DNA of 61,437 bases, filler included. It is 10 parts of 10 records of this genome, joined end to end, with 100 filler letters (N's around TTAATTAATTAA, not from the genome) between each part and the next. Parts side by side here need not be neighbours in the genome. Positions count along the whole stretch, not along the records: positions 8,892 to 12,891 come from SRR15195285_1455; 9 more parts are not named here. One strand, 5' to 3'. Below, one piece after another: positions 1-61,437 of this stretch. The translations under genes and the position numbers were made by a program. Every line of letters starts with the position of its first letter. Positions within the stretch are counted from its first letter, which is position 1. Below the pieces are notes generated by a model. That model had not been told where the DNA came from and searched no databases. It saw nothing but the letters and a program-made list of their open reading frames with translations.

Positions 1-188
1 GGTATGCCCCCATTTTCCGCGCAACATGCCCCCAATACCAAGCGCCGGGACGCATTGAAAATCGTGACACACTGGGCATACGACCGCCGTATGCCGTGTG
101 TGCGTGAAACCACGACCGCGGACGAATACGCAAATTGGACGAGCAAGCACTAAACGAAATCGTATCGAAATCGACGTCGCAGTGTAAT

Positions 189-235
189 TGACATAGGGCA
201 TAAGGACGGCATAAGGGCCCTTATGCCCTATGTCA
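189..235. repeat. Nested inverted repeat / hairpin
   Basis: TGACATAGGGCATAAGG (189-205) is the exact reverse complement of CCTTATGCCCTATGTCA (219-235). It overlaps a perfect 20-bp palindrome GGCATAAGGGCCCTTATGCC (208-227). Confidence 0.9.
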
Positions 236-445
236 TCGTCGAAAAGCTAATAAGGCATACTTCCAATGTGCACTAGTATTGATTGATCCCAATAGCCGAG
301 ATTTCTTGTCCAGTGCAAGATGCTTAGTGACCACAAAATCGCGCCCTCCAACAATTGCCATAATTGGGGATCTGTACCGATGGAAATGTTGCAGTAGTGG
401 CAAGAATGAAGTTACTTTTACTTAACCCGTGCTTCTCGTCGCCTT

Positions 446-3173
446 TTACGCATCACATGTCTGCGGCGCGAGGCTGCAGCAGACACAAGAGCACAGCAGC
501 ATCCATATGCATACACCGACAAGCAGAGCATCAGTGGTGTACATCATTCGCTTACGGCGTGGAGACAGGATGGGCTTTTGCGTACCATTTGCACTTGCCA
601 GAGGACTGCAGCGCCCTCGCAGGGACACAGCACACCATTGATTAGACGACTTTCGAAACTGGCAACAATTAATCAGAAAACAGCAAAATAATCTGCTGCG
701 AGACTCACTTCAAACGTAGCGAAGAAACCGTTCATGGGAAGATTGGTCGAGGCGGAGAGCACAGGGCAAGCTGCAGGACGGCAGATCTCCAAGCCCTTGT
801 GGACGGCTTCTTGCGGGCAGCAGCTGTCGCCCGAGAAGGGCCAAGCGTAACGGATGGCATAGACTACGTCCAGCACCACCACGCGCAGCTGATCAGTGAA
901 TACAAGCGCTTGGGCACGTGAGTGAAAGAACGCACCTCCAGATGCGGAGCCATTGACGCTACGGAGATCGACGCTCAGACTGTGGGGCACAGGGCCTTTG
1001 GTCACTGTCGCAGGCTGCCAGATCGCTTCGTACGGGTTTCGATTTGGAACCCAGCCCAGCCCTGCGGTTGCGCCGCCTCGACCGCTAGTAAATGCTACCT
1101 TGCTCTGTGCTGCCTCAGAGACTGCGGAGGAGTGGCGCTCAATAGAGAGCTGAGTCTGCTGCTGCGACGGCTTCCAACCTGGTCCGACCTCGCAGTACCA
1201 AAGCGACTGATCGTGACCATGATTCGTCGGATCCTTTGGATTGGGTATGCGAAGGTATGCCCAGCCGGAGCAAGCACAGCTCGACGCGTTCGCAAGCGTA
1301 GATTCGAGTTGGCCCGTGCAGACCATCATAGTCGACGAGTCGTCTCCACTCCACGCGGAGACATTGATGTCAAACGGCTGAACCAATACATCCTCACCGC
1401 CCATCCTGTCCGGGTCTAGGCTCACGCTGATGGAGGCCTTCGCGGAGTCCAATTTGCAACCAGCGATCGTCGGGCCGGAGACGTTTTTCATCAGTGCCAC
1501 CGCTAGGCGCCGCCCGACCTCATGCTTAAATCGCGGATGGATACCTGCGCCACCACGCAATGTTGGATTTCAGCAAGACTTAAGAAGGCGATACTGCAGC
1601 AGTGAGAATTCCATGCAGTGTTCTCTGTCTGATTGTACAATGATTTTGCGTGCGTGGACAACGTACCTCCCATGAAGATTGGAGTAGCAGACGAATTGAC
1701 CAACAGTGGCTCGATCTTGCGCACCTCCGGTGCCCAAGCCGCTTTTTCGATCGGAATGCACTCGGGGTCGAATTTGCTAGTAGCAGGGTTGACGGAAGAG
1801 CAATTGGGCCGTCTGAGCGAGGGAGAGCCTTCGTTGGCGGACCAAGGGTCACCGATGTCATATGCCTGAGCGAGGAAGGTACGAGGCATGGCTGGGGAGG
1901 GCAACGCGCCGAAGTTGCCTGTCTGTGACCAGCGCATGTGGGCCATGTGGTCTCCTGCACCTTCAGATCCACCTGAGGCCAGTGTAACTATGCCGAACGG
2001 CGCCAGCGGGTCGGTTGTGGAAGACGAGGACCACTGTTTGCGCCAGAGTGAGACTAACGCGACCTGATCGCAGCCGTATCCGACTTTGTTCATGGAGTTG
2101 CCCATGTCACCTGTTAGCATGCGTGCGATGCTAATGAGACACACATCCACGGAGACTAAGCAACGCATTACAGGTTGGCTGGCCCGTTCATTCACCATGG
2201 CTCAATCAGTGAGTGAACGGGATGGTCAGTGAATGGGCCAGCCGGACTCATGGTGAGAAATGTGCAGTGGACGGGCCTCACCATGGCAGTTATTCTCCCC
2301 CTGGTACCACGCCCAACCCTCAACGCTCATATTTACGAATGGCGTAATCATGCCGTAAAATAGCTTGGACGTTAGTGCGTAGCCAATATTTTGCGACGGG
2401 TTCGACGCGTTCCACGCGTAGCCACTTTCGTTCGCACACGTTTTAAGCGTTTCGTTGTCCAGATATGCTTCGATCTGCATGCCACCCACCGCAGACTGGA
2501 TCAACCCGATGGGTGTCTCTACTCCAAGGTCAACGAGGCCCACACCGAAGTAGGTGCATGTGGCAGAGAACGCCTCAAACGGGCGCAACTGGGCATGGCC
2601 GCCCTTGCTTGGCGGGGATGGGGCAGCAACTCCGTACGACATGTTGTTCCATGGCACTGCCCCGTCAGTGGTGGCGTATTTAGGAGCGTCAGCATGGAAG
2701 GTCGCGGCGTCCACACTCATACCTCCGTATAAGAACGTGCGGATGTTCGTGTACTTGCCAGCGCGGACTGCAGCTTCGAGCACCGGCCGCGAGAACGAGT
2801 AATGCGTTGCCAAGGCCATATTGGACTGGCCTGAGCACAGATAGACGCTCCCGAAAACGACCCGCTCGAGTGAAATGGCAGCTGCCGGCGCGCAGCCTGC
2901 ACAGCTGGCGCTGATCGTGTACTCGTCGTGCGAGGCTTGCGCTGGCTTCAGGACCGCGCGCCAGATGGATCCGTTGACGCTGATCGATGTCGTAGTGGCC
3001 GCCACTGTGTAGTCCCCGGCTGGCCCTGTGACCTTCACCGTCACCGCCTCGCTTGCCTTGAGCGCCAGACCGTACACAGCCACGCCTTCGCTCTCGGTCG
3101 CCTGCAGCACCATATCGCTCGAGAAGCCAGCGCTCCAGCTGATCGGCGGCGGCGGCGGCGGCGGCGGCGGCGG
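446..3173 (-). CDS. Sialate O-acetylesterase-like (SASA/SGNH) protein, 5'-truncated, six exons
   Basis: Motifs VYLCSGQSNM, WYQGENN and GIHPRFKHEVGRRLA. GT-AG introns at 2111-2281, 1545-1666, 864-935 (in frame, less certain), 606-708 and 474-585 restore CHGDMG, FMGGIHP and ESSGKCKCLAPQTCDA*. The frame is open to the contig edge (poly-Pro). Confidence 0.85.
3144..3173. repeat. (CGG)10 microsatellite at contig end, poly-Pro on minus strand
   Basis: Read directly; the assembly breaks inside it. Confidence 0.9.
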
Positions 3174-3273
3174 NNNNNNNNNNNNNNNNNNNNNNNNNNN
3201 NNNNNNNNNNNNNNNNNTTAATTAATTAANNNNNNNNNNNNNNNNNNNNNNNNNNNNNNNNNNNNNNNNNNNN
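3174..3273. other. Artificial contig linker 1
   Basis: N44-TTAATTAATTAA-N44, stops in all six frames, identical to the eight other copies. Confidence 0.98.
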
Positions 3274-3773
3274 ATGTTCGTAATAGCTTCTTAGTAGCCT
3301 TCCCGCCAATGATCTCGGATTTGAGATATCCAGATCATCAGTGTGTACACACGTGCAACACACTGTACAGTGTACACCGTTAACTTGGTTAAGGAGGCAG
3401 AACCAGTAGGGTCCTGCATGGATTCCCCGCTCCCTGGACAGCGTCACTCACTCCCAGAGTACTCGGGTACACTGTAGGTTTGACTGAGGCGTGAGGGCTC
3501 CTGACCATCATTTGCATTGGAATGAAAATGTATTTTCGTGCCTCGGCCAGCATTAGAAAACAGAGGTTTGGAGGTGGCTGCAACCGGAACACCGGTGAGC
3601 CCAAGGGTTCGTAAGAAATACCGGGTACAGCTGTACGATCCGCACAGTACTGTACCTACCGTAATACAGTACATGTAGGTACACTGGTACAGCTACAGGA
3701 ACAGTGCACTGGAGAGTGAGACAGCGCGCGTGCGCGCAGTCGAAAGCGTCACACGCCCGGATAGGCGTGTGGA

Positions 3774-4781
3774 ATGGAGATGACGAAGGCTTCCTCGCAC
3801 ACTCCCCCCCTCGGCGATGCCCCGCAGGGTGACGGGAGCGACTTGCCCGTTCTCGGCGAATCCGACCAGTTGCCAGCCATCGACGCCTGCGATGGCGATG
3901 CACCACCTGGAGAACAGCGCGTGAAGAATCACACACGTCTAGGCGCGGACGAGCTGTACTTGATCGAGCTTGAGCATCTGCGACACGTGCGCACTGGTAG
4001 GCAGGACTATTGGCGCGACGTCGCTAGCAAAGTCGGACCAGCACTGAAGGCTGTCAAGGGCCTGCACCGCAAGCTCAACGGGAAGGATACGTACGGGATG
4101 AAATTGAGATGCAAGGACACTCTCGTCGATGACCCGACCGTCTACAATGATATTGAGAAGCGCAAGAAATACCAGCCGAAGGGAACCGGACAGACTTCCA
4201 CACAGCCCTCTTCCTCTCTGGCAACACTGCCGCTGCAGCCTGCAGCGGTGCAGCCTTCTCCGGCATCGCTGTCGGGGGTGGCAGGGCTGGTGGGAACGGC
4301 AGCAGCATTGGGGAGTGATAACCAAGCAGCAGTATCTCCGGCAGCCAGGATGAGATCCAAGCAGCGAAAGCGATCGCATCCGGATGATGGAATGCCCTCT
4401 GCGCCAACTGATGCTGATCACCGAGAGGGCCAGCAACGACTCAAGAAGTCACATGCTTCCACAACCACACTAGCTGTAGAGCTAGCGCGGGGGTTGGCAT
4501 CCACAAAGCAAGAACTGATTGGCTCTCACTCCGCACCAGATTCTACTAATGCTGCCACCGATCGGCGAGGGAGAGCTGCAGTGGCCGCAGAGCAGCCGGT
4601 GAAACTGTCGATCCGAGCACGACTGGACGCGCTGGAGAAGAACACTCGCCCAGGCGAGGCATCGACGGCGGATTTCTCTACACGCATTGAACTTCTGGAG
4701 GATATGTATGGAATCGAAGCTGCCCCTGGTGCTAATCTCCCAGTACGCGTGACTAACTTGGAACGCGAAGCCGATGGTTAG
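3774..4781 (+). CDS. Hypothetical protein, 335 aa
   Basis: Long ATG-initiated ORF convergent with the helicase. It has a helical N-terminal block (DYWRDVASKV), NLS-like RSKQRKR, and three C-terminal R-[LIV]-x-x-LE motifs. Confidence 0.6.
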   Translation: MEMTKASSHTPPLGDAPQGDGSDLPVLGESDQLPAIDACDGDAPPGEQRVKNHTRLGADELYLIELEHLRHVRTGRQDYWRDVASKVGPALKAVKGLHRKLNGKDTYGMKLRCKDTLVDDPTVYNDIEKRKKYQPKGTGQTSTQPSSSLATLPLQPAAVQPSPASLSGVAGLVGTAAALGSDNQAAVSPAARMRSKQRKRSHPDDGMPSAPTDADHREGQQRLKKSHASTTTLAVELARGLASTKQELIGSHSAPDSTNAATDRRGRAAVAAEQPVKLSIRARLDALEKNTRPGEASTADFSTRIELLEDMYGIEAAPGANLPVRVTNLEREADG

Positions 4782-4881
4782 AGTTCATGGTCAGTCCAAT
4801 ATATATGAATATAGTGAGACTCTCTTGTGTGCGGCGTCACGTCCCATCCAACGCCGACTGTGGAAATACCGTTCCGGGTCT

Positions 4882-7749
4882 TCATTGAATGCCGAGCGCC
4901 GACACGGGAAAGACAAGCTTCCGCGCACACATGTTCGCAAGCAGCGCACCAACGTCGCCTTTGTCCTTACCGAGCGTGGCTGCATCGCCTACCATTATGA
5001 GTGATTTGCGCCCACGAGTCAGCGCGACGTTCAGGCGCCTCGGCTCGGACACAAATCCGATCGATCCGCGCGCGTTCGAGCGAACAAACGACAGTACGAT
5101 CACGTCCGACTCCGCGCCCTGCGAGCCATCGACAGTGTGCACAGACAGCCCGCCACCACCGGCTTGTGTCGCTGTGGCTGTTTCCCCGGCTGTGCCTTGT
5201 AATGGTGCTGGCAACGCACTCTTGATGCTGCGCACTTGTGCTGAGTAGAACGTCAGCACCCTTAGCTGGTCTGGATCGGTCACGTCCACTCTCCAACGCT
5301 TTTGCAGATGGGTTACAATCCACGCAACCAGTGCCGCCTCTGGTGGGCTGCACCTCGACCCGCTGGCGTCTACTGCCTCGTTGCCACCATGTCCACTCCC
5401 GATATCAATGAATGCGCAAGGACCAAGCCATCCGATGCCTCCCTCGCTGCACCATGGTGCCAGGGTTTCAGAAACACATGGAGCATCACAGAGCTTGCCA
5501 TGATAGAATCGTGCGTTCGGGAACGATGATATCTCTGGATGCATGCGATACTGTACAGAAAGCAGCGAGGCTGGGCGTTGGCAGTCGATCATCAACCTTG
5601 CCAGCAGCGGCCGCCCAAGACCAGCCTGGTCTGCGCCTTGGCTGCAAATTGTCGCGCCGAGCTGTTGGGGGTCGCCAGCTAGTAGCAATCGTTTCGGCGA
5701 CAGAGATAGCGGGATCAGGACTTCCGGCTCCACAGCCTGAGCCGCCTCGTCCACTACCAACACTTCCACAGACTTCATCGTGCGCACTACGTGCGAGCCC
5801 GCAACGCATAGTGTGCAAAACACTAGATCGGCGCTCGAGAGTAGAGCCTGAACCATCTCCATGTGTCGCGGTCCAAGTGGAAGGAAGCTGCCAAGTATGC
5901 CAACCAGCCCACGCGTCGCTCTAATGACATTCAGCAACTTAGTCTCTAGCTCCACACCATACACCTCATTTACGCAGCCCTTCTGTATCCCTTGCGTCAA
6001 GCCTGTGTTGACAGTGTTGTCGTTATCTGGATCCTCATCGACATCATCAGCACAGAGTGCGATCGCCGCTGCAGTTGCCGCACGGAAGTCCGTTCGCAGC
6101 TCAGCTCGGTAAAATTCTGGTGCTGAGCGCTTCATTCGCCGACGGCATGATGCAATTGTAGAGACTAGTCGAGCAGCAAACAACTGAATTGCTGCTGGCA
6201 TGTTCTCAGCGCAACTCGTGAGCCTTGGTCGATGTGCAACGTTCATCACCACTGATGCAGACGTACTGGGGTCACTACAGCCGAGCTGCTCGGCCTCCAG
6301 AGCTAACCGCGAGAGCCGATGATGCATTGCTTCTGCAAACGTGTAGACGAAACAGTCTTCTCGCACCGATCGGCGCTCTACCGGCCCCAGCACAGGCTCA
6401 TGCTCTTCTTCCGTATCCACTTGTGCGCCACCAAGACCCATCGTCTCTATCGCATTGAACAGCTTTGCACCGTCACCGACAAGAGCAACAGACAGCGACG
6501 CATCCCGTGGTGTTGCAGTCAACAGAAAGCGCGTGAGCAACTCTGCCACACCGCGATTGGATGGTGCGCACACAAGAGTACGCGGATTGCCGCGTCTGCT
6601 GCAGTGCATTGCCTGTAGCAGCGCCACGACGGTTGTCGTCTTGCCCGTGCCAGGCGGGCCGTGCAGCAGCTGGAGCGCGCCTGGGTTGGCTTTGCTGTCA
6701 GACGTGTCCGCGCCTGCCAATTCGGCAAACTGGGCTGCTGCAGAACGCTGTGGGAAGTTCAGATCGCGCCATGCCGCCTCAACAATGCCATCCAGCTGCA
6801 TGTCTCCGTGTTCAGCTGGAGGACCGATCTCCGTTTCACCTTCATCTTCGTCTTCCTCTGACGAAGAGGTCGAGCCAAACTTGATGTGCTCGCAGGTCTT
6901 ATCGCCAAGGATCTGGTGCATATAAGGCGGCGACGGTGACCTCTGACACACGTCGCACATCCGCTGCTCCGCCAGCAAGCTGGCCACGCCCCAGCCAGCC
7001 ACGCGGCCGCCATTGGCTTCAGCCGCCAGCCGAACCGCCGCAGCGGCCGCCGCGGGCATCTCTAGGGTGAAGTATCCGCCAGTGAAACCCTGTCGGCCGT
7101 CGATGCCAGCAAGGCGACCGTCGCCGCCCAGGTACCGCTTCGCCAGTGCATCGGGCCTGCCGCCCCGACCGAATCTGCCTCCGCTGCCTCCACGTCCACT
7201 AGGCGCACCACCACTGCGCCGACCGAATCTGCCTCCGCTGCCTCCGCGTCCACTAGACGCACTAGTGTCATTTGTGGCGAGCAGCCAGATGCCCCCGGCC
7301 CGGCACGCATCGCGCAGCCGTGGCATGTCGGTGTCGGCGACACGCTCGGCGCGCACGCGCACTGATTCCAACGCTCCCTGCTTCGACGACCTTGGGCTGC
7401 CATTACCGGCGCTGTCGGCTTCCTGCGCGTCAATCTCCAGGGTGTACGCCCGGCGTTCGGTCCGTGACAAGCCTTCTGCGACTACGGCGCGCGCCTCCTC
7501 AATAACCAGCTCCTGCATGCACGCATAGTACTGCGCCGCAGTGCTGAAGCGGGCTGGCGTCGCCGACAGTGTCGGCGGCGCCTGTGGGCACAGCTTCGAA
7601 GGCTCCATCCCGAACAGTCGCGTGCTGAGTAGCTCCACGCCACTCACAGGTCTGCGACTCACCCGCTGGCGCTTCCCGCCGCCGAACTCCGCGCGCTCCG
7701 CCCTGCGCCTCTCACGCTGCTGCGCGTATCGCGGGTGGTTCGCAGCCAT
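4882..7749 (-). CDS. Sen1/senataxin-like (Upf1-like SF1, DNA2/NAM7) helicase, 955 aa, apparently intronless
   Basis: HGPPGTGKT (Walker A), LVCAPSN, VVDEAAQ (Walker B), GDPQQL, LSVQYRMHPEI, FYSAQV, TVDGSQGAE, RRLNVALTRGR. Confidence 0.92.
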   Translation of the reverse strand: MAANHPRYAQQRERRRAERAEFGGGKRQRVSRRPVSGVELLSTRLFGMEPSKLCPQAPPTLSATPARFSTAAQYYACMQELVIEEARAVVAEGLSRTERRAYTLEIDAQEADSAGNGSPRSSKQGALESVRVRAERVADTDMPRLRDACRAGGIWLLATNDTSASSGRGGSGGRFGRRSGGAPSGRGGSGGRFGRGGRPDALAKRYLGGDGRLAGIDGRQGFTGGYFTLEMPAAAAAAVRLAAEANGGRVAGWGVASLLAEQRMCDVCQRSPSPPYMHQILGDKTCEHIKFGSTSSSEEDEDEGETEIGPPAEHGDMQLDGIVEAAWRDLNFPQRSAAAQFAELAGADTSDSKANPGALQLLHGPPGTGKTTTVVALLQAMHCSRRGNPRTLVCAPSNRGVAELLTRFLLTATPRDASLSVALVGDGAKLFNAIETMGLGGAQVDTEEEHEPVLGPVERRSVREDCFVYTFAEAMHHRLSRLALEAEQLGCSDPSTSASVVMNVAHRPRLTSCAENMPAAIQLFAARLVSTIASCRRRMKRSAPEFYRAELRTDFRAATAAAIALCADDVDEDPDNDNTVNTGLTQGIQKGCVNEVYGVELETKLLNVIRATRGLVGILGSFLPLGPRHMEMVQALLSSADLVFCTLCVAGSHVVRTMKSVEVLVVDEAAQAVEPEVLIPLSLSPKRLLLAGDPQQLGATICSQGADQAGLGRPLLARLMIDCQRPASLLSVQYRMHPEISSFPNARFYHGKLCDAPCVSETLAPWCSEGGIGWLGPCAFIDIGSGHGGNEAVDASGSRCSPPEAALVAWIVTHLQKRWRVDVTDPDQLRVLTFYSAQVRSIKSALPAPLQGTAGETATATQAGGGGLSVHTVDGSQGAESDVIVLSFVRSNARGSIGFVSEPRRLNVALTRGRKSLIMVGDAATLGKDKGDVGALLANMCARKLVFPVSALGIQ
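7166..7264 (-). repeat. Coding tandem duplication (54-bp period) giving two SGRGGSGGRFGR units
   Basis: GAATCTGCCTCCGCTGCCTCC[A/G]CGTCCACTAG occurs at 7171 and 7225. Confidence 0.9.
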
Positions 7750-7753
7750 CGCT

Positions 7754-7881
7754 GTTGATCGCTATGGTTCGCTGGAGCTGGCCGGTTGGTCGCTACGTTT
7801 CGCTGGAGCTGGCTGTTTGATCGCTACGTTTCGCTGGAGCTGGCTGGGTGGTTGACCGCTACGGTTCGCTGGAGCTAGCTG
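7754..7881. repeat. Minisatellite, four 31-bp units immediately upstream of the helicase ATG
   Basis: Units at 7754, 7785, 7816 and 7851; consensus GTTGATCGCTACG[GT]TTCGCTGGAGCTGGCTG. Confidence 0.92.
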
Positions 7882-8791
7882 GCTGGCGGCGCGACCAGCA
7901 GCGCCAGCGGCCAGCAGCCCAGCACGACGATCGGGATGATGTGGATGTCCAACAAACTTCACGTTGGGGAGTTGCAAGGAAGGATGTCCAACAAACACGT
8001 CCACCAACGCTGGAGCAGCGCCCAGCGCCAGCTCTAGCGGAATGGTGGGCGGCAGTGCCTCGAGAGCCTGCAGTGTGGCATTAATGTTGATGACGGAGCC
8101 CAACGGCGGTCGCCGACGTTGAAAACTCGTATTTAACAGCCTTCGCAACTCGTACTGTTGAATGTTGAGTTCTCGGTATTTGGATTTGTATTCCCGAGTG
8201 AGTTTGACGACTTATTATTGGCACTTCCTGGTTGTTAAACTGCGAGTTCCCACTGGGCTCGTGCGAAGGCCAGGCAGAATGAGGTTGAGAATCGCACGAC
8301 GAGGTTTTCTGTTCATCCCGATATGATTACCGGACGTACTTGTATTCAATCAGTATTGTTATTGGCCTCATGAAGGATGTTCTGGGCGTGCGCTTGGGCG
8401 GGCCTACCGTAGGCAACCTTCGATTGCTCGTCGAGGAGTTTCAAGCGGAATTTTCGTCGTGGTCTCTGAGACTGAGATTTCGAATACAGTATGTACAGTC
8501 GTATTCGAATACTGCATGTAAGCTGTATGAACTCGATGTTCACTTGCTCGGGAAGAGCGGCACTGGAATTCCCGCGGTTCGGAAGATCTTTGCTGAGCAA
8601 GATGCATGCCATTGCATGGACCACAATGTGCCGCGCACGCGCTGCCGTGGTGGTATTTCAGGGCCCGCACCCCCGACATCTGTCACCCCATTAAGCCCTG
8701 GGGGTGGCGGGAGACCGTCGGCATTTGCCAAGGTGAAACATTTATTCTTTAAAAATTATTATGGGCCGCCCTTCTTGGGCCACTCACTTGC

Positions 8792-8891
8792 NNNNNNNNN
8801 NNNNNNNNNNNNNNNNNNNNNNNNNNNNNNNNNNNTTAATTAATTAANNNNNNNNNNNNNNNNNNNNNNNNNNNNNNNNNNNNNNNNNNNN
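8792..8891. other. Artificial contig linker 2
   Basis: N44-TTAATTAATTAA-N44. Confidence 0.98.
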
Positions 8892-11800
8892 CTTGGTGCA
8901 CTCCTCGCGCATGAACCACACGAGATTCGAAAAGTAAGGAACAGCGCAAGGAAGCACCATATCAGGCTTTCCCACTGCAAAGATCTGCAACGTGCACTGC
9001 CGCACCGCAACTCGAACCTCGGGATCAGTATGATTGTAATGCGATAATATTAAGACCTGCATCGAACGACAGCCGTAAGCAGAGCAGCATGTGGGGCGCG
9101 TGGGGCGAGAACAAGCACAGCCAATGAACTCACAAGAAGTCGCTTGCTCAGTAACGGAATGGTCCTGTCGTCCAACTGGGTCGTCATCATTTTGACGAAT
9201 TGGCCGTCAACTGCATCGGTCGGCTGGCTGGAAGGAAGCTGGGGTCCAAAGTTGCCGAGAACATGTTCCAGAAAAAGGTGCTGACAAACATTTGCAGGAA
9301 GAAGCTCCCTCGCTGTGGCATGTTGCGCTGGCTCAAGACTGCCGAGGAATTTGGTTGCCAACTCAGCTAGATAGTCGGTCCCAAGATTGCTCACGTGCCA
9401 TGCTTGAGCACCCCTCTTCAATTGAACTGGCTCCTCTTCGTGACCTGCACTCAACTGCACCAGATGTTTGTTGGGCCCAAATAAGGCCCATTCCATCCTC
9501 GCATACGTAGCTTCTCCCATGCCATCGACGTGAATGCAGGTTCCAGCCCGCACTTGGTTGTCTTCTTCTCCGTTCTGTTGCTCCACAAGCTTGGCCGACT
9601 CCACCATGGCCTCCCACTGTAGTTGCAACGTTCTCTCTGGCCGTCGTCGAAGGTGCAGCAGTAGCTCCGGGTAGGCCTGTGTCGTCTCAAATGACACGTA
9701 CTGCCGCCCAAAATTGTGACCAGACGTTTTCAGCCGGTGGTTTTGACTCCAAAGCAGGTCTCCTTCGGTGCCTGTGACAGAGTGGTACAGCTCATTAGGT
9801 CCAGCCTCCGGGCGTGCCGGCGGACGCTGAAAACCGGCAGCACCATGGCGTCCAACGGGCGGGCCCCACTCTCCACGAAGCCCGGGCTCAGCGCCAGCTG
9901 CGTTGGCTGCGGCATCCCCGCGCTCTGATCGGCAGCGAGCGCCAAAGTCTTTGCAGTAGCCGAGCGCTACTTTAGCAAGCAATAGGTCAATCTTAGGCGC
10001 AGCGGCCAGCTCTTGGTCTGTATTGCCGTTCAACCACCCACAGCCGTATGCGACGGGATATATGGCGTGTTGCGCAAAGTACGTGCCGGCGCCATACTCT
10101 CCACCGCCAAGCCGCGGATCAAAACCCACCGTGCGCGACATAATCACTTTTTCCACCACTTCCGGCTCTGCATAATGAAACAGTTCCATCTCGTTGACTG
10201 CGTCTTCTCCATACTGCTGCGCCAGCTGCTTTTTGAAGTCGCAGTATTTGCGCCACAACACCTTGTTCTGGACTCGTTGCACACCAATGAGCTCGAAGTC
10301 TGCCAGACTCTCGGCGATTCTGTCCTGGAGACCCGCCCAAAGCCTAGGCTCGACACTCTTGTCAACGTCCACGAGCTCAACGTCGTGTCCATCGTCCATT
10401 GTTGTCCATGGCTGGTCATTGTGTCGGCTTGCCGCAATAATCTTGCACACACGCTCTGCACAGGCCTGTGCCACGTGCTTTTGTGCCACCTGCTTTGCTT
10501 GGTCACCGTGGGCGGTGTCGATCCGTGCCAATTTGACTGCGTCCAGAGCATCAATTTCGCCATTATTAAAGTGCAGCAGCATCGCCTGGAAGGTCAGCAG
10601 CCGCATCACGATCTCCTTCACCGTCAGTTCCTCGCTCAGCTCGACTGGTGGCTCAAGCATTCTGAGAAAGCTGCGAGCCTTTGCGACAGACTTAAAGGAC
10701 ACCACGTCCGGCAAGTCAAGCAGGTCAGTGCTGCTGCCTTCGACCACCTTGTCGTTCTCGAACCTGCCGTTGACTTTCCCATCTCGCAAAAGCTCGAAGA
10801 AGCTCTGTGAGAATAGACCTGGCACCCCCTCTTTGTGGCCGTCTTTCTTTCCCCTGTCTTGCATTTCGATAGTAATGGGGAATATCGCCTTGACGACTTG
10901 GCGCTTGTGCAGCTCGATTGCAACGATCCACTCCATCAGCACAAAATCTTCCTTATCGGTCTTCCCTAGTTCGACAAAGCCACGCAGACAGCTGCCCGAC
11001 AGCAACGGAGAGAATACAGTCGAGTTTGCCAGCCCGTGAATGAAATTTTGGTCGAAGCGCTGGCCGTCCACAATTCGGACCTTGTCAAGATACACTCGCA
11101 GACGATTTTCACGTCCAGGGCGCAGTTGAAGCTTGGAGGCCTGTGTGTACAGAACCTCGGCAAAATCCTTGTCGCACCAGACGCGGTAGGAGATGAATAG
11201 ACCAAATTGCTCGTTGCATGAAGAAGAGATGACCTCCTCTAGCGCAGCTGTCATGTCCACTGCTGAGGTGAATCGCTGTGTCAGGCCCTTCTTCAGCGCA
11301 CGATCTGTGAACTCAGAAATGCTGTCAGAAACCGCGCCAACTTCTTGGATCGCGTGAGACAGCTGCACAGCCTGCTCGTTGACGACGGAAAAGAATATCT
11401 TGTTCCTGTCGCTCTCCTCCGGCGCGAAGGGAAGCACGCCACTCAACGCGAAAAAAACGACGACGCCTAGGCTCCACAGATCAGTCTGTGGCGTGATCTC
11501 TTTGCCCACCTGAATCTGCTCTGGGGACATAAAGTGCGGTGTTCCAGCTAACGCCTGCAACGTGGCTGTGCCTGTCTGCATTGTCTTCGAGACCTCGTCC
11601 CTGGACTCGCGCTCGACGGCGGAGATGGAAAAATCGATCAGCTTGTGCATAACGCGACCGTCGACCCCCGTCATCATGATGTTCGAGGGCTTGATGTCGC
11701 GGTGGATTACGTGTTTACTGTGCATGAATTTCAGGGCCGACAGCACGTCGAAGACCATCTGAACAACCTCGAATTCGCGCATTCGACCATCCGGCGCGTT

Positions 11801-12454
11801 CTTGATACGTTGTTGTAGGCTGCCCTTCTCCAGCAACTCTAACACCATTCCGAACAGTTGGCCGTCGTCAGAGAGATGGTGTTCGTACAGCCCGCACACG
11901 TGTGGGTGCGCCACCCGCTGCATCAGCGCTGCTTCTCGCGCGAGCTTGTGCGGCTCGTCACCACAGGAGAACTTCACAGCGACTTCGCCGACATGACTGT
12001 CCATACTGCGGAACACCACACCATCAGCGCCGTGGCCGAGCTCCTGCTGGTCCAGGACCCAACGCCGCGGGTGCCACCTGTCCAGCACTGTCTGGAGCCG
12101 GAGCTGCCGTTCTGGTCCTGTCGTTGCGAGCACGGCCTTCCAACGAACGCTCAGCGGTGTCAACCCTTCGCGGGGTGACACAGCCGCCGGTGCTCGGTGT
12201 TCTGCATCGCTTCGCAGCTGTGCGCCTGCCTCTAGCAGACGCTTCGTGGCCTGCTCTGCATCTTCCTCTAGCACCCCTGTCAGCAACTTTTGCAAACGTT
12301 TGCCTTCCCCCCCCATTTTGTGCATCAACTCCTTTCCATCTAGGTCGTCCTCGACGAACTCTTCGCAGATCCTGGATGCGAGCTGTCCGTCAGCCGGCAG
12401 GTCGAGGGTCGTCACTACCCACTGAACGGTCTGGTCTACCGTCCACGACTCCAT
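8892..12454 (-). CDS. SAM - Ser/Thr kinase - TIR - PARP-like ART - CLEC16A/FPL-like fusion protein, 3'-truncated
   Basis: SAM: WTVDQTVQW...DLDGKELM. Kinase: GHGADG, VAVK, HRDIKPSN, DFS, GTPHFMSPE. TIR: FISYR, VYLDK, DFVLMEW. PARP: RVQN, NEMELFH, YGAGTYFA, LLAKVALG, QYVSFETTQAYP. Intron 9057-9133 (GTGAGT...GCAG) continues the frame into HYNHTDPEVRVAVR...AVPYFSNLVWF. Confidence 0.9.
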
Positions 12455-12891
12455 CGGAACGACGGCAGCGAGCGTGCTGGAAGGGTCCTTGGGCTCCGTC
12501 CGGACAACGGGACTCGGAGCCCGCTCCGCGCCCCGCGCCCACGCCCTCAGAGCCAGAGGGCCGCCGCGGCGCCGGTTAAGGAATTCGCCGTGCGGCAGCG
12601 TCTACCAAGCAGTGGTTCCCACCCGTCGCCCTGCTCGGCACATGGCATACCGTCCCGCTGCAGATCAGCTGTAGCGATACACGCCGAGGACCTGATGTCT
12701 GATGCGGTCACCGTGAGATTGGAAGAGCAGGACGATCCACCCCCAACCTGAAGTCCTGAACCCGACCATCGATCATTTTCTGCACCAGGCGCCGGGTTCA
12801 TCACAAAAAAATACAGAATACAGAATACATTTGGCTTACAAAGACACAAATGATTGACGCGAGTAGTAGTAGTAAAGATGATTTATCACAC

Positions 12892-12991
12892 NNNNNNNNN
12901 NNNNNNNNNNNNNNNNNNNNNNNNNNNNNNNNNNNTTAATTAATTAANNNNNNNNNNNNNNNNNNNNNNNNNNNNNNNNNNNNNNNNNNNN
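12892..12991. other. Artificial contig linker 3
   Basis: N44-TTAATTAATTAA-N44. Confidence 0.98.
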
Positions 12992-13105
12992 CCGAGAGCG
13001 TGCCTTCTCCCCGGCCAAAATCGCCAAATCGCATATGGCGGTTGGCGGCCGGGTGCGCCACGCCGGCGGTCCGGCGCGGGACGGACGCGGAGCAGAGCTC
13101 TCCGC

Positions 13106-13161
13106 ATCGGACTGCTCCGGGATCGGGCTGCTCCGGGACTGTCCTCCGGGACTGTCCTCGG
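13106..13161. repeat. Short compound tandem repeat just upstream of the probable start codon
   Basis: ATCGG[AG]CTGCTCCGGG x2 followed by ACTGTCCTCCGGG / ACTGTCCTCGG. Confidence 0.75.
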
Positions 13162-13170
13162 AGGTACAGT

Positions 13171-16100
13171 ATGGAGGGTGCACAGATGGAGCCGGAGCCG
13201 GAGCACGGACCAGGGGCGGCGGCACCCGAAGAGGAGGGCGGCAGGCTGACTCCGCGGGATGTTGTCGCAGGTGATGGTATAGCTCTATCCCCCGGCTCTA
13301 TCCGACGCCCGTCGCGCACGCTGTCCTTTCCGTCAGAGAGCGCGGCGTCAGAGGGCGCGGCTACGAGGGCCTCGAGGCTCCGGGAGGCACCGAGCAAGCA
13401 CTTCAAGACTATGCTGACCCCTCAGAATCGGAGCATGCTGGGGAAGATTGAGAAGCAGAAGGCCGACCAGAAGCTGCAGGCCAACCAGCTCGCGGATCTG
13501 CAGCGGAAGCTTGAGAGGGAGGCGCGCGTGATTGAAGCGACCATCCAGGCCACGGATTTGACGGAGCGAGGCCCGCTCTCAGGAGAGGTATCCAAGGCGG
13601 TGTGGAAGCGCATGATCCCTGTCGCAATCAAGGAGGACAAGAGTGGCGAGTGGGCAGGCGACCTAACAGCTGAGATGCAGCTTTTCCTCGACCTGCACCA
13701 TCCGCACATTGTGGCATGCTATGGTATACTGAGAGAGATAGGCTCGGACGGCCATACCCTCACCTCTATCGTCACCGAGAGGTGCTCCTCTACCTCCCTG
13801 GACCACTTTCTTCAGGGCAACGAAAACTGGATATGCTTTAAGGGCGCTGGCCGTCTCAATCAAATCAACCTACAGAAGGCAACAATTCTCCTGCACGTGA
13901 GCCAAGGGCTGGAAAAGCTGCATGACATGAACGTCCTGCACTGCAACATCAAGTGCGGCAATTGCATTGCTCCTTGGCATTCACGCGAGTATTTAGTGCG
14001 TTGCTTGTGATTATTGCTCGCTGCAGGTGCGGAAATGTGTTGCTGGACGGTGCCCCGGGTGAATGTGGCGAGTGCCACCACTCAGGGAACTGGAAGATCT
14101 GTGATTTCGGGGAAGCGAAGTTCCTCAACCCACCATTCGTTCGCTTCGCGCCCCCAATCGCGTGGCGCGAGGATTACACGCACAGCCTCGTCGAAAGCAA
14201 GCGTTTCCTGCCTGTGACGTCGTCACACCTTCGGAGCAAAGGCGCGAGGTTCTACTGTTATATCAAGCCTGGAGAGACGTTGTCCTCCACTGTAAGCAGC
14301 GAGGAATGGGTCCCGTGTCCACATGGTGGCTTCGCGTACCTCTTTGGCGATCTCGAGATGACCGAAGCAAAGGTGCTCTCCAATTTCGACGAGCGCAGTT
14401 GCGTCTTCCCCCAAACATTTGACGACGCGAATCAACAGCACGTCGCCCTTGATTTCCCCCGTCATCTCAAGCAGTTCGGAATCTTACCCGTCAGGTGAGT
14501 CTACACACTAGTCTACGGACCCCAGAGCGCGTGTATCGGATGGGGATTCTGTGCCTCCCACCACAACTAACGCCGAGTCACCGCAACGCCGTCAAATAAC
14601 CTAGATACAAACCGTTCCTGAACCTGGAGGAGGGCGAGCTCACTTATGAGATGCCTACATCGATAGTTGGCTGGCTCACGGCTCAAGGGCTCGGTGATGC
14701 TGCGCGCATCAAACAGTGGGACGCGATCACACAAAAGCTTGGTCATAACTGTGGCCTCCAGAATACGCTGTTAGAGCTATCGCAGTTGGAGCCAAGTGTA
14801 ATCGCGAACATTGCAGAAAGGATGGAGCTGGATCATCAGAGTCGATCGAGCATGATGCAGGCACACCAGAGTCTGAGCGACCTCACGGACAAGGCGACGG
14901 TGCAACTTGCGGTGCTGGGCGAGATTTTCGGCGACGTGATCAAGGGACGAATATCTGAGGCTTGCGACCTCCAGAATCTCACCGAATCTCTTCGGCGAAA
15001 GGCAAAGATCCCCAACGAAGCGACACACTTTGTCTGGGCGTACCAAGCTGAAGGCGGCGTTGTTGGCGCAAGGGAGGGATTTGCGCCGGGCGTGGGCTTG
15101 CTTACGCCGCCTGAAAGCGTCGAGAGCGAGCCGGGCTGCGACAACCAACCAGGAGCCGAGCAGTACCTTCCTGCTCATGTGCAAGATGCAGTTGCGGCGG
15201 CCAAGGAAGAGGAGGCAGCATGGGTCGACGTTGAAAGTTTTTTCACTGACGAGCAGAAGAGACTTATCGATACATCCTCCGGCGAATTTTCCTTTGTTTC
15301 ACAGGGTAGCTTCATTTACTTCAAAGCTGGCGCAGCAGATCGCCCGATGGTTCTCGGCATGAACGCCTTGGGTGTAGGCGAGAGTCTGCACTCGGGCACG
15401 ATAGATCGCGACGGCGTGCGTCAACATACAGCATACACCTGCCATCCGGTCGCCTAGGGCTGCCAAGGTAGCCAAAGACAAGCGTGTGTTGCCTCAGTCA
15501 TCACTTTCCGCGCATCTCGTGTTGCAGGATGACAACTCCATGACAGCGACGATAGCAAGCCCGGAGATGTGGGACGGTTTTGGTGCGTGAACAATGTCGC
15601 CAATACAACAGCTCTAATTCCCAGGTTCCAGGTGCGAATTGATCTTGGACTCGTTGTGTGACTTCGCAGGAATTGGCTTGGAAACAGACATTTACGCTTT
15701 CGGGATCTTGATGTGGGAGGTCTGGACCCGCTGCAAGGCCTGGCATTGGATGGGCGCCAACGCAGAATTTCAGATTTGCAACCGCGTCGGGATACTGAAG
15801 CAGCGACCGCGTATGCCGCCGTTTGTCGGCACACACCAGGCGCGACTCGCGGCGATGATTCGTTCGTGCCTTCACCACAACCCTGAAAAGCGACCGACCG
15901 CTGCACAGCTCGTCGAGGCGCAGCTGAACATGCACAGAATGATTAGGCACATTAGTCAGACTAGACCAGGTCCTGTACGCGAGAGTTCGGAGCACCTTAA
16001 GGGCGTCACGAGATGGACAGACGCTGTCACCAAAGATTTTGCAAGCTCATATGGAGATCAGCCAGATAACAGACAATTCTGGACGAGCGCTGGACAATTT

Positions 16101-19100
16101 ACTTTGCATCCAAGTCACTATGACAGCGACTCGGGGAAGTTTGCGCTCACAGTCACAGACCCCGATCGAAATGAGTGGATTGAAAATGCTCTTACGGGCG
16201 ACGAAGAGACCCCTGCTGAGTTGCATGCACCTAGAGAAACTTTGCCCCTAGAGAAACTTGGTATTGTGTTCAAACGTGTACACAGGAGTACTGGAGAAAA
16301 GATCGACCACTGGCCGAACATCGCCCATGTCGACGAGAGGTTCCTGGCAGCAGCATTCCCTGAGATCCGCGTGGGTGTGAAGCTAGAGGAAATCAACGGT
16401 CAGCCAGTTCCCAGGAGCTTTAAGGAGGCAGTGCCGCTCTTGAGGAAACGCCCGTACTCACTTCAGTTTTCAACGCTGGGAGATGCAGTCGAGTCAGTGT
16501 TGGCGCCATCGAAAACATTTGGCGTGTATGCACCGATGGTTGCAGCGGCCATAAAAGCTGGCATCCAGGCAGCAGAAATGGTCAACAGGTTTGAGACTGG
16601 TAGGTTACACCGCCAAACATTTCAGAGTCTAGGAAATCTACAGAAGTTAGTCTCTGAGAAGGACGAGCAACTTGAGAAGCTTCAGTCGCAGATGCTCGCG
16701 CTGGAAAGCTCCGTCAAGCAAGCGGACGGGCATAGTCAGACTACAGAATCTACGGAATGGGTGAACTTCTGCTGCGGACACCGTGGTTACTTTCAAAACA
16801 CAGACAGCAAAGGCGTGACACTGGTCAGGCCGTCAAGTTCATCTATATCTGTGCAAGAATGCGTAGAGTGTACAGCCGATTGTATCCACAGCAATTGCTC
16901 CAGAAAGTTTCAGTGCTGGTTTGAGCAAGCTGGGCGACAAGACAAAGAGCGCGCGGTCTCGAGCAGCTCTACTGTGTCCCCAGTGGCCACAGAAGAACTC
17001 AAGGAAACCCTGCGCCGAAGCGTTGGAGGCAATTGGGAAACAGACCTTACGCAAGACCTCGGCATCGAAATTGTCTCTCAACTCCAATTTATAACAATCG
17101 AGGAAATGCTTGAACACTACGGCCAGCGGAGTACTTCGGTGAACACAGAACTCGTGCAAGCAGTTGAAGTAGCGACGCGCACCCAACAATTCGTTTCAAG
17201 CGAGCAACTGGAGTCGTTTGGACATGCCGCAAAACTGGAGGAAGATCGTTTGAAAACAGAAAAGGAAACCTTGCTGCGCATTCTTGAGGCCATGCAGGCG
17301 GCAGCTGGTGGCAGCTCAGTGTCCGCGAACTACACCGATCCAGCAAAGACCCTATATCTTGCGATCCAAAGTGGTGATCATGCAAAGGCCGAGAGCATAG
17401 TTTCAAGTGCCAGTCAAAAAGATTTTACGTCACCGTCGAAGTGGGAAGGTAGACACTCGAGACTGCACGCAGAAGGTGGGAAACAGTTCTTAAGAGACGG
17501 TGAAATTGTGCAGAGTGAAGCTGATGCAGACGAAGCCACGAAAGGCATGTGCCTGGTCCACGTATTGGCGCGAGACTGCACGAGTTCTAACAGCGATTTG
17601 ATCAGCACAGCAGTTGGCAAGAGCATGCCTTCGGAACATTCTGAGTGGTCGAAATCGTCCTGCATCCTGTTTGCAAAATATGAAGACAGTCGCGCGGCTG
17701 GGCTAAATGTCGTTCAAGGATGGTCTAGGAGAGCTTCAGATGCAGGCAGTGGTTCAGGTCGGCAGTACTGGATACCACTCCATTTTGCAGCCCGGTACAG
17801 CACCAGTGTTGCGGTGATACAGTCGTTTTTAAAGTTCTACTCAAAAGATCAGTTGAGCTGTGTCGATGCAAAGAACCGTTTGCCGATGCATCTGGCATTT
17901 CAAAACCCAAACAAAGATGTTCGAGACGCAGTGTTAGAAGAATCCAGCAAGTACCATTTAGATCTGCCCATGCGAATCTGGGTCGCATTGCGAGACGATA
18001 ATCTACAGCTGGTAGAGCGTTATGTCCGTGATGCTACGGCTGAATCTTTTGCAGAGATGTCTCATTGGAATCACATGGACAATGGGATCGTCAGTACCAC
18101 TTCTACTATAGAGCTTGGAGGTCCACATGCGCCACGGCTTCCTGCTGCGAAAGCTACGGAACGTCTTTTTGCACTGCATGTCCTTGCTCGTGATTGCAGT
18201 GACGCCAGTTTGATCCAACACGCCATTTCTGTCGGCGGACCCAAGCTTTTGACTTTGGAAAGTGCAGGACCCGAACAAGCTAGGCCGTGGGACGCTGAGC
18301 AGTTTCTGCAGCTGCGACCAGTCCATTATGCTGCAATCTACAATCCAGCCGCACTTGTGATGATGGAACTTTTGAAGGTCGAGCAGACAGAGCAACTGGA
18401 AGGCCGGGGGCTGCTACATCTATCCAGCTGGGAGAAACGAAAGATTCCCTCACCTATAGAGCTAGCAGCTGTATGCGCTAAAAGTCCCGGTGTAATTGAC
18501 AGTATGCTATCTTGCGACAAACACTCGACATTCAATGATCAATGCACGGATTGTAAACAAACCGCTGCACGCCGACTGACTAAGAGAACTCGACGGAACA
18601 TGCTTCCCATTCATCTTGCTGCCATGTTCAATCCCAGTGTTGAGGTGAAAAACATTCTAGTCAAGAGGTGTGAAAGTTCACTTATGCACAAGGATATAGA
18701 CGGGCGCACGCCAATTCATGTCGCTGAGGCGTCTTTTGATGAATCTCTTCGACGGTGGCCTCGTTTGTTGGGTGCTTTGATGGGCCGGTACAGCATTGAT
18801 CCCGGACCTGCTACTCACTGCAGCCGGTCTGCACATGTTCTGAGTGGAAAAGATGAGCGATGCCCGATAGAGGCGCCGGTCAAACCAAGCTATATTGCTG
18901 TAAACGCTGACGCTGACAAGATTACTGTAGATGATCTCGCAGATCTATCTCCAATACCTGATATCTCCATTTATGCTTTCTTCACGGATGATGACTTTGA
19001 CCTGGAATCTCAAGGTTCCTCTCCGTTCAAAGCCCTGGGAGAGATCGAGTACATCAATCCCGAAGAGGAGTCCGTCTGGGTGCGCTTACTGTACTCGTTT

Positions 19101-21641
19101 TCAAGCTTTCGCCTGGTGTCATGGGACAAACTTGGTGACATGGTGACTTCTATCGATGATTTAGTCGAGGGAGCGGAGTCAAAACTGGCCCGAGAGGAGC
19201 AACTGCGGCAACATAAAGCGTGGGAGAAAATCCGACAAGCTGGCATTGCGATCAAAAAAATGAAACATAGGGAGCACTTTGTAGCTGAGATCAACGCTCG
19301 GTGTCTTCCCGACGGCAGTCTTCTGGATCCGAGCGCAGTCATCGAAGTTTTGGGGTGGCACATACCTGCAGCTCTTGAATTGTCGTTGGTTGATATTGCA
19401 GGCCGCACACCGGAGCAAGAACCATCAACTGACACAAATTTCCCTTATGTATTGATTATGGCACGTGGTGACCGATCTTTGCATGACGCATGCGCAAAAG
19501 AGCGCATTGCTGGGTATGATTTCCAAAGCATACGACAGGCCATCACAGAAGTGCTGCTCTGCATCAAAAAACTTCATGATTCTGGACTTTGCCATGGAGA
19601 CATTAAGCAAAGGAACATTCTGCGTGTGGGGAATGATGATGGTGATGGTGACGGTGATGATGCAGAAAAACAGTGGATTCTGTGCGATATGGATGCCTCC
19701 ACTCAGTTTGGTCAGCCTATTGGAGCGAAAACCTCTTCAGCTTATGCACCCCCAGAGCTTGCACAAAGAAAATTGACCAAGTCCAGTGAAGGTCTTGGAG
19801 TTGTTGAATCTGCTGAGCCAAGTTTCGATATCTGGTCAGTTGGAGTCGTCATCTTTGAGCTATGTTCCGGCAGGACCCTGTTCAGCCAGGACACAAACAA
19901 TGATGAACTGATCGAGTGGTCTGCCTGGCAGATCCTCAGTACGTGGCATACGATCACCGACGAGCAACTGATGCCGGTGCTTAAGGACGCCCGTACCCAA
20001 GATGGCGGAGTAGTTGACGCCACTACTATAAAAGCAGCAAAAAATCTGATCCGATGGTGTCTCAAAGGCGATTCAGCCGCACGGCCACAGAATATTGACC
20101 AAGTCATATCTCATGCGTTTTTTAAAACAGGTCAACAGGTGGCCAGGAAGGCAGGTGTCGAGGAACAATTTTTGACATTTGAAACCATCGCCGAGAGTGC
20201 AGAGGAAATCTTTCACAAGTGGAAGTGTCCTATCCAACGTAGACTGCTGCCTCAGCAGTATCACGCGTTCATAAGCCATTCGCAGGCTGACGCTAGCGGA
20301 ACAGCCAGCACGCTATACTATGCATACAGAAGATCTGGAGTACATGCGTGGCTGGATATGCGTGAAAAAGATGTCACTTTGGCAGGCATGCGTAAGGGGG
20401 TATACGACTCAGACATTTTCGTTCTAATATTGTCGCAGCACGTACTCGCACAGTGGTTTTGTCAACAAGAGATACTCGCCGCGCTTGAGTTTGGAAAGAA
20501 AATTCAGATCATACTGGAACAAGAACAGCGGTTCTTTCCATTTGACGTTGCTGCGTGGACTGCGGTCAGACATGCCATGAGCCAAAACGATGGTGCATTT
20601 GAACCACTCAGCTCGCCGGCAAGCATTCGAAGAGATACCAACTCAAAGGGTCTCTTTGTGCGTATGGTCAGCAACACGATCAACATCCCAACTGAAGTGC
20701 CTGAACAGATATGTAAAGCGATCGACGAATGCCTGTCTGACGCGATTACATACCGCCGCCGCGACTTTGAATTTGATGCGATGATGCATGCGTTATGTAA
20801 ACGAAATGGGTTGATCCTGTCAGCTCCACCCAGCGCACAATGGCCACCAGGACGCGCGGGTGACATCGACGTATTTGTCATTGCCAACGACCACTCTAGT
20901 GACGTGTTAGTAGAGCTTGAAACAGAACTGCAATCACGGTCTCGAGAGCGGATCGCCGGACGCCTCAACTTCATCCGCGCGTCTCCACAGCCTGAACCTA
21001 CTGCTCTAAGGACTGCAGACTGTATATTGCTGTGCTTATCGCGTGAGATTTTGCAAAGCCCGTACGTCGATCAGCTCGACTACGCCATCAGACTCGATGA
21101 GCATGCAGGGATCGACCGCATAACTGCAATTTACAGTGAAACTGCTGGGTGGTCGTTCGGCTGTCCCGAACATCGCAGCGCACGTGAGGAAATACAGCAA
21201 TGTCTCGACGCCCACGAGGCCCTAATATTTCGCCCGAAGGCGTACGACACAACATGTGAGCATGAATTTCCCGCTATGGTGAGACAATTAGAGAGACGCT
21301 TGTTCACGATCGCAGGATCGAAGAAGTCCCTCCCAATTCCGGCAAGTGCGGTTTCGAATTCCGAGCCTGGAGCACCCTCGCGGATTAGAGGCAGTTTTGT
21401 TGCTGAAACGGATGCCTCAGAAGCCTTGCCTCCGTCGCGCGTGCAAAACTGGAGCGAAGAGGACCTCGCCACGTGGCTACGTGACGTAATGAAGCTCGAG
21501 ACTGTGGCGAACGCGATGTTGGCTGAAGGAGGAGTGGATGGAGCAGCTGCCTTGATGATGGACAAGGACGACTGGAAAAGCCTCGGGGCATCGGGATTGA
21601 AAGCCTCAAAAATTATGTCACAGTTGAGCAAGCTGCAGTAG
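13171..21641 (+). CDS. Giant multidomain protein (~2,695 aa): pseudokinase with large insert - PDZ-like - coiled coil - ankyrin-like repeats - kinase - TIR - degenerate TIR - SAM
   Basis: Exons 13171-13952, 14027-14494, 14605-15415, 15528-15582 and 15670-21641 (all GT-AG; total 8088 nt, in frame). Kinase 1: VAIK, HPHIV, HCNIKCGN, DFG, ASPE, DIYAFG. Ankyrin-like: PLHFAA, PMHLA, PVHYAA, PIHLAA, TPIHVA. Kinase 2: HGDIKQRN, CDMD, YAPPE. TIR: FISHSQ, WLD, FCQQE. SAM: WSEEDLATWL. The start codon is uncertain because the frame is open upstream. Confidence 0.88.
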
Positions 21642-21977
21642 AAGGGCTTTCTAAAGTTCAGACAAGTCGCGGCTCGAGCACGCCACAGTAGAAGGATTTC
21701 CAAAGTGCATTTTGAATTCTAACCAACGCCCCAACTATTCTAGAGCAATTCGGAGTGCTCAAATGCTGCCGCTCGCTTGGTTGGCCCAGTGTGGTGTGAG
21801 CCAGAGGACTTGGAAGGTGTCGTGTTTGTCTGAATGACTGAATGAATCAAAGGGGGGACCCTTGGCATTTTTGGAACATCAAAAGGGGGATCCTTTGAAT
21901 TCTGTGTAGTGGGATTGTCCTGTTGATACGACACGAATGGTACGATTTAATATAGGCCTCGTGTACACCGCGAATAA

Positions 21978-22360
21978 TCATTGATAAGGGCTCATAGTTG
22001 TTTTCATGCTAAAGATAATGCAAATGCGCTCGTGGGAGCATCGAATTCCAAGTACTCTGCAAAGCGAACGATACAGGCCCTTGATGTTTTCTTTGGAAAT
22101 GGGCTCGCGAGTCAATGGCGATGAATACCGCATCGTGCGCTCCCATTGCCGCCGAGTCAGGTTCGCCCCCCGGTATCACTCAAATCAGGTCGAGCGACAT
22201 CAGGAGGGGGAGCCCTTCGAAAATACTGATCAAGCGTTTCGCGGTCGTAGGTGAACCCATCAGTGCACATTACTGGGTCCTTCATGAGCTCCAAGGTGAC
22301 AGGGTCCTCGCTCAACTTGGTGTTTGCATGGACTTTTTTGAAGTGGTCCCAATGGGGAAT
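21978..22360 (-). pseudogene. Disrupted U-box domain reading frame (absent from the ORF track)
   Basis: Hand translation gives DPVTLELMKDPVMCTDGFTYDRETLDQYF, then after a frameshift at the G6 run (22166-22171) YSSPLTREPISKENI. There is an in-frame TAA at 22361-22363. Confidence 0.7.
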
Positions 22361-22429
22361 TTACTGTGATGCTTGTGCTCCGGCAACGGTGCGGGAGCGA
22401 CCGTTGCAGAACGGTGCGGAACTAACACA

Positions 22430-22453
22430 CAGGGCATACGGCCGTATGCCCTG
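22430..22453. repeat. Perfect 24-bp palindrome at contig end
   Basis: CAGGGCATACGGCCGTATGCCCTG is its own reverse complement. Confidence 0.92.
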
Positions 22454-22553
22454 NNNNNNNNNNNNNNNNNNNNNNNNNNNNNNNNNNNNNNNNNNNNTTA
22501 ATTAATTAANNNNNNNNNNNNNNNNNNNNNNNNNNNNNNNNNNNNNNNNNNNN
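22454..22553. other. Artificial contig linker 4
   Basis: N44-TTAATTAATTAA-N44. Confidence 0.98.
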
Positions 22554-22663
22554 GAACGGAGGGGCGGGTGGTCTCTCGCTGCCGCCTTGCTGTGGCTTTG
22601 GCCGGTTGGGGCTCGTTGGAACGGGTTGAGCGGCACCGGGGTTACGCAGTGCGGGCGTCCGCC

Positions 22664-24475
22664 ATGTCCGATGATGCCAAGCCTGCACTGTCGGCCGCTG
22701 CCAGGCGAGCAGCGGCGCGACGGGCGCGCATCCTTGCCAAGGGAGAGTCGAGGATGTCCTACGTGACGGCAGGCCGTGGTGCGCTCCCAACTTTGAAAGG
22801 GCTGACAGCCTGCATTAAGTCAGTCCTGGCGTGGCTCACGTCGACTTTAAACCTGCTGCTCGCAGACAAAGCCGAAGTGACAGGTACAGAGGAGCGGCGT
22901 AAGATCGACGTGTTCGCTGCGGCCGGCCCTGCCCCTGCGCCAGCGCCGAAACCAAGTGCCCCAGCCCCGGTCTCAGCTACGTCAGAAACAGGGGACGAAC
23001 GCGAAGTGATAGAGGAGGTACTGAGCCGAGCGAAGGCTGCACCTGCGCAGAAAACGCCACCTGAGGCTGAGGCAGTGTCGCCAAGTAAGGTGCCGGCCGC
23101 AGCTCCTGCTCCAGAACCAGCACCAGCACCAGCACCAGCTCCAGAACCCGCTCCAGAACCAGCTCCAGAACCAGCTCCGGAACCAGCTCCGGAACCGGCG
23201 CCAGAGCCCGCTCCTGCTCCAGCTCAGGCCCCGCCTACAGGAACTGTCGATGATGACTCGCTGGAGGTGGAGCCGTTGCCAGACGAGCCTGACGAGCAGC
23301 CTCCAGCTGCCGGGCTCGCGATTGTTGCTGCGGACGCACCGGCTCCAGCTACTCCAGTGGTGATGACAGTGGTGGCCAAGGCAACTGTTCGGGACGGGCC
23401 ACTTCTTTCTGCAACGGCGATAGGAGACCTGCGGATCGGACAGACAGTGCAGGTGATCGAAGAGGCTGAGCATGACGGGCATATGCGGGTGCGAATTGCG
23501 AGCTTACCAGACGGAACGCAGGCGTGGTGCAGCCGCAGGACGAGGACAAGGGCGCTGCTCGAAGTGGCAGATAGGTCGACGCCAGTCCCAGGCCCGTACG
23601 TCCGAAAGACCAGGACCAAGTCGAAGAACGCAAATATCCTTGGAGCGGCAGTGAAGGGGGCGCTGCTCGGCGCGTCGGAAGCAGCGATCCGCCAGTCCCT
23701 AGACACGACAAGCAAAAGCTCCGCGCCATTGACTGGCGGTGCTGGGAGAGGGGCTGCTGGAGGAGAGCAGCTAGAGGCTAAGGTTGCAGCTGCGAAAGCG
23801 GCACGCGAAGAGGCAAGAGCGGCCGCAGCAGCCAAAAAGACGTTTCGGTACCGCGTGATGGAGGCTGTCCGTAGTCCACCCCGCTCAGTCGTGGTCGGCT
23901 TGGGCAGCATGTTTGCCGGTGCAGTATTAGGCCCTGGGTACATTGCGTGGAGGTGCAGCGCACTGGAGCTCCAGTCGCAGCTGGCATGCGAGACCGCCAA
24001 GGCGGAGACTCTTGTATCAGCGGTTGATGCAGGCAACGCGATGGTGAACGCTCCACTTCTGCTTTGCTTTCTGCTGAGCCTTGGATACTTGACAAACAGA
24101 CAGACCGATGCGGAAACTGCGGGGGGTAGTGGTGACAGCGGCAGCACTCCGAATGCTGCTTTGGCTACTATGGCATCAATGGGAGCTGGCGCTGACCAGC
24201 GGCAGATGCAGCGTTTGATTGAAGGCGGGACGGCGGTGATGAGTGGTCTGGCCAGTGTCAAGAGCTTGGTTGATGATGCGGCTGGTGAGTACGCACATAC
24301 CGCATCTTTCTACAGCGCAACGCAGGCCGTAGATTGAGCACCGTTGAATGCTGATGACCTTCCCTGTACTGGCCACTCCTCTGACCCGATGAATGCTTTC
24401 GCAGTTGCTCTCTTTGGTTTCCTTGTTGGTCTGTGGGCGTGCTCAGCTATTCTAGTGGGCAGCCCATCCCTGTGA
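22664..24475 (+). CDS. GET2/CAML-like membrane protein with an SH3b-like domain
   Basis: N-terminal ARRARILAKGESRMSYVT resembles the GET2/CAML basic Get3-binding motif. Then a Pro/Glu linker, ATVRDGP...IGDLRIGQTVQV...AWCS, and three C-terminal hydrophobic segments. Introns 22779-22865 and 24285-24404; the last exon encodes VALFGFLVGLWACSAILVGSPSL*. Confidence 0.65.
23101..23225 (+). repeat. Coding 12-bp repeat (PEPA)n
   Basis: CCAGAACCAGCT-like units encoding APEPAPEPAPEP. Confidence 0.85.
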
Positions 24476-24551
24476 GCTGCCTACGCAATGGACCACTTCT
24501 TTCAGCTCTCCAGCATTCAGGAAGCCTGTAGGCTATTTTCGGTCTAGGCAC

Positions 24552-25931
24552 TCAGCCGCCCTGGTGCATAGATGCTATCCACAGCCCGGACGCAGCTGCA
24601 GCGCCAGACACGAACAAGCACGCAGCCTCCCCGAGTCGTGTTGCGGTGGTAAATGTTGCCTCCTCCCTTGTCTGTCCAGCTGCATGGGCTGTCGATCCGC
24701 TGTCCAGCGAGTGCTTATTTTCGCGTACCACTGCGGAGCTAACATCTTCATCTATCCAATCTTTGATAAGATGATAGGCAACTGCATATGGACCTGGCGT
24801 CAGGAGAGTGTCCGGTTGCGGGTGTGGTGCGGTGTGGTCATTGTCTCGCGCCTCCCTCTGCTCTGGCGCCAGATGCTGCTGTCTCCGCATTTGCGCAAAG
24901 GGCGCGTTGTGAAGGTACGCCTCTCGCGCCGCTGCCAGCATCTGCCCGGCTTCTGGGCGCGAGAACCAACGGACATCATCCAGGCTCGCATACTCCGTGG
25001 TATCGCCGACGGCTATCTTGCTCGAGCGGGCTACCGCTTTGCACGCAATCATTAGCTCTGCACCACCGCGTCCGAGTGGCCACGGCTGGCTCGAAACTAG
25101 CTCAACGTCACCCACCACAATGCCCGCTTCTTCCATGGTCTCGCGACGCACAGCTTCTTCGACGGATTCACAACTGTCGATGAACCCCGCTAGGCACGTC
25201 CACACGCCAGATCTTAACCTCTTCGGATGGCTCAGCAGACAGCGCGAGCGATCTTCTGAGACGACCAGCATGATACAGCAGGGATCGATTCTGGGATAGG
25301 TGCGGGAAGTGCGGCTATCTACCGAGCTCCGCTTCGCGCCGGCTTCGATCGGGACAGTTTTTTGCCCCGAAATGCCGCAATGCAGCGCCTTGAGATGCCA
25401 CCCAGTTGCACAGATTGCGTGCCCGACTGCTGCTGCGTCCGTCCACCGTAATCGATGATACAGCTCGCGACCTCCGCACCATGCCAGCTGTTCGCATCTG
25501 GATTCGACCATTTGCAGCAAAGCTTCTGCCTTACTATCAGACTGCTTGCCCCACTCGACTGCAACACGCCACCCAGCCCCAGCACCGTCGTTGGCCTCGG
25601 CTGACACGTGCCCAAGCAACACCGTGATGGAGGTTCCCGTGACGGCGCTGATATCGTGCCCATCGATTGCCACGGCATCTGCCGGCAGCTCAAGGCGCAC
25701 GCCAGCGCTGAGCAGCTGATCTAGCGGCAACCAGTGCGGCTCGAGCACACCCTCTGCCAGCGACGACTCGCCGCAGGTGTGACAAAGCGCCGCTCCACGT
25801 CGCAGCAGCAGAAACCGAGTGCTGACCTCGCTCAGCACGGCAGCGAAAAAGCCCGGCGTCTTCTGCTTGAGCAGTGCGGCGCTCCGGTCGATCACGGAGC
25901 CGGTGAAACACATTGGCGCTGGGCCGGGCAT
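24552..25931 (-). CDS. NADH pyrophosphatase-like Nudix hydrolase (NudC/NUDT12 family)
   Basis: YPRIDP, Nudix box AGFIDSCESVEEAVRRETMEEAGI, family signature SQPWP. Start placed at MPGPAPMCF; the upstream extension to 26228 looks non-coding. Confidence 0.88.
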   Translation of the reverse strand: MPGPAPMCFTGSVIDRSAALLKQKTPGFFAAVLSEVSTRFLLLRRGAALCHTCGESSLAEGVLEPHWLPLDQLLSAGVRLELPADAVAIDGHDISAVTGTSITVLLGHVSAEANDGAGAGWRVAVEWGKQSDSKAEALLQMVESRCEQLAWCGGRELYHRLRWTDAAAVGHAICATGWHLKALHCGISGQKTVPIEAGAKRSSVDSRTSRTYPRIDPCCIMLVVSEDRSRCLLSHPKRLRSGVWTCLAGFIDSCESVEEAVRRETMEEAGIVVGDVELVSSQPWPLGRGGAELMIACKAVARSSKIAVGDTTEYASLDDVRWFSRPEAGQMLAAAREAYLHNAPFAQMRRQQHLAPEQREARDNDHTAPHPQPDTLLTPGPYAVAYHLIKDWIDEDVSSAVVRENKHSLDSGSTAHAAGQTREEATFTTATRLGEAACLFVSGAAAASGLWIASMHQGG

Positions 25932-26383
25932 CCTGCTGGCCAGCAGCCTCCGAATGCACGCAGTTCGTCCGTTATCTCTCTCAGAGCGCTCCGAGAGAGC
26001 GGTCACGTAAAGAGTGCGACGACGCAGTACGTGGCAGGCCAGGGGGCCACGCACTGACACTATCCCAGTATCCCTCCCCGCGCCGCGGGTCCGACGACTC
26101 GGCCGCGCCGGCCCGGATTCCGTGCGCTCTGCGCTCGCCGTCATGCAGTTCTTGAGCTGTTCATGACTGGTGCAGGAAATTCCTACTCTCAGAGAGTCTG
26201 TTTGGGGTGTTCGCCGCGGTGCGCACATTTGAACATGTCATCGTTAATGTTTGTTTGTGACTCGTGCGTCGTGCCGTGCGCATGACCATGTTTTGGGGTG
26301 TCTCATTTTCACTGGTACTAGTACATGTAAATATCAAGCCATCAAATCGTCTAGCACCTTACCGTGTGGTTTCCCCTTCAATC

Positions 26384-26483
26384 NNNNNNNNNNNNNNNNN
26401 NNNNNNNNNNNNNNNNNNNNNNNNNNNTTAATTAATTAANNNNNNNNNNNNNNNNNNNNNNNNNNNNNNNNNNNNNNNNNNNN
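26384..26483. other. Artificial contig linker 5
   Basis: N44-TTAATTAATTAA-N44. Confidence 0.98.
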
Positions 26484-26485
26484 CG

Positions 26486-29400
26486 CAAGCAGCTGAGGAG
26501 GCAGCAGCGGCGAAGCTGAAGGCAGAGGAGGACGCTGCGGACACACAATATGCCACCGCAGCCCCAGAGACTAATCCACAAGACGTCGCTCCTGTAGCAG
26601 TTGCAGACGCACTCTCGGGGTTGACTCTGGTAGAGCTATCTGAGCGCGCGGGGCTAGATGCCGAGCTATTACATGGTATGCTCGAGGCCATGGACGGCGA
26701 CGAGAGCGCAGTGGAAGAGATGCTTCGGAAAGTTCAAATTGCGCCAAATCCAGACCTGCAGTCGGCTGCAGTTCCCGCTCCTGCGTCGTCGAAGCCCGAA
26801 CTGAGCGAAGAAGATCTCGCAGAGCGCTACTTGATGGGTAGCGCTGGTTCAATCTCTCGTCGGCAAAGGGACGACGACAGGGCGGTAGCAGACTTAGTCG
26901 AGTTGAGCGAGGCCCGGGGAGCACCACATCGACTTGCAGAGGAGGACAACGACCAGCTACAGGAGCCTCTTGCTGGCGTACTCGAATTTAAACAGCACGT
27001 GGCGACATCGAGCCACCTGGAGGTCGCGTTTATGGAGTCTGGCCCTCTTGGCATTAAGTTCATCGAAAATTCACGATCCCAACCGGTTAAAGTCCAGGTG
27101 AAACGCATCAATCCCGATACTCAAGCAGAGCTGCACCCCTCTCTGAGTCCAGGACTGGTTCTGATTGCTGTAAACAGCGTGTCTGTAGCTGGCATGCCTT
27201 ACCGAGATGTCATTGATATCCTTAAAGCCCAAGGCAGACCCGTGACATGCTGCTTTGGGCCACCTGAACCTCTGCCAGACCAGCATTACACTGGCAACAT
27301 CGATCAGGGAGAGGAGCGGGAAGAGCGACAGGAGGAAGACAAGGAGGAGAGCGTCCAGATTGATGGCAGCGCCAATAATGACAACGATGCAGGCGGTACA
27401 GAAAGTGCTCACGGCAGCAAAGAGCACATTCAGGATCAGGTGCTCGAGATTGAAACCGATGGGCAGGAGCTTGGGTTATTTCCATCACCCCCTGGGTTGC
27501 CGCAGCTGCCGGCTGGACAGCGATACTATCCGTGTCAAAAGCAATTGCGCGCTGGGCGCGTGCTCAGCAATCTGCACTTGACCGTCGGCGCCATGGGTGT
27601 ACAGCTGTACGAAGGCGTGGAGCACATGAAAACATATGGCTTCAGGGATATGGTTGAGTGGGGTTCATACGGCATCCAACCCGATATGCCAACCGAGGAG
27701 CACACTCGCGTGTTCTTCACGAAGGCCAAAAACCGCAAGTCTACAGAGTATATCACGCCACAGGCATACCAAATTTCACAGGAAATGTCTTCAGCTGCGG
27801 CAAAGCTTGCCAAAGCGATCAGGAAGGCAGAAAGAACGGCTGCTAGAGAGGGAAGCCTTCAACCCTCGATGGACTTGCCTACAAACTTGCCACCGCTTCC
27901 TGATGGTCAGCGATATTTTCAGTGCGAAAAGGTGCTGCGTGGCAAGGATGCTACTGGCAAGTCGCGATCACGGTCCGGAATGTTTCTCACAGTAGGTGGC
28001 ATTGGGATACAGGTGTACGACTCTGTCGGTACCCACTATAAGACGCATAGTCTGCGAGACTTGGCGACCTGGGAGTCGTCCGGCGAGATAGAAAACTGTC
28101 CACCCGGCCTTCACAATCACATCCGGCTAGAGAAGAAGAAAGAAAGCTCGCGAAAGTTTACTGAGTACCGAACTCACAAAAATGGCGATGCCTATCTCAT
28201 CTGGGAACTGCTCACCAAACACGCGGAATTCTTAGCTAAAGAGATGCGAAGCCAGGGTGTTGACGAATCGGGACTAAACGCAACTACATTGATGGAAGGA
28301 CTGCTGATGAAACGAAAAATTTACAAGGAGGGGCAGGAAGGGTCGTTGAGCGATGGCACCACAAGCTGGCATGGCCGATTCTTTGTGCTGACTGGTGGGG
28401 CCAATGCCGTCCCCAAGCTCTTGTATTACGAACGACGGGAAGAGTACATCCGGCAGCAACAACAAATGCGAGATGCAGGTTTTGGGTGGCTAAAACCGAA
28501 AGGGCAGCTGGAACTTATCGGGGCAACTACTGGCTTTGTTGACCAAAGTTCTGCCGCGCAGCGCCTCGAGGCATTTGTTGTCAAAACACCGATGAAAACG
28601 CTGTATCTGAAGGCACGCGATGAAGCAAATGCACTTGCGTGGATGAAGGTGATCGATGGTGCTTGTGGACGACCTGATGCAACAACGTCACACGCAGAAT
28701 ATCGTGCTCTTAAACTCGGTCTACCGATCCAAACCCAAGAGGCAGGCAGCCTGGGTTCGGACTCAAATTTTCTGCACGTCTGGCTTGAAGCACGTAGCCT
28801 CGGACAGTACGTAGATGTTGTGGCTGAAGCGCTGCAGGCAGCAGGCTACGATGAAGAGGACTGGGTCTCTGCCATGCAAAGCTTCGATGAGGCTGATTTT
28901 CAGGCCTTCATTAGCTCAATAGTGAAACATGGCGCGCCATCACAGCGCAACGCGCAGTTGTCAGAAGTACCAAGTCCGCCAACAATGTATCAGTCGGACG
29001 ACCCAGAGGTGTCAAAGCTGCCTCCACTTCAAGCAGGACAGCGGTATTTCAAGGTAGAAAAAGTCAAACGAGCTGCTCGTGTCCAGAAGGGCATGTATCT
29101 AACAGTCGGAGATCTTGGCGTGCAGGTGTTCCAACAAAGTGGCAAGGAGTATGCTCCATATAAGACCTACAAGTTTCTCAATCTTGCGTCGTGGGGAGTG
29201 GATGGAGACAGCACTGGTGCCCAAAAGCACAGCCGACTGCGACTCGACAAACGCGGCAGTGATAAAAGAAAGGACGCCACTGGCACAGTCGAGTTCAACA
29301 CACTTCCGGGCGAAGCCAACCAAATTTGTGACGCAATCACTCAGCACGCCTCCGTTCTCGGCCAAGAGATCCAGCGAGTTGGTGCGCTCGAAACTGCACC

Positions 29401-31135
29401 CACTGCAAAAGGCTATCTCTTGAAGGGAGCGTCGACGTACCGTGGCAAAAAAGCATCCAAGGCAGAGTCAACAGTCTCTACAGCGGCTGCACCAGTGAGA
29501 GATGAGTGGCGAAAGCTGTTTTTTGTTTTGGTGGACCGCGAGCCACAGAGTCAGAGTGCTGCCGCTGCCGCGAAGCTCATGTACTTCGACCATGAGGAGG
29601 CTTACGATGCGCAGTGGCAGCAGATGCAGAGGACGGGCGCCTGGAACTTCACCCCGCGCGGGCAGATGGACCTGCGGGGGGCAAACACACTGATCGGTAC
29701 TGCCAAATTGCAGTCTGGATTGGCAGTGGTTGCCGTGCAGACCCACCTTCGCACGCTGCATCTGAAAGGTCCGCAAAAAGATATAAGGGAGTGGATAGCT
29801 GCGATCGACCGAACCAACGGGGCGTTAGAGTCAGAGCTGTCACGCATGAGCATGCTGTCGTGGGGAGATTTCTGTGCACAGCAAACCGCCCGGCCGGCCG
29901 CTAATCGGGCCTTGGCAGCTGCCTCGTCTGAACATAAACATTTTCAGTGTGCGAAGATCCTTCGCGGCGGTCGCGTACAAAAAGGCATGGCCATGTCGAT
30001 TGACAGCTCGGGCACAATCCAGGTGTTTGCAGCGAATGGCAAGTTGTACAAGTCATACACGCTGAGCAGTCTCGTCAGCTGGGGATCTGAAGGCTCGTCT
30101 CCAGGTGCGGACCCGCGCACACACCGTCGGCTTAAGCTGAAGAAGCGCGCGAACCAGAACATGGTCGAGTTTTCGATGGGCCAGCCAGGAGAAGCCTCGG
30201 AGGTTGCGCGCGAGCTCGACCGCATAACACAAGCATCGCTGCCTTTCACTTCAGAAGATCGGAAGGGCCTCGTGGCCGATGGCGGCATGGATAGCCGCGA
30301 TGGTGGCATAGAAGAAGCACGGGGGTCGACTACAATGAGCCTTGAGGCGGGTGAACGGGCTGTAGCAGGGTGGCTGGCGGCACACGCTGATGATGCTGAC
30401 CTGTGCAGCATTGCTAAGCCTCAGGAGTACGCCGCAGCAGTGGCTGCATCCTTGGTGAGGGCTGGTTACGAAGTGGACGAGTGGATTGATGAGCTCCAAT
30501 CTTTTAGCGATTCAGATCTGAATGCGTTCATTGAGTCTGTCGTGCAGCACTACACAAAAGATGGTCAGCCCCGTACGCAGGCTCTGTTGCAGGATCAGGG
30601 CCTTGCTGCTGTCGAGATTCTCGCGCGAGTTCCTTGGCTATCCCCTGTGCTCGAAATTGCAGACAGTGCCGACTTTTTGGCTTCCCTTGCCGCAGAGCTG
30701 CAGGGCCGTAGCGCACGTGTGGGCGACATTATCATTCGGAAGGGCGACGTTGGAGATGAGATGTACTTTGTTGCAGCTGGTTCTGTCGACGTGCGAGTGT
30801 CTTTGAACAAGCCGCCTGTCGCAACGCTGCCTGTCGGATCAGCATTCGGAGAGTCAGCACTGCTCAACAATTTGCCGAGAAATGCGTTCGTGGTCGCAGC
30901 AGTCGACTCTGTCCCTCTGGAGGAAGTACACGAAGACGCAGACCGGCTTCTGCTGAACGATGGGGAGACGGCTGCAGATGAAGGATCAGTACGCCTGTTG
31001 GTACTCAACAAGAAAGGACTTGCGCGTGCGATAGCCCGATTTCCTTCAGTTGAGACAGTCATGGAAGAAGGGAGCTGGCTCTGGAAAGTGCAGGCGCAAC
31101 ATGACTTCCACACAGACGCATTAGAAGATGCATGA
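26486..31135 (+). CDS. Large signalling scaffold, 5'-truncated: PDZ, four PTB/PH-like repeats, two PH domains, two helical repeats, C-terminal cNMP-binding domain
   Basis: The frame is open from the contig edge. PDZ: GPLGIKF...GLVLIAVN. PH: MEGLLMK...WHGRFFVL...AWMKVI and KGYLLK...WRKLFFVL...EWIAAI. cNMP: IIRKGDVGDEMYFV...FGESALL...PRNAFV. Confidence 0.85.
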   Translation, partial: QAAEEAAAAKLKAEEDAADTQYATAAPETNPQDVAPVAVADALSGLTLVELSERAGLDAELLHGMLEAMDGDESAVEEMLRKVQIAPNPDLQSAAVPAPASSKPELSEEDLAERYLMGSAGSISRRQRDDDRAVADLVELSEARGAPHRLAEEDNDQLQEPLAGVLEFKQHVATSSHLEVAFMESGPLGIKFIENSRSQPVKVQVKRINPDTQAELHPSLSPGLVLIAVNSVSVAGMPYRDVIDILKAQGRPVTCCFGPPEPLPDQHYTGNIDQGEEREERQEEDKEESVQIDGSANNDNDAGGTESAHGSKEHIQDQVLEIETDGQELGLFPSPPGLPQLPAGQRYYPCQKQLRAGRVLSNLHLTVGAMGVQLYEGVEHMKTYGFRDMVEWGSYGIQPDMPTEEHTRVFFTKAKNRKSTEYITPQAYQISQEMSSAAAKLAKAIRKAERTAAREGSLQPSMDLPTNLPPLPDGQRYFQCEKVLRGKDATGKSRSRSGMFLTVGGIGIQVYDSVGTHYKTHSLRDLATWESSGEIENCPPGLHNHIRLEKKKESSRKFTEYRTHKNGDAYLIWELLTKHAEFLAKEMRSQGVDESGLNATTLMEGLLMKRKIYKEGQEGSLSDGTTSWHGRFFVLTGGANAVPKLLYYERREEYIRQQQQMRDAGFGWLKPKGQLELIGATTGFVDQSSAAQRLEAFVVKTPMKTLYLKARDEANALAWMKVIDGACGRPDATTSHAEYRALKLGLPIQTQEAGSLGSDSNFLHVWLEARSLGQYVDVVAEALQAAGYDEEDWVSAMQSFDEADFQAFISSIVKHGAPSQRNAQLSEVPSPPTMYQSDDPEVSKLPPLQAGQRYFKVEKVKRAARVQKGMYLTVGDLGVQVFQQSGKEYAPYKTYKFLNLASWGVDGDSTGAQKHSRLRLDKRGSDKRKDATGTVEFNTLPGEANQICDAITQHASVLGQEIQRVGALETAPTAKGYLLKGASTYRGKKASKAESTVSTAAAPVRDEWRKLFFVLVDREPQSQSAAAAAKLMYFDHEEAYDAQWQQMQRTGAWNFTPRGQMDLRGANTLIGTAKLQSGLAVVAVQTHLRTLHLKGPQKDIREWIAAIDRTNGALESELSRMSMLSWGDFCAQQTARPAANRALAAASSEHKHFQCAKILRGGRVQKGMAMSIDSSGTIQVFAANGKLYKSYTLSSLVSWGSEGSSPGADPRTHRRLKLKKRANQNMVEFSMGQPGEASEVARELDRITQASLPFTSEDRKGLVADGGMDSRDGGIEEARGSTTMSLEAGERAVAGWLAAHADDADLCSIAKPQEYAAAVAASLVRAGYEVDEWIDELQSFSDSDLNAFIESVVQHYTKDGQPRTQALLQDQGLAAVEILARVPWLSPVLEIADSADFLASLAAELQGRSARVGDIIIRKGDVGDEMYFVAAGSVDVRVSLNKPPVATLPVGSAFGESALLNNLPRNAFVVAAVDSVPLEEVHEDADRLLLNDGETAADEGSVRLLVLNKKGLARAIARFPSVETVMEEGSWLWKVQAQHDFHTDALEDA

Positions 31136-31205
31136 TAGCAAGATCTCAGGTCCGAGTGCAAGCGGCTAAAATGTACATCGGAAGAATCTCAACGAAATTC
31201 CACCG

Positions 31206-31702
31206 TTAAATCCAGTGATCGCAGGAATCCCACCCGCTGTAACCGTCATTCTCGAAGATCTCAGCCTCTTGCGCTTGCGCGCATCCCGGCTTCACGTCAC
31301 ACCATCCCTCCGAGCCACAACCTGCCCAGATCTGAACGCCAGCGTCTGCATAGTGGTGCGTTACTGGAAGACACTCGCAGCCGGAGTGAGTCAGCTGTGG
31401 CGCCGATTTGATGATACGTTCCCGTTCAACCTGTGCCGCGATATTGGTTGGGGCGGCGTCAGTAGTTACGACTGCCGCTGAACGGGCCTCTGCCTGCTGC
31501 TGCCGGCGCATTGACGTCTCCTGCTCAGAAGTCACTCTTTCCAACTCTTGGTGCTTCTTCCTTTGCTGCTGCTCAACTTGCTCCCTCTGGCGCTTCTCCT
31601 GCAGTCTTTCCCGTCCCCTCTGCTCGAGCTCAGCTTTCTTCCTCTGCTGCTCCGTCCGTTCAGCTTGCTGGCGCTCCTTTTCCCTCTGCTCCTGCTCTGC
31701 TT
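31206..31702 (-). CDS. 3' fragment of a coiled-coil protein ending in a small Cys/Trp domain
   Basis: E/Q/R/K-rich frame open to the contig edge, ending THSGCECLP...GWCDVKPGC...GWDSC. Confidence 0.6.
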
Positions 31703-31802
31703 NNNNNNNNNNNNNNNNNNNNNNNNNNNNNNNNNNNNNNNNNNNNTTAATTAATTAANNNNNNNNNNNNNNNNNNNNNNNNNNNNNNNNNNNNNNNNNN
31801 NN
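31703..31802. other. Artificial contig linker 6
   Basis: N44-TTAATTAATTAA-N44. Confidence 0.98.
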
Positions 31803-31984
31803 ACATAATTGTCCACCCTACTGGCTAAAATTCCTTCGAGTTTTCAGTAATCGATCTACGCCGCGGGAGGTACGCGTGACGCGTGCGTACGATACTGTAC
31901 ACTGGCACGCGTGCGCTCGCGTGCGTGAGGCTTCCGGTTGCAGTGGCCGGCTCCTAGCAGTGCTCGCTCAGCGAGGGCACCCCA

Positions 31985-33491
31985 ATGGGTCCCAACAAGG
32001 CTGCAGGTACAAATCGATCTATCATGCTCTCCAAGGCCGCCGAGGCCACCCTCGCTGCGATCGAAGCTCAGGTCTCAGGCGATGTGAGTGAGGACAACGT
32101 CGGGGCGATCTCGTTGGGCGTTGTCGGCCCTGGAGGTACGACCGAGTTGCCTCTGTCCCTGCGTTTTCTCTCAGAGTTTCGAGCAGTAGAAAAAGTATAC
32201 GGTCGCTCTTTTGCAGTCGACTGCACTCAACGTCCATTGGCTGCATTGTTGACCAGGACGGCTGCTGCGCTGGCGTGCGTTCGGCTGGACACGCAAGGGT
32301 TACGGTGGCGAGGAGTGGGTGCCAAACCGTGACTCCGATACGATTTTTCGGATCGGCTCGATCTCGAAGAGCATTGCCGTCGTTGGCCTGATGGTGCTCG
32401 AGGAAGAAGGCGTGTTGGCACTCGATGACCTCGCTGAGATGCTTGTGCCTGAGGTGAAACAGATCAAAGGCTATTCTGATCGCGAGCCGTTCACGCTAGA
32501 GATGCTTGCGTCTCATACCTCCGGCCTCGACCGCGAGCCGAACGCAGTCGAGCCTAATGTGCCTGGTTTGACGAGGCTCCTCAACACAGGGCATCCTGAG
32601 GTATGGGAAGCGAAGGCACTAGAGGGGATCGAGACAGCAGGCTGGGCGTTTGAACCAGTAAGGCCGCTCGGAATATTTTCTTGCTCAGTGCATGAACTAC
32701 GTTGACTCAACACCATGGCGCGCGTGACATATTTGTGAACAGGGGAAAGGCTGGTTGTACTGCAACATTGGGCACGCCATTCTCGGCCTGGCGATTGCCA
32801 GAGCGGCCCGTGCAGCTGGCATTGCAGACGGTCTCATCGAGCTCCTCCAGGACCGTCTCTTCCACCCCCTGAGCATGTGCTCCACAAGCTACTACGTGCC
32901 AGAGGGCGATCGGCACCTGCTGGCGGAGGGCCAAGTCATTACTGACAGCGTAGGCACCCTTGATAGCACACCCAAACTCGACGAGGAAGGTCGGGGCTAC
33001 CGGGTACCTAATGGCGGGGTCTACTCAACACTGAATGATCTCGCGAGCTACATTGGCATGCTTAGCGAATCCGGTCCAACGACTGTCTTGTCCTCGGCGT
33101 CCCTCGACAAAATGGCGGCGCCGATCGCGCAGGCCACGGGCCCTTCAAGTGGCAGCTCGGGGAGCAGCTACGGGCTCGGGCTTTTCCATCGTGACGACTC
33201 CCCGAACATTCTGTACCACGGTGGCGCCACACCCGGCTTCACTTGCAATTTTGCGTTCGACAGAATCACAGTACGTACTACTCACCGCCCACTGCAGCTC
33301 ATCCCACTGGCACTGGGTACCCATAATGCCCGATGCATCGTATCGAAACCATGCAGGGGTGGGGCTGCGTGATCCTTCGCAACTACGCGAACGGCGGTCC
33401 AGGGCAGCCTGCGAGAACATCACTGGGGAACGTGGCGCTCAAGGTTACTGAGGCACTCGTTGCAGCGGCAAAGCAGCACGCCAAGCTGTAG
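31985..33491 (+). CDS. Beta-lactamase-fold serine hydrolase (class C/esterase type), four exons, C-terminal AKL
   Basis: FRIGSISK (SxxK), LASHTSGL, LYCNIG (YxN), YHGGATPGF. Introns 32136-32256, 32658-32742 and 33271-33356. Confidence 0.88.
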
Positions 33492-33808
33492 AAGTGACAA
33501 CGATAATTTCATTGGCAACTGTTCTGTGACCGTGCCAGCAAATCATCAGTGTGACTTTTCCACGGATCGGTCCAGGAGCACGTCAAGCCGTGCGTTGATC
33601 GATATGCAAGTCGTGATCCTTCAACAGGTCCATACGCGTAGCGCAGCATGACGCAGTTGAAACGATTCTGTTGCAGCACAGTGCTCCGAGTCACCGAGTG
33701 CGTGCTTGGTTCTCGTCCTCCAGCTCCCTCCCCTCGTCGACGCCTTAGGCCGCCAAAAAACTCAGGCTCAGCCTGATATCTAAGCTCAGACCACACCTGA
33801 GTTTTTCG

Positions 33809-36800
33809 TTATCTGCCCGCGGAGATTTGGGCCAGAGCAGCGATTGACTTGGCAAACATATCGCGGTCTGCCACCTGGTGGAAAATTACACGATGTGAGA
33901 AAACCATGCAAGCCGATGACAAAACTTCTGGTGTGCATGGATGTACGCGGTCTCTGTTGGTACTACCGTGGTCGCACCATTTCTTTCTGAATGGACTCCA
34001 TCGTTGCCATCATGGTGCGAAGCTGCGCCTCCCTTGCATTGTGCTGGGCTACCACAATCGCCGTCATTTCCTGATGAAATTCATCAGTATCAGCCAACGT
34101 GTCATTCCAGTCAGAGACGACAACATCGCCATCGATGGAGAGGTACGAACATCAATGGAAGGGGAGGGGGGGGGCAGACCTCATAAGACGTTGGATCGCC
34201 ATCGACAGCCCTCTTCTTTGCCACCAGCACGTTGCGTTTTGCCTCTGCAGCAGCTAGCTCTTCCTCCGCGCTCGCTATCTGCGTCTCCAGGTCCGCATCA
34301 TGCACCTTAGCTGCAGCCTCGTCCGCAACGGCATTGATTAGGATGCCTTTTGCTTCAGCAGAGCGCTTGGCCTTCCTAGAAAGTTTCAAACCTGTCCGAG
34401 CGAAATGCCGGATGCGAATTTGCAACTCGGGGTACTCTTCGGTAAGCGCGATCATATCCTCTCGCCTGATGAAGCCCAAGTCCGTGTCAACGCTCGCCCG
34501 AATCGTGCGTGTACGGACTTCTCTCTCTGAACCACCTTTCCCTTCAAGGGCTTCCAAGAACGGTGTCTCACCGAAGAAAGAGCCTTCGCCAAGAAAGCCA
34601 AGACGCTCGTCGTCTTGTATTACTTCCACCTCGCCGTCTGTGATAAAGTAGATCTCTGTGCCAACCTTGTTCTGCTCCATGATGATCTGGCCTCGTATAG
34701 CCGTCATCGGATGGACCATGCGGCAAAGGTGAGTCATCAGCTCCGAGCCGAGATTACGGAATATGGGCAGGCCTGACAGCACATCGCCGTAAAGTGCCTT
34801 GCAGACATCACCACCAAGAGACGGTGGCAGCTCGTCCAGAATTTCCTGCTCATTGAACGCCTTGGATCCTTTGTTGGCAGCCTTGTAATAGGACAGGATC
34901 TTTCTCTGGTCCTGCTTCGTGAGACCACGCGCGGCTATCCACGCTTTAAGCGACTGCAGTTTCGCTGTGTACTCCTGGTCACCGGCAGCGAGACCCATGA
35001 GGAGAGTTGAAATTACACCAGCCAGTGCACCGTAGATGAAACCCGTGATGAGAATCGACATCATCAAGAAGCCATGCTCAGCGTCGGTGAACGCAAACGA
35101 GCAGTCGAAGGAGGAAAACATAGCTATGATGTAGCGCGTCCCGTAGCCGATTACCATCGGCTTGTACTGACAGGCGCCGGCTGCCGCACACTTTGCTTTA
35201 TCCTCGTCCTCGTCGTGACCAAAGCTGTTCTTGCGCGAGACGGTGGCACATGCCGCGACCACTGTTGCAGTTGCATCGTCGTCGGATGGCTCGCAGGATG
35301 GGTTGAGGTCGGACTCGGTCCAGCCTTTGCCCTCTGGGTTATTCACCCAGCCTTGCACAAGGTTGCCGGCACCGTCGATCTGCTCGCCCGAACCAACCAT
35401 GTACCAGAAGCAGGCCATCATGTGAGCCATAAATACGATGCTGAACAAAGTGAACAGCAGCCCCAAGTACTGGTTCGCATCGAACTGATCCTCGTACTTC
35501 TCGAGTATCTTCTTGACACGGGCGACACGAAGAAGCTTCGCTAGACGCAGCAGACGTAGAGTCTTGAATGCGCGGAAATTAGAGTTGCTTGTGTCGGCAT
35601 CGGGGTTGGCAATCTCCGCGAACACTGAGATGTAGCCCACAGGGAGGCACGAGACAAAGTCAATCAAGAACCAACCAACGGGAAAGTAGCCCCCCCAGAG
35701 GTCTGTGCCCCCGCCAATATAGTTCTTGCGAATAGCAACGAGGTCTCCCTCGAGCGTGCCACGGCCGTCCCAATACGCCGTGCGGAAGTTCAAAAAAAGG
35801 TCAGCGATGAAATACAGGTCAACGACGACGTCGAACCAGAAGGCGAAGCTATCGACGGGTGTTGTTATCTCCATCGCAGCGCGCATAGGCACAATGTAGG
35901 ACACGTAGAGCAGCGCGAACACCTGTGCAATGTCCCACTGCGTCGAGAAATCCGAGTCAGGGTTTCTTACCCACTTCGGAAGTGGTTTCTCTTCAAAGAT
36001 GGAACCGGAGGAGGCAGTTGGGTACAGCGCATGGATACTGCCCCAGCGCTTCGACATTTCCACCAGCAGGTACAGTCGCGGCCGAAGGAACGTCCAGAGC
36101 TCGGCGCCACTTCGCTTGCGATCACTGGGCAACATGCCGAGCGCCTTGTTCGCGACGGTGATGTCGTTGACTTTCGCCACCATCGACTCCGGCAGCACGG
36201 GGATGTCTGGCTCGTCATCGCCCGTTCTAGAGCGCCACCAGAACTCAAACTCTGCGAAGGAGACCTCGCCCGTCTTTGATCTGTCCATTTCGGCAAAATC
36301 ACGTTGCAGGTCGAAGGGCGGCTCTAGTTCTATCTTCGGAAACTTCTTCTGCAAGAGCTTGTGCATCTTGGCCACCTCGTCGATGTCGAGGGTGCCGCCG
36401 CCGTCCTCATCAATTTCATTGAAGATTTCCCTTGCTTTCTTGCGCGCGGCCTTCAGCTCATCGTCCTTCTTCAGAAACCACCACTTCTTGAACTGGTTGA
36501 ACGTGACTTCGCCCGTGTTCAGCCGGTCCATCTGCGCGAAGGCGTTGTGCAGCTGGTCGGCCTTGAGGTTGTCGCCCATAGTCTTTGCCATCTTCTTCAC
36601 CTGCGAGCCAGAACAGGAGCGCGCGTGTCACGGCGACGCTGAGCCGCGGCCAGCGGGACAGCTCGGTCGCGCGCTCTCACCTCATCCTTGTCCAGCGTCC
36701 CACTGCCGTCCTCATCCAGAGCAGCGAACGCTTCGCGCAGCATATCCTCTTCTGCTTGCTTCTTCTGCATGACTCTCTCCACCTGAGGGCACGCACACGC

Positions 36801-37095
36801 ACGCGATCATCCCCACGGACAGAGCACAGTTCCGGCGGGAGATCTGGGCTGCTGCACGCACGCTGGGCGAGAGCAGGGAGATGCCGGACGTCGGCTTGCG
36901 ATTCAGGGACGCGCCCGTCACGGTGCTCGGCGGCGCCGCCGGCACAAGAGAGAGCTTTTCGCCGTCGCCGTCAGCATCAGCGACCACCGCCTCGGCATGC
37001 GAGAGCCAGCTCGGGCTTCCCGCCGCCACGTCCGCTGCGCCCTGGCCTGCCTCGAGGTCCGTGGTGCTCGGCGCCTCCTGGACGACCTCGGTCAT
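33809..37095 (-). CDS. EF-hand + 6TM cyclic-nucleotide-binding-domain (KCNH/HCN-like) ion channel
   Basis: EF loops DEDGSGTLDKDE, DRLNTGEVTFNQ, DEDGGGTLDIDE, DRSKTGEVSFAE. Also NFRTAY, WFLIDFVSCLP, S4 RAFKTLRLLRLAKLLRVAR, and CNBD EGSFFGE. Introns 36783-36861, 36601-36680, 34071-34179 and 33875-33977 (last two less certain). Confidence 0.88.
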
Positions 37096-37272
37096 GGCGA
37101 CACTGGCGGAGCGCTGCCAGCCAGCCCCGCCCCTCTCAGTGAGCCCAGACTTCCCTCTCTGTTGTCGTACCTATCGGTACCACCACAGCCAAAACCACTG
37201 CCAAGACCACACCGACGAGAGCGCTTTGTCCGTCGTTCACCGCCGCGGCGACAAAAATGACACCCACTGCCC

Positions 37273-37328
37273 CTCTCTCTCTCTGCCTCTCTCTGTGTGT
37301 GTGTGTGTATGTGTGTGTATGTGTGTGT
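37273..37328. repeat. Compound (CT)n/(GT)n microsatellite at contig end
   Basis: Read directly. Confidence 0.9.
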
Positions 37329-37428
37329 NNNNNNNNNNNNNNNNNNNNNNNNNNNNNNNNNNNNNNNNNNNNTTAATTAATTAANNNNNNNNNNNNNNNN
37401 NNNNNNNNNNNNNNNNNNNNNNNNNNNN
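37329..37428. other. Artificial contig linker 7
   Basis: N44-TTAATTAATTAA-N44. Confidence 0.98.
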
Positions 37429-40400
37429 TCAATGGCGAACGAAATATCGACCTGCACTACCGTAGATGAGGTGAGTCGGCACGCCACGAAATTCCCGATC
37501 GTTCTGCAACGGTCGCCAGGGTGCTGTGTACATGCATCATCTGACAATGGCACACACTGGTCCTGATCCACATTCTCGGAATCCAGAAGTTGGTCTGAAG
37601 ACCATGATTCTGATTCGCTGGACGCGTCTGTCCACAACTCCGACTGATCGAAATTTCCAGAGGAAACTATAGTATAGTTCCCATCATCCCAGCTGCCGCT
37701 GTCGCTGCTGAAATCATAGTAATCATAGTAATCATAGTAATCATAGTCATAGCTTCCGGTGTTATTTTCTGCGTGCTCTGCTCGCTGTGGATCGCTTTGG
37801 CATGACGTGCCATTACCTCCGCACACACAGCATTCATCATATGCATTGCGTCCACCATGTGCATGTTTGCAGTCACAGAGAACGTCCCCACATGCCGCGA
37901 AGTCAGCAACCATGCTACCGCGTGGATCACAGTGCTTTTTTGCAGTGCTATACAGTCCTTGCTCAGCCATAGAGTGTACTTCCCAGTTGCCCTCTGGCCT
38001 GGGTACACAATACTCACCACAGGACACCATTCCAATTTTTTCACAGGGAGATTCAAGGTCTATCGAACGGCAGACTTCTGGATCGAATGCAAACGTAAAC
38101 GAGTTGCTTTGGACGTAAAGTGGCCAGTGTGGCTGGTATGACCAGATGTACGGTGCATCCGCTACTGCAGTACAACCTTGCATGCATGACAGGTGAGTCG
38201 TAATGGTAAATGCCTTAGAGGATGGCGGCTCTTCTGGATCTTCAATGCACTCTTCAATGCTGAATTGCTCGATGACCTCGCAGCACTGCCAGTACCCGCT
38301 GACTCCACCCCAATCTACAGTTGTCGGGCTGGTGATATGCGCAGCTGCAAGACGATGCAGCAGGGGTACCGAGAGCGGCACAGGTGTGCGGGCACACTGG
38401 TGGGTGCGCAAAGTGCATTCTGATACGAAACCGTCCTGTGTACACGTGTCGCACACCATGCGTACAGTACAGCTCTCTCCACATTGCCTGAAAGGCGCAC
38501 CGAGGATTTGGCATGAGTCTGGTGCACAGGCTGACTGTGCCACACAGCCAGAGACAGGCGTTTCGCTGGATTCTTGCACCCGCCGTGGTGCAGAGAACGT
38601 AGGTGTATTCGCAAGGTTGCCTCTAGACTTTTTTGAGGTGCTTTTGTAGTAGCCAAGCACACTACTAGACGATCCGAAATTATCAACGCTAGTTTGAGTC
38701 AGGGTCGGCAGCAAGGTAGTGGCCACAGACGTAGGTTTGGCTACAATCATATGTCGTCGGTGAGGTTCAGTCAGGAAATCTTGGCTGCGCGACCGTAAGG
38801 TTCGACGACGTCCCCGATTACCATCAATCTTCGCTGTGAGGCCCCATCTGCTGCAAGTACGTCCATACATAATGGAACCCAATACATGATGACATGGGTC
38901 ATCTGAATCACACCACGGTGAAAGCAACACGCAGGCTCCGCTGGCACACAGGGTCCAGTCTTTGCCCAATGTCTGCGTGCATGGGTCGTCTTGAACGCAA
39001 ACAGGTCGAGGAACGCACGCGGTGCTCACGAGAGCAACGTTGCCGGTCGACGAATCTGTGCACGTCCCGTTGTTGTCGCAGGGATTCGACGCACATTCGT
39101 CTATGTCGATCTCACACATATCGCCCTCGAAACCGGGAAAACATTCACACCTGAAGCTGAACAGCGATCCCTGTATGCAATCGCCGTTGTGACACGGTGC
39201 AGACATACACTCGTCAACATCCGGGTAGCATACGGGTTGATACCGCTGCTGGTTTGCCGTCGAGGTGCAAGATGTAAAGCCGTCCACAGCACCACATGAA
39301 CTCGGAACATCGCACCACAACGCAGGAATGCAACTGCCCTCGCAAAGTAGCCAGTCTGCACCCAATCCGAGCGAATCACATGGGTCCGCTGTGTTGCTAC
39401 ATCCTACGACACAACTGGCAGGAATAATCTGAAGCGCAGCTGGGCTTCCTTTCACATCAGCACCACCTAGTGTGACGTGGAGCAGGTCATCAGTGCGAGC
39501 ACTCGGTTGCACGATTATGAAAAACGTAGCGCAGCTGTTGGTAGCTGGCTTTGCTGAGCATCTTGTGTCATTACTGTCGAGATAGACTGTAGCTGCACCC
39601 GCTGCACCAGACAGACGTGAACGACGGTCCATCGAAGTATGACCAGGGCGCCATGCTGTACAGTTTTCAATCGTCGTGGGATTTCCAAACGCGTCACGAG
39701 GCATCAGAACGACTTGGAGAAGAGCTCCGGATTGAATCGTTGTATCATGCAGCGAGAATGTGGTCTCTGCCGGAGATGGAGGGGCTGCAACCACGGTGAC
39801 GTTCAGTTGAGACCCACTGATCATCAGATCGAGTTCAAAATGTGGAGACTCCTCACGATTCTGTAGAAATGTGCGTATCCAATACCTGCCAGGTTGCGTG
39901 ACTGGTTGCAGCGAAAGTGTCACTAGGTGAGGCTGCTCGGCGTCCCGTCCAAACGCAACTGAGGAGGAGGGACACACAGATACCCGATTCCGTGTTTCCA
40001 GGTACGCCCACAGGTCACCGAAGACGTCCTTGCACGGTGGCAGAGATGACGTCACCTGAAAACCTCGCGTTGCACAGTACGCGGTGCATTATCATTATCA
40101 AAGAGAACAAGCAGACTTGTGAAACTGTAAAACTGCGTGGTGTGAAGGGCGTGCGTACAGCCACAGGAGTTTGAGATGAAATGCCGACTGCTAGGTGGCT
40201 GGAGTTGACGCGTAGTTGCACTGTGTACACGAACGCTTCTCCTGCCAGTACTTCAGTACTTCGCACCAACAGCACGCTGTCCGATGGAGAAGCTGTGATC
40301 GCGACCGGTGCACGTATGCAGAGGAGCGGGACAGTTCCTGCTTCGTACACAACGTGAGCTGTGTCTTGGTGGCTCGTGCAGTGCACATAGCCAGTTGCAT

Positions 40401-41338
40401 TTGAAGATGGCGCGCTCACGATGTATCCATCCTTACATGAATCGAACCTACAATAAGGCGCGAACCTGTTCAAACGGCATCCACTCGTTTCTACATGTGC
40501 GGGCAGACCAACTGCTGTAGCCACATCAACGTCCGCACACAAATCTCTGCAGCCCATGAAACCTATGGAACGCCATCACACGCACCCGCCACACATCATC
40601 CCTCCGGCAAGGTCAGTGGATCCTGGAGAAAATGAACTCACGTATCTCCGTTGCGCCAACGTTGCTGTAGCTGGCTCGCACCCCCGTGAATGTCAGAGTG
40701 ACAGACCTGGTGAACACAGGAGGGTCTAGCAAGTAAGACTGAATGCTTGCGGACTGCACAAGCTCCAACGATTGTGAGCTTCCATCACTGAAATCGATGG
40801 AAACGGACGTGGCCCAGTCCATTTCTCGCCAGCGCTGCTGGAAGTCCATCCTGTCGAGTCTGTACGTGCCATCGTATTGGATTCTGACCCATCCCCCTCC
40901 CTCTCCTGCCGTGGACCACTCGCCAGCATCTCGCCGGTAGTTTCCGTCGAACACCTTCTCGCACGAATATGACGCAGAGTATTCAGTGGATGCAGTGCAC
41001 GAGGCAGCAACAGCAGGTTGCTCCCTACACTCAATGCATGAGAACGAATCTCCCGATTCGAACACGAGCGATGCAATACCTCCGTGAACGTTGCATACCA
41101 CCTGGCCAGTACCCCTTGCTACATAATTCGTGGAGCAGGAACTGACGACACATGAGCGCTGAGCCGAGCTGAGGTCGCATCGACTAACGTCAGCAAACGC
41201 TGGCAGATTGGTCACAGCACCAAGAGACATGGTAGAACAAACAGCATACTCGTCAGGAACGAATTGCCAGAGCTCATCGAGAAGGGGCGCACTTCCAGCC
41301 TGCTTGCCACCGAACATCCACGCGCTTTCTGAATCTGA
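37429..41338 (-). CDS. Internal fragment of a large Cys-rich extracellular protein (discoidin/F5-8-like, filamin-like Ig, Ca-binding EGF), multi-exon
   Basis: Three collinear minus-strand ORFs. Discoidin-like: CEKVFDG...WST...WVRIQY...VGATEI. Filamin-like: PRDAFGN...DVKGSP. EGF: DVDECMSAPCHNGDC...[24 protein letters not shown]. Exact splice sites not all resolved. Confidence 0.75.
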
Positions 41339-41438
41339 NNNNNNNNNNNNNNNNNNNNNNNNNNNNNNNNNNNNNNNNNNNNTTAATTAATTAANNNNNN
41401 NNNNNNNNNNNNNNNNNNNNNNNNNNNNNNNNNNNNNN
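41339..41438. other. Artificial contig linker 8
   Basis: N44-TTAATTAATTAA-N44. Confidence 0.98.
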
Positions 41439-41750
41439 TTGGATTCTTGTGGAGTGAATAGAACTCACCGATGAATGCAGCAGCCTCCGCGGACCGCCCC
41501 GAGACGCTGGGTTTTTTCGCATTCCAGTATTGATATTAGCATGGTTCTGGGGGGCCCCGCCTGTGACACTGTGAGAGATGATGATGGTCCTCTAGCGTTT
41601 GACAGGCTGTTTGGGGTGCGTTCGGTGGTAGTAACGCCTCTAGGGCTGCTCTCACTGCCTCTGTCGGCGTGTTTGTGTGTACAGCGTGCGATTGTGGCCG
41701 TGCTGCAGGGATGAGGGAGGGCGAGATTGGGGTGGGTGCGTGACGGAACC

Positions 41751-43295
41751 ATGGCGACGGGGGAGCAGGCGGTTGAGTCGGCTGGTGCGTTCGGGGCGGA
41801 TGGGGTCGGTGATGTGACGCACGGGGCCGTCGGGATCGAGGCGGAGGCGCGGTTGGCGCTGGCCTCGCTGGCAACGCAGTTAGTGCGGCCGGAGGGCATG
41901 CTGAGCACGCTGGATCGCGAGCGCTCCGCGGACCCGTCCGTGGAGGAGCGGCTCGGGCTGCTGACGGACCGGCTGCGCGACGCGACCGGGGAGCTGCTGA
42001 GCGTGCTCGAGCTGACACGATCACGCATGATTGGGGTGGAGCTGCTCCAGGCGCACGCGAACCAGGCGCGCGTCCTGCTCCAGCTCTACGATGAGCACCA
42101 GCAGATGGTCGAGGAGCTGCTCCGCTCCCAGGGAACCGACGGTGCTGACGCCCTTGTACGAGGCCCGACAGACGGTCTAGACGAAGGAGAGGTGGCGGAG
42201 CTGCTGCAGCTGGCTGCGCAGTTTGCACGGCTCCCCTCGGCCAGGCTGCTCGGCAGTACGAGCTCGTGTGAGTGCGTGATATGCCAGGCCGAGCTGCGCG
42301 ATGTGGCCGGCTCACTGCTGCCAGCTGGCACGGGCGGAGACCACGAGCCGTGCATGCTCCAGTGTGGACACAGGTTTCATCGACATTGCATAGGCAACTG
42401 GCTGCAGCGCAGCAGAAAGTGCCCACTCTGCCGCGCCGAGCAGACCCCGGCGAAGCTTTTCGAATCGGTGAAGCCCGTAAAGCCGCGCGAACAACCCGCC
42501 CCTGAGGCCGCAGACACGCGGCGCCTGACAGTGTCCTTGACGCCACCCGTGCCCTCGGCAAGGTACGGTCGAGATAGACCTCGCACCGTTTCTGTGTCAG
42601 CCTGGCAATCGGACAGCACGACAGCCAGCTCGATATTTGCCGGCTCTTCCGAAGCAGAGACAACAGCCGCTGCGGCGCTACAGAACCGTCCAAGCACGAC
42701 ACAGTCTAGTGGGAGGAGGGCGATGCGACATTCTGCATCGCGTGGTACTTCACGCGCTGTGTCCAGAGGCTCATTTCGAGAGGCCTCCAGAGCTCAAAAC
42801 GGCATGCGGATGGGTCTTCGAGAGCATCTGGACCTGCCGCCGCGGCCAGCGACGAGCGAAGCGTCTGATGCTGCCCGGCTAATGCGCCGGCGTGCGGAGT
42901 CCTCTGGGTTTGGCAGCGTGAGCTCGCCTTCGCGCGATCGCACCGGCAGCCGAGGTTCATTGGTACGGTCCGCTTCTTCGCCGCTTACGGCGCCGCTGGC
43001 ACCGCTCCGGAGCTCTGTCGCGGTCAGGTCTGCTACCGGGTTTAGCACGAACGGCAACGGGCCTCTGTCAACCCGTGCTAGCTCAGAACCTGAGCCCCTG
43101 ATGCTTCGAGGCCATGGGGACAGCCATGCTCGAGCGAGGCAACAAGCGCGAGACAAAGCTCGTGCCGCTGCGCAGCTATCCAAGCGTAGAAGATCTGGAC
43201 TCGGGGCTTCGCCCATCCGCACCCTTGGCAGTCAATCCAGGCGGCTAGCCACGGAGCTACCAGTGCGGCGGCGCCTGTCGTTTCATCCACGGTAA
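41751..43295 (+). CDS. RING-H2 finger protein (putative E3 ligase) with N-terminal coiled coil and S/R-rich tail
   Basis: CVIC-x-CGHRFHRHC-x-W-x-CPLC. Confidence 0.85.
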   Translation: MATGEQAVESAGAFGADGVGDVTHGAVGIEAEARLALASLATQLVRPEGMLSTLDRERSADPSVEERLGLLTDRLRDATGELLSVLELTRSRMIGVELLQAHANQARVLLQLYDEHQQMVEELLRSQGTDGADALVRGPTDGLDEGEVAELLQLAAQFARLPSARLLGSTSSCECVICQAELRDVAGSLLPAGTGGDHEPCMLQCGHRFHRHCIGNWLQRSRKCPLCRAEQTPAKLFESVKPVKPREQPAPEAADTRRLTVSLTPPVPSARYGRDRPRTVSVSAWQSDSTTASSIFAGSSEAETTAAAALQNRPSTTQSSGRRAMRHSASRGTSRAVSRGSFREASRAQNGMRMGLREHLDLPPRPATSEASDAARLMRRRAESSGFGSVSSPSRDRTGSRGSLVRSASSPLTAPLAPLRSSVAVRSATGFSTNGNGPLSTRASSEPEPLMLRGHGDSHARARQQARDKARAAAQLSKRRRSGLGASPIRTLGSQSRRLATELPVRRRLSFHPR

Positions 43296-43485
43296 CTTGA
43301 GCCCGGGACGTACAGTGTTCGGGTGACAGCGAGCGCCTGCCAGTTTGTGTCTCCGAATGGAGCATCTTAGTTTCCACCCTGATCTGTTGCCGGCTGGCCA
43401 GAGCGTTCGCTCTCCGTGGTCCGATCGATTGGTATACACCACGCCTAAGTTATTGCATTGGATCAGTCACAAGGTCTCCTCCTCG

Positions 43486-46400
43486 TCACATGTGCTGCGT
43501 GAAGAAGCCGACCACTCCCTCAATCCCATGCTCGTAGTGCCGCAACACTTGCTGTAGATTCGTCACAGTCATTCCTAACGCTTTCCCCTTGAAACGCGCA
43601 TACTCCACCCAGTGGTCTAGAACGAGTTGGTGCAAGCGTTCTAACCGTTGCGGCTGGTGCTTAATCTCAGCCTGCTCACAGTTGGCGAATGCCGCAGAAT
43701 TCAGCACATGATAGATCGTTCTCAATCACTGTGTACACGAGTGCAACTAGACAGCGACACAGACCACAGAATAAGAAAAGTAGTAATCAACGATGCCCAC
43801 CTTGATTAGTGCCGCATTAGCCAGGGTGTCAGCGTACTCAGCCTCTAGGAAGGCCACATCCTCTTCCTGCATCTTGAGCTCTTGTAAGGCGTCGATCAGC
43901 TCGTGTTTCTTTTGAAGGTCGAGCTGGAAGTCCAAGATCGGACCTGCAAGCGCCATCCATATCACACGTTAGAAACCGCATCACATGCGCTTACATAAAA
44001 TGTCATCTCTACTATAGATATCTCTAAAAGCGTTGAGAGAAGCAGTGCAAACGACATGGCCATGCGTGTCAAAAACGACGCGGCGACGACGCCCATAAAG
44101 GATTTGCGTCCTCACCAACCATCCGAAGGAAGTGCTCTACTCCTTCGCTCGATATATCCGTCTTGATGTTGATCGCTAGATTCGATGAGGTCGCTTCCCT
44201 AGTCACATAGTCCTTCAATATCGCCTGGAGAACGGTCCCCATATTACCGCACGCACGTACACACACACACCGAGAGAGACACAGAACGCAGACGCAAGTC
44301 ACAGAAGTTGAGACCAATGATCTGAAGCAGGACACCACTCATACTGTACAAGCACATACTCTCGGGGTGTGCACAATAGTTGTGACTATGTGGCTACTTC
44401 TACAGGAAAGATTCCCAATGTACCCACCAGCGTTTTCAAGGAGTCGGACGAAAAGACTGCTTCACCCTTTCGATAGACACACTTGAGAATCGACGGCACG
44501 AACGTTGCTCGAAAGAAGAATCGAGCTTCTAGCCCCTGCAACCTCTCCGGGATCTCCGGCAGGCAGTTGGTGCACCATGCATGCGCCTTTTCGATGGTGA
44601 AATTGCCCTGGATCGTTAACGTGGAAAGTGGGCGGTGGTCGTCTGCAAGCTCGGCCTCCTGCACACGCATGTGAAGAGACAGTGTCTTGATGCTGTGGTT
44701 GATCGACATGCTCGTCTTGGGAGAGACTTGTGGCACGACGAACGCTGTCAACGTTCCGTTCTGACCCTCCGTAGTTCGGACCTTGATCTGCATTCGCCGA
44801 GTCGGCTCCTGGCAGCGAAAGGTGGCAAGCACCTTGCTAGACTTGGACGCCTCGCTGACCGGTGTTTTTGACACTATCGCGACATTCGAGTCTATATCGA
44901 CGAGCTCCACCTGCGCTGTAGACTGAAGCACTACACAATCGATCGATGACTCAATCTCGACTGTCAGCTGGTAGCAGGCGTCCTCACCGTCCAGCATAAA
45001 GCTCTCCTTTAGGCGCATAGTATTCTTGGTTGCGATGAGCTCCTTGGGCTGCTCCTTGGTTGCGCCGGCCTGAAATTTGGCCTTCTCCTTCCCCAGTTTC
45101 TTCTTCAGCTCATCCAATTCCTTATTGAGCTTTTTCACATCTTTGTCCGTGATGCGCTTCACCGCACCCTTTTCGTCGTCATCATCCTTCTTCTTCTTCT
45201 TGTCCTTCCCCTTGCCACCATCGGCTGCCGCGCTCTCGGGTCCGGGGGCAGTTGCGGCAGAGAAGGCTATAATCTTTCCTGAGAATGTCGAGAGTAGCAC
45301 ATCCTCCGATGCAGCCGCTGTGATCAACCCGCACTCAACGCCAGAGATGGACTCGTTGATGCATTTCGAGAAGATGAGCGACGGCTCGACCCCCATATCC
45401 ATCGACCAGATTTCTAGCGTGCCATCGTCGCGGCCGACGAGCATGTCTGTCCTCCCATCCTTCGTGATATCGCATGTGCCCATGCAGTTGATGCCTCCGA
45501 GACGCCGCACGTTGGGAATGGACCAGCCATGCTGCATGACTGTCGCCTCCGGACCCGCCTGGCCGTTGGGAACGAACGACAGGAGACCGACCACACCGCT
45601 CTCCGTCCCGTACAGAATCTCACGCCGGTTTCGCTCTCCATTCGCGCTGTGCGACTCCAGCTCACGAGTCTTCGTATGCAGCTCCTCCTCCAGCTGCGCT
45701 GCCTCAGAATCGTCTGCCGCGTGCAGCTTTGCTTTCAGCTCCGCCACTTCCGCAGCCAGCCGCGTCTGGTGCTCTCTGCGCTCCTCCACGGCGAACTCCT
45801 GGTCAAATGCAGAGTTCGTGTCAAACGATGTCACGACCGTTGCGGGCCCCGCCACCCCGATGTCATTCACGAGCTTGGAGCCGCGCACAACCCGGACCTG
45901 CCTATCTTGGCAGGCTAGAATGGTCTCATATGAGGCGCCGGGCTTCTGCAGCAGCATCCCATTGATCTTGTCGTTGGCCATGAACAGGTTCTCCTCAGCC
46001 CCATGCACTGTCTCCGTGAGCACAAAGTCCCCTGCCGCGAAGATGCGCTCTTCGGCCTGAATCACCTGCAAGTTGTTGATGTTCTCGGTCTGTGGCGACT
46101 GGTGCTCGTAGATATTTTTGCCCTTACGCGAGAGTCCCGTGACGTTGCGCCCGTGCGCGGCGAAGATGAAGTTGTTGCCCTTGGCGCCGCCGCCGAGCGA
46201 CAGCGCCGTCACCTCCTTCGTCAGCGCGCCGGACTTGAATGAGTTGTCCGCGCGCCCCTTCTTCATCCCAAAGCAGGTGACCTGAACATACAGCAGCAGG
46301 AAGTACCCGTCAAAACATTGTCTGAACTGATCCCAAGTGCAGAAACTTTCATTCCCCTTGCGTGCCCTCCTAGAGCTACCCCGCTAACTCGAGACTTCGC

Positions 46401-46570
46401 GTGCATGGGCACGCGAGACAGAGAGCGATGGCTTTTCTCCTTACGTGTCCATCGGCGTCCCCCACCACCACCTTCTGCGTCGATCGCTTCGACAGTGGCA
46501 GCAGCCGCAGATTGTTGCGACCTGTCGAGCCCACCTGCAGCAGGTCCACCCGCGACAGCGAGAGCTCCAT
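43486..46570 (-). CDS. BBS7: Bardet-Biedl syndrome 7 protein (BBSome subunit), five exons
   Basis: N-terminus MELSLSRVDLLQVG...TQKVVVGDADGH|VTCFGMKKG, plus LACQDR, LVGRDDG, LATFRCQ, IKTLSLH, ILKDYVTREAT, LIDALQEL and C-terminal RLERL...FKG. All match BBS7 as recalled. Confidence 0.92.
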
Positions 46571-46762
46571 CGGGGCCCTAGCACTATACTCTCACACCGC
46601 AGCCAACTGCGTATCGTAGTATACAGCCGCGGGCAGAACCAGCACTGTATCCTCAGACCGCAGCCAGCTTCGTATCGTAGTCTACAGCTGCGACAGGAAC
46701 GAAAAGAACGAGAGGAGCGAAGGCTCCGCCCAGCACTGCGTGCCTCGATGATACTGCCGATG

Positions 46763-46804
46763 CAGCACCAGCAGCAGCACCAGCACCACCAGCACCAGCA
46801 GCAC
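46763..46804. repeat. CAG/CAC trinucleotide tract at contig end
   Basis: Read directly. Confidence 0.85.
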
Positions 46805-46904
46805 NNNNNNNNNNNNNNNNNNNNNNNNNNNNNNNNNNNNNNNNNNNNTTAATTAATTAANNNNNNNNNNNNNNNNNNNNNNNNNNNNNNNNNNNNNNNN
46901 NNNN
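46805..46904. other. Artificial contig linker 9
   Basis: N44-TTAATTAATTAA-N44. Confidence 0.98.
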
Positions 46905-47538
46905 TCCATCTATGCTTGTTTCGTGCCTTCCCGCTAGACTGTCCCAGGCGCTTTTCGGCAACCTAGAGCCTAAGGAAGGGGGTCAGGTCCTCGGAAGAAC
47001 TCAGAACCAGTCAGGATTCATCGCTGCTTCTGATTCAACGACTTATGCCGAAGAGATCAGATGAATATATACAGGCGCGTGCGTCTTGACGTGTGGTTTA
47101 TGCATGAGAGGTAGCGCGAGGAGTTGGTGCCTTTATTTGCCAAGCGAGCGAGGGTATAATGAAGAAAAGTGGAGCAAACATCTCTCTTGCCGCAATGCTT
47201 CAACATCTGCCAATCACACCACGTCAAGCCACCTTGCGTTGTCCAGCCCACGACGGTGCCGCTGCTTGTATTCAATCGGAACTCTGTTGCTACTTGAGTA
47301 CTGGGACACATGCATGTACTAGCTATAAGCTGCCACCTAGTCTCAACGCGCAGCTCCTTCGACAACAGTGCATACTGGTCACTACGCTAGAGCTCATGAT
47401 TCCACTGTCAATTAGTTGAATGCGCACAGCCTCAGCGCCCCTTGACACGCTCTTTCAGAAAGATAGTGGGGGACGTACAATCAGCAGATATCTGGTGTCA
47501 CGTGGACAGCGACCAGTACAGCCCGGCACCACCTTTCA

Positions 47539-50500
47539 CTAGTCCGCTAGCCACAGTGCCATCGCCGCGTTGATCTCTGCCTGTCCATGGTTGTAGGCAT
47601 TGCACTGAGTAACCGCAAAAACAAGATTGAAAATAAAGCCAGTAGAGAAACCCAACTTCGAGGAAAATTAGCAAAAAATTCAATTACCGCGGAGCCTTTC
47701 GTGCATGGCATCCAGTGACCGGCGTCAATAGGCACCGCCTTGTCGACAGTCTTCAACCACTCCTCCGAGTAGAAAGATCCTGCTTTCACACATGGAGGCT
47801 GCTGGCAGGGATAGAAGAACAGAATTTTCTGAGATACTGGCGCTGGTGTGCTGTCAGCCGTCCAATCATCTGGTTTCGTGCCCGGGAAGGTCAGCTCCCG
47901 CCACCAGTACGTAGACGTTTTGCAAGCAGAGGCAAGTGAGCCATTGCACGAGGTAGGCACAACTCCATGCCACTGCCACCAATATTCCCAGCATTTTTCC
48001 CAAGTTGCTGTTGCGCCTGCTGGTCCTCCTCCTGGGGTGGTGTTCCTGCTGTCAAACGCATGAACATTGTGGGCTTGGTAGCTAAGCATCCATGCAGGCG
48101 TGCCAGCACCGAACGGCGTGCTTCCCTTCGAATTTCCGATCGTTAGCGCCACGATGCGCCCAACTAGGGCCGGAAATTTGTAGGCCAAAATCCACCCAAC
48201 TTGGCACCCGGAATCGTGGGTGACGATGGTGACATTCGTCAGTCCCATGCGCTGGATTGTTGACGCGATGCGTGCGACCTCGAATTGAAACCCGAGGCGC
48301 GACCAGCGGTCAGCCGATGTACTGACCATAGGAAAATCGGGGTGGAAGTCAGTCATAGTCGTCGCAAGGCAGTAGTGAGTCGCCGCTGAGCCGGCGCAAA
48401 ATGCCGCAAACTGGTTTGCCCACATTGCAGCAGTGTCCGGCCAACCGTGGAGAAAAACCAGCGCTGGCTTGACCGGATCCCCGAGTGATAGCGTCGGGGC
48501 AGGGGAAGAATGGTTGGCGACCACTTTTGAGCGAACTGGCTTACATGGCGAGTCCAGCGCCCAGTAGTACTGGCAGAACGTGTCGCGCAGCGGCGTGTCG
48601 ATGACGCTAGTTGCAACGGATACAGTCACACGTGCAGACGGCTCAGAGCTGATTTTGTCCGCTGCGTCTAGCATGCGCGTCTGGTTTCGCCAGCGGTAGC
48701 CCTTCTCTGCCGACCCAAGGCGCACGGACAAGGCCGGCAGCCAGTGTCCATCCGCAACCCTCACGTCAAAATCGATGGCGTCTCCCTCCGAGTCGGCCGT
48801 GACCGTCGCGTTGATTCGCACCGTCTGCAAGCCATTGCTGCCCGCTACAAAAACCGGCCAGTTTGTAGCCACTGCTTGGGACCAACCAGGAGGAAGCCGT
48901 GGGCGTAGAATTGTCTGTTTGGGGTTGGTGTCGTCGAGGCCGAAAATCAACCGAGCGATCTTGATCGGCGACATAGCGTTAACCAGGTTTAGCTCGCCAC
49001 AGCCTGCTTGCGCCTGATTCGGAGTCTTGGGCACTGAAAATTGTTCAAAGAAGTTGTACTTCGAATAGCGCTGCCCTGCATCAACTGTGATGTTTGCGAG
49101 CAGGCGCAAGGCCCGGGCGGCCATGCCGAGCTCATCCTGCAGTAGCATCACCTGCAGGGCATAGTCGTGACCGTAGGCGCTGCTCCCATGACCTGGGAGG
49201 CCGTCCTGCTTCAACACATCAAACTGTGTGTAAATCCCGTACTGATCCCAAAGTTGCTTTCGCAGTGGCGTGTTGAGCAATCGATAAAACGTGCGGTTTG
49301 CGCGCGCCACTCCCCCCGGCCACGAGCTATAGGTTGGCGATGCAACCCATTCCCCTACTGGACCATCGTTTAAACCGGCCTGAAGCTCGTTGATGCCAGC
49401 AAAGCCGATATTAGCAGGGTTGGAGAGGAGCAAGCCGTCGGGTCGCAGCGTGGTCGTGTTGATCGCCCAGATCCAACCACCATCTGTCTCGTTGGTCAGC
49501 AGAGCCTCCAGCTTTCGCCGCAGCTCGGTCGCCGTGGCCGCGTGTCGGCTGGCAGCTGAGCTGTTGCCCCGCGCCACTTCGAACGCTGACGCAGCGCGCA
49601 ACGCATTTGCCACTGCTGAGTTCTGTACGCTATTGTAGTAGAGCCACGAATCGATTCCAGGCACCGCACAGCAGCCACCACCGAATTCGCCCGATCCAGG
49701 AACCAACCCAATGGTAGCAGGATCAGTCTCATCCAGACCGGTGCGCTGTTGCTTGCTGTTCACATCATCTCGGCCGGCGCTGTCGTGGTGGTGGTCTAGC
49801 AAAGAGTGCCAGAACTCCACAGGACTCTGCGGAGAGGACAAGAATTCGACCCACTCTGCACAGGCACCCACGTACGTGGCTACCTGCGCGTGGCAGAGTC
49901 GCTGCCACAGCATGACCGTGTTCATCACTAACGTGGCCGTGCCCTCCTCGGCCGTCAGAGTCCCACTTGGGACGGTGCCTTCGAAGTGCTCAGGGAGCGC
50001 GAAAAAGCCTTGCTCGTTGCGTGTCAGGAGGCGCAGCAAACAGCGCAAGTGCACGACTGCAGTGGAGAAATCGCCGAACATGATAAGCTCGCGTAGAAAC
50101 GCCCCTCCATCCCGTGGCCACATTGATCCAGACCATCCTTGTCCCGCCGGAGAGGCCTGCACGTAGCCTGCTGGGAAGGTGGTGGTGGTGGTGCCACCCA
50201 CGGTCCCGACCAAGCAAAGGGCTGATGCGTGATGCACCACCTGAAGATGGGCACGCCCAGGCACTTTGGCTGGAATTGCTCGCCAGGCCGTGGTGTCGCA
50301 CGAGCATTCATCCATCGTGGGCTCTGTTCCGCTGGACCCTGGTGCCAGACACGCCCCAGACATCTCGGAAACTAGCTGAAACGTCTCTATGGATTGGCAG
50401 CGCTTGACCTGCCAGCGTTGATTGGGCGTCCCAAGGCATTGGTACAGCTGCACATCGTCACCCGGCTGGCAGTGGTGGGCTGCGTCGTTGCGGCAATCAA

Positions 50501-50834
50501 CACACTCGCCACTTGCGGCCAGCTGCAGTGGCGCGCTACCGTTTCGTGGTGGCCAAGGCCACAGCTGCGTGTGGGCAGATCCAGCGCATGGTGCGAGGGT
50601 CAGCTTCCCCGCCCCACCTCCTGCAGTGTGGGTGGTCGTCTCGTTCTGAAAGTAGTCGTACTGCAACACCCCAGCAAAGCTGCTCTGCACCTCGCGTGTG
50701 AACAGTGCCGCTGTAGGATCCGGCCCCGAGAAGGCCAGGCTGCCCATCACGTCGCCACCCCGATCAAAGCCGGAACTCTCGGCACTCTCCATCATCATGA
50801 ATGCCACGGGGAGCACGCTGCACCAAAGTATCAT
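47539..50834 (-). CDS. Secreted fusion: ricin-B lectin + six-hairpin glycosidase-like domain + alpha/beta hydrolase
   Basis: Signal-like MILWCSVLPVAF. QxW repeats (TQLW, VQLYQCLGTPNQRW). SMWPRDG. Hydrolase LVFLHGWPD, THDSG, AGHW. Intron 47581-47687 gives the terminal AEINAAMALWLAD*. Confidence 0.7.
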
Positions 50835-51383
50835 ATGATTTCGTGGCAGTGGGGTGTCGGGATCGCGCTCTTCAGATGATGCCAGCGCGCCGTCCCGCGC
50901 GGGCGCGCGGGGGTGCTCGCGCGTATATATGCGCACAGCAGCTATATATAATGTTGATATTGAAATCTTTATAGATAGACCCCACGCGAGACCTGGCCGC
51001 CAGGAGGGCGCCCCAGCAACGATCAGGTCTTCACGGATGGGGGATGTACCCAGGTTGAAAGCGGGAGTGATTTGACTCACTTTTCGTAAGGTTGCAATGA
51101 ACTGCATTCTTCCGGTACGTTGTATTCTGGATTCGGGCGCCTCACGCACGCTCAGTGGCGCATATCGGCTCGCGCCGGGTGGCACTGGCGGCAGTTCGAG
51201 TGTGCTGGGCCGCGCCATAGCACGCAGAGCGCTCTGCGAGGCCTGCCCTGGTGCACGCTGCGTACGTGGTGGGCGTATCTGTACGTATATCTCGCGAGCC
51301 CGGCAATAGATCGCATAGATCGGGCGAGGTAGGTGCGTATCGCTGGGACGCACGCCGGCTGTCACGCTCAGGCAGGGAAGGAA

Positions 51384-53144
51384 ATGCTGCGTATGCAGCA
51401 GCGCGCTCCGCCGATCGGCAGGGCGAGGGGCGCCCTCTGGCTCTGCCTCTGGTCGCTCGTCAGTACTCTGTCGGGGATGCTATGCCCTATCGGCGTGAGC
51501 GCTTTGGATAACAACACCACGCAGACGCCTCCGATGGGCATGCTGAACTGGGGGACGTTCCGCTGTAACGTCGATTGCGAGACAGACCCTGAGACCTGCG
51601 TGAGCGAGAAGAACATCAAGGGGCAGGTGGATGCCATGGTGGCCGGTGGGTATGTGGAGGCAGGCTACGTATACGTCAACATCGACGACTGCTGGCCGGA
51701 GAAAGAGAGGGATACAGAAGGTCGCGTCGTACCAGACTTAAAACGGTTCCCCTCCGGCTTCAAGGCACTCGGTGATTATGTGCACCAGCATGGAATGCTG
51801 TTCGGGTTCTACACGGCAATGGGATCGGGCACCTGCGCTGGTTACCCTGCACTGAACTGCACAGGGCGTCCAGGAGACGACTGCGCACAGGCACAGCGAG
51901 ACGTTGCCCAGTACGTTGCGTATGGGATCGATAGTTTGAAGATCGATGGGTGCCAGGGCATGGTTCCTGAGCATTTCAATGTGAGCTACCCTATGGTCGG
52001 CCGCATGATCCTCGAGGAGTCACGGAAGCTCGGGCGTCCAGTGGCGTACTCGTGCTCGTGGCCAGCGTATACGATTGGACGGTACCCACAGCAGTATGCG
52101 CTGATGGCAGAGCACTGCAATACTTGGAGGAATTACGACGACGCGCAACCGGGCTGGGCATCGCCGGCACACATCATCGAGTACTGGGGCAATCCAGCAC
52201 CGCGCGGAGGTGGGCCGAATGAAGAGTTCTTTGATGTGGCGCGACCTGGAGCGGTCAATGATCCAGACGAGATCTATGTGGGAGATGGCAGTCTCACGCA
52301 CGCCGAAGAGCAGACCGTTTTCGCGCTCTGGGCGATCATGACTGGGCCGGTGCTGCTGGGTATCGACTTTCGCAAAGTGCCACCTGCTTCCGCTGCGATC
52401 CTGCTGAACAAGGACATTATCGCTGTGTCGCAAGATCCTTTGGTGCGCCAAGGCAGGCGTGTCACGAAGCCCAACGCTACAACAACACCTGTAGGCACTT
52501 GGGTTAAATACCAGAAAATCTGGAATGATACGTGCGCCAACGTGGGCGAGTACCAGACAGCGTCGGTGACACACTGCGAGCAGATCTGCATCGAGCAGTC
52601 GACGAGTTGCACGGCCATCAACTTCGACGCAGCTGGTTCGCAGTGTTATTTGCGCGCTTGCCCACCGAACAAACTGATCCCCAATTGGGATTATGGCCCC
52701 GATTGGTCTGGCTATGCGTTCAACGGCACGATTCCAGGCCGGTTGGCTGCAGATGTACGACACTAGCTCGCTTATTGTTTCCCCGCGCCCGACCCCTTGC
52801 TCTTGTTCGCTTGGTGCCATTTGAGCCATCATTGTTGAAAAACAGTCCCTCCGAGCAGTCAGTTAAAAAGTGTGATTGTCGAGATTGTAACGGAAGCCGT
52901 GTCACAGGCACAGGTATGGTACAAGGAGCTGGAGAACGGCGACCGCGCAGTGGCTGCCTACAACAGCGGCAGTACTGTGCAAAACATCGAGGTTGATTTC
53001 TCGGACGTTGGCTTTGCTGCAACGACCCCGCTGAAAATCCTGGACCTGTACAGCAAGCAGGAGCTCCAGGTGGTGAACAAATGGCTGGCCGAGGACGTGC
53101 CTAGTCATGGTGTTCGGATGCTGCGAGTGTCACTGGCCGTGTAA
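51384..53144 (+). CDS. GH27 alpha-galactosidase / alpha-N-acetylgalactosaminidase with an inserted PAN/apple-like module
   Basis: Signal peptide then ALDN..TPPMG, YVNIDDCW, LKIDGC (nucleophile), CNTWRNYDD (acid/base), NDPD, SQDPL. Intron 52755-52913 (alternative acceptor 52907) joins the C-terminal beta domain. Confidence 0.92.
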
Positions 53145-53363
53145 CTCTCTTCTGAGTACACGCTGGATGTCTGCATCGAAAGTAGTAGCTGCCAAACTGG
53201 TTGTAATATAGCACCAACGCTACAACGCTTCGTTGACTACGCAAGCTCGAGCCAAAGCGTCGGCGAATAGCAGGGCGAAGCATCCGACGCGAAGAAATGC
53301 CGCTCTGGTGTTCCTAGTTCACCGCGCAACACGAGCGAGAAACTTGGCGTGGCCTTGTCGTAA

Positions 53364-54197
53364 TCAGACCCCATCGCTAGCTCCTTGACAACATCGGCTG
53401 CGTCGTATCACAGCACAACATCCAAATGTCGAATTGAAGGCAGAGAAGCAAAACGAGAAGCTTGAGGGAGGAATGACTGATGGTCTGCATTTCTCACCGA
53501 TGTCCGGAGAGACCCAGGCTTCTTCCGCCTCGCCCATCTCATCATCACGATCCCACATCGCATAGCTGTTCGTCATCGAGCCGTTCGGAAACACGCCAAG
53601 TACAGTACAGTTCGCCATTCCAATCCCGTCCGGTTGCGAACCATAGATTTGCAGATGTGCTTGACGCACAGCCGATAGGTCGGACAGGGGTACGACCACG
53701 TCCGGTGCAAACGAAAACTTAAACCCCTGCAGCAAGCAGTTCGTTTGGCGGCGAGTGAGATCGCAGGACATCACACCAAAGATCAAAGCTTGCTGCCACA
53801 GCATCCGCGTTCAGAAACGTAACGTGCAGAGGCCTACCGCGCTATTTTCTTCGTCGACGCTGATGTAGGCCGTGCTGTGGTTGTGCTCTGGTGCGGGCAG
53901 CGGCTGTAGGACAGCAGCTGTCTTGAATGTGAAATCGTGGTGCGTCTGCGCGACGATCATCTCCACAGATTGGAAGGCCTGATTTTTGTGGGTCATGTTC
54001 GCACGAAACTTTTCGTCGTCGATGCCGTTGCGCGTGTACATATTGAATTCGTCGCGCACGTTGCCGTCAATATCACGAAACTGCGACCCGTCGGACGCGC
54101 GGGGCGATCCACGCTCGTGTGTGCCTGGATTTCTCAGCGCTGAGCATTCGTCGAATCGTGAACAATGGCGCGTGCAGGTTGCAGCACCTGTATTCAC
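53364..54197 (-). CDS. Probable small multi-exon hypothetical protein
   Basis: Two collinear minus-strand ORFs with protein-like cores (GSQFRDIDG...EENSA; GFKFSFAP...GEKCR). Boundaries unresolved. Confidence 0.4.
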
Positions 54198-54593
54198 TAT
54201 TCAGACGTGCGTGCACCGCGGCTGCTACGTACCGACTACAGGATACAATTGTAGCTAGTAGCTGCCGTAGTATCCGCCCACTGCCGGCCACGGTCAGGCT
54301 AAAATACTGTACAGTGACGGACAGACCCCTCTGAGAGTGTACGCACGGAATGGGTGGGCGCGAAGACCAGGCGGCCAGCAGTCTGGACCAGGTGGCACAG
54401 CAGCCGCTACGCAGCGCGACCGTCCCCCACTCAGGGGCGTCGAGGACACCGGTGGTGTGCCCGTGGCTGTGGCTGTGGCTGTGGCTGGGCTGGAGCTGCG
54501 GCCAGGCACGCGGGCAGGGTCGTCGCTTCCGCGGCTGTGGCTGCTCCGCTCACTGCAGCGAGCGGCGTGGCCATTGCGGCGCTGTCGAGAGGG

Positions 54594-57035
54594 ATGGACG
54601 ACGTCGACCTGCAGCTCCCGAACGATTTTGACATACAGCGCTTCATCGTCGAAGGCTACGCGATCTGCGAACCCTCGTTCGGTGCAGACTTCCATGCGGG
54701 TGTCGCGCAGCTCATCGATCAGATCCAACCTCCGGTGCTCACAGACGTGTCACAAGCACCAGATGGGGTCGAGTGGGCAGCGGAGAAGGCCCGGTGGGCG
54801 GCGGGCGAGCAGTCGATGGCAGGCGTTGCGCCCGGGAGCGTGGGAAAAATCCCGGGCACAGAGAAGTACTTTGTGCTGGCCGACTCGCCGGCGGACAATG
54901 CCCCACTGAAGGCGGTACTTGATATCGTCGAAGGCGGCCTGGTTGACGAGCTCCAAGCACGCGTCGACCAGGTCTACGCTGCGCCTGATGTGGCCGGCCT
55001 GCTGACCGGCCTACTTGGAGAAAATTACGTGATGGACGCTGCGTCATCATCGATGATCGTGTCCCGCGCCGGTAAGAAGGGGCAGCAATGGCACAAGGGG
55101 GGGTCTGGAAAGCGTCGGCATCACTACCCGCGGCACATCAGCGTCCTCTACTGTGCGTGTGTAACCACCACGTGGTCATGACCTATGAACCATCCAACCA
55201 TCTAAATAGCTGCCTGTAATGAGACATGACCAGTTCTTCTACACGAGTCTGCGCTCTCCGCAACGCTTAACTTACGCTTGATCCAAGCAAATCCCAAGCT
55301 GACACGGCGTACCATGCTGACAGATCCGGAAGAAGTGACCTTGGAGCTCGGCCCAACAGAAATCATGCGTCGTTCTCAGTATCTGGTCAACACCACGTCA
55401 GGAGATGCCAGTTTGCGGCCTGATGATACTGGTCCGGATTACCTCAGTTTTGCGTACAGCGCTGGGAATCAGTACAACATGGACGGAGACGGCGGCGTGC
55501 ATGTCGTGCCTGCACACTACGGCCGCCCACGGTTCGTCACCGTACCAGCTGGTTCGGTCGTCATGATGCACTACGACATGTGGCGTGCGTGAAACCATCA
55601 AATACATACACATGCCACGTCTCTGCACTTGGACGCTGGATCCAAGGAAAATCTACGCTGACATGGGGCACCTTGCTGCACAGATCGTGGAACAGGAAAC
55701 ACGGGCCAGAGTGATCGTCGAGCCTTCCAGATGTACTTCTTCCGTGTCGAGGAACCAAGCGTGTGTGGACCGTCCTGGAACCACGAGCCTGGGATTGAAT
55801 GGAGGCCTTCCGTCGACGACGACATGATTCTACCTGAGCACAGTCTGCTGCCCCTGTGGCTGTCTGTATGGCGCTGGATGTGTGGTGAGGAGGCAGAGGA
55901 GTGGACGGAACACGTGCCAGAGGTCCACGCCGAGCCACCTGAGCTTATCGAGCGCTTTGGAATGCTTAGCGCTCCGTGGACTATCCCAAATCCATCCGAG
56001 CTTGGCATTCCGACGTTTGTTGCGAAGCCTTCTGAGATCGCAACTGCTGAAGGCTTTCCGAGTGAGATAGCTGCGCTTCGTGCAGCCTACGCGGTTGCCC
56101 ATGAGGCTGACATCAGCTTGGCACGGAGAGTCTTCGCTGAAATGATACGTGGCTCAGACAAGACCTTCTGCGCTGGAGATGCTGGGGCGGTCGTGGCTTA
56201 TCACGCCTCACTGGCGTTGCAAGCAATGTCCCCTCAGGTGATTGTCGAGGCTGACTTGCTAAGTAGTCTAGCAACCGTCCTCATCAGTGGGGAATCAGAC
56301 TTGACAGAGGTCGGTGTCACTGTTGCTCGCAATCATGCCGCGTTTCTCCTGGGTGATATGACGTCTTCTGTTGTAGGCACATGGTCACGTGAGCAGGCAG
56401 AAGATGCGACTACTGTAGCACAGGTATCAACGGCCATCACGGCACTTACACACGCTCTCAACACGCCGGAGTTGCATTTGTGCCAGGCAGCTGCTGCGGA
56501 AGGATTGGGATTTGCGGTCTCCGCGCTCAAGTCGCTTGCAGCAGCCAGACCAACATCTCAGGCCGCGCAGCTGGTCGAAACGACGCAGAGTGCGTTGCAG
56601 GAAGCATTGGCCAACATCAGGTCCCACCACATTGCTGACAGTGTCATCACCAGTGTGGCAACGGAGAAGATGGATGGTCCACGTAACTCAGCAATGTCGC
56701 GTCTACATGCGGTAGCATCCCATGTCAATGTTGTTGGGTCTGATCTACCTCAGGTGTCCAAGGAAACTGCTTCCGGTCTTGACACAGACCCGGGAGCTGA
56801 ACAGATGGTGGAGGCACTGCGCAACCTGAACGCTTCCCCTCGCCAGAACAGTCTGGAGACGTACGTACTGTTCGCCCTGCACAAGTCTGGCGTTGGAACG
56901 ACGTTGCCCGCGCCGCCCGCGGGATTCCCGGTGCACAAACGCAGCTCGATTCCCATCGCATGGGTGTCGTCTATTCCGGGAGGAGTCCAAGCCTACGGCG
57001 GAAATTTCGATCAGTTTAACATCAACTTGAACTAA
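54594..57035 (+). CDS. PhyH-family Fe(II)/2-oxoglutarate enzyme with a helical (HEAT-like) C-terminus, three exons
   Basis: IQRFIVEGY, QQWHKG, YYPEEVTLELGPTE, VPAGSVVMMHYDMWHRGTGN...R. Introns 55153-55323 and 55585-55683 restore YYP and WHRG. Start codon uncertain. Confidence 0.82.
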
Positions 57036-57533
57036 ATTTTGATGCGAGAAAACAAGACACGACCAAAAGTTGCCGCCATCGTGCGCGTGCAGAATGTCGC
57101 ACAACTAGCAATCGTTTTAGACGTGCGCTAGGCAAGTAAATCATTGTTCGAATACGATCACTCCGCCCCCATCCCCATCCCGATGCGATATGTACGCATT
57201 GCACATCCCCGCGTCACCGCCATGCGCGGGCCAAATACTGTAGCGTGTAGGTCCTACAATCTTACGGTACACGGAGGGCAACCCCACGGAGGGCGCCCGC
57301 ATGTCATGGTCGGGACGGACCGGTGCAATTCAAAAGAATTTAGAAATTCAAAAACGTAAACGAACACCGCGACCGCGGACTGCGGACTGCGCGCGCGAGT
57401 GGACGATCCTGTACGGTAGTATGGCAGGCAGCTTGAGGGCGCGAGCTTGAGGGGCCCCGATAGGTCCAGACGGCCGTACTTGACTGTCAGCTCTACGCTC
57501 TCTGCGCGTGCAGTGTGGACTGCTTGATCGAGC

Positions 57534-59105
57534 ATGGCCGAGAAACGTCCGCGTGGCGACGACGGCATGGCCGCGGCTGCCGCCAGCAACGCCGCCGCCG
57601 CTCCTGCCGCCGCCGTCGCCGCCGCTCCGGCGGCTGCCGCCGCCTCCGCCACTCCGGCTGGTGTCGCCGCTGCTGCCGCCGCCGCTCCGGCTGCTGGCAG
57701 TGGTGCCGCTGTTGGTGGTGGCAGCACCTCTGCTGCAACATTCGCTGCTGCCAGCGACGCCTCGTCGTTCAGTCAGGCCAGCTTGGACGGGGTCCTGGCT
57801 GTAATTCGCCGGTTGCGTGTGGAAGCTGGAGCCAACGAAAACTTCGTCGAGGCTCTCAGCACAATACGCAAGATGCTCTCGAACATCCTTCACCATCCGA
57901 CAGAGGAGAAGTTTCGCTCGGTCCGGATAGGTAACAAGCATTTCTATGCGCAGGTCGGGCGGTTCACAGCCGGGATAGAGCTGCTTCAGTGCTTCGGCTT
58001 TGAAGAGGCTGTCCGCAACGCCGCAGATGGTACTGTATCCGGCCATGTTGCAGCTGCAGCGCCTGCTAGTAGCGCTGTTGCTGCGGCACCAACACACTTA
58101 GCTCTGCCTGTTGCGGATCCGGCAAAGATGGCGCCTGGCCTAGTGCTGCTAGAGGCGGCTCGGCAGGCCTCGGCAATGGTGACGGCAGCAGGCGACACCG
58201 CCGATGGGGCTTGTGCTGCTGCCGCCGCCGCTCCCACAGATGCCGCTGCTGCGCCTGCTGCCGCCGACGCGACCAGTGATAATGTCTCGATGGAGAGAGA
58301 GATGAAGCGCTCAAGATCTGAACGAAGTGCGTCCAGCGATGCAGCAGTTGCCAGTAGAGCAACCGGGGGGGGAGCGGCCACGGCCGCCGCGGCCGCAGCG
58401 GTGCAAGAGGCTCCACAGGAGGAACACGATGGGGATGACAGCTTCATCCTACCTCCGGACCTGGAAGACTACTCGGCGGCTGGCATCGATCAGTACTTTG
58501 GAACAGTCCTCAAGTTCGATGAAGGCACCAGTGGGGGGCTGTCACTAGGTGAGCTTACACTGCGGCAGTTGGTCGCCACCGCCGAGGACGCGAGCTCAAT
58601 CGCACAGGCAACGGCCGATACAACAGCACTGAGTCGTGCACAGCATTGGCTACAGATACTCAAGGACTTTCAAGCTACAGATGGTAGAGAACCTACCGAT
58701 GCCGGCGGCGCAGCAGGTGGTGCAGCGTTGGCTGTAGCAGGTGCATCAACAGCAGCAGCCAGCGCTGGCAACAGTGAAAATGCACTCAATCCTGGAGGAG
58801 ACGGGATTGGGTGGGATGGGAACTACGAGGCTTGTGCGTCCTGTGGTGTTGAAGGCGAGCTGGTTTGTTGTGATTCCTGCCCGCGTGCGTATCACATGAC
58901 GACGGAGTGTCTGGGCGGGCCCGATGCGATGCCACCGGTGCGCCTCCTCTACGTCGTCGTTGCAGCTGTTAATTACGATCATGGGTATTGGTTTTTAAGT
59001 CGCGTGCTCACGCTCATTGTGCACGCATGTCAGGAAGATGATGATGCCCAATGGATCTGTCCGGCATGCACCATGGAAACACAACTCGCAGCAAAGGTTT
59101 GGTGA
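57534..59105 (+). CDS. PUB-domain + PHD-finger protein
   Basis: PUB: LSNILHHPTEEKFRSVR.GN...LLQCFGF. PHD: CASC...LVCCDSCPRAYH...C...WICPAC after removing in-frame intron 58938-59033. Confidence 0.85.
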   Translation: MAEKRPRGDDGMAAAAASNAAAAPAAAVAAAPAAAAASATPAGVAAAAAAAPAAGSGAAVGGGSTSAATFAAASDASSFSQASLDGVLAVIRRLRVEAGANENFVEALSTIRKMLSNILHHPTEEKFRSVRIGNKHFYAQVGRFTAGIELLQCFGFEEAVRNAADGTVSGHVAAAAPASSAVAAAPTHLALPVADPAKMAPGLVLLEAARQASAMVTAAGDTADGACAAAAAAPTDAAAAPAAADATSDNVSMEREMKRSRSERSASSDAAVASRATGGGAATAAAAAAVQEAPQEEHDGDDSFILPPDLEDYSAAGIDQYFGTVLKFDEGTSGGLSLGELTLRQLVATAEDASSIAQATADTTALSRAQHWLQILKDFQATDGREPTDAGGAAGGAALAVAGASTAAASAGNSENALNPGGDGIGWDGNYEACASCGVEGELVCCDSCPRAYHMTTECLGGPDAMPPVRLLYVVVAAVNYDHGYWFLSRVLTLIVHACQEDDDAQWICPACTMETQLAAKVW

Positions 59106-59305
59106 AGGTGGTAGGACAAGTGCAAGACAAAGCGACGAATGATGATGCACATTGAGCCGACAGGAGGCGAAATCCATTTCATCCAAGGGCGACAGAGCAA
59201 CTGTTCCACCGATACAGAGCAGATCCAGACCGTACTCGCTATGCGTCGTGTTGTCAACTTGTCGTAAAGCGTATCTGTACCTGACTGTCCATCTGTGCCG
59301 GCGGC

Positions 59306-61437
59306 CTAGGCCGGCACATCGGTCTGCTCTTCCAAAGCCTTCCTTTCACGAGCAATCGTCTGCAGCTTCTCACGTAGCACCTGCAGCTCTTCTGCGTCCT
59401 GCTCCTGCTGCTGTAAGCGTGCTGGCCAAGACACGGCCGCATGCAAGGCGTTCAGAGCCTCCACGCTGCTGGTGTCGTCCTGAGCGATATCTACGAGGCA
59501 TCGTAGTAGTGCACAATGCTGTGCTGGCTCCGGCAGCTCGTTCTCACTGTTCGCGATCCGCTCCAGCTGTCGACAGATGACCGGACGCACAGAGCCGAGA
59601 ATCGTATACTTGATCAAGGTCAGGAGGCTACCTGTTGTGTTGAGCATGTCAAAATCGATGTTGTCCGCGTTGCGCTCCATCTGCACTCGCTCCTCTTCTG
59701 AGATATTTTCGACTGTATCTTCTTCACAGCGCTGAAGCAGATCTTCAATCAGCTCGGCTGCCCGTTCCATCAGGCTGGCTTGAGACGTTAACTTGTATCC
59801 CGTACTCGCTGCCACTGTCGTGCGTGTTGGATCGTTCTTGCGGTTACGCTCTTGGTCAACCGTCGGCAGCGTTCCCTTTTCAGCTTTCGCAGCAGCCCAC
59901 CGCTGTTCCATCAGCCGTCGAGCTTCCATGTGCTCATGCACACGGGCGCGCCTCGCTGACCTTCTCTCTCGCTCTTGTTGCGACATTGTTTTTCTGGCTA
60001 CCCGATCTCTCTCTATTTGCGCTTTGCGAGTGGCCTCAACTCGCGCTGCCGCCGCTCGACGCTGCTTTCGAGCAGCAAGCTGCTTTGTGTGCTCTTCCCG
60101 TCCTGCTCTCTCTAGCCGGGCAATCGACGCTGGCTGAAGACCAGCTTCGTCTGCGGCAGCAGCAGCAGTTGCTGACAGCAGTAACTCTTCCAGTAACGTC
60201 TCCGCCGCCGCGTGAGAGGCTGCAGCAGCAATAGCCTCGCGCAGCTTGGACTCCTGCGACGGACCGAGGCGTCCATTTCTGGTTTTTGCGGCTGCTGCCT
60301 GCTTGGCACGAGCAACCCTTGTACTCGATGCATGCTCTTTCTCGGCTGCTGCTGCTGCTTGTATCTGTTGCTGACGAGCATTCTCCTCTTGTGCTTGCGC
60401 CTGCGCAAGCTCCCACTTGCGCAACGACGCCGCCTGCATTTCAGCAAGCGTTCTCCTCTGTTTAACATTTCGAAGCTGCTGCTCTACCAGATGTATCTTT
60501 AGCTTGCTGGCTGCCTCTGCTCGAGCACGGTGAGCCAGTGGTGGCTCAACATTCTGTGGTTCGACTGAGGCGAATTCCACCCCTGTCACATGCGAGTGGC
60601 CTCAGAGCGAAGTTCACAAACAAGGCACATGCGCGTGCTTGCTTACGTTTATCGGCAGCGCATCCTACGGCTTCGTTCTCCCTTTTTGCATCTTCTGGAT
60701 CCAGGTCCTCGAATTCATCATCATCTGCGTAGTTATCCTCGTGATCCACATTGTCATAAGCTTCGACAAACGATCCGTCCTCGTAGTCATCGTCCCTGTC
60801 TTCCTCTACTACTGGCTCTGTCTGTGTCATGGCGGCCTCATCACCTCCATCGTCATCACCAGGCACTGTCGATGCCAACTCGGTATCTTCCACACCGTCA
60901 GTCTGGTCGATATCCTCAGCAAGATGAAACGCTACCAAATCATCCTCTACACCTGACGTGTCTGTGGGCACATTGGGGTCAGCGGCTACGGCGTCTTCTA
61001 CCTCCTCTTGCTCGTCCTCGTGCTCGTGCTCGTGGCCTGGCTCTGGCCCCGATTCTGGATCCGGCACCGACTGTGAAGTCATGTCTTCCAATGCGCTTGA
61101 CCCTGGCTCGAGTTCCGGTTCAGGCGTGAGCTCAGGTGCAGGCTCAGGTGTAGGTGCAGGCTCAGGTGCTGAAAGGTGCAGCTCGATCTGACTCCGACGA
61201 CGCTCGCTTGGCAGCAACGGACGGAAAGGACCTTGATGTGACCCTTGTCGTTGCAGCTGCACGGACAGATTGTGCTGCAGAGCCTTGCACCTTTGTAGCT
61301 GCTGTTGTCTTCTCACTTGCTCTGCACTAGCCACTTTAGAATGACTGTCTGTTGGATCTCGACACAGGTCTGTGTTGCCAGCAGAAGGGCCATGCACCTC
61401 TCCAGCTGCAGCCGTGGACACCCATACCCCACCAGGT
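59306..61437 (-). CDS. Hypothetical acidic / coiled-coil protein, 5'-truncated by the window
   Basis: ORFs 60546-61421 and 59306-60589 join through C|GTAAGC...ACAG|GG. D/E-rich then A/E/R/Q-rich; the frame is open to the window end. Confidence 0.65.

Follow-up and report, generated by a model that had tools for sequence, protein, structure and literature searches.

Introduction

SARM1 is built of helical repeats, a SAM module and a TIR enzyme, in the order ARM-SAM-TIR, the first two being regulatory. In the integrated-decoy NLRs of plants, e.g. RRS1-WRKY, the immune receptor contains a fused copy of a host target, and the genuine gene for that target is retained. The gene described here, known from its sequence, resembles these proteins in domain architecture alone; in contrast to them it has no NB-ARC/STAND domain, its domains stand in another order, and it has a kinase and a PARP besides. 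A literature search, judged by titles, found no report of a fusion between CLEC16A and a kinase-TIR-PARP protein, and none on a TIR domain together with a PARP and a protein kinase domain in a protist.

The other system to be compared is the CLEC16A / Ema / GOP-1 family (FPL, PF09758, plus CLEC16A_C, PF19439). GOP-1/CLEC16A is linked to Rab2 activation on phagosomes and endosomes in animals, and human CLEC16A can replace GOP-1 (PMC5461019); the link to phagosome and endosome maturation given in the original prediction agrees with that paper. The second exon proposed here and its continuation, the database protein P0003, align with this family from the end of FPL onwards. In contrast to the family members, the proposed fusion lacks the first ~120 FPL positions, and in their place are kinase, TIR-like and PARP domains that together span about 1100 residues; its CLEC16A copy shows relaxed conservation and no Pfam FPL match, and a canonical copy, P0017, exists alongside.

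Results

The kinase, TIR-like and PARP frame

The window is the whole stretch of DNA presented, 61,437 nucleotides with filler included. It comes from a draft assembly of a marine protist and is made of at least 10 contigs (10 segments) separated by nine N-TTAATTAATTAA-N spacers. Because the window is a chain of separate contigs, the DNA to the left of position 8892 is unrelated to the contig analysed here (8892-12891, 4000 nt). On the minus strand of this contig, a frame of 1183 codons without a stop (12601..9050) encodes the kinase, TIR-like and PARP domains. The likely ATG is codon 50 (MESWTVDQ); the database protein P0004 is the 1134-aa ORF that begins there, and the start of the environmental relative P0005 is at the equivalent position. 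Exon 1 is the open frame from this ATG to the proposed donor (9134..12454, minus strand), and it contains a SAM-like stretch, the kinase, the TIR-like domain, the PARP, a conserved post-PARP module and a tail of 46 aa.

The protein kinase (11264..12049, minus strand; aa 185-446 of P0001) matches Pfam Pkinase with 143.7 bits (E 8.9e-42, cut-off 31.7). Inspection by eye shows the HRDIKPSN loop, and DFS in place of DFG. The PARP catalytic domain (9647..10300, minus strand; aa 768 to about 985) matches Pfam PARP with 30.4 bits (cut-off 26.7) and 45 PDB sequences, of which PARP12 is the best (E 1.2e-08); its best solved-structure matches are PARP12, PARP14, PARP15 and the tankyrases (E 1.2e-08 to 1e-05). 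An alignment by eye places His and Tyr at their positions in the NAD-binding triad, as in mono-ADP-ribosyltransferase PARPs. Set against PARP12/14/15 and the tankyrases, the domain has Gln at the third triad position (again aligned by eye), an insert of roughly 50 aa and quite different domain partners. The domain contains a Gly/Ala/Pro-rich insert that is kept in the relatives P0005-P0007, and this protein-level conservation rules out that the stretch is an unspliced in-frame intron.

The TIR-like domain (10856..11197, minus strand; aa 469-582) matches Pfam TIR_2 below the cut-off of 28 bits, with 18.6 bits in P0001, 14.8 in P0005, 21.2 in P0006 and 20.0 in P0007, so that a sub-threshold match lies at the same relative place in all four family members. 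Its language-model look-alikes were all TIR clusters (scores 0.92-0.94), which is taken as a lead only. No PDB sequence matched the domain, PADLOC gave only a chance-level match (E 0.048), and a pairwise BLAST against the clear TIR on another contig of the window was not significant. An AF2 model from a 4-row alignment was unusable (mean pLDDT 40.3).

Relatives and the C-terminal module

Three environmental proteins, P0005, P0006 and P0007, share with the window gene both the domain order (SAM-like, kinase, TIR-like, PARP) and the PARP insert. Identity to it from the N-terminus to aa 1086-1096 is 60% for P0005 and 68% for P0006, the BLASTP alignments with P0001 stopping at aa 1086 and 1096 respectively; for P0007 it is 55% over aa 968-1097 (phmmer). 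The last part common to this kinase-PARP family is the post-PARP module (9272..9646, minus strand; aa 986 to about 1110), whose limit at the LPA..F motif is an extension by eye and which matched no Pfam family. When aa 968-1156 were searched with phmmer against 1.84 billion representatives, five matches were obtained, all at query positions 1-130 (aa 968-1097); none of the five reached into the last 59 residues, and none was a CLEC16A.

Past the post-PARP module, P0005 has Arm repeats (E 1.7e-12) at the place where the window gene has the CLEC16A-derived part. P0006 has there a sub-threshold ARM_ARMC5 match (21.7 bits, cut-off 79.9) and looks ARM-like by eye, and P0007 ends shortly past the module. 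The occurrence of armadillo repeats in relatives and of a CLEC16A part here, in the same place, points to a swappable C-terminal module.

Unlike the armadillo repeats of the relatives, the exon-1 tail (9134..9271, minus strand) consists of 46 aa reading LEHVLGNF...IPLLSKRLL. Its best local match to our own CLEC16A profile, FVKMMTTQLDDR against profile positions 135-146, is collinear and weak (-0.9 bits, E 0.047), and over four cuts 15 to 72 of 2000 shuffles reached the score (p 0.008-0.036). The likeness of the tail to CLEC16A is thus only suggestive, and the tail may be what is left of the CLEC16A exon on the 5' side of the conserved intron.

A proposed intron at the end of the frame

Read without splicing, the frame ends at TAA 9052-9050, 27 codons past the proposed donor. 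The original prediction had placed this stop past a 77-nt GT-AG intron sequence at 9057-9133; the coordinates are confirmed, with 9133 as donor and 9057 as acceptor, and translation gives the peptide that it had quoted on both sides. The proposed intron (9057..9133, minus strand) is in phase 0, with CTT/GTGAGT as donor and GATGCAG/G as acceptor. Its GT lies at 9133-9132 and its AG at 9058-9057, and a complete codon closes the upstream exon. Judged from the bases alone, it has the form of a GT-AG intron (GTGAGT...CAG) with the frame kept. At the predicted junction (9134/9056, minus strand), exon 1 ends in ...AAGCGACTTCTT and exon 2 starts with GTCTTAATATTATCG, giving ..SKRLL/VLILSHY... Exon 2 (8892..9056, minus strand) translates as VLILSHYNHTDPEVRVAVRQCTLQIFAVGKPDMVLPCAVPYFSNLVWFMREECTK and ends only at the contig end.

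The donor GTGAGT at 9133 is the sole GTRAGT in the 4000-nt contig, both strands included. Over the 60 in-phase sites of the tail, 0.03 such motifs are expected, and one was observed, in phase. Between 9313 and 9056 there are 14 GT dinucleotides, and since nine of them are in phase, an in-frame GT at the donor is unremarkable by itself. The position of the intron can also be compared with canonical CLEC16A genes. The related canonical contig L001 has, by reading, three GT-AG introns of roughly 85-95 nt, and all four of the closest canonical ORF-called proteins (P0015-P0018) start with M..Q/TE(I/T)IKFY. Starts of this kind are the pattern expected from an acceptor CAG at the homologous site, and the proposed intron sits at the position shared by these closest canonical genes.

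Exon 2 is derived from CLEC16A

A profile of 314 positions was built from the N-termini of eight canonical CLEC16A sequences and used with hmmsearch. Exon 2 matched it with 32.3 bits (E 3.8e-12) at profile positions 168-220, and P0003 with E 6.3e-37. The first 36 residues of exon 2 scored 26.7 bits against the canonical sub-profile, a score that none of 2000 shuffles reached (maximum 8.5). Exon 2 and P0003 are collinear with canonical CLEC16A across the FPL end and the AVPYFSNL motif. Exon 2 is therefore CLEC16A-derived, its likeness being far beyond chance.

The original prediction had spoken of a CLEC16A/FPL-like domain, of which the CLEC16A origin stands (32.3 bits) and the FPL domain largely does not. 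Pfam FPL (PF09758, cut-off 26.1 bits) had no match in the exon-2 peptide (E<=1), in the 60-aa exon-1 tail (E<=10) or in P0003, each scanned separately, while a comparable scan of the canonical P0012 gave FPL with 166.8 bits at residues 13-158. Because exon 2 starts at the equivalent of P0012 residue 133, only ~27 of the 148 FPL profile positions are clearly kept. The motif AVPYFSNLVWF, which the original prediction quoted for CLEC16A/GOP-1/TT9, falls outside Pfam FPL.

The CLEC16A copy is a mosaic. Identity to the canonical P0017 is 13/35 (37%) over the first 35 residues of exon 2 and then 19/20, with a step at about nt 8950, and it stays at about 90% further on. The diverged part (8950..9056, minus strand; 35-36 aa) corresponds to the last quarter or fifth of FPL, and the canonical-like part (8892..8949, minus strand; CAVPYFSNLVWFMREECTK) is cut by the contig end and continues in P0003.

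P0003 and the canonical paralogue P0017

P0003 is a database protein of 544 aa whose start is identical to exon 2 in 54 of 54 residues. Since exon 2 is the start of P0003, the gene extends past the window: about 490 more residues of CLEC16A body follow, including a match to Pfam CLEC16A_C (PF19439; 55.2 bits, cut-off 22) that lies outside the window. As judged from these sequences, the part that the splice would add is most of the CLEC16A body, not the FPL domain. P0003 and the window probably derive from the same underlying data, so that P0003 is not counted as independent support. When P0003 was searched against the window with tblastn, only 57 residues at 9062-8892 matched and the remainder was found on no other window contig; BLASTP of P0001 against P0003 gave no match below E 0.8.

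The separate canonical CLEC16A that the original prediction proposed to look for was found under the same assembly label, as P0017. P0003 is closest to it, with identities of 87/100 and 91/99 as against 71-79 for P0018 and P0015. Among 180 otherwise invariant columns, 14 are altered in P0003 and 4 in P0017; these 14 rule out that the 3' part of P0003 is the canonical gene of a second genotype. After PDLYR, 10 of 13 residues of an apparent intron read-through are common to P0003 and P0017, and such a shared read-through of a common intron indicates a duplication at the DNA level.

Metagenome pieces over the join

None of the 13 runs considered was an RNA run, and contigs from four metagenome runs were compared with the window contig. 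X1 record 1 covers 9068-9290 with 100% identity; it includes the tail and most of the intron and spans, in the same single piece, the last ~18 bases of the family-conserved LPA..F stretch. X4 record 18 (9056-9208) carries tail and intron with four differences. The canonical-type X4 record 17 covers 8893-8949 with two differences and diverges upstream of that. No piece from the four runs lies over 8950-9055 or 9291-9364, gaps that weigh neither way, and no joint emerged from the comparison. No independent contig links the intron to exon 2: X1 record 1 ends at 9068 and X4 record 18 at 9056.

Alternative explanations

On this evidence the locus is probably a real spliced fusion of a kinase-TIR-PARP gene to a CLEC16A copy, and an unusual domain fusion. 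An alternative, which we hold to be unlikely, is that two adjacent units are left unspliced: the kinase-TIR-PARP gene would end at TAA 9052-9050, and an N-terminally truncated CLEC16A duplicate would lie immediately downstream, either as a young pseudogene or as a separate protein from ATG 9062-9060. An intron-naive gene caller gives exactly two proteins, P0004 (1134 aa) and P0003 (with its MQVLIL start), and the ATG 6 nt upstream of the acceptor makes a separate truncated protein conceivable. However, the two ORFs would then overlap by 13 nt, which leaves no space for a terminator or promoter. In-frame GTs are common locally (9/14) and the CLEC16A likeness of the tail is weak; against this, the donor is the only one of consensus type in 4 kb, is in phase and lies just upstream of a conserved acceptor position, and the 46-aa tail is open and unlike the C-termini of the relatives, consistent with a linker leading to a new module. 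Relaxed conservation in P0003 (14/180 as against 4) would be found in a decaying copy, yet P0003 is open for 544 codons despite ~10% divergence from P0017, for which our rough estimate without constraint is about 1 in 20.

An assembly artefact appears improbable as well. It would consist of a false join between the kinase-PARP gene and a CLEC16A paralogue, or of a jump between CLEC16A copies at 8949-8892. From the labels (COSAG/SAG, NODE_length_cov), single cells seem to have been amplified and assembled together, and in such data paralogues can be falsely joined. The contig stops 58 nt past the jump in identity (13/35 to 19/20), and X4 record 17 shares just those last 57 nt, a pattern expected at a repeat-induced assembly branch; in the four runs there is no independent piece across 9056 or 9291-9364. 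A random join, however, would hardly be expected to yield a consensus donor in phase, a tail collinear with and similar to CLEC16A, and an acceptor where the homologous intron lies. In X1 record 1 (100%, 9068-9290) the tail is found together with most of the intron and the LPA..F end, and since the 3' part of P0003 is the faster-evolving copy and not P0017, a jump would need a third CLEC16A copy.

Discussion

In the spliced fusion that we favour, a single transcript of a lineage-specific gene would encode the SAM-like stretch, the kinase, the TIR-like domain, a PARP-type ADP-ribosyltransferase and the family-specific post-PARP module, and removal of the 77-nt phase-0 GT-AG intron would let reading continue into a CLEC16A-derived helical body. 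This body would lack the first two thirds or more of FPL and extend for at least about 530 residues past the intron, mostly outside the window. The intron position would be inherited from the CLEC16A gene, and the CLEC16A part would have arisen from the organism's canonical CLEC16A by duplication at the DNA level and would evolve at a higher rate than the latter. The 3' portion of this part may be young, or gene conversion may recently have homogenised it up to about nt 8950; the FPL remnant upstream of ~nt 8950 would be old.

The C-terminal helical module would be exchangeable within the family (armadillo or CLEC16A) and would be the part expected to bind partners. By this route the CLEC16A-derived module may have a targeting role, in that it would recruit the three enzymes, kinase, TIR and PARP, to the binding partners of canonical CLEC16A, which in animals are the Rab2-dependent machinery for maturation of phagosomes and endosomes.

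A more speculative reading, to which we give little credence, is that in a phagotrophic marine protist the protein is an integrated-decoy or guard-type sensor, a fast-evolving CLEC16A copy wired to kinase, TIR and PARP. It is equally doubtful that prey, parasites or viruses, by interfering with CLEC16A, would set off signalling through NAD consumption or ADP-ribosylation, and just as tentative that exchange of armadillo and CLEC16A modules would diversify the sensing of the family. As regards this reading, a canonical copy (P0017) with the same assembly label was observed, and the copy in the proposed fusion has the higher rate of change.

If the locus is an artefact or an unspliced neighbour, it is an ordinary case. 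If the fusion is true, one polypeptide unites a conserved factor of endolysosomal/phagosomal traffic with three enzyme domains of signalling, and its organism is probably a phagocytic feeder. The fusion would also show clearly that a protist family of kinase, TIR-like and PARP proteins has exchanged modules by way of introns. Because most of FPL would be dispensable here, it would give a handle on the part of CLEC16A that suffices to bind partners, and it would likewise offer one on whether decoy-like architectures occur outside plants.

Exon 2 carries a diverged segment of CLEC16A

No Pfam family matched the 54-55 residues of exon 2. Exon 2 is identical (100%) to residues 3-57 of P0003, a 544-aa database protein (eukprot COSAG02_NODE_3043_.._3) in which Pfam CLEC16A_C is recognized at 55.2 bits. 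In a metagenome scan with P0003 one relative was obtained, the contig L001 (58% identity), whose product is a canonical CLEC16A with the full FPL region; a query with that region returned 12 proteins. A canonical profile was built from the N-terminal 330 residues of the 8 of these with a Pfam FPL match. Against it exon 2 scored 32.3 bits (E 3.8e-12) and P0003 112.9 bits, while the first 36 residues of exon 2 alone scored 26.7 bits, a value reached by 0 of 2000 shuffles. It can be seen that the hidden exon is CLEC16A-like, as originally predicted. The prediction that it adds an FPL-like domain to the enzyme held only in part. The Pfam FPL match of the canonical protein P0012 (166.8 bits) extends from residue 13 to residue 158, and exon 2 begins at the equivalent of residue 133, so that about 27 of the 148 FPL profile positions, the last ones, are clearly kept. 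The AVPYFSNLVWF motif lies downstream of the FPL end.

In the exon-1 tail (46-60 aa), FVKMMTTQLDDR aligned with profile positions 135-146, collinear but weak (-0.9 bits, E 0.047), a score reached by 15 to 72 of 2000 shuffles over four cuts. Full-sensitivity phmmer with aa 968-1156 of the window frame P0001 found 5 proteins, none of which covered the last 59 residues. A CLEC16A origin of this tail is suggestive only.

The proposed intron

The intron stands as it was first described, with GT at 9133 and AG at 9058-9057 (77 nt, phase 0). The last 260 nt contain 14 GTs, and as 9 of these are in phase the reading frame alone is little proof. Apart from the GTGAGT at 9133 the contig has no GTRAGT, whichever strand is read, against an expectation of 0.03 for the in-phase sites. 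The ATG with which P0003 opens (MQ|) lies 6 nt within the intron, where an intron-naive gene caller would be expected to begin. P0015-P0018, the four canonical proteins that come closest, were likewise called without introns, with starts MAALLTQFWRVQ|TEIIKFY, MPAQ|TEIIKFY, MSCCADTETALRPQ|TEIIKFY and MQ|TETIKFY. In all four the ORF opens just ahead of the residue homologous to V of the window's |VLILSHY, and the codon ahead of that residue is Q (CAG), also in 4 of 4. In canonical genes farther removed, the frame passes the site without a break (..MPLLTE..). As indirect evidence, this pattern suggests that the window intron came down from the clade's CLEC16A gene.

L001 (1-3227) is a high-GC contig with three short GT-AG introns, roughly 85-95 nt by hand reading, none of them at the position used in the window and in its closest canonical relatives.

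A canonical copy and a mosaic

A separate canonical CLEC16A, for which the original prediction had proposed a search, was found in P0017 (eukprot COSAG02_NODE_2524_.._5), which shares its assembly label with P0003. Identity between the two is 13/35 over P0003 residues 3-37, where P0017 and P0018 agree at 38/39, and then 19/20 (38-57), 36/44 (58-107), 93/100 (108-207), 87/100 (208-307), 91/99 (308-407), 86/100 (408-507) and 22/24 (508-531). In the variable middle P0017 is a better match to P0003 than P0018 or P0015 are (87 versus 71-72; 91 versus 76-79), and P0003 and P0017 have 10 of 13 residues in common after PDLYR, an apparent intron read-through. Of 180 columns invariant in the other proteins, 14 are changed in P0003 and 4 in P0017. 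Our reading is that the fused copy would consist of an old, strongly diverged FPL remnant and a faster-evolving CLEC16A body, young or recently converted, joined at about nt 8950.

Independent DNA and the alternatives

Parts of the stretch occur in 13 runs, each listed as DNA and none as RNA, and contigs of four were compared with the window. Pieces of run X1 matched 9068-9290, 10219-10397 and 12487-12644 at 100% identity and 9365-9624 with 2 differences; a piece of run X4 matched 9056-9208 with 4 differences, of which, by hand reading, two are intronic, one is synonymous and one is Leu>Val. The tail and the intron are therefore present in environmental DNA. The X1 piece at 9068-9290 overlaps the stretch shared with relatives (as judged by eye) by no more than about 18 nt, and none of the four runs compared gave a piece running into exon 2. 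X4 record 17, a marine metagenome contig, matched only 8893-8949 (55/57 nt, 2 differences) and diverged completely upstream. By hand translation it has PGVEKFVLDR before CAVPYF, the canonical type of P0015, P0017 and P0018, so the last 57-58 nt of our contig are common with the canonical gene. The end of this match is the mosaic boundary.

A real spliced fusion of the enzyme gene with a CLEC16A-derived part is the most likely reading, and we consider it probable. That these are two neighbouring genes that are not spliced together, with P0003 starting at its own ATG, seems unlikely; the two ORFs would then overlap by 13 nt. The shared last 57-58 nt are the place at which assembly would be apt to stop or to make a false join; an assembly artefact would, however, need a third CLEC16A copy to account for P0003's own divergence, and is in our view quite improbable. 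No published account of such a fusion was found in a literature search, whose matches were judged unrelated by title. Among known proteins, the CLEC16A part of the fusion candidate may be likened to a CLEC16A paralogue, and its enzyme part to multidomain TIR/PARP/kinase proteins.

The enzyme part and its relatives

P0001 (frame 12601..9050, minus strand) is open for 1183 codons, with Pfam matches to Pkinase (143.7 bits), PARP (30.4 bits with a cut-off of 26.7) and, sub-threshold, TIR_2 (18.6 bits versus 28). All 4 family members examined have this TIR_2 match in the corresponding position, sub-threshold each time, and the language-model neighbours of this stretch are all TIR clusters; a PDB sequence search found no match to it. 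Its identity as a TIR domain is likely. The best solved relatives of the PARP domain in a PDB sequence search are PARP12, PARP14, PARP15 and the tankyrases. This domain (9647-10300, minus strand) contains an insert, some 50 aa long and rich in Gly, Ala and Pro, that relatives also keep, and the third position of its catalytic triad is Gln by eye; H-Y-Q would suggest mono-ADP-ribosylation or no activity. The module after it (9272-9646, minus strand; aa 986-1110) is conserved and belongs to no Pfam family. The motif G-T-x-[IV]-x-[IV]-x-G-x-G-x-G-T-Y ... G-x-N-x-H forms its core and is also found in P0008-P0010, which are unrelated environmental proteins; P0010 has it twice. The module could represent a small domain not yet described.

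Of the database relatives, P0005 (1556 aa) is 60% identical to P0001 in an alignment reaching aa 1086, P0006 (967 aa) 68% identical up to aa 1096, and P0007 (845 aa) 55% identical over aa 968-1097. Beyond the shared region P0005, unlike the window, has Arm repeats (E 1.7e-12), and P0006 is ARM-like by eye with a sub-threshold ARM_ARMC5 match (21.7 bits versus 79.9). The C-terminal module is thus variable within the family.

Make-up of the window and outlook

At least 10 short contigs, rather than a single molecule, make up the window (1-61437), which is divided into 10 segments by nine N-TTAATTAATTAA-N spacers (3218, 8836, 12936, 22498, 26428, 31747, 37373, 41383 and 46849). Segments on either side of a spacer are physically unlinked, and gene-neighbourhood arguments across spacers are therefore invalid. 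The contig bearing the fusion candidate is exactly 4000 nt long (8892-12891). On the other segments there are genes of ordinary eukaryotic kinds, among them those of a RING protein, an EF-hand/ion-transport/cNMP-binding channel (34114-36627) and BBS7 (44389-46383), whose presence implies that the organism has a cilium or flagellum. Also found were an SF1 helicase (AAA_11/AAA_12, 4885-7761) and a frame of 1310 aa (47550-51479) that includes a ricin-B lectin domain; the four genes given with coordinates here are on the minus strand. A second kinase-TIR gene lies on a different contig (15618-21638, plus strand); its 2007-aa frame has a kinase (E 9.1e-26), a clear, above-threshold TIR_2 match (E 6.7e-14) and ankyrin repeats, and at its start there is a second kinase fragment. 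The recurrence of kinase-TIR proteins in this assembly hints at an expanded family.

In the fusion candidate, the CLEC16A-derived helical body could serve as a partner-binding module, through which the activities of the enzyme part (kinase, TIR-like and PARP) would be brought to the partners of CLEC16A; in a variant of this idea it may act as a decoy.
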